Both the position numbers and the translations under genes were made by a program. A stretch of 63,670 bases of DNA, counting the filler, from Octopus bimaculoides (lineage: Eukaryota), in NCBI RefSeq assembly GCF_001194135.2. It is 11 parts of 8 records of this genome, joined end to end, with 100 filler letters (N's around TTAATTAATTAA, not from the genome) between each part and the next. Parts side by side here need not be neighbours in the genome. Positions count along the whole stretch, not along the records: positions 26,938 to 40,393 come from NC_068989.1; 10 more parts are not named here. One strand, 5' to 3'. Shown piece after piece: positions 1 through 63,670 of this stretch (position 1 is the first letter of the stretch; each line of letters starts with the position of its first letter). The notes under the pieces are model-generated. The model saw nothing but the letters and a program-made list of their open reading frames with translations. It was not told the DNA's origin and ran no database searches.

Positions 1-1
1 A

Positions 2-32
<31 letters not shown>

Positions 33-527
33 TATATGAACGTATATGTATGTGTACGTATTAATTTACATACACTTTATAAGTTATGTCTATTTATGTA
101 TACATGTTTATGTATGAAGAATTGTCTAGCATTTATATTACAAAAAAAGAAAGAAGGAACCAAAACCACGACTAATTTTGTTGAACAAATTACGAATACT
201 TCTTTGAACATATGAATAAATTCTTTATGCAAATTATTTTTAGAATTGCTCTGAAGCAATATTGGTTTGAAATTCCTAGAGAAAACATTCTAAGTTGGAT
301 GGTGGATCCCAGATTTTTAACAGTAAAATTAATACACATCTAAACAAAAGAAAGTACCTCATATACAATCAATTCTCAGTGTATGTCATGCTAGGAAATT
401 TAAGTTTAGTTTAAGAGGTAAATTTACATTTGTAAGATAAGCGTTGTAGATGCGAGATAACCAGGGTTGTGCCGTTGCTTAGAGGGCCAGCGGGATCTAT
501 AGGTGTTCTAAGCCCAGTACCCGTTTC

Positions 528-530
<3 letters not shown>

Positions 531-614
<84 letters not shown>
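531..614. repeat. (CA)n microsatellite
   Basis: Direct inspection. Confidence 0.98.
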
Positions 615-616
<2 letters not shown>

Positions 617-707
617 CCATATTCCATTATATGCAAATTAGAATATTCTTTGCTATTATGTTGCTACGTCAGAGTAATTTATATTACAACGTTGTTGAGG
701 TTTTAAT

Positions 708-877
708 TTATAACAGCTTTGTATAGAATATGAATGGCCTGTGCGAATAAGTGGGTAAGGAACCGGGTAGATGTGTGAGCAGTGGTAAGAAAACTTTGAA
801 TAATTTATTATGATATTTACATCCCTTTTCCTGCGCATCAAAAGCATCGAATATGTTTACATTCTCAGAATAGGACT
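708..877 (-). CDS. Candidate coding exon (possible partner of 4997-5222): (E)SYSENVNIFDAFDAQEKGCKYHNKLFKVFLPLLTHLPGSLPTYSHRPFIFYTKLL*
   Basis: Pyrimidine-rich acceptor ttattcttttatgttttgcag ending at 878. Only the phase-1 frame is open, which matches the phase of the 4997 donor. No family recognised. Confidence 0.3.
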
Positions 878-1241
878 CTGCAAAACATAAAAGAATAAAA
901 ACACAGTTCATCCAATTTTGTCTCCCTGAAAAATATGTGGGAGAATTTCAAGTTGAAAAAAAAACAACAACAAAAAAAACCTGAAAAGTACAAAAACAAA
1001 CAAAAACAAAAATCAATAAAATAAGGGAAAGAAAAGGCATGACAAAACATATCCGAAATAAATGGACAGATATTCCTATATAATATGGGATTTTAAAAGT
1101 CAGCCGTGGCGAAACTTTGACTCTTGAGACACATGTAACTCTCGAAACAATTATGTGCAGTTCTCAAGTTAATATTAGCTTTCAGTAATGATTTTTCAAA
1201 ACATTATACTTTGGGGTTGCGCGGAGGAAGTAAAGATTCAA

Positions 1242-1242
<1 letters not shown>

Positions 1243-1312
<70 letters not shown>

Positions 1313-1505
1313 CTGTATCGTTACACATGCATATATATGTATGTATATCTATCTATCTATCTCTCTGTCTGCCTGCCTGCCTATGTATCTATGTATGTAT
1401 GTATGTATGTATGTGTGTATGTATTTATCTATTTATTTATCTGTCTGTATGTCTATATGTCTCTGTCTATCTATTCATCTATATGTCTGTTTATCTATCT
1501 ATCTA

Positions 1506-1602
<97 letters not shown>

Positions 1603-1610
1603 ATACATAC
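1243..1610. repeat. Compound microsatellite (CA)n/(TA)n/(TATC)n/(TATG)n/(TCTG)n/(TC)n
   Basis: Direct inspection; typical of dozens of similar tracts across the window. Confidence 0.95.
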
Positions 1611-1789
1611 AGGTGCATAAATACATAGACGCACATGCACTCTATGCGTGTGATATGTGCTTGTATGGTGTTCTATGTATGCGTGTATTGATGTATACAC
1701 ACAAACACACACATTAACACACGCATATATACATACGTGATGCTTTTACTTGCGGCCGGCAGAAGGAGCATTGCCTATTATCTTTGATG

Positions 1790-3590
1790 GCCTTCTAAAC
1801 CGTTGAGATTAACACCATTAATGTTCCGTTTAAACTGTTGTAGATGAGTACCTTCAGGAAAGACGGGAAGGTGAAGAGAACTGATGTTCCCGGAGGAAGG
1901 AGTGAGCATAATTGTTAGTATGTGACTGAAGGGGCTGGATGCAACAAAAATGATGAGAATTGGAAAGACGAGTGGAGTGTGGATGCCTGAGTGTTTGAGG
2001 TATGAGACCAGCCAGACACCTCAGAGGAGCAGAGATAATTAAAGCAACGATAGAAATGACGAGAAGAGGAAACAGCATACTCGCAAACCAGAGACTGGAG
2101 CAAGTCTTAGCTGAGAGTCTCTTCTCTGGATGCAGTTGTAGATGTTTGCGCGTATAGTAGCAACACTGTGCCAGATGTGGATGTAGCAATCCCTTGTGTA
2201 TCTTGCCTGTGCTTTTGGACCTGAATAACAGTGTCACTCTTAGGGATGCGACTCTAACTATGCTAAGGATGAGATTCTCATCGGGAGATATCCTTGGAGA
2301 TACTGAGTCCCAACATTTGGAGTGACCGTCACAGATCTAGATGAATGCCATTTATGTTAAATGTCGGATGGTGTGATAATGTTTTCCTAACATGAGTAGT
2401 GCTGTAAAAATAAAACGTGGTTCAGATAGCTCCACAGAAAGATGCTCTCAATGTCTCTGTTTATGTAATCAATGCAGATTGGCGAGAGATATCTAAGCTG
2501 CATATAGATGATGTTTGGTTTGGATATTAGAGAAGACTGAAGAGACATGTCGTCTGCAGAAGTGTGGTATCTGTTGGATAAGTCGCGAAACTGGCCATTG
2601 ATGTATAGAAGAAAAAGAGTGCGGCACAAAACTGAAACCTAGAAAATACTAGAGTTCATTGAGAATAGGGCACAAATGATTCTGACAACAGATGCCACGA
2701 TGCTGCAAATAGACTTGAGTTACCGATGTAAGAGTTGAGAGAAAGTGGGAGTACAAAGTGGGAAGATTTGATTAGAAATTTATTTACAAGACATGGTAAA
2801 AGGCTCTTGTGGTGTCTAGGACAACAATTATGCTGTCCCCAAACTTCTCTTACGCGAAAACAAAACTTGTGAGTGACATAAGAGAGTTGATTCCCTAGGG
2901 GATCTAACCTTGTAGATGACGTTCTGATGGCCACTGTGGAGATAAAGAAAGTAAAAGAAAGATTCAAGGTGTAGTTGAACCTTATTGCTAATAGGTGTCT
3001 CCATTATCTTTTAAGGTAATAGAGACAACCTTTAAAAGTTTGACCAGTGTGAGAAGTAAGAGCAGTACGACGATAAATGGCTGTTTCAAATGTGTTGTCT
3101 TTCTTTGGAATCGGACTTACCGAGATGTGTTTCAAATATCAGGATATATTCTTGTAGAGTGAGAGAGGATTAACGAGTTTGGTGAGTGTAGGAGTAGGTT
3201 CTGGGGGCATCTCTTAAGTGTAATGAAAGGAGCATTATAAGGGACAAGTAGCCTTGTTCGTTTGAAAGAAATGAAGGAGAATAATCTGTCGTTTGACAAA
3301 AAAACAAGATTTTTTCTATAGAAATATTGCTTACAGAGCTATCATTCTTTAGAAAAGAAGAGGAATCCGCGAAGTTGGGGGAGATTCTTTTAATAACAAA
3401 CTTTGTAGTTTGAGGGATGCGAAAACTTGAGGGCCGTGTGGTGTATGAAAGCATTCGGTGCGGTGCTATTTGAACGGCACCGAGAATTTATAGAGTGGCT
3501 GAAACTCTGCAGGTGTTGTGGGCTTTGATTTGTATTCAAACAGCTATAATGCGGCTACGAGTAAACCACTTGGGTGACTTGGAACATTGA
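1790..3590 (-). mobile_element. Decayed CR1/L2-type LINE (RT and C-terminal region)
   Basis: Minus-strand remnants TLFLLYING...SADDMSL (RT motifs, YADD-like) and LQMLGLSISKD...VRVASLRVTLLFRSK (post-RT LGV.ISSDL.W region), with many stops and frameshifts. Confidence 0.8.
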
Positions 3591-3713
3591 GAATTTGTGG
3601 TGTAGGACGTAAAGGGATATACATTACAAAAATGAGTTTAAAGGGATATATTATCCTTATCATTATTAATGTTATATATGTAACATTATATTATTTTATT
3701 CTTATATTCTTAT

Positions 3714-3801
3714 ACACGTTTCAGTCATTTGACTGCGGCCATGCTGGAGCACCGTCTTTAGTCGAACAGATCGACCCTAAGACTTATTCTTTGTAAGCCT
3801 A
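3714..3801 (-). mobile_element. SINE family A, 3' tail fragment
   Basis: Reverse complement of the 3' part of the copy at 9648-10045. Confidence 0.85.
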
Positions 3802-4599
3802 GAACAGAATAGTTCAATCAGCGCCTGATTAACATATGTATATATGTATGTATAGCTATATCATATATATNNNNNNNNNNNNNNNNNNNNNNNNNNNNNN
3901 NNNNNNNNNNNNNNNNNNNNNNNNNNNNNNNNNNNNNNNNNNNNNNNNNNNNNNNNNNNNNNNNNNNNNNNNNNNNNNNNNNNNNNNNNNNNNNNNNNNN
4001 NNNNNNNNNNNNNNNNNNNNNNNNNNNNNNNNNNNNNNNNNNNNNNNNNNNNNNNNNNNNNNNNNNNNNNNNNNNNNNNNNNNNNNNNNNNNNNNNNNNN
4101 NNNNNNNNNNNNNNNNNNNNNNNNNNNNNNNNNNNNNNNNNNNNNNNNNNNNNNNNNNNNNNNNNNNNNNNNNNNNNNNNNNNNNNNNNNNNNNNNNNNN
4201 NNNNNNNNNNNNNNNNNNNNNNNNNNNNNNNNNNNNNNNNNNNNNNNNNNNNNNNNNNNNNNNNNNNNNNNNNNNNNNNNNNNNNNNNNNNNNNNNNNNN
4301 NNNNNNNNNNNNNNNNNNNNNNNNNNNNNNNNNNNNNNNNNNNNNNNNNNNNNNNNNNNNNNNNNNNNNNNNNNNNNNNNNNNNNNNNNNNNNNNNNNNN
4401 NNNNNNNNNNNNNNNNNNNNNNNNNNNNNNNNNNNNNNNNNNNNNNNNNNNNNNNNNNNNNNNNNNNNNNNNNNNNNNNNNNNNNNNNNNNNNNNNNNNN
4501 NNNNNNNNNNNNNNNNNNNNNNNNNNNNNNNNNNNNNNNNNNNNNNNNNNNNNGCAGATTAAATTTGTATACGCAAATTAAATCTAGCCATGGAGGAAT

Positions 4600-5040
4600 G
4601 TAGTGTCGGACAAAAAACAAGACAGGAAAACAAACAGAAAAGGCTTTACGGCCAGACGAGAAAAATTATGTGTGTATGAACGCTGTGAAGCACGAACCCG
4701 AAAGGGACAAAATGGTGCGTGCGTTGCTCGGCGAAAGCCAAGGAAGTAAAGGATTATTGACCGGAAGCATGTGACCATGCCGGTGTAAAGGAGAGAGAGA
4801 GAGTGGTAGAGGGAGAAACAAAGGGAGGAAGTAGAAGAATAGGTGAGCAACGAGAGGAAAAGAGAGAGAGGAAATACGAGGGGAAAAAAAGAGATACGTA
4901 GTTGTAACAGAGGAAGAANNNNNNNNNNATATATATGTGAGTGAGTGTTTCCCAGTTTCTGTTAATATTGACACTTCCTTAAACAAGATGTACTACCTTC
5001 ACCTTTAACTAAGCCAAGCCCGCCCCCACCAAACGCAGCG
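4600..5040. promoter_or_regulatory. CpG-retaining promoter-like region with ETS-type CCGGAAG (about 4761) and a GC-box-like GGGGGCGGG (minus strand, about 5019-5027)
   Basis: Locally high CpG density and motif matches only. Confidence 0.3.
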
Positions 5041-5222
5041 AAATTTAGTTTATTACTTTCTAAATTGAGTACATCGAAACCTCTTATCGAATTCAACATC
5101 AACAATTTTAGTCGTTCTTCAAAAACAACATCTCTCTCTTTAATCACCTGACACAGAAATTCTTCACCTTCATATTGTTTCGTTATCTTTATAACCCCCA
5201 CAAACCTGTAATCATCCGCCAT
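4997..5222 (-). CDS. Candidate first coding exon MADDYRFVGVIKITKQYEGEEFLCQVIKERDVVFEERLKLLMLNSIRGFDVLNLESNKLNFAAFGGGGLGLVKGE
   Basis: Lies in a 106-codon non-repetitive ORF. ATG context is aaatATGGCG; phase-1 donor GAAG|gtagta at 4996. An earlier donor (TACAG|gtttgt) could make most of this intronic. Confidence 0.35.
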
Positions 5223-5699
5223 ATTTATCTCATTAATGTTACTATAATCGCTTCTTTTTTTTTTCTTTTTACCACCCTTCACCTCTGCATATATTCTATG
5301 ACTTCGTTAGCCTACATCCATCAATCATTTGTTTCTAGGAATGATTTGCTCCTAACCCCATTTCCCAGCACCTCAGATCTTAAGAAACTCCCATTAGCTA
5401 TTTTCTATATACTTACTCTTGTATTCGTTTTAGACAATATCTTTTTTTGTTTCTTATAATCTTGATTGCCATCGCACTTTTGTTTATTATTTATCTCATC
5501 ATTTCACGCACACGCGCGCGCTCACGCACGCATTCGCTCACACACACGCACCATACACTGAATGAAACTCGAGACTTACTAGTTGCAGTCGTGGGTAAGA
5601 AGTTTGCTTCGCAACCACAAGGCTCGGAGATCATTCATGGCACCTGAGGCGGCTAACCAAGGCCTTCTAAGTGGATTTGTTACATGGAAACTGATGGTG

Positions 5700-5912
5700 G
5701 TGGTGGCACTCCGTCGCTTACGACGACAAGGGTTCCAGTTGATCCGATCAACGGAACAGCCTGCTCGTGAAATTAACGTGCAAGTGGCTGAGCACTCCAC
5801 AGACACGTGTACCCTTTACGTAGTTCTCGGGGGATATTCAGCGTGACACAGTGTGTGACGAGGCTGGCCCTTTGAAATACAGGTGCAACAGAAACAGGAA
5901 GAAAGAGTAAGT
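5700..5912 (-). mobile_element. SINE family C, 3' half
   Basis: Reverse complement of 16860-17075; truncated by a gap. Confidence 0.9.
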
Positions 5913-5915
5913 TCT

Positions 5916-6015
5916 NNNNNNNNNNNNNNNNNNNNNNNNNNNNNNNNNNNNNNNNNNNNTTAATTAATTAANNNNNNNNNNNNNNNNNNNNNNNNNNNNN
6001 NNNNNNNNNNNNNNN
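5916..6015. other. Artificial scaffold-join linker N44-TTAATTAATTAA-N44 (12-mers start at 5960, 14462, 20906, 26882, 40438, 42172, 49312, 53093, 58958, 61227)
   Basis: The same stop-codon-rich 12-mer is centred in ten 100-nt N blocks. Confidence 0.95.
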
Positions 6016-6048
6016 ATCTAGACGTTTCGAAGACCTATATACATATAT

Positions 6049-6209
6049 ACGACAGGCTTCTTTCAGTTTCCGTCTACCAAATCCACTCACAAGGCTTTGG
6101 TCGGCCCGAGGCTATAGTAGAAGACACGTGCCCAAGGTGCCGCGCAGTGGGACTGAACCCGGAACCATGTGGTTGGTAAGCAAGCTACTTACCACACAGC
6201 CACTCCTAC
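6049..6209 (-). mobile_element. SINE family A, 5' half
   Basis: Reverse complement of 9648-9812. Confidence 0.9.
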
Positions 6210-6439
6210 AAATACATGCATACATATACACACGTGCATGCGTGTGTGCATTTCAATACATGTACATACACACATGCATACACGCCATCACACACATACA
6301 AGTACAGGCATACGCATACACTTGTGTATGCATGTGTGCATTTGTATGCATAAACATATATACACTCATGCATATACAGACATATGCATACACATACAAA
6401 CACGAGTCTCTCACTCGTTGTTATTGATTCGGTTGACGA

Positions 6440-6640
6440 GATGACAGAATGGTCAAAGCATCGGGAAAATACCTTGCAACATTGCTCCCGCTCTTTACTT
6501 TCTCAGTTCAAATCCCACAGAGATCAACTTCCCATTTAATCCTTCCGGGGATGATTTTTGAGGTACCAGTTATGTACTAGGATCAATGTAATCAATTCAA
6601 TGCCTTCCAATGAAAATCACTGGCTTTGTGCTTAAATCAG
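6440..6640 (+). mobile_element. SINE family B, degraded
   Basis: Similar to 29945-30140 (gagttcaaat...tcaactt...gtaccag). Confidence 0.6.
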
Positions 6641-7397
6641 AATCAATTATTGTTGGCATTCTTTCGGTGTAATACCGAAATACCACTCCCCCCAAACACA
6701 CACACACACACACACACACAAAACAGATGATTTTCATTGGTCACTTATGACACTCGTATCGAAAGAATACCCGTTTATTCAGTATGTTCTGAAATGGCAA
6801 GTCAAGTATGGCATGAGAGAGAAGCTGCCTTAAAAAGACGAGATGATCACAGAAGGAACGCCTTCACAAAAGTGTAATCTAATGTGAACTTGCACAAACA
6901 TACGCAAAGGAATCAGAGCTTTTATTTGATCTGGACCCAAAAATAATTGATTGTATGCATGTATGTGAGGATATGTGTGTGTATACAAATACATATATTC
7001 ATGTATGCAAATATATATGTATATATATGTATGTATGTATATATATATATATATATNNNNNNNNNNNNNNNNNNNNNNNNNNNNNNNNNNNNNNNNNNNN
7101 NNNNNNNNNNNNNNNNNNNNNNNNNNNNNNNNNNNNNNNNNNNNNNNNNNNNNNNNNNNNNNNNNNNNNNNNNNNNNNNNNNNNNNNNNNNNNNNNNNNN
7201 NNNNNNNNNNNNNNNNNNNNNNNNNNNNNNNNNNNNNNNNNNNNNNNNNNNNNNNNNNNNNNNNNNNNNNNNNNNNNNNNNNNNNNNNNNNNNNNNNNNN
7301 NNNNNNNNNNNNNNNNNNNNNNNNNNNNNNNNNNNNNNNNNNNNNNNNNNNNNNNNNNNNNNNNNNNNTATATATATATATATATATTCATATTATT

Positions 7398-7515
7398 TTT
7401 TCAGTCATTTCACCGCCTTTAGTCATACAAATGGACCCCAGTACTTATTCTTTGTAAGCTTAGTGCTTGTTCTATCGGTTCTCATTTGCCGAACCGCTAA
7501 TTTACGGGGATGTAT
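7398..7515 (-). mobile_element. SINE family A, 3' fragment
   Basis: ccgaaccgctaa...acggg motif shared with other copies. Confidence 0.75.
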
Positions 7516-8043
7516 GAATATACATACACATATGTATATATGCACATATATATAATATATGTATGCATGCATGTATATATAAGTAAGCCCGAAGATTGCT
7601 TACAGGCACAAGGCATGTTATAAAATCTTACCTAGATTCGCGTTTCCTATACATGAAGCTATTAGTAACCGTGTTTTTATACTGCGTACGTTAAAAAAGT
7701 ACTCATGGGATGGAGCACTTTTCCTGTTGGTCTTACCTTTAGGGAACAACAATATATATAATGTATAACACACACACAGACACACACACACAGACACACA
7801 CACACAAACTTATATATGTATGCATCTATGTACATATATGTATATGAATATGAAGAGTAGATAGACAGCCGACAACTGATGAAGAGTCATTCTTTGTGTT
7901 GTGTTGTTTTCCATTTTTTCTTTCGTTGTTTGCGTACTTCACTTGTTTGTTTTCGTACTTCATGTTGTTTACAGCTGGTGACGTCCTGTTTATATTATTA
8001 TTTAATTGAACGCCACGCATCCATTTCCAAGTAAGTATATGTG

Positions 8044-8091
<48 letters not shown>

Positions 8092-8499
8092 NNNNNNNNN
8101 NNNNNNNNNNNNNNNNNNNNNNNNNNNNNNNNNNNNNNNNNNNNNNNNNNNNNNNNNNNNNNNNNNNNNNNNNNNNNNNNNNNNNNNNNNNNNNNNNNNN
8201 NNNNNNNNNNNNNNNNNNNNNNNNNNNNNNNNNNNNNNNNNNNNNNNNNNNNNNNNNNNNNNNNNNNNNNNNNNNNNNNNNNNNNNNNNNNNNNNNNNNN
8301 NNNNNNNNNNNNNNNNNNNNNNNNNNNNNNNNNNNNNNNNNNNNNNNNNNNNNNNNNNNNNNNNNNNNNNNNNNNNNNNNNNNNNNNNNNNNNNNNNNNN
8401 NNNNNNNNNNNNNNNNNNNNNNNNNNNNNNNNNNNNNNNNNNNNNNNNNNNNNNNNNNNNNNNNNNNNNNNNNNNNNNNNNNNNNNNNNNNNNNNNNNN

Positions 8500-8549
<50 letters not shown>

Positions 8550-9429
8550 TCTCTCTCTTCTCTCTGCTTCCCATTCATTCTCTTAGCATGTATGCATGTG
8601 TATATATGTATGCACTCACGCACGTACACACACACATACATACATACATAGTATATATATATATATGTGTGTTTCATATATTTCTTGTGCATGCGTGTAC
8701 ACACACGCACACACATGCACTCACATGTGTGTGTACGTGTATGTGTGTATACGCACTGTGCCCGCGTATATGTGCGTATGCACACATGCATGTATTCATG
8801 TGTGAGTGTGTATATTTATGTAGAAAATAGGTTATGTACTACTATAGTAGCAGGTACAGTAACGTCAACTAAAGTTTACGTTACATAAGAGTTGCTTACG
8901 GAGTAGCTGAAATATATATATACAACAGCAAAGATTCAAAGTCTGAATGTATTATAGAAATTATGCAATAGATTTGTATTGAGTCTTTGGATATTTTCTG
9001 TTTGGCTCACACTTGAAATTTCAAAATTAAGAGGGAATTTTCAAATATAATATACTGATGTAATTTTTCTTGCAATATTTGATGATGTTATTTAATTGTC
9101 CCAGAAAAATTTTAGAAAACTGTTCAGAGGCTTAAACTTTGATTATTTTTACCCAATCAGAAAACAGGATTTGGAAGCTGGCATTTTCTGCGTGATAGCT
9201 GTCTAATGAAAACATTAGACAAAACATTACGACCTCGAAGTTGACGACGGAAGTTTTGATAACTTTTAAAGAATAAAGTCATGTGAAATGTCGGGACAGG
9301 CATGTAGACAATATAAAAACCAAAAATCCTCAATGAAAGTTTTTTGCTTTTGCAAATGATTACAAGCAAAAACAAACGTTAAATTACGAAAAAACAAACA
9401 GACTATTAAATTACAAAAATAAATAAACA

Positions 9430-9620
9430 AACGCTTATCGGCCTTTTGGCTATGATCAAAGTGCAGCATATGTTCTTATCAGCTTAATATCTGATACGGT
9501 CCTTATATGTGACCATCCATATTAAACTGATTTTTAGAACGAGGCAATGAGTTAGGGGCTTGCTCCACCTTTGCCACGGGTTGGCCTGGTATAGCAGTTC
9601 TTCCAGGATTCAGCCCATCT
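9430..9620 (+). ncRNA. U2: Full-length U2 snRNA homolog (variant gene or pseudogene)
   Basis: CGCTT.TCGGCCTTTTGGCT.TGATCAAAGTG..., intact stem IIa (TATCAG/CTGATA), IIb and IIc (TTAATAT/ATATTAA), Sm-like ATTTTTAG at 9530-9537, stem III (GGCAA/TTGCC) and stem IV (GGGTTG/CAGCCC, CCTGG/CCAGG). Colinear with metazoan U2 over about 190 nt. Confidence 0.95.
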
Positions 9621-9647
9621 CCCACTCGGGAGATATTGATATAAATA

Positions 9648-9809
9648 GGCGCAGGAGTAGCTGTGTGGTAAGTAGCTTGTTTACCAACCACATGGTTCCG
9701 GGTTCAGTCCTACTGCGTGGCACCTTGGGCAAGTGTCTTTTACTATAGCCTCGGGCCAACCAAAGCCTTATGAGTGGATTTGGTAGACGGAAACTGAATG
9801 AAGCCCGTC

Positions 9810-9845
<36 letters not shown>

Positions 9846-10045
9846 CTGTGTTTGTCCCCCCAATATCGCTTGACAATCGATGCTGGTGTGTTTAGGTTCC
9901 CGTAATTTAGCGGTTCGGCAAAAGAGACCGATAGAATAAGTACTAGGCTTACAAAGAATAAGTCCTGGGGTCGATTTGCTCGACTAAAGGCGGTGCTCCA
10001 GCATGGCCGCAGTCAAATGACTGAAACAAGTACAAGAGTAAATAA
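9648..10045 (+). mobile_element. SINE family A, full-length tRNA-headed SINE with internal (TG)n
   Basis: A-box-like tagctgtgtggt, B-box-like ggttcagtcc, and several copies in the window. Cephalopod OK/OR-type SINEs are known, but I cannot assign the exact family. Confidence 0.9.
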
Positions 10046-10836
10046 ATGAATAAACTATAGTTCAGTTCATGTATACAATACATATTTTGTAGCTAAAATT
10101 CAAAATCAAAATTTTGCGATGCATTCTTGGAGTTTGTTAAGCAAATTACAATTTTCATATCTCCTGCACCACATAAACTCACAGAGATACGAGTGCCACG
10201 GCGTTGTTTATTACTTCGTTTTACAGAGTCCCAAGAGCTTTCCATTTGTTGAGTGTGGGTACCATCTTTTTTCTAGTTAATGAACTCAAACGCTTTGGTT
10301 CACTGTTCCATGTCGAAAATCATAACCCTCAATTTCAGGAATGTGAGGGTAGTTAGTCCCTCTACAAGTCACTGAAAATTGTAGTTCCTTGAAGAATCGA
10401 CTGGCGTATGCATTTCTCCAGTGTGTCCCGATTCCAACATGGCGCCACATAAAGAAAGGGTTTCGCGTCGCACTCCTCCTAAAACCTACTACCCAGGTAG
10501 CACCCATCCTTGATTGTATTTTCGATTTGAGACGACTGTTTCGTCCATCTCAACGATCAACAAGGTATAGTCTATTAAGAGCAGACTATACCTTGGTTTG
10601 TTACTATGGAAACAGGTATGAATGTGTCTGTGGCTAAAATTACCCAAAATCTGCGAACTTTAAATGCTATTAATTTTTATTTATTAGTTTATGACAAGAT
10701 GAATTTCATTAGCATACAAAACTACATCAACACGCTAAATTTAAAATCAATTGGAACAAAATTAAAGGAATTGAAAAGTGTGGACCCAACAAAGAAGATC
10801 CGAGTCCTTCGCTGTCTCTGTGTATACAAACACACT

Positions 10837-10896
<60 letters not shown>

Positions 10897-11179
10897 TTCA
10901 TAAGTTGTGTAATGTTGTTGGATATTTATAAAATGAAAATGAAAAGTGAAATCAACGAAAGTGAAAAATCCGTAAGATAAGTAGAGACGGAGCTAAAACA
11001 AACAGTTAACAAAGAAACAGAGCTAAAACACAGACTGTTGAAGCACACTGAGTGAATGTCATGCAATGTCCACAGGCAACTACATTTATGGTGCCTGCAA
11101 ATGAAATGAAACTGGCACAAGTATATTCGTGTTGTACTAGCGTTTATCGCAATCTTCAAATGGTGTACAAATGTCTCTT

Positions 11180-11640
11180 CATTTCAACTATTGAAAGTCC
11201 TATGATAATGGGAAAGTGATGACGTGTACAGACTTAACTAGTTGGAAGCGCGCAGTAACCTATGACTTTGGCCTGTCACCTATGCCCCAAATTATGCAGA
11301 TTTGCAACGGGACTGAGCAGTTATCTGAGAGGTAATAGACGGAAAGTCAGAAATTCTATAGATAACGAGAAAGCATAAGGAGAGAGCAATCATCTATGAA
11401 GATTGAGCAATCACCATGAATGTGTACTTGTTAGCTCCTTATATTCTGAGTACGCTTGCGACGACACTGTTATTAAGCTGTTCAGCCTATAGCATGGAAA
11501 GAGATCTGCTGTACAGAAAACTACTCGTCTTCCACGGAAAAAAGAAAATTCCTGAGACAACGTTAGAGAGGGACTTTCCAAATACAGATGCAGGGGTGAC
11601 CCTGGGCAACGGAGGCCTTACATTATTATATAAATGCGTG
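11180..11640 (+). mobile_element. Probable highly decayed non-LTR RT fragment
   Basis: Frame-shifted resemblance to ..MNG.L.....TGLRQGC.LS..LFSLYMER and GVTLGN..LT.L (RT motif 4-5 region). Confidence 0.35.
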
Positions 11641-12074
11641 TGCATTGATAAAGTTGTCAGAGCGTCGGATTTCCTGAATGTCACACGATATTTGCTCCGA
11701 CTCTCGGCGTCTTGAGTTAAAATTCCACCGAAATCAACTTTACCTTTCTTTCTTTTGGATGAAAAAAAGTTACCTAGGCCAGTAGACCAGATGCCTTACA
11801 CTATATATTGAAGCTTTTTATGTTCTGTGTTCAAATCCCTCCATGGCCTGAGTGGTATGTTGAATTTATCACCCGGTTTAATACTACTTACTAGTACTTG
11901 GAAGTATTTAGCTGTGGTCATTCTTTTGCAAGCATTCGGGCCAAGTATCCGGTTAGAGGATACCTTTCTCTTTCTCTCCCACAAGTCGTTTATACGAAAT
12001 ATTTTGGGCTACCTTATTGAGCTATAGAATAAACGGAAGCAGTCACTATATAAAAGAGTTATGCATGATCTTAT

Positions 12075-12137
12075 CTTTTTGCCAGTTTTCTATCTAACAT
12101 TTTGTTTCGGGAAATATACCCCTCATCAGGCAAAATA
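12075..12137 (-). ncRNA. Hammerhead-ribozyme-like motif with intact catalytic core
   Basis: CUGAUGA-GGGG UAUAUU UCCC-GAAA-CAAAAUGUU. Stem I pairing is ambiguous. Confidence 0.5.
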
Positions 12138-24831: not shown

Positions 24832-24868
24832 NNNNNNNNNNNNNNNNNNNNNNNNNNNNNNNNNNNNN

Positions 24869-24906
<38 letters not shown>

Positions 24907-25286
24907 CCACACATACTGAGATTTATACATATACACACGCACATAAACTCACATTACATGTATGAATTACAATATTTAACTGCAAATGCTACTCCAAGAA
25001 GCTTTGTCACAATTAACATTGTAATTAGCAAATTTGGGGTAGCCGTTACCTACTTTGCAGGTCTGTCATCCGCTCATTATTAGTTATTTTTCATTCATTA
25101 TGCACCCAAGCTTAAATGTGATTAAGAACCTTGCTTTGTACTCCCACGGTCTCCGGATCCATCATCTTACATTCCTTTTTGACCAATCGTCTTCTATAAC
25201 ACACTGAGTTGTACCAAAGTATTGCGTGCCTAAGTTGTTATATTACATCTTCCAAATTGTGGAATGGTATCTCTTGTTAAGTGCAG

Positions 25287-25372
25287 AGGGTTGACATACG
25301 ACCCGTTGTATGCTGATAGATTTGACTTGCGGCTTGATTTAACAAACCCATCTGGATTTCGACTGCCTTCAG
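25287..25372 (+). CDS. Candidate internal exon A: GLTYDPLYADRFDLRLDLTNPSGFRLPS
   Basis: Acceptor ctcttgttaagtgcag, strong donor CAG|gtgagt, open frame. An alternative acceptor at 25281 is possible. Confidence 0.35.
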
Positions 25373-25560
25373 GTGAGTCCCTTCCATTACAAGCATACAG
25401 TCAATGCCTCCAGTTTGAGTACATCCCATGATTCATAGCTGTATCGCTATTTCACCGTCTGAGGCCGTAATGGAAGTTCGTATGATATCTATTTACTCTT
25501 CTTACTAAGCTACGAACAACAGAATTGAAGGGTGTCTTTCTACATTGGCAAATGTTTCAG

Positions 25561-25630
25561 AAGTTAGCAACTTTATACCGTACTTAGATTACATTTCTGT
25601 GGAAGTTCTTGATAGCGCAACCGACGATGG
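25561..25630 (+). CDS. Candidate internal exon B: (E)VSNFIPYLDYISVEVLDSATDD(G)
   Basis: Acceptor aatgtttcag, donor GG|gtatgt, phase-compatible with exon A across a 188-nt intron. Confidence 0.35.
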
Positions 25631-26081
25631 GTATGTTTCTGAGGTTGGGTCTAAGCAAAGAGAGGTGAGGTTTTAGAAGTAAATACTTTCCTTCATGATC
25701 AAATTCTTGATAATAAGTGAAGAACATCTAACATTCTAGAATTCTAGACGATCGTTTTACACTGCTAATGACGTGAATACGTATGTGTGTGCATATGAGC
25801 ATGTGTGTGCTTGTGTTTACGTCAATAAGTATACGCATACATACAAGCATGTGAATGTGTGAGTGCGTTTGCATATGCGATGGTGGGTGTTAATATCTGA
25901 GAGTGTGTGAGTGTGTGTGTGTGTGTGTGTCAATATATGCAGATGTATACATGTAAGGTGTTTTCGAAGAGTGTACATTATTAAAATATTTCTCGCTTTC
26001 TGCGTTGGAAGAAAATCTTATTTTGTGCTATTAATGTGTAAGGTTCTTCTTATGTTCAATATCGTAACCATATTCTTTGTC

Positions 26082-26117
<36 letters not shown>

Positions 26118-26792
26118 CGTGTGTTTGTGTGTACATGTGTGTGCATGAGTGCGTATATGAGTACATGTATGTGAGCGCGCATGCGGTGGGTGTGGGTAGA
26201 TTTTTCTCTCATACAGGTGCGTGACTGGCGTTTATCCATTTCGTTATCGAATCCGAATCTAGTATAACGATTTTGAGTAATCTTTTTAAAACGATATCAA
26301 ATAAAATGAAAGAAAACGAAATAAAACCTCATCCTAATTGAAGAGTTAAACCACTCGGGTGAGTTTGTGCCTATGTCAGCAGCTACTATTTATGTATGCA
26401 CCTATGTGTATGCATATTATTAAGGATGCGCATATATACATATATACACACATATGTGCATATATATACATGTATATATGCATATGCAAATACATCTAGG
26501 AATGTTGATACATATATATATATATATGCATTCACACGCATCCACACAGATAAATACATACGTAGGCACATAAAGAAAGGAAAAATGATGACGTACTGGA
26601 AGAGATGAAATGATAAGCTATTCACAAACTGTAACAGACTCTCATCATCATAAATACTACCAAATATGGATATAGATATATACACTTACACACGAAGACA
26701 CACACATATATATACACCTGTACGCATGCATACAAAAATACATATATACATTTCTGTACATATGGTTACACATACATATGTGTGTGTGTGTG

Positions 26793-26837
<45 letters not shown>

Positions 26838-26937
26838 NNNNNNNNNNNNNNNNNNNNNNNNNNNNNNNNNNNNNNNNNNNNTTAATTAATTAANNNNNNN
26901 NNNNNNNNNNNNNNNNNNNNNNNNNNNNNNNNNNNNN

Positions 26938-27262
26938 CATATCAAGATAAACAGCGCATGACCTAGCAGGTGGGGCCCAATAAGAATTTTCTTCAGGTCA
27001 AGTAGCCCATCCCGCTCAAAAGGTCCCTGAATAAAGTTTGTTTAAGGATTTTGAGCAAAACACCCATGTTTCCAAAGGTGAATTATTCAAACTCCAAAAC
27101 TACCTCTCAACACATGGCTATGATGCTCCCCCACTACTTCTGCTCATGATCAGAGATGCACATATCGTCAACCACTAAGGGTCATGCTCAACTGGTTAAG
27201 GTCAAACAACTGACAAGCAAATATGTGGTATTAAGCAGAATATTTGCCGTAGCCCATCTTTT
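26938..27262 (+). repeat. Interspersed repeat family D (second copy at 62025-62500)
   Basis: Long colinear similarity (catatcaagataaa...gcaggtggg...tcaagtagcccatccc...agagatgcacatat). Confidence 0.85.
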
Positions 27263-27284
27263 TATACCAAGACAAAACAATGTA

Positions 27285-27285
27285 C

Positions 27286-27354
<69 letters not shown>

Positions 27355-27534
27355 CATTATTATCATCATCATTATTATTATTCTTATTTTTATTATTGTA
27401 TTAAATCTCGCAGCTTATTTTGCTGGATATGATGGAAAGTGTCAGCTGTCCACAGCCAGAAGACTAAGGTGACCCTTGTTTACTGGTCATGCTTCAAGAA
27501 CCCTGCGAAGAATTCTTGCAGCTCCAAGCAATGA

Positions 27535-27588
<54 letters not shown>

Positions 27589-27590
27589 CA
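27285..27590 (-). mobile_element. 5'-truncated R4/Dong-like 3' end (about 27400-27533) between two (TAA)n tracts
   Basis: Minus strand reads LLGAARILRRVLEA* plus 3' UTR, with (ATT)n on both sides. Confidence 0.7.
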
Positions 27591-27789
27591 TTATTCAGTA
27601 GTTTTATTTTTATAACGTGCTTTCNNNNNNNNNNNNNNNNNNNNNNNNNNNNNNNNNNNNNNNNNNNNNNNNNNNNNNNNNNNNNNNNNNNNNNNNNNNN
27701 NNNNNNNNNNNNNNNNNNNNNNNNNNNNNNNNNNNNNNNNNNNNNNNNNNNNNNNNNNNNNNNNNNNNNNNNNNNNNNNNNNNNNNNNG

Positions 27790-28070
27790 CTATTCCATAA
27801 TGTTGGCATAGCTTCCAGTGTATATAGGTCCCCGCTCTGTCGTGTCTGTGAATATATTCCTTCTTAGCCAGGACTGGGCAGCCAGAGATAATATGATTTA
27901 TTGTTTCTTGTCGATCTCCACATATTCTACAGTTACTTGTTATATTTCTTTTCATTATGTGTTTTTGGTAATTTCTGGTGGGGAGGCTTTGATCTTGTGC
28001 AGCAATTAAAAATCCTTCAGTCTCTGCTTTGAGTCCTGAGCTTCTCAGCCATTGCTGGGATTTTTCTCTG

Positions 28071-28072
<2 letters not shown>
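27790..28072 (-). mobile_element. R4/Dong-like LINE fragment (CCHC zinc-knuckle region)
   Basis: WLRSSGLKAETEGFLIAAQDQSLPTRNY...CRICGDRQETINHIISGCPVLAKKEYIHRHD. Confidence 0.9.
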
Positions 28073-28119
<47 letters not shown>

Positions 28120-28121
<2 letters not shown>

Positions 28122-29855
28122 TTCATTTACACAAAACAGATTAGCCTTAATATTGGGCTACAAGTAACCTTAGATGCCAAGAACCCTCCTAAGTATCCTA
28201 GCTATCCCTAATAACACTGGAGCTGCACTAATCTGGGTTTTATACCTATTTCCTCTATCCATCTGTTCAAATATTTAGGGATAGTTCCTAACGCACCCTG
28301 TAGAGCGCCTTTACGGACCCGGATTTTCCAGGGCCGCCGAGAGCGCACCGGACGCCGCCCGAGATGCGGCGCTCTACAGGGGTACATTTTACCCGCACCT
28401 TTCATAGTCTCTGTAATTCAATGGATAGGCCTTGATACTTTGCTATCTTTTCTATACCTCTCATATTGATTTATTTCATCATTTGGGACTGTAAAGTTAA
28501 TCATCTGGCACTTTCTACTGTCTTTGTCCACTACCAAATCAGGCCTTCTAGCTTCTATTACTCTGTTAGTTTGAATGTTAAAGTCCCACAATATCTTATA
28601 TTTTTTCTTTATGTTCATACCATTTGTCAGTAAGGTCAAATCCTAGCTTTCTACATAACTCCCAGTGGTTTACTCTCCGTAGGTTATCATGTCTTTTCTG
28701 GTATTCTTTCTGTGCCAGCATGCTACATTCACTTATATGAGTAACACTTTCCTCTTTTGATTTGCATAATCTACATTGGGAATCTACTTAGTTTTTGTCT
28801 ATTTTGGGTTTTATCCAATTAGTCCTTAATTCTTGATCTTATGCAGCTACTAAAAAACTTTGTGTCTCCCTCTTCAGCTTTCCTTTCTGCAAACATAACC
28901 ATATCTCATTAGTACTATTTGCTGCAACTATCTTTGGAAATCTACCGCGCAAAGCTTTCTCCTGCCAGTCAGATGACTTTTGTTCTTTTTTCTAGTTTTT
29001 GTTTCATTTCGCTTTTTAGTTTCCCTATGTCCTGCTGCTACTCTAGCAGCTCTTGGTAAACTTTCTTCACTATTACCTACATAGGAGTCTATATCTACTC
29101 TGGCTAACTCCACGCAATCTTAGCCCTCTTCCACCTTCCTCAGGTATATTCAGTCAAGACAGAGGTTAACATTTTATACATTGTTGTTAAGCAGGTTATG
29201 GGTCTATAATATTTTGGTTCATTTGTTTCTTCATTTTCTAGAAGTAGGAATGTTACGCCATTAACTAGCCAAGAGAGAATCATACTAGGTTGTTGCAAAA
29301 CAATGTTGTGAAGCTTTGTTAGCAGTTCATGGCTCTCTGGGAAAGCATTCAACCAGAAGTTAAGAATCTTATCCTTTCCTGGAGACTTCCATTTGCTTGA
29401 CTTCCTGAGAGTAGATCTTACAACATCTATCTTGATACCCTCCCATTTTTGCTCTTCTAAGAAGTCTAAGTCTGTAGATATTTTATCAATCCAAGGGGCA
29501 TTTTCATTGTGTTTTTTCTTCTGCCCAAATTTTATTCCAAAATTCCTGCACTTCTTTTGATGGGAAAGACTTTATTGTAACTTGTATTTTCCCTATTTTC
29601 TAGTAAAGATTTTTTGAGTCATTTTTTAACATGTCCTTGAAGAATCTAACGCGACTTTCATACCTTGCTATGCGGGCGGCTTTAGCACATACCTTTTGCT
29701 TGACAGTTTCTTTGGTGGTATCGATGTCAAATATAGTTTTCATATATTTTTTTTATAATATTCGGGTTTTTGTAGGTTTGATAGTCTTGTAGGCTTGATA
29801 GTCTTACGCGCACTTTCCATGGTCTCTGTAATTCAATGGCATAGCTTCCAGTGTA

Positions 29856-29860
<5 letters not shown>
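28120..29860 (-). mobile_element. Internally deleted R4/Dong-like LINE (RT N-terminal part, REL endonuclease, 3' UTR) flanked by (TAA)n
   Basis: YRPITCLTTMYKMLTSVL, KILWDFNIQTNRVIEARRPDLVV, GALGTIPKYL and ARILRRVLGI*; (ATT)n at about 28073-28120 and 29858-29943. Confidence 0.9.
28318..28375 (-). rRNA. 58-nt 28S rRNA fragment inserted in the LINE (not a functional gene)
   Basis: GGCGGCGTCCGGTGCGCTCTCGGCGGCCCTGGAAAATCCGGG matches the conserved eukaryotic 28S segment GGCGGCGTCCGGTGAGCTCTCGCTGGCCCTTGAAAATCCGGG (recalled, not searched). Confidence 0.75.
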
Positions 29861-29918
<58 letters not shown>

Positions 29919-29944
29919 CATTATTATTATTTATTATTATTATT

Positions 29945-30140
29945 AAGGCGGCGAGCTGACAGAATCGTTAGCATGCCGGGTGAAATGCGTTATGAGTTCT
30001 ACGTTCTTAGTTCAAATTCTGCCGAGGTCGACTTTGCCTTTTATCCTTTCGGAGTCGATAAATTCAGTACCAGTGAAGCACTGGGGTAGACGTAATCGAC
30101 TAGCTCACACCCCAAAAATTTCAGGCCTTGTGCCTATCGT
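29945..30140 (+). mobile_element. SINE family B
   Basis: aaggcggcgagctgacagaatcgttagc...gttcaaattctgccgaggtcgactttgcc. Confidence 0.9.
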
Positions 30141-30269
30141 AGAAAAGATTGTTATTATTACTGTTGTTGTTATTATTGTTGTTGTTGTCTTTGTTGTTGC
30201 TGTTGTTATTATTATACGAAAGCTATTACTTGCTAATTAATTAACAGAAATATTAACCTGGCATTGGTG

Positions 30270-30547
30270 ACAAGTCTCCTCAAATCACAAATGTTGTTTC
30301 AGAGTTCTCGCAGAATAAATATGCCTCTTTTTTGCATGTTAACATAACGCATCTCAATTTCAGTACCCTTCAGATTCTTAGGTAATGGTTTGAGTACATC
30401 AATAACTAGAACAACAATTTTCACCCTTATGTTTCACATTCTTTTCATCCCATTAACTGGATCCTGATATTTTTTCAATTTCCTCAGTCTCTTTGATATC
30501 CATTATACTATCATACGGGATTGCAAAGTCAATGATCTCACACTATT

Positions 30548-30550
<3 letters not shown>
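30270..30550 (-). mobile_element. R4/Dong-like REL C-terminal fragment
   Basis: CEIIDFAIPYDSIMDIKETEE...IRVKIVVLVI..LKPLPKNLK. Confidence 0.75.
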
Positions 30551-30641
<91 letters not shown>

Positions 30642-31107
30642 CCATGACCATCTCCGCGCTCCTTGCTTCAACAGTAAGATCATTATCTATGGAGAAATTC
30701 ATAAACCCATGTAAATATCATTCACCATTTTAGCCTCTGTTTCCATCACTTCAAATCCACAAATTCGACTCTAAAAAATTAGTGCATTCTCTTACCGGTA
30801 CAGCCATGTCTACATTTGTACTCTTTTTATGCTAGCTTACTGCATTGACTTGTGTTCAAATACCATTGAGCTCGACTCTGCCTAACATTCATTCGGGGTC
30901 GATAAGATGTCAGACACACGCCTTTCGTGTTTATTTAAATAGATTTGATGCTCTTTAATATTTATAAAGGACTTGAAAGCTTCCTTCGCATCATTATATC
31001 TGTTATTTTGATATCAGTATCACTTCCCAGAATGGACCATCACTAGAGCGATAACCGAATTTTAAATTTTTATTTAAATTTATCAAACTTTTATTAATTT
31101 TTTATTA

Positions 31108-31465
31108 GAAGGCGTGGCTGTGTGGTATGAAGCTTGCTTCCCAACCGCATGGTTCCAGGTTCAGTTGCACTACGTGGCACTTCAGCCAAGAGTCTTTTAC
31201 TATAATTTCAGGCCGATTAAAGCCTTCTGAGATGATTTTGTAAATGGAAACTGAAAGTAACCCGTCGTTTGTATTAGTCCCCCACCACCACTTAACAACC
31301 GATGTTGGTATGTTTACGTCCCCGTAACCTAGCGGTTCGGCAAAAGAACCCAATAGAATAAGTGCTGAGTTTGAAATTAAAGTCCTGGGTCGATTTGTTC
31401 AACTGAAAAGCATTTCAAGGCGGTGCCCCAGTATGGCCGCAGCCAAGTTACTGAAACAAGTAAAA
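31108..31465 (+). mobile_element. SINE family A, near full length
   Basis: Colinear with 9648-10045. Confidence 0.9.
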
Positions 31466-31646
31466 GAAGAAGAGAAAAAAAGAAATTTTTCACTATAGGA
31501 AAGCAAAAATTAAGTACAAAAACTGGTTTGTTTCAGATGTTTGTTTATTTCAATAGATTTATGCAATGTACACTATAATAACTAAAATTTGGTTGGTTGT
31601 GATGACTTCAGTTCCGAGAATGACATGCATTATTAAACTGTATTTA

Positions 31647-31810
31647 AGGTGGCGAGCTGGCAGAATCGTTAGCCTGCTGAGTGAAATGGTTATTGGTATT
31701 TCGTCCAACCTTGCGTTCTGAGTCGTCGAGGTCGGCTTTGCCATCTATCCTTTCGGTGCCGATGAAATAAATACCAGTTACGCACTAGGGTCGATGTAAT
31801 CGACTTGTGC
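31647..31810 (+). mobile_element. SINE family B
   Basis: aaggtggcgagctggcagaatcgttagc... Confidence 0.85.
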
Positions 31811-31985
31811 TATAGTAGAAAGGATTATTAAATTGGATTAGTCAGTGAATTATATTTATATTCTTGTCGTCAGCTGTGGTGATTTTGTCGCTGTTCTTCA
31901 AGAATCCCTCGATGTTTGGGTCAAAGTTGATCAAAATAAGTAGATATTTTTACAAGACAAGCTATGGAAGAATTCAGCCTTCTTT

Positions 31986-32116
31986 CTACCTTGGTGCGGC
32001 CCCTGGAACGAAGTCTGATGGTAGGGTGTCTGGGACGTGGGCGGGTACATCATGGGCAAGTGCGGCACCTGGAAACTTGACTGAGTTTGCAACTTCAGCA
32101 CCATAGGCGTTGTTTA
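31986..32116 (-). CDS. Last coding exon of a small secreted-peptide gene: (V)NNAYGAEVANSVKFPGAALAHDVPAHVPDTLPSDFVPGAAPR*
   Basis: Acceptor cattcatattttag ending at 32117; GC-richer open frame to TAG at 31988-31986; phase 1 matches the upstream exon. Confidence 0.75.
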
Positions 32117-33446
32117 CTAAAATATGAATGTCGACACATTAATATATATANNNNNNNNNNNNNNNNNNNNNNNNNNNNNNNNNNNNNNNNNNNNNNNNNN
32201 NNNNNNNNNNNNNNNNNNNNNNNNNNNNNNNNNNNNNNNNNNNNNNNNNNNNNNNNNNNNNNNNNNNNNNNNNNNNNNNNNNNNNNNNNNNNNNNNNNNN
32301 NNNNNNNNNNNNNNNNNNNNNNNNNNNNNNNNNNNNNNNNNNNNNNNNNNNNNNNNNNNNNNNNNNNNNNNNNNNNNNNNNNNNNNNNNNNNNNNNNNNN
32401 NNNNNNNNNNNNNNNNNNNNNNNNNNNNNNNNNNNNNNNNNNNNNNNNNNNNNNNNNNNNNNNNNNNNNNNNNNNNNNNNNNNNNNNNNNNNNNNNNNNN
32501 NNNNNNNNNNNNNNNNNNNNNNNNNNNNNNNNNNNNNNNNNNNNNNNNNNNNNNNNNNNNNNNNNNNNNNNNNNNNNNNNNNNNNNNNNNNNNNNNNNNN
32601 NNNNNNNNNNNNNNNNNNNNNNNNNNNNNNNNNNNNNNNNNNNNNNNNNNNNNNNNNNNNNNNNNNNNNNNNNNNNNNNNNNNNNNNNNNNNNNNNNNNN
32701 NNNNNNNNNNNNNNNNNNNNNNNNNNNNNNNNNNNNNNNNNNNNNNNNNNNNNNNNNNNNNNNNNNNNNNNNNNNNNNNNNNNNNNNNNNNNNNNNNNNN
32801 NNNNNNNNNNNNNNNNNNNNNNNNNNNNNNNNNNNNNNNNNNNNNNNNNNNNNNNNNNNNNNNNNNNNNNNNNNNNNNNNNNNNNNNNNNNNNNNNNNNN
32901 NNNNNNNNNNNNNNNNNNNNNNNNNNNNNNNNNNNNNNNNNNNNNNNNNNNNNNNNNNNNNNNNNNNNNNNNNNNNNNNNNNNNNNNNNNNNNNNNNNNN
33001 NNNNNNNNNNNNNNNNNNNNNNNNNNNNNNNNNNNNNNNNATATATATATATATATATATACAGGGTAAAGACCAAGTTTCTATCCGAGGCGCAGCCCGT
33101 TCAGGGAATCAAATTCACTATCTCATGATTGTGAGCCCAACACTCTAATCACTAAGCCATGCGCCTTTACGTGTATATATTCCTTTACTGTTGATTGTCG
33201 GGATAAAGACGGCTCAGTAGCATAGTAGAGATTAATAATATATTTTATTTTTGTTGATTCAATCTGTTGCTACTTTGAGTTTCGTCTGTGGATGCACAGG
33301 GTATTTAGGCAAGCTATGCCACATGCATAAATTTGTACACTTTTAATGTGTACAAATTATGTAAATCCAAGTAATTAGCTTCATGTGGCATGAATAATAT
33401 CTAGTGTTGTATTATATGAAAGTTAAAGAAATGTATCCATACTTAC

Positions 33447-33498
33447 CAATTGTAAACAGGCAAAGAAAAGCAAACAGCAGTAACATTGTGACCTTCAT
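33447..33498 (-). CDS. Signal-peptide exon MKVTMLLLFAFLCLFTI(V) (exon 33508-33447 including 10 nt of 5' UTR)
   Basis: Acceptor ttttttctacag, aacaATG context, hydrophobic core, consensus donor G|gtaagt. Confidence 0.8.
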
Positions 33499-34874
33499 TG
33501 TTTTTTATCTGTAGAAAAAAACAACAACAATGAATACAACAACAAGTTTTACTTGCCAACTCATAATGATTACAAGGTGATGATTATTAGTTGGTGTCTT
33601 AGTCTAACTCTGATTGGTCCTGGTTACGTAAGACTATGATCAAAGATCACTGGCATAGGGCATGTAAAACAGCAATTAACAATTTGTCATTTCCTTTATA
33701 AAAACAAAATTCATTATTCTTATGGGGAGTAAGCTGCTATTTCTAGTAAGCCAAGATGACATATATATATATATCTATATATCTATATATATATATATAT
33801 ATNNNNNNNNNNNNNNNNNNNNNNNNNNNNNNNNNNNNNNNNNNNNNNNNNNNNNNNNNNNNNNNNNNNNNNNNNNNNNNNNNNNNNNNNNNNNNNNNNN
33901 NNNNNNNNNNNNNNNNNNNNNNNNNNNNNNNNNNNNNNNNNNNNNNNNNNNNNNNNNNNNNNNNNNNNNNNNNNNNNNNNNNNNNNNNNNNNNTATATAG
34001 GCTCCTCCCGTTAAATTGTTTTAATTGATAGTAGTTATGACTTCTGGGATTTTATTGAAAACTTCACCAACGTCATCATAGTAAATAGATTATAGTTATG
34101 GCTAACTCCTAGTTATCCTGTTTTATGTGTTGCTGTTATACAATATCAGCTAACTTATGTACGACATTTATGAAGTCAGTTCAATAATATGCTGAAATTT
34201 ACAGATTCATCGCTCCAGCTAAACCGTGATTCCACCTAGAACTACATTGCACAATCCGACATGCAGTGTGAATGTCGAGACATTGTATCATCTTGTTATA
34301 TTTCTTTCTGCATCTGTCTGCGAGTAGATTTTGGGTAATGGCCAAGATAATAGATTAGATAGACTTTTAGAGAATGGTAGCTGTTATTCTTCCCTTTAAA
34401 CTATCGCTTGATCTAATAGAAATAGAAACCAAATCACCTTCAAAATTCACACTTTACTACTAAAATTTGATGAATGTAGTTCATTGTAAATACATCACAG
34501 TAGATTTCATCACAGAAAATTAAATCAAATGTATCACCGCCTGTTAATTTCATCTGATATTTCGAGACGATAGATTGTCCGTAAATTCATTGGTATACCG
34601 GACACATCGTTTTAAAATTAATCATCATGCATTTTATTCACAGTACAAATTCATCGCTAAACATTATTTACTGTTTTGCTTTGTATTGTAAATAAACAGC
34701 ATTTCATTAACAATGAAGCAGAAATTCTAAAGCGAAACATTTGCATTTACAATTAGAAAATTTTCACAATACTTAGAAAAAGGAATCATCGAGAACTGAA
34801 GTAATGCTCGCAATAATTTTGCACAAAATAATTTTACACAAAATATTTTACACAAAATATTGAATAGAACTTAC

Positions 34875-34932
34875 CTGTCGATTGACTGGAAATGTAAACT
34901 GATTCTTCAAAAATTATACCCCTATATTTATA
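34875..34932 (-). promoter_or_regulatory. TATA box (34932-34927), Inr TCAGTT (+1 about 34900) and 26-nt non-coding exon 1 ending CAG|gtaagt
   Basis: TATAAA starts 32 nt upstream of the A of a perfect TCAKTY initiator, followed by a consensus donor at 34874. Confidence 0.65.
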
Positions 34933-36149
34933 TAAACCTGAAAACATCTGTTTTAAATCAGCTGTGACATCAAGCGTGATATTTTGTATCTAAGAGATTA
35001 TAAACAATAGAGTAAGTCTGTAAATAATAAATGCTTTTATTGTTATCGTGGTAAGCATTTTTATAGACTATTGTTCGTTAAATCGTACTTATTTTGCTGA
35101 ATCTTTCTTAACCAACTAATCTTTTAAAACCAACTAAAGCCTCTTAAATGCATGACTGAATACCAAACATCAATATATGGATTACTGTTTTATAAAGATT
35201 AAAGGCTATCTTTTATTAATTAATGCTGTTATTTTAATCAGCTCAAATCCCGGAAACATTGATAGTCAATGAATGTCAAAATCACATAGAATTGGAATCA
35301 GAAGAATTCTTAGAACGTTTCTTCCCTCCCCAATTTAAAGTAGTAAATCGTTTGACCACATTTTTTGTGATCCTAATTGTTAAAGTAGCTTCATAGTTAG
35401 ACATCAATTAGCAAATATATACTATAGTCAAAGACCACCAACTGTAAAATTGTCGTGATTAGAATTATTGTATATCTAAAAGAAATCTCAAAAAAACTGA
35501 TGGAAAATAGTGTGCAATAATTACAAAAAAGATACGAGTTCCTGTCTATCTTAAAAGGGACTGGGAAGATATGGGAAGATAGAAAATAACGCTGAAGGGA
35601 TTTTTTCATAGAAAATAACAAACGAAATTTAGAAGATAATTAAGAATGTAAAGCATTATATATGCAAAATACTCTTAATGAAAAATTGTACCTAAGTGTG
35701 TTATTAGACTTCCTAATGGCGAACCAAGTAAGTATCCAAGATGAAATTTTGAAGGGACATATTCGTTAAAAATGATACTATTAGCGGCGGAGGCAGTATT
35801 AATACCGAGAGTTACTATATATCGCCACTCAAACGTGGATGTTATGCTAGAATAAACTTTACTGCAGTAGATACCATGAGAGAAACTCTCCTATAGGCTT
35901 TTGGTGCAAAATGCACTCTTGTGAATATCACTAGCGGAGAGATAAATTCCCACCAACTCCAGCACCAAGACCACCAGCTCACGGGATTTCTACCTTCTTT
36001 TGTCTTGTCAATGATAGACACTCGACCGTTAGCGATAGCAGTTACTTATCTCTTTCAGTATATATAGAAATTCAGTGCCAGATTGATGTAACGATTAAAC
36101 AGTGAAATTATTAATAATATACACTGAATACAAGTGTGTGTGTGTGTGT

Positions 36150-36325
36150 GTGTGAGACTGTGTTTGACAACCGATGCTTGTTTACGTCCCCGCGACTTTG
36201 TGGTTCGCCAAAAGTGAATAAGTAGCGGAATAAGTACTTTGAAAATAAGTACTTGGGATCAATTTATTCAAGTAAACCTTTCGAGGTGGTATTCCAGCAT
36301 CAACCGCAGTCCAATATCTAAAGAC
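36150..36325 (+). mobile_element. SINE family A, 3' half
   Basis: ttgacaaccgatgc...tttacgtcccc...aataagtac. Confidence 0.75.
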
Positions 36326-36829
36326 AAGAAAAAAATTAAAGTAAAAATTAGACGTAAAATATTTCTTGCAAGTAGAGCGGACCACTTAGACGTTGTTTTA
36401 ATCAACTATTGACGGATGAAAGATAACACCAACTCGGCCAGTCGTGAAAATGCAAAACTGAATTAAACAACAAGCTATACTACGCGTTGCTCTACAGATT
36501 TTTTCATTCATTACCTTTTAGCAAGTACAACAGCGATTTGTAATATTAATACAAGGCTACAAGATGTTGGACTGATTGTAATCGATTAAATAGCTCAGCA
36601 ATGTTTATTTCAGTCCTGGGAATATTGAAAGGTAAAATTGTGCGCTCAAAACGTAAAAGGAAATGTATAAATACAATAAAACAGATTGTCCAGCTCATTA
36701 CCAAAGAAACTGTTAGTTATATTGGTCTACTACTTTATCAAAATTCTTGGATGGTCCACCAATATGCTAAAAATAACAGCAAATTCCACTCAAATTGCTC
36801 ACCTTCATCTTAAAATAGTTCTTATTGTG

Positions 36830-37380
36830 TAATGTAGACTTTACTATGACGGAAAAAATGTCTACGAGACACCACCTGCTCTGAGGCATGATATAGTTGC
36901 AAAGACTGTTTACAATGCTATCTGCAGAAAGGATTACTCTGAAGTATGCATCAAAGGCATGTCAGAACCAGCAGGTATTCACATTTTTTAAAACAAGGAA
37001 TACTGGTCGAACACCCCGATAAAAACATCAACTTGGTGCAAGCATAACAGACCTGATATTGTTCTATGGGACAGGGAATGAAAATCATTCACTGATGTAG
37101 AGGTCAGATGCTCGGCGGAGGTGAATGTACAATCAAAAGTCTTGGGAAAAGAGAATATTTATGGCGAATTAATGCGGAACGTACAGCTCTTGTACTCTGA
37201 TTATGAATTCTGGTTTGTACCTACAATCATAGGTGCATTAGGTTATGTACAAGCAAATTTGTACAAAAATCTAGAAATACTCGGCTTCACAGAGAAGAGC
37301 AAAAGAAACTGACGCGAATTTTCCAAGTTCAATCTATTAGTGGCACACTGAAGATTTGTAAGACATTCCAATAATTCTCC
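36830..37380 (+). mobile_element. REL-endonuclease LINE C-terminus (R4/Dong/NeSL-like)
   Basis: RHDIVAKTVYNAICRKD, KHNRPDIVLWD, KENIYGELMRNVQLLYSDYEFWFVPTIIGALGYV. Confidence 0.85.
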
Positions 37381-37617
37381 ACCTGAGATTCTTATGTGAA
37401 TAGATGCACACACTTGGGTGTATTCATCGACAGTTCAACCAACTTACCAACTCAACCACATATTTGCAGCACATGAAACTCTCTTAACTAAAAGTCTTCT
37501 CGCTTTGTTATCGACCGGTTTCAATTCTCTGAAGATCATAAAACTCAAAAGTAAAATATGTAAGCATACATTAATGCATACATACATAAATACATATATG
37601 CATGCATTCATAAATAC

Positions 37618-37659
<42 letters not shown>

Positions 37660-37661
<2 letters not shown>

Positions 37662-37863
37662 TGGGATCCTGGGATATGTAACAGACTGCCTAAATACCAA
37701 TCTTGAGAAATTAGGCTTCTCAAAACCAGAAAGGAGAAAGCTGATTCGAAGACTACAGATCCAATCCATCACTAGAACTGTAAAAATCTGTAAAACTTTC
37801 CAGAAGTTTATCATTTAAGTATATATGAGCATATCTAGATATGCAACTATATGCATGAGAAGA
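37660..37863 (+). mobile_element. 5'-truncated 3' end of a related REL LINE embedded in (TACA)n
   Basis: ILGYVTDCLNTNLEKLGFSKPERRKLIRRLQIQSIT.TVKICKTFQKFII*, with (CATA)n on both sides. Confidence 0.8.
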
Positions 37864-38713
37864 CATACATACATACATACATACATACATACAAAAATAC
37901 CCCGTTGATGTTGAAATTCCAATAAAGGAGCCTTGGAATTAGGTTAGAAACTGGTCCTTTCTCTACTGGCAAAAAATCTTGAAATAAAACTGAATCTGTA
38001 CATATGCATACATGCATACATGCATATATACATACATACATACATACATACTCACATATAGACATACATACATACATACATACATACGTACATACATATA
38101 GACAGACATACATACACATCGCAATCCCTTCTCATCTCCCATCTTGACATTCGTCTTCTCCAGCTCTTTATCATATGTAGATAACGTCATTTTCAATTAG
38201 AAACACTGCGACTTCATACATTTTTTCTGAACGCATTCTCCTTTCCTTTAGACGGATCAGCAATTTGAGTGAATTTTAGGTTCCAGAATTTCAGTACTCT
38301 TGCCTCTACCTGCATCCACAAGGTACCTCATGCTGGCTCCCTCTCTCGTTCTAATATCGGTCTTTTCATCTATAACATTACTTACCTGCTGCCCACCCCT
38401 CGTCTACTTTCCACATCTCTGATCGCTTTACATCCACTGACATCTCTGTAGTTTATTTTATATGACAGAAACTGATAAAGTGTTAGCCGATCGTTTTAGG
38501 CAGCCAACATTTCTTAGATTTCCAACAAAATAGCGTTGGATCATTTTAGTCAGCCGCTTGCCATTTCAAGCCGCCGCACCGACCTTTATCTTATGGTCTC
38601 TTCTGTTTCCATCACAAACAACAGTTGAATTTCTGCTTATGAAAAGACGCCAGTCGAAATATCAGCAATCCCCTTGTTTTCCTCTAACCAACACACACAC
38701 ACACTCTCTCCCC

Positions 38714-38753
<40 letters not shown>

Positions 38754-38834
38754 NNNNNNNNNNNNNNNNNNNNNNNNNNNNNNNNNNNNNNNNNNNNNNN
38801 NNNNNNNNNNNNNNNNNNNNNNNNNNNNNNNNNN

Positions 38835-38906
<72 letters not shown>

Positions 38907-40133
38907 ACATACACACACATACAAATACACGCACGTAAACATCCAGAATATTCATCACCCTCATCTCTCACGCGTTATACACGATGTTTTGCTTACATCT
39001 AAAAACACTTGATGCCTATCTATTTATTAAGTATACATTTTATTTTGTCGATATCTCATGCATCCTATTATATCATTTACAGCATAAATCCTATTGTATC
39101 AACATCATACTAGCTCATATATACGCAATTACGCTTCTTATGTCAGTATCACCTGAATCGTTTTTACCCTTACCTTCAATTTCTACACTCTCTTCTCAAG
39201 CACATTTACAAAACTGCTCCTACATTCAGAAACCACTTACACCCGTAAGCTTTCATTTTGTTGTTATTTAACAAGCTGCTTTTAACAAGCACTTTTTTCT
39301 ATAACAAGATGTTTAATTAGAAGTAAATTTCCTCTCTTGTCCACCGATGTTGACAAGAGACAACCTATCCGAAAACTCGATATTTCTTCCCTTTTATTCA
39401 CAGTGTAATAGGTTGATATTTTTACTATTGCTTGTTCTTGATATTTTGAGGAGTTTGGGAGAAAGGGTTGTTTTGTTTTGTTTTTTTTTTGTTTTTTTAT
39501 TTATCTGTTTTCGCTTTCTTTTTTTATTTTATCGTTGTGGATATTTCTATTTCTGCAATGACGGAAATTAAATCTGAGGATTACATGAATACTGGATTTC
39601 GAATTCTGAAGAGAGCTGTTTAAAGTTTGGTATCAAAAAAGTTTCAGCTGCTCAAACAATCAAACAATGATTGCGATAAGGGATATACACAAACAATAGT
39701 GCTCACACACACATACATATGCACATATGACAGACGTAAATTTAGATTAACACACACATACACAAACACATATATACTCACAGAACCTATTTCATTTACA
39801 ACATGGCTGATTGTGAGATATTTTCCAAGACGGCAATAAAGCATTACAGAGACAAAATATAAATAACAATGTATTTGTATTCCAGAATATTCGATAAAAT
39901 TTGCAGTTTGCAAAAGTACTGAATGAAAATTTATTTCAATGCGGAAAAATAAAAATCAACAAATGCAGAATTGAATTGACTTAACATAAAACTAGTTCTC
40001 TCGCAGTTTGTCGGTTTCAGAAGGTACAAAAATAAAACTCCGAATAGCAGTATTTGGTTTTGATACCAATGAGTCTCAAAAGAAGCTACTTTGCTCGTTG
40101 CGAATCAGTGACCGATGGTCGCTTTGTTTACAA

Positions 40134-40235
40134 TATATTGCTAGCTGGAGTGAACCCTGGCAATCTCTCTGGCGACGAGGTGCTCGCAACTGCAGATGAG
40201 CCAACCAGCTCGAAACTAAGTCAGTCTTGCTGTTA
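40134..40235 (+). mobile_element. Probable Penelope-like terminal-repeat remnant with a degenerate hammerhead (40186-40230)
   Basis: C(A)GAUGA-GAGC-like stem II (GAGC CAACCA GCUC)-GAAA-CUAAGUC. The upstream 40 nt resemble 60964-61010, next to a Penelope ORF remnant. Confidence 0.5.
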
Positions 40236-40518
40236 GATGATGGTAGAGGCTCGCTCCCCTGCTAGAAATATATATGTATGTACAGAGTGCAGGCTGCACC
40301 GATAACCAGCTGGCGGAAAATCTGCCTGAGGTTAAACTAGTAGAAACATGGAACAACCACTTTAATGTGGCGATTAACTTGACTGATATATATNNNNNNN
40401 NNNNNNNNNNNNNNNNNNNNNNNNNNNNNNNNNNNNNTTAATTAATTAANNNNNNNNNNNNNNNNNNNNNNNNNNNNNNNNNNNNNNNNNNNNAGATATA
40501 TACATACATATATATGCG

Positions 40519-40563
<45 letters not shown>

Positions 40564-40696
40564 ACATATATATATATATTACACACATACATACATATTT
40601 ATATATGTGAAATAATTCACATTCAGTTGATTTAGGTCCTTAAGATGAAGTACCAAGTCAAAGCGGCATTATCCGTACAGCTCAAAGTAAGATGAA

Positions 40697-41305
40697 TAAA
40701 ATCAAAATAAGCAATAGAATAACAAGAAGTAATGCAGCAAGACCTTTTCAAGCGTCTCCATTTAATTGAACAATGCAATCATTACATCAATTTTAATGCA
40801 GGGCTATCCTCAGCTGCACAAATAAATAAATAGAATTTTAATCAGTCGGACACATTGATATATTTTTATTCAAATACTTTAATAGAGCAAGAAGATAGAA
40901 AAATCCGTATTGTCGCTATTGTAGTTAAGAATATACTACACTTCCAAGAAATGTATGAAGTTTGTTGGGGTCATAGCTTGTAAAAGAATGTGGTTCATTT
41001 TTAATATATTAGTCTTTTTATCGACTACTAAATTTAAGGCTAGAAGACTGTGTCTGTTTAGAATGCAGGGCATGAGTGCTACAATTGCGACAAAATGGAT
41101 TTTTTCTATCTTCTTGCACTATTAGAGAATTTGAGTAAAATTATATTATTGTGTCCGACTGATTAAAATTCTATTTATTTAATTGTGCAGCTGAGGATAG
41201 CCCTGCATTTAAATTGATGTAATGATTGCATTGTTCAATTAAATAGAGGCGCTTGAAACGGTCATACTGCATCACTTCTTGATATCCTGTTGCTTCTTTT
41301 GATTT
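40697..41305. mobile_element. Fold-back/MITE-like element with about 230-bp inverted arms (40697-40924, 41079-41305)
   Basis: Arms are colinear reverse complements with a near-identical core of about 100 bp. Confidence 0.85.
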
Positions 41306-41939
41306 CTATTTATATACGAGAGTACACACATACATACACACATTCAGACATACACATATATACACAAACAGAGGCAGGTAGGCAAACAGACGAACAGGCT
41401 CTGTGTAACAGCTTAGTCAGACGAAATAAATTTAATTAAATTTTTTTTTTTATATATATAGTCAAACTTCAAAGCCAACGCCTGCCTAAGGTTTATATTT
41501 TTTCTTCCGTTAACCTTTTCGTTCCAAGAACATTTGGCAACAGAAATCTTCTTGGAACCTCACATTTTACCTTTCTTTATTGACAAAAATTGTAAGAAGA
41601 AACGGTTCTTTTGAAAATGTTTTACTTTTCAACAGTTTCCCTTTCAACCCTTTATCTTAATTCATTCATATCAGTTTTATACAGTAGATATCCTATTGCT
41701 ACAGTGGGCGACAGATTGTGTATATGTATGCTGATCAATACTAATATATTGCACATCACACACATACACACACACACACNNNNNNNNNNCACTCCACACA
41801 AGCTTACTTACATACGTCTATATCTATTTCTCTACGCATCTATCTATGTGTGTATGTGTGTGTGTGTATACACAGAAAACAATATTATGTCACCATCAAC
41901 CTTGGCACAGAAGTACCGGAGAATGATATTCCTGTAATG

Positions 41940-42115
41940 CAATGGTTCCCAACCTGGTGTTCGTGGAACCCTAGTGGTCCGCAAATGTAGTGCTCAGCGT
42001 CCGTGAATTAAATTCAAAATTTCATATATCTACATATATACATATACATAAGGGTAAACATATTAAAAGGGATCCGTGAGAAAACTTATCTAAATAAAAG
42101 GGTTGGGAAAGACTG
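41940..42115. mobile_element. Non-autonomous hAT (Charlie/Buster-type) MITE
   Basis: Imperfect TIRs caatggttcccaacc / gggttgggaaagactg; no clear TSD. Confidence 0.6.
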
Positions 42116-42319
42116 TAAAAAGTTTGANNNNNNNNNNNNNNNNNNNNNNNNNNNNNNNNNNNNNNNNNNNNTTAATTAATTAANNNNNNNNNNNNNNNNN
42201 NNNNNNNNNNNNNNNNNNNNNNNNNNNCAAATGCAAGTGGTATTTTCCTTGTTACTACTTGCCTCTGTCTCTCTTGTTTACTCTTGTGAGTTCGAGGTCG
42301 TTGTGAATTCTTGGTAGGG

Positions 42320-42417
42320 AAGAAGAAGAAGAAGAAGAAGAAGAAGAAGAAGAAGAAGAAGAAGAAGAAGAAGAAGAAGAAGAAGAAGAAGAAGAAGAAG
42401 AAGAAGAAGAAGAAGAA
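42320..42417. repeat. (GAA)n microsatellite
   Basis: Direct inspection. Confidence 0.98.
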
Positions 42418-43895
42418 TATATATATATCACAAAATCTATAAAAGTCGAAGCAAATTGTTAGCATTTTGATGATTTAATAATTGACTATATTATCTTATA
42501 TTATTGGATTGTCAATTGCACAACTCACTCAATATATATGTTATGTAAACGCCAACAAAAATATTAATATTCTGCACAGTACCTCACTCTAAACAACCAT
42601 CTTACAATAAAAGCACTCTTACTTGCAGCACATATTCAACACAATCCCCACCCCATTACAAACTACAAATCACAATCCAACGTTAAAGCTTCTATGAGCT
42701 TGCTAGCTATATTAGAAGTAACAGCCTAATCGTGTTCAAATGAATGTCTAGCATCTTGAAAAAGATGCACTGTACGATGTCATCCGAGATGTATTTTAAC
42801 TCAGTCTTTTGATCCTGTAACGCTTTGATCAGAGCTTATCTGTGGCTAAACAACAATGTAAATCACACGGCACATTTTACACAATCACAACGAAATAAAT
42901 TGACAAGATTCAATGAATATATATTCTACAAAGATATTGATGCACAGAAATCAATGAAGCATACCACTACAACAGTGCAAAGCAGACGCATTGTACATCA
43001 CGATACAAAACAAAATGAAAATGTAGCAGACTGCTGTGCATGAAGGAGATGAATTCCGCGGAAATTGTATAAAGTTGCTATCAATCTCACAAATTAACAA
43101 GCAAAAAGAAGTAAATGAACGTGATTAAGAATTTATGAAAGTGAAGTTCTTGGAACTGGGTTTTTAGAAATATACCAGAAGGGTTTCTGGCATGGCATTG
43201 TTTGGGAAATACAGCACTAATTTAATGGCTAATTTAATGAATCTGATCAAATTAATTCTACATGTGTGTAGTATTTCAGGCATGTATATATTATTTGTTA
43301 CAGAGGCAGCAGTGTTTTGTTTAAATTCATAAAAATTTAGTTGCATTCAAATAACCTGTCACAAAAGGATATAGTCATACATCGTCAAAATACACACATT
43401 GCTATAGCAATATTTCACTTTTTTTAAAGGCATTGATTAGGATTTCTTGCAGTATATGTTCTGTCTCCTCCTGCACACCATAAGTTGAGGTCAGAATGTA
43501 AAGACGACCGAAATGCCGCTACGTATTTCGCCAGAGCGCAAATGCTCTTGCCAGCTCGCCGCTTGCAGCAAATAAGAAATATATTAACAATAAGATTATG
43601 TACGAATAATAAAATTGCATCTTATATATTATTGTAAAGTTAAAGTGCGCAAGAAGCAAAAATAAGAAAACAGAAATAGAGAGGTTTTAAAATATTAATA
43701 TAAAAGTAATTTCTGTATTCTATATATAAAATATCGAGAAAGTATTAAAGAAAATAGACAGTGTCTAACAAAGCAATTCTCGGCCCTCATATTTGTGGCA
43801 ATTGTCCGCTTATTGAACCCCATAAACTCTGGTATTTTTGCTTCCGTTTTCTCACATTATGCCTTCAAATTTATATGTCTTGTGCATGCGCTTAA

Positions 43896-43896
<1 letters not shown>

Positions 43897-43953
<57 letters not shown>

Positions 43954-43987
43954 TGATAGATAGAAATAGACAGACAGATAGACAGAC

Positions 43988-44043
<56 letters not shown>
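43897..44043. repeat. (GATA)n/(GACA)n microsatellite
   Basis: Direct inspection. Confidence 0.98.
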
Positions 44044-44044
<1 letters not shown>

Positions 44045-44799
44045 TATGATGTGTTCATTAGTATTTCTCTGTATATACACGTGCATTCGGTCTCGCACAT
44101 ATTTCACCAAATTTTTTTGTGTTCGAGTGTGTGTATATGTGTGTGTATGTCTCTGTGTGTGTACGCGCATGCTTGTGTGTGCGCGCGCATGCCTATCTCT
44201 TTTCTTCGTATGTGTGCCTGCATAATTAATGTAGGTGTATGTTACATCGCATAGTTTCTCCTATGAATTGGTAAACTTATCAGTAAGTGTACGGGAAGTA
44301 ATTTCATGCAAAAGAGCTTGATTGTAGGAGCATTAAGTTTTACAATACACTGGGCTTTTGTAGCTCTATCCCCGCCACACACATACAGAAATACGACTTG
44401 AGAATTTCATCTGTATAGAGATAATGATGATGACTCGTATCTAAATTCTAATATTTAGTTCCAATTTAGTTCCAATAGTAATATATTACTATATTAATTC
44501 TCTACGTCAGTTAAGTAATCATCAATTAAGAACACAACGAAGTAAGATAATACATTCTGCTCAACTATTAAACAAAATGGCATTTTATGAAATGTTACAA
44601 TAATACTTTAGAGTCTGAAATTCATATATCAATATATCTATACCAAATAATGTATTAGGTTAATCTCACGTTATCAAATAAAACAAAACGATATTCGAAT
44701 GAATAGAAACAATGATGGAGCAATGAAAAATAGAAACTAACAATAACACGACACGACACACACATACACACATATATATACATATACATACACGTTTTT

Positions 44800-45250
44800 C
44801 CCTAACCCACCTACCAGCCTGTCTCGTTCCCCTGCTCTCACCCACGCTGCTGCACTTGCCCCTACCTCTCCAACACCACCATCCTCACAAACACCCATCA
44901 ACGTCCCTATCACTTCACCGACTCCTTTACCTGCACTTCTAGTGATGTCATTTACTGCATCTCCTGCTCTATCTCTGTCATTCCCTGTACATCGGTCAAA
45001 CGCAACGCCGCTTGGCTCGCCCGTTCGCGAATCACCTATGAGACATCAGACTCGGCAATGGCACCTCGGTCTCAGGCCATTTCCGCTCTTCTGGTCATTT
45101 GCTACAACATCTGTCCATGTTTGGATAGATTATTATTGCACAGGAGCCACCTAGAATCCTGCTTTCGCCGTGAACCGGGATTAATCCTCTCTCTTGACTC
45201 CTTTGCACATTTGGGCTCAATTCACCTCCATTTTTCATCTCACACCAACC
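44800..45250 (+). mobile_element. Penelope-like GIY-YIG endonuclease remnant
   Basis: FTDSFTCTSSDVIYCISC...LYIGQTQRRL..PFANHL.DIRLGNGTSVSGHF. Confidence 0.85.
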
Positions 45251-45869
45251 TCACCTATTCTCCTCATTTGACACTAAACTCATCACTCCACACACACTAG
45301 CGCTGGCCACTTCGCAGCACCAACACCACACACCATATTCCATAGCCGTACTACACATACCACTATATGAGCAGCTACACACTCTTTTTAAATCAGTACA
45401 CACATCACGCACCATCACGCACACTCCCACACAAGCACATAATACCTGAACACAGGCTATATATACATATACACGCAACATGCATTTAAACGCGCAACAT
45501 ACATATGCAGAGATAACATTCACCCACATACATACACCATACATATGCACACTGTTTGGTCATAGACACACATACCACGTGAAAAAGCACACATTAACTG
45601 CTAAACACAACACACACGCGTTACACACGCACTTACGCTACACACACATACGCTACACACACACACGCCAGAGTTGTTCGCCCTTATTCAGACATACACA
45701 CCTACACACACCTACACACACCATTCTCACGTACACATACACCCATGTTGGGATCACTAGCACTATTATTTTTTCCCTTTCATTCAACCTCTTCTTTTAC
45801 TATTATCTCCTATTCTTACAACCCCTTTTTTCCAATCATTCGCCATGCTAAACCGCTGAACTCTACACG

Positions 45870-46860
45870 TTTTCTTCATTCTCTCTCTGTTTGTTTTTGA
45901 AGTACGAAAGGAAAGAAGTGATTAGACGGTAAGGTCAGGAAGTTGGAGGAGTGAGTGAGCAGGGTATCAGATACGAAGACATAGAAGTAGAGAGTTGGGG
46001 GTGAGTGGGAGGGGTTGTGATGGGTTGTCTTACGAAGCGCGATTGTTGTTGATGGGTTGGCAACAGCTGTTAAATTTTCGGGATAGTGAGGCTACAGAAG
46101 TGAAAAAGTAAAATTAGAATACTGAGAGAAGGGAAGGCCGATCGAGGGAATTGATCTAGCAACAGATATAAGAAAAGTGGTGAAGGGGGGATTCGAAGAA
46201 TAAAGTTGGATTAGCGGTGGGGGGGGAAAGCACTGAAATATGTACAAAGGTATGAGAATAGAGATAGACAGAAAGGAGGGATAGGTTGGTATCAAAGGTA
46301 AGGGGTAGGTAATGCTAAGTGGTTCTCATTGAAGAAGGAGCTAGGAAGAAAAGAGGAAGGAATTCGAAGGAAGATGGGGGGCATTAAAGGAAGATATGCT
46401 GGGTAAGTGGAATGTGAAAAGATAGTCATAAGCAGGAACATATAATAGGTCTGGTAAGAGGAATGTGCAAAGGTTATCATAAGAAGAAGCACAAAATAAA
46501 TAAAAAATTGAGGGGGTGGTAATTGTAGAAGAGATAAGTTGTTAGTACTGCGAAATTGTAGCATAAGGTTATATCGTAATTAGGGAATTACATGAAGTTA
46601 GCATAATGAGCAAATGATGAGTCAACTTTGTGTTTACATGAAAGGATTACAGCAGAATATATATTAAATAATGAAGGTTCGTGGTTGCGAAGGATGGCGA
46701 GGGATTCTTTTAAACAAAGTTTACAAACTCGGAGGTTAGCGTTGTAGGAGGGAGCCTCACAGATAATGCACCAAGATATATTTTGATATTTGAGAGCGTG
46801 TATGTGGGTTGCTAATGGGGGTGATAATTTAGAAGTTCCTTTGGAGAAAGAATTCATGCG
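45870..46860 (-). mobile_element. Penelope-like GIY-YIG C-terminus (46588-46857) plus probable 3' region
   Basis: LATHIHALK..NISWCIICEAPSYNANLRVCKLCLKESLAIL...CKHK. Confidence 0.75.
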
Positions 46861-47482
46861 TTCTCAGTTGCGGCACTTGAGTATATATATGTGTCTGTGT
46901 GTGTGTGTGTATGCGTATGTGTGTGTATGCATGTATATACATATGTATATGCATGCATTTATAAATATATATATATATAAGATCGGANNNNNNNNNNNNN
47001 NNNNNNNNNNNNNNNNNNNNNNNNNATATATATATATATATATACATACATATATAGATATAAACATAAGATGTATATATACATATATATGCATATGCGT
47101 GTGCGTGTGCGTGTGTGTGCATGTGTATGTGTTTGTGTGTGTGAGTGTAAAGTCATAAATGACAGAAATATGTGGGTGAAATTTATTCAACAATACTTAA
47201 ATTCTAATATCGCGAGAAATTATTTCGCAACTTAAAAACATGTATATGATTTATATTATTATATTTCATAATAAATAAATTACTTACATACCTGCATTAA
47301 TTCAAAATGCAAAAAAATCCTTCAAAATTATGTCCTCATTTATGACTTTATAGACTCCTCATCCTTTCCTGTTATATCGTTCTATATATACTCGATATTT
47401 TGTAAAATGATAAAGAAGCTTTATGAGTACAACTGGAGTGCTTGAATTCATATATTGTGACTTAAATATAGACACACACACG

Positions 47483-47543
<61 letters not shown>

Positions 47544-49123
47544 NNNNNNNNNNNNNNNNNNNNNNNNNNNNNNNNNNNNNNNNNNNNNNNNNNNNNNNNN
47601 NNNNNNNNNNNNNNNNNNNNNNNNNNNNNNNNNNNNNNNNNNNNNNNNNNNNNNNNNNNNNNNNNNNNNNNNNNNNNNNNNNNNNNNNNNNNNNNNNNNN
47701 NNNNNNNNNNNNNNNNNNNNNNNNNNNNNNNNNNNNNNNNNNNNNNNNNNNNNNNNNNNNNNNNNNNNNNNNNNNNNNNNNNNNNNNNNNNNNNNNNNNN
47801 NNNNNNNNNNNNNNNNNNNNNNNNNNNNNNNNNNNNNNNNNNNNNNNNNNNNNNNNNNNNNNNNNNNNNNNNNNNNNNNNNNNNNNNNNNNNNNNNNNNN
47901 NNNNNNNNNNNNNNNNNNNNNNNNNNNNNNNNNNNNNNNNNNNNNNNNNNNNNNNNNNNNNNNNNNNNNNNNNNNNNNNNNNNNNNNNNNNNNNNNNNNN
48001 NNNNNNNNNNNNNNNNNNNNNNNNNNNNNNNNNNNNNNNNNNNNNNNNNNNNTATATATATATATATATATATATATGATTATATATATATATATATATA
48101 TGTTTATAAACTCAAACACGAGTCTTATATAAACTTGAAACCTTAATGCGAAAACCGGAAACAAAAATATTGGCGTTTATGAGGTTCAATAAGCGGACAA
48201 TTAGATTATTAGATTTGACTGGAATACATTCCAATGTTTGCAGGCAGATGGAGATCCATGACGAAATACTTGCTATTGTAACTAAAATAGAATGAATCAT
48301 AACCAAATATTTAATATAAGCCTTCTATTTATTAAATCGTTTCAATGTCTCAAATTTGATTCAGACCCCCCAAACAGTGGTAGAGGATACACTCAGTGGA
48401 GCAATTCCCTATATAATTGATATGGAAGTATGAATTCTAGACGAACTTGAACTCAGAATGCAAGATAAATTCTGCACATTATTTGATCTACTACTATATC
48501 ATCAGTCTTATTAAATATTAATGAAAATGTTAATCATAATAATGAAATAGAAATTATAATAACCATAACAGCAAAATTATAGGCAACGCGTACGCTCTGT
48601 CTCGCTATATCGATCATCACCTCGTTAACCTTCTCTCTCCCTGTCTCTCTCTCTTTCTAGCTTTCAATGTCTCACACCAACACGTAGATTTGCAGCCGCG
48701 TACGTATGTGTGCTTGTGTATTTTAATACTTGCATATGTGCGTCTATTTAATCAGCTAAGATTTATTTTAATGTTATGCTCTAGCATCAGTAATTACAAA
48801 GAAATATGATGTCTAGGAAGAGTCATTAAAAAATATATTCGTTGAATAATGGTGTAAACCTGTTAATATCCAAACATGGCAAAGAAAAATATCCTCAAAA
48901 CTGTTACAACTCATCATTAGCGGCGAGAATGTAAATTGCAGATATATTTTGCAACCGTATCATTAATCGCATGATATATTTTTATATGATTTTTCTTCTA
49001 ATTATTTGGCTTCTCTTTATATAACGACTAGTTTACTGGGTGTAAGGTCCTTCGTTGTACACAGGACCTTATAGTTATGTCTCCCCACAAATGGAACGCC
49101 TGAAGTCCACCACTAACTTTCAG

Positions 49124-49157
<34 letters not shown>

Positions 49158-49267
49158 CAATGTTAATTCTCTAAATGAAGTATTAACAGTAACTGCACGA
49201 TAAAGTGTAGTATATTGCCACTTAAGTGTGGCTGACCCCTAGGGGTGGATGTTACTGTTGCTTTTAG
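49158..49267 (-). mobile_element. Copy of the short element seen at 18830-18948, truncated by a join linker
   Basis: caatgttaa...taacagtaactgcacga...gtggctgacccct...gttactgttgcttttag. Confidence 0.85.
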
Positions 49268-49559
49268 NNNNNNNNNNNNNNNNNNNNNNNNNNNNNNNNN
49301 NNNNNNNNNNNTTAATTAATTAANNNNNNNNNNNNNNNNNNNNNNNNNNNNNNNNNNNNNNNNNNNNTCGACTTTAATCTTTAGTTCAGTTGACAAACGG
49401 AATTATCTCGTTCAGCTTGAAAGATGCGAATAATAAAAAAAAAAAACTTGGAGTAGTATCGGTGACATTTTTAGTTAACACTTTACAAAAATATATAAAT
49501 GCAAACATGTATGTATGTATGTATGTATGTATGTATGTATGTATGTATGTATGTATGTA

Positions 49560-49594
<35 letters not shown>

Positions 49595-49595
49595 T

Positions 49596-49643
<48 letters not shown>

Positions 49644-49814
49644 GCTATCTAGCTATCTATCTGTCTATCAGTTTGTCTATCTGTCTGTCTGTCTGTCTAG
49701 CTATATATATAGGTCTTTATGTGTGCGTGTGTGTTTGTGTGCATGCGTATACATACATATATACATGCACACACACATATAAAGATATATACATACGTAT
49801 ATTCATATGTATTA

Positions 49815-49876
<62 letters not shown>

Positions 49877-50470
49877 NNNNNNNNNNNNNNNNNNNNNNNN
49901 NNNNNNNNNNNNNNNNNNNNNNNNNNNNNNNNNNNNNNNNNNNNNNNNNNNNNNNNNNNNNNNNNNNNNNNNNNNNNNNNNNNNNNNNNNNNNNNNNNNN
50001 NNNNNNNNNNNNNNNNNNNNNNNNNNNNNNNNNNNNNNNNNNNNNNNNNNNNNNNNNNNNNNNNNNNNNNNNNNNNNNNNNNNNNNNNNNNNNNNNNNNN
50101 NNNNNNNNNNNNNNNNNNNNNNNNNNNNNNNNNNNNNNNNNNNNNNNNNNNNNNNNNNNNNNNNNNNNNNNNNNNNNNNNNNNNNNNNNNNNNNNNNNNN
50201 NNNNNNNNNNNNNNNNNNNNNNNNNNNNNNNNNNNNNNNNNNNNNNNNNNNNNNNNNNNNNNNNNNNNNNNNNNNNNNNNNNNNNNTGTGTAAATATATT
50301 CATATATATTATATATATACGCATATATATATATTCATACATATATACATATATGTATATTCATGTATATATATATGTATATGAATATATGCACATGTAT
50401 CAATATATGAATATAAGTATATGTGTATATGTGCGTGTATATATATGTATGTATGCATCTATGCACACAC

Positions 50471-50524
<54 letters not shown>

Positions 50525-63670: not shown

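Follow-up and report, generated by a model that had tools for sequence, protein, structure and literature searches.

Lineage-specific (orphan) genes have been reported for the octopods Octopus bimaculoides, Callistoctopus minor and Hapalochlaena maculosa (PMC7656900). The closest described systems to a small orphan gene with a predicted secreted product, as dealt with here, are also found among peptides of known type. Mollusc neuropeptide and peptide-hormone precursors are small, Cys-free pre-proteins that begin with a signal peptide and end in a basic residue open to trimming by a carboxypeptidase, proline-rich antimicrobial peptides are short, secreted, Pro-rich, Cys-free and disordered, and SPRR-like and elastin-like (VPGXG) structural proteins are rich in Pro, Ala, Gly and Val and carry short internal repeats. 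The product of the present locus resembles each of these in the traits named, its secretion being predicted.

The locus lies on the minus strand of a 13.4-kb piece of record NC_068989.1, within a window of 63,670 nucleotides (filler included) joined from 11 parts of 8 records of the O. bimaculoides assembly GCF_001194135.2. A first-pass annotation had described it as a complete gene for an unrecognised small secreted peptide. We find that it is probably a real orphan protein-coding gene of O. bimaculoides, one that is already annotated as A0A0L8HMY9.

Results

The three-exon model of the first-pass annotation, including the positions of the TATA box and Initiator, the 183-nt coding sequence and the 60-residue product, was reproduced in all coordinates and sequences when the piece was read again (Table 1). 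Splicing joins 52 and 131 nt of coding sequence into 183 nt, which encode 60 amino acids (MKVTMLLLFAFLCLFTIVNNAYGAEVANSVKFPGAALAHDVPAHVPDTLPSDFVPGAAPR, then the stop), behind a 36-nt 5' leader from which upstream ATG codons are absent. The acceptor of exon 2 is T7-CTACAG, and the tract before exon 3 (CATTCATATTTTAG) is weaker. Both donors are perfect G/GTAAGT sites and make up two of the four GGTAAGT words on both strands of the 12.1 kb of read sequence; AGGTAAGT occurs just twice in the piece. Exon 2 is the sole exon of its type there, and the 13.4 kb hold no second copy of any exon and no paralogue. Perfect donors upstream, at 38387 and 37448, were considered as ends of alternative coding first exons and were rejected, as neither could be spliced in frame to exon 2 or 3. 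The gene is missing from the prokaryote-style ORF list because its coding sequence is spliced and exon 3 has no in-frame ATG, GTG or TTG.

Table 1. Features of the locus, in positions of the window (a slash marks a splice or cleavage site)
Feature	Position	Strand	Details
TATAAA box	34932-34927	minus	Read directly; 32 nt upstream of A34900; putative promoter element
Initiator-like TCAGTT	34902-34897	minus	Read directly; fits YYANWYY; proposed +1 is A at 34900
Proposed non-coding exon 1	34900-34875	minus	26 nt; AGTTTACATTTCCAGTCAATCGACAG/GTAAGT; donor CAG/GTAAGT; no ATG
Intron 1	34874-33509	minus	1366 nt as assembled; 191-N gap 33803-33993; 15-nt tandem repeat 34812-34861
Exon 2	33508-33447	minus	62 nt; acceptor TTTTTTTCTACAG (T-rich); donor TTG/GTAAGT; phase 1
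Exon 2 content	ATG 33498-33496		10-nt leader; ATG in context AACAATGA; 52 nt of CDS, MKVTMLLLFAFLCLFTI plus 1 nt
Intron 2	33446-32117	minus	1330 nt as assembled; 890-N gap 32151-33040
Branch-point candidate TTAAT (YTNAY)	Intron 2, ~23 nt before AG	minus	
Exon 3, coding part	32116-31986	minus	131 nt; after TTTTAG; (V)NNAYG/AEVANSVKFPGAALAHDVPAHVPDTLPSDFVPGAAPR; stop TAG 31988-31986
Probable 3' UTR	31985-31544	minus	
Variant poly(A) signals AATATA/TATAAA	31862-31851	minus	123-129 nt past stop
First canonical AATAAA	31549-31544	minus	436 nt past stop, beyond SINE-like repeat copy 31644-31805

The 890-N gap, which had been named as a place where exons could hide, is confirmed in intron 2. Like the 191-N gap of intron 1 it has (TA)n flanks on both sides, and the two resemble unresolved TA microsatellites more than junctions of unrelated DNA. 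An in-frame TAA (32141-32139) shuts the frame of exon 3 between the 890-N gap and the exon, and exon 2 read on into intron 2 ends after 11 codons; neither gap is therefore crossed by a reading frame, and continuity of the coding sequence depends on splicing alone.

Around the gene, transposon fragments occur on both sides together with microsatellites, and a tRNA-like stretch resembling the head of a SINE lies in intron 2 near 33090-33170. Downstream on the minus strand there are SINE-like and LINE fragments and no candidate exons. A match to a transposon had been named as grounds for giving up the gene, and none was found to a transposon protein or a Pfam family in any frame. No tRNA genes were found, and sub-threshold Rfam matches to microRNAs, all on (CATA)n microsatellites, were discarded as artefacts.

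The word TATAAA occurs 19 times in the piece. Paired with TCAGTY it occurs twice, against 0.08 times per shuffle, and the second pair (with TCAGTC, at 35194) lies 260 nt upstream, so that the TATA/Initiator pair is weak by itself. Since the UniProt entry gives the protein only, the proposed non-coding exon 1 and promoter are not documented there and gain no confirmation from it. The CAGCTG and Fox-like words pointed out earlier are present upstream. At the other end, the lack of a canonical AATAAA within 436 nt of the stop counts against the model.

Chance was assessed with 2000 dinucleotide-preserving shuffles of the piece, using criteria set after the model was known, which makes the figures somewhat flattering: a segment resembling a signal peptide, begun by ATG and staying open as far as a GTAAGT donor, arose 0.0005 times per shuffle, whilst such a start exon with a pyrimidine-rich acceptor, and likewise the combination of TATAAA, TCAGTY and AGGTAAGT, arose in 0 of 2000. 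The gene model is almost certainly not due to chance. Exon 3 has a GC content of 0.557 against a mean of 0.353 for the piece (top 0.8% among 131-nt windows), and G occupies 50% of first, 10% of second and 7% of third codon positions (chi-square p = 7e-5). It also holds an internal repeat, TTTCCAGGTGCCGCA and GTTCCAGGGGCCGCA, at a spacing of 66 nt, and a tandem pair, GCC CAT GAT GTA CCC and GCC CAC GTC CCA, whose members differ through a single 3-nt indel, which keeps the frame, and through three third-position substitutions, every one of them synonymous in the proposed frame. Three frames are open in the region of exon 3, so openness per se tells little; competing coding readings, an 80-aa antisense ORF and a 57-aa ORF in an alternative sense frame, were dropped, having neither homologues nor Pfam matches.

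The N-terminus of the product follows the rules of a Sec-type signal peptide in its n-, h- and c-regions and at -3 and -1, as judged by a rule-based test that asks for a positively charged n-region, an h-region of 7-15 or more hydrophobic residues and a polar c-region with small neutral residues at the two positions, and agrees with the signal peptide first proposed from K at position 2, a hydrophobic core and AYG. Lys stands at position 2, residues 3-18 form a hydrophobic core whose h-region (VTMLLLFAFLCLFTIV) has Kyte-Doolittle means of 2-3, and the c-region NNAYG has A at -3 and G at -1; where the core ends, AYG/AE (residue 23) is the sole site that obeys the (-3,-1) rule. The donor of exon 2 falls exactly at the end of the h-region and the acceptor of exon 3 at the start of the c-region. 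This coincidence of the h/c boundary with the splice junction argues for the direct joining of exons 2 and 3. Introns of phase 1 are known to be over-represented close to the cleavage sites of signal peptides. AlphaFold2 gave a confident N-terminal helix (pLDDT about 90) and low values for the remainder (pLDDT about 50), and the mature part is predicted to be intrinsically disordered.

The mature part has 37 residues (about 3.7 kDa), is rich in Pro, Ala and Val, with Pro at 6/37 positions, and is Cys-free; its pI is 5.26 and its charge at pH 7 is -2.0, with one Lys and one Arg. Two loose repeat pairs run through it, FPGAA with VPGAA and AHDVP with AHVP. KR, RR, KK and RXXR are absent from the product; the single internal Lys (SVK/F) has no upstream basic residue, and the Arg is terminal only. 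There is no Gly as amidation donor, the C-terminus being ...PGAAPR with no Gly directly before a basic residue. The neuro-endocrine reading offered earlier is disfavoured by this lack of dibasic sites and of a Gly-basic amidation signal.

The product is identical to A0A0L8HMY9_OCTBM, an "Uncharacterized protein" of O. bimaculoides in UniProt (60/60 residues, 100% identity, 100% coverage, E = 2e-32). The gene was thus neither unrecognised nor missed, and the protein of this draft-genome gene model shows no difference from ours; the UniProt model shares with ours the gapped assembly and perhaps the sequence signals too, so that their agreement is not fully independent. Exact look-up returned UniRef100_A0A0L8HMY9, a singleton cluster. 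A word-indexed search of 5.8 billion proteins found no homologue other than the query, an exhaustive phmmer search of 1.84 billion representative proteins returned the query itself only, and neither a scan of JGI metagenomes nor the PDB sequences gave a homologue, the one antibody signal-peptide match in the PDB (E = 1.2) being meaningless. Above gathering score the mature peptide matches no Pfam family, SPRR/cornifin included; the full pre-peptide has one sub-threshold match, SVM_signal (E = 0.024), which mirrors signal-sequence composition. A look-up of the exact product in 153 billion called gene positions came back empty, an absence that could mean that later annotations dropped the gene or simply that the genome was not indexed. 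No paper was found on the accession or on four peptide strings, and nothing specific in the octopus secreted-peptide and neuropeptide literature.

Protein searches cannot show small unannotated genes in other cephalopod genomes. When a neighbouring LINE ORF served as a coverage query, all that matched it were anonymous ENA contigs, with identities of up to about 60-80%; representation of other octopus proteomes is not demonstrated by it, which weakens the result that no orthologue was found, and as homologues are missing, conservation lends coding no support. The product is, judging from the libraries searched, taxonomically restricted (an orphan), to a lineage that may be the species, the genus or Octopodidae, and the earlier description of the gene as lineage-specific fits the absence of relatives in all of them.

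Discussion

Given that A0A0L8HMY9 is already annotated and no relatives of it were found, the locus is probably an ordinary lineage-restricted gene for a small, putatively secreted peptide with no role assigned. Under the main rival, the locus is transcribed, or merely predicted, but no functional protein comes from its 60 codons; the ORF would be young or spurious and part of a non-coding, spliced RNA, or else an artefact of an automatic annotation pipeline, reproduced by the first-pass annotation from the same signals. We consider this unlikely. A singleton of just 60 residues with a disordered mature part, lacking homologues in the libraries searched and an exact record in the gene-position index, and set amid transposon fragments and microsatellites, is what such a reading would lead one to expect. 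However, it does not lead one to expect a complete signal peptide with its h/c boundary on a phase-1 splice junction, the first-position G periodicity and GC island of exon 3, duplicated motifs that differ only synonymously, or a start exon with a chance rate of about 0.0005 per piece.

Very unlikely, in our assessment, is an incomplete model in which the 890-N gap conceals further coding exons, or in which a weak donor at the stop (AAG/GTAGAA) is used and yields a longer protein. The gap, all N, ends 34 nt from the acceptor of exon 3, that acceptor has the weaker tract (CATTCATATTTTAG), and GTAGAA overlaps the stop. Against this, the (TA)n flanks suggest an unresolved microsatellite and not unique sequence, the exon 2-exon 3 junction itself yields a coherent c-region and cleavage site, no longer protein with these 43 residues occurs among the 1.84 billion representatives, SINE-like and LINE fragments lie downstream instead of candidate exons, and GTAGAA deviates from the GTRAGT consensus at +4 and +5. 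Still further down the scale, and already disfavoured, is the view that motifs came together by chance in AT-rich DNA, or that the locus is a piece of a transposable element, which we hold to be extremely improbable: AT-rich sequence makes TATAAA common, as its 19 copies attest, and transposon fragments lie on either side, but the shuffle controls, the lack of a second exon copy in the piece, the lack of a Pfam or transposon-protein match in any frame and the identity to an annotated gene all stand against it.

On the reading that we prefer, that of a real orphan gene, a TATA/Initiator-type promoter would drive a three-exon transcript, and translation of the 60-aa pre-peptide would start at the first ATG, in exon 2. 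Exon 2 would supply the n- and h-regions and exon 3 the polar c-region and the cleavage site, with the phase-1 intron between them, and signal peptidase would cut after AYG (residue 23), so that 37 residues enter the secretory pathway as the mature peptide. This peptide probably arose in part through internal duplication, as the pairs FPGAA/VPGAA and AHDVP/AHVP suggest. As sites for prohormone convertases and for amidation are absent, it would most likely be secreted essentially whole, perhaps minus the C-terminal Arg, and serve as a component of a secretion or of the extracellular matrix, not as a classical neuropeptide.

A more far-reaching proposal, which we regard as unlikely to hold, sees a recent origin, possibly de novo, for a gene confined to octopuses, with a GC-rich island between repeats as its source and internal duplication as its means of growth. 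The TATA/Initiator promoter would give strong expression in a single secretory tissue of a specialised kind, such as sucker epithelium, skin, salivary gland or reproductive tract. The secreted peptide, unprocessed, anionic and disordered, would there have a signalling or matrix function and belong to a type undescribed in cephalopods.

If expressed and secreted, the peptide would be a further example of the many lineage-restricted genes thought to underlie cephalopod-specific tissues and, tiny and cleanly structured as it is, a handy case for the study of orphan-gene birth, for peptide synthesis and for assay. For now it does not stand for a system of a new kind; the gene model is already public, and nothing in the analysis ties it to a function. 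There is some methodological value in that a published spliced gene model was rebuilt exactly from raw sequence by a reader without tools.

Compared with the known systems, the product departs from mollusc neuropeptide precursors in that it lacks dibasic and furin-type sites, a Gly-basic amidation signal, repeated peptide copies parted by cleavage sites and conservation across lophotrochozoans, and a classical neuropeptide precursor is disfavoured by the missing dibasic and amidation sites and by the lack of an orthologue among the 1.84 billion representatives. Proline-rich antimicrobial peptides are strongly cationic and Arg-rich, whereas this peptide has a net charge of about -2 and a pI of 5.3; its acidic charge and single Arg rule out a cationic antimicrobial peptide. 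From SPRR-like and elastin-like proteins it differs in that its 37 residues hold just two loose repeat pairs and match no Pfam family of that sort. Whether species-specific or octopod-wide in distribution, the gene has several traits in common with the octopod orphan genes (PMC7656900): it is short, has no relatives outside the species in the libraries searched and lies amid transposon fragments.

Gene structure and public annotation

The minus strand between 31800 and 35200 was read directly and the three-exon model, with a non-coding exon 1 and coding exons 2 and 3, was rebuilt by script; every element proposed in the first-pass annotation was found where it had been placed (see table). The coding sequence of 52 + 131 = 183 nt starts at an ATG in exon 2 (33498) with A-rich surroundings (AACAATGA), follows a 36-nt spliced leader free of upstream ATGs, and encodes 60 residues, MKVTMLLLFAFLCLFTIVNNAYGAEVANSVKFPGAALAHDVPAHVPDTLPSDFVPGAAPR, before the stop. 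This product is 100% identical over its full length to A0A0L8HMY9_OCTBM, an 'Uncharacterized protein' of Octopus bimaculoides in UniProt, the cluster of which is a singleton (UniRef + MetaClust). This gene thus already has a public model, and its description as unrecognised or missed has to be withdrawn. The prokaryote-style ORF list lacks it on two counts: the coding sequence is spliced, and no in-frame ATG, GTG or TTG occurs in exon 3. In the genome annotation of this species, ab initio prediction was reportedly combined with transcriptomes from a dozen or so tissues. The A0A0L8HMY9 model was built on the same gapped assembly, and its agreement with the structure read here is corroboration, not proof.

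Features of the gene and its surroundings, as positions in the window
Feature	Position	Strand	Remarks
TATAAA box	34932-34927	minus	32 nt ahead of A of TCAGTT
Initiator-like TCAGTT	A at 34900	minus	read directly
Putative exon 1, 26 nt	34900-34875	minus	ends CAG/GTAAGT
Exon 2, 62 nt	33508-33447	minus	preceded by GTTGTTTTTTTCTACAG; ends TTG/GTAAGT
Exon 3	32116 to TAG 31988-31986	minus	preceded by CATTCATATTTTAG
890-N gap	32151-33040		intron 2; 34 nt upstream of exon 3 acceptor
191-N gap	33803-33993		intron 1
Non-LTR retrotransposon fragments	27494-29352	minus	downstream of gene; zf-RVT match E = 3e-5

Assembly gaps

The effects of the gaps on the model were examined first. Both intronic gaps have (TA)n tracts on either side, the plus-strand flanks being TTAATATATATA and ATATATATATATATATATATAC for the 890-N gap, and ATATATATATATATAT and TATATAGG for the 191-N gap. 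Gaps bordered in this way usually stem from a microsatellite that short reads failed to cross rather than from the joining of unrelated DNA, and the intronic gaps are therefore read as unspanned microsatellites. When the frames of exons 2 and 3 were traced, no coding frame touched either gap: that of exon 3 is closed by a TAA (32141-32139) between the 890-N gap and the acceptor, and read-through from exon 2 into intron 2 meets a stop after 11 codons. Gap length and the frame across the gap are therefore irrelevant to the coding sequence, and the one doubt that the gaps leave is whether a whole exon lies concealed in one. Three of the four gaps in the piece, i.e., the part of the window that carries the gene (from position 26,938 on), lie inside microsatellites, namely the two intronic ones and 38754-38834, which has (CT)n on one side and (AC)n on the other. 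Only the gap at 27625-27788 (164 N) is flanked by unique sequence on either side, and this one breaks a retrotransposon ORF.

Comparison with chance expectation

Gaps aside, the piece amounts to 12.1 kb with a GC content of 35%. GGTAAGT occurs four times over both strands; all four copies are minus-strand, and the donors of the model account for two (shuffle mean 1.18, P = 0.034). In 2000 dinucleotide-preserving shuffles, a signal-peptide-like segment running from an ATG to GTAAGT with no stop arose at 0.0005 per shuffle; with a pyrimidine-rich acceptor at most 45 nt upstream it was found in 0 of 2000, as was TATAAA-N24-30-TCAGTY-N10-60-AGGTAAGT. These filters were set after the model had been seen, which overstates the significance, although the margin is still large. 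The TATA and initiator pair is by itself weaker evidence, given that a second TATAAA (35194) is followed about 30 nt on by TCAGTC (35155-35194, minus, 260 nt upstream of the proposed promoter), with no good donor after it, making two TATAAA + TCAGTY pairs in the piece against 0.08 expected. This second pair may mark an alternative start site; failing that, it indicates that the combination has limited specificity in AT-rich DNA.

Exon 3 has a GC content of 55.7% against a mean of 35.3%, a level reached by only 0.8% of 131-nt windows, and the only other comparable GC-high run sits within a retrotransposon fragment. Read in the proposed frame, codon position 1 is G in 50% of cases, and positions 2 and 3 are G in 10% and 7% (chi-square p = 7e-5), the periodicity classically seen in coding sequence. 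The two members of a tandem pair, GCC-CAT-GAT-GTA-CCC / GCC-CAC-GTC-CCA (AHDVP/AHVP), are set apart by a single in-frame codon and three substitutions, each synonymous and at a third position, a small hint that the proposed frame may be the meaningful one.

Predicted product and relatives

The N-terminus is predicted to be a textbook signal peptide, as the first-pass annotation had it, with Met-Lys, a 16-residue hydrophobic core (VTMLLLFAFLCLFTIV) and NNAYG placing Ala at -3 and Gly at -1; residue 23 was the sole candidate at the end of the core in a simple (-3,-1) scan. The 37-residue mature peptide that would remain (3.72 kDa, pI 5.26) has 8 Ala, 6 Pro, 5 Val and no Cys. Single-sequence AlphaFold2 gave a confident helix over the signal peptide only (pLDDT about 90) and about 50 for the remainder, which is consistent with a disordered mature part. 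Because the product has no KR/RR/KK, RXXR or Gly-basic amidation signal and is anionic (net charge -2), it fails the definitions of a classical neuropeptide precursor and of a proline-rich antimicrobial peptide, respectively; it also matches no structural-repeat family.

A word-indexed search of 5.8 billion proteins and an exhaustive phmmer search of 1.84 billion representatives each returned the query itself only, and a scan of JGI metagenome contigs confirmed no relative. Residues 2-20 matched a signal-sequence family in Pfam, below threshold only; the mature peptide had no Pfam match, and PDB sequences gave no meaningful one. Within the piece, tblastn and blastn of the exons found no paralogue, the only match in the exon self-search being an internal 15-nt repeat (TTTCCAGGTGCCGCA / GTTCCAGGGGCCGCA) 66 nt apart. 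As rival coding readings of the GC island, an antisense 80-aa ORF and a sense +1 57-aa ORF had no relatives either. The lack of relatives fits a lineage-specific peptide as far as protein libraries go, where small unannotated orthologues in other octopus genomes are invisible; a coverage probe with the neighbouring LINE ORF matched ENA contigs only and did not demonstrate representation of other octopus proteomes. 'Lineage-specific' would accordingly hold only to the resolution 'not annotated anywhere else'.

Surrounding sequence

Variant poly(A) signals (AATATA/TATAAA) lie 123-129 nt past the stop and the first AATAAA (31549) 436 nt past it. Between them, beginning about 180 nt past the stop, falls one of two same-orientation copies of a ~160-nt interspersed SINE-like repeat (31644-31805 and 29943-30101, 82-89% identical), which would be inside the 3' UTR if the AATAAA is used. 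Further downstream, the retrotransposon ORF at 27494-28126, which gives the Pfam zf-RVT match, has relatives of 50-80% identity on ENA contigs; one of these relatives is encoded ~1.6 kb downstream of a same-strand RVT_1 ORF. Neighbouring ORFs at 28208-28639 resemble the usual C-terminal tail of non-LTR elements.

Upstream are further repeat fragments, (CATA)n blocks and two more perfect minus-strand donors, at 38386-38387, preceded by TATAAA (38462) and an Inr-like TCAGTG, and at 37448. No ORF that ends at either donor joins exon 2 or 3 in frame. As part of this gene the donors could at most mark alternative 5' UTR exons; otherwise they could reflect another transcript or chance. Rfam and tRNA scans found nothing real: microRNA matches at 37565-38116 (mir-297, mir-1277, others) scored 27-43 bits against gathering thresholds of 81-101 and are low-complexity artefacts of (CATA)n/(TGTA)n microsatellite blocks. 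In intron 2, ~33090-33170 (minus), adjoining the 890-N gap, resembles a tRNA-derived SINE head (GGCGCATGGCTTAGTGATTAGAG...GAATTTGATTCCCTGAACGGGCTGCGCC) with A-box/B-box-like motifs by eye; ARAGORN called no tRNA there. Intron 1 has a 14-15-nt tandem repeat, AATAATTTTACACAA, in about 3.3 copies (34812-34861), from 13 nt past the exon 1 donor. The motif CGGGGACGTAAACA...CATCGGTTGT is common to 31110-31470 and 36180-36250 (minus), which look like pieces of another abundant interspersed repeat.

Discussion

The first-pass interpretation is borne out in part: it stands as regards gene structure, signal peptide and lack of relatives, but not novelty, since the protein was already in UniProt. Judged from sequence, this is probably a real orphan gene for a small secreted peptide. 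It is unlikely that the model is incomplete through a hidden exon or use of an alternative donor: the hydrophobic core ends exactly at the exon 2 donor, a phase-1 junction, and the polar c-region and cleavage site are encoded by exon 3. A phase-1 intron between the core and the c-region with its cleavage site is typical of secreted proteins, and because this split matches the junction, exon 2 would be spliced straight to exon 3, the gap between them hiding no further exon. That the locus is annotated or transcribed and its ORF nonetheless non-functional is somewhat unlikely; the lack of relatives speaks for this reading and the codon periodicity against it. A chance assembly of signals is highly improbable in view of the shuffle frequencies for the start exon, alone or with its acceptor, and for promoter plus donor; a transposable-element fragment is highly improbable too, the exons having no second copy in the piece. 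Because octopod genomes reportedly hold many lineage-specific genes (PMC7656900), a secreted-peptide gene of this kind belongs to a known category and is unremarkable within it.
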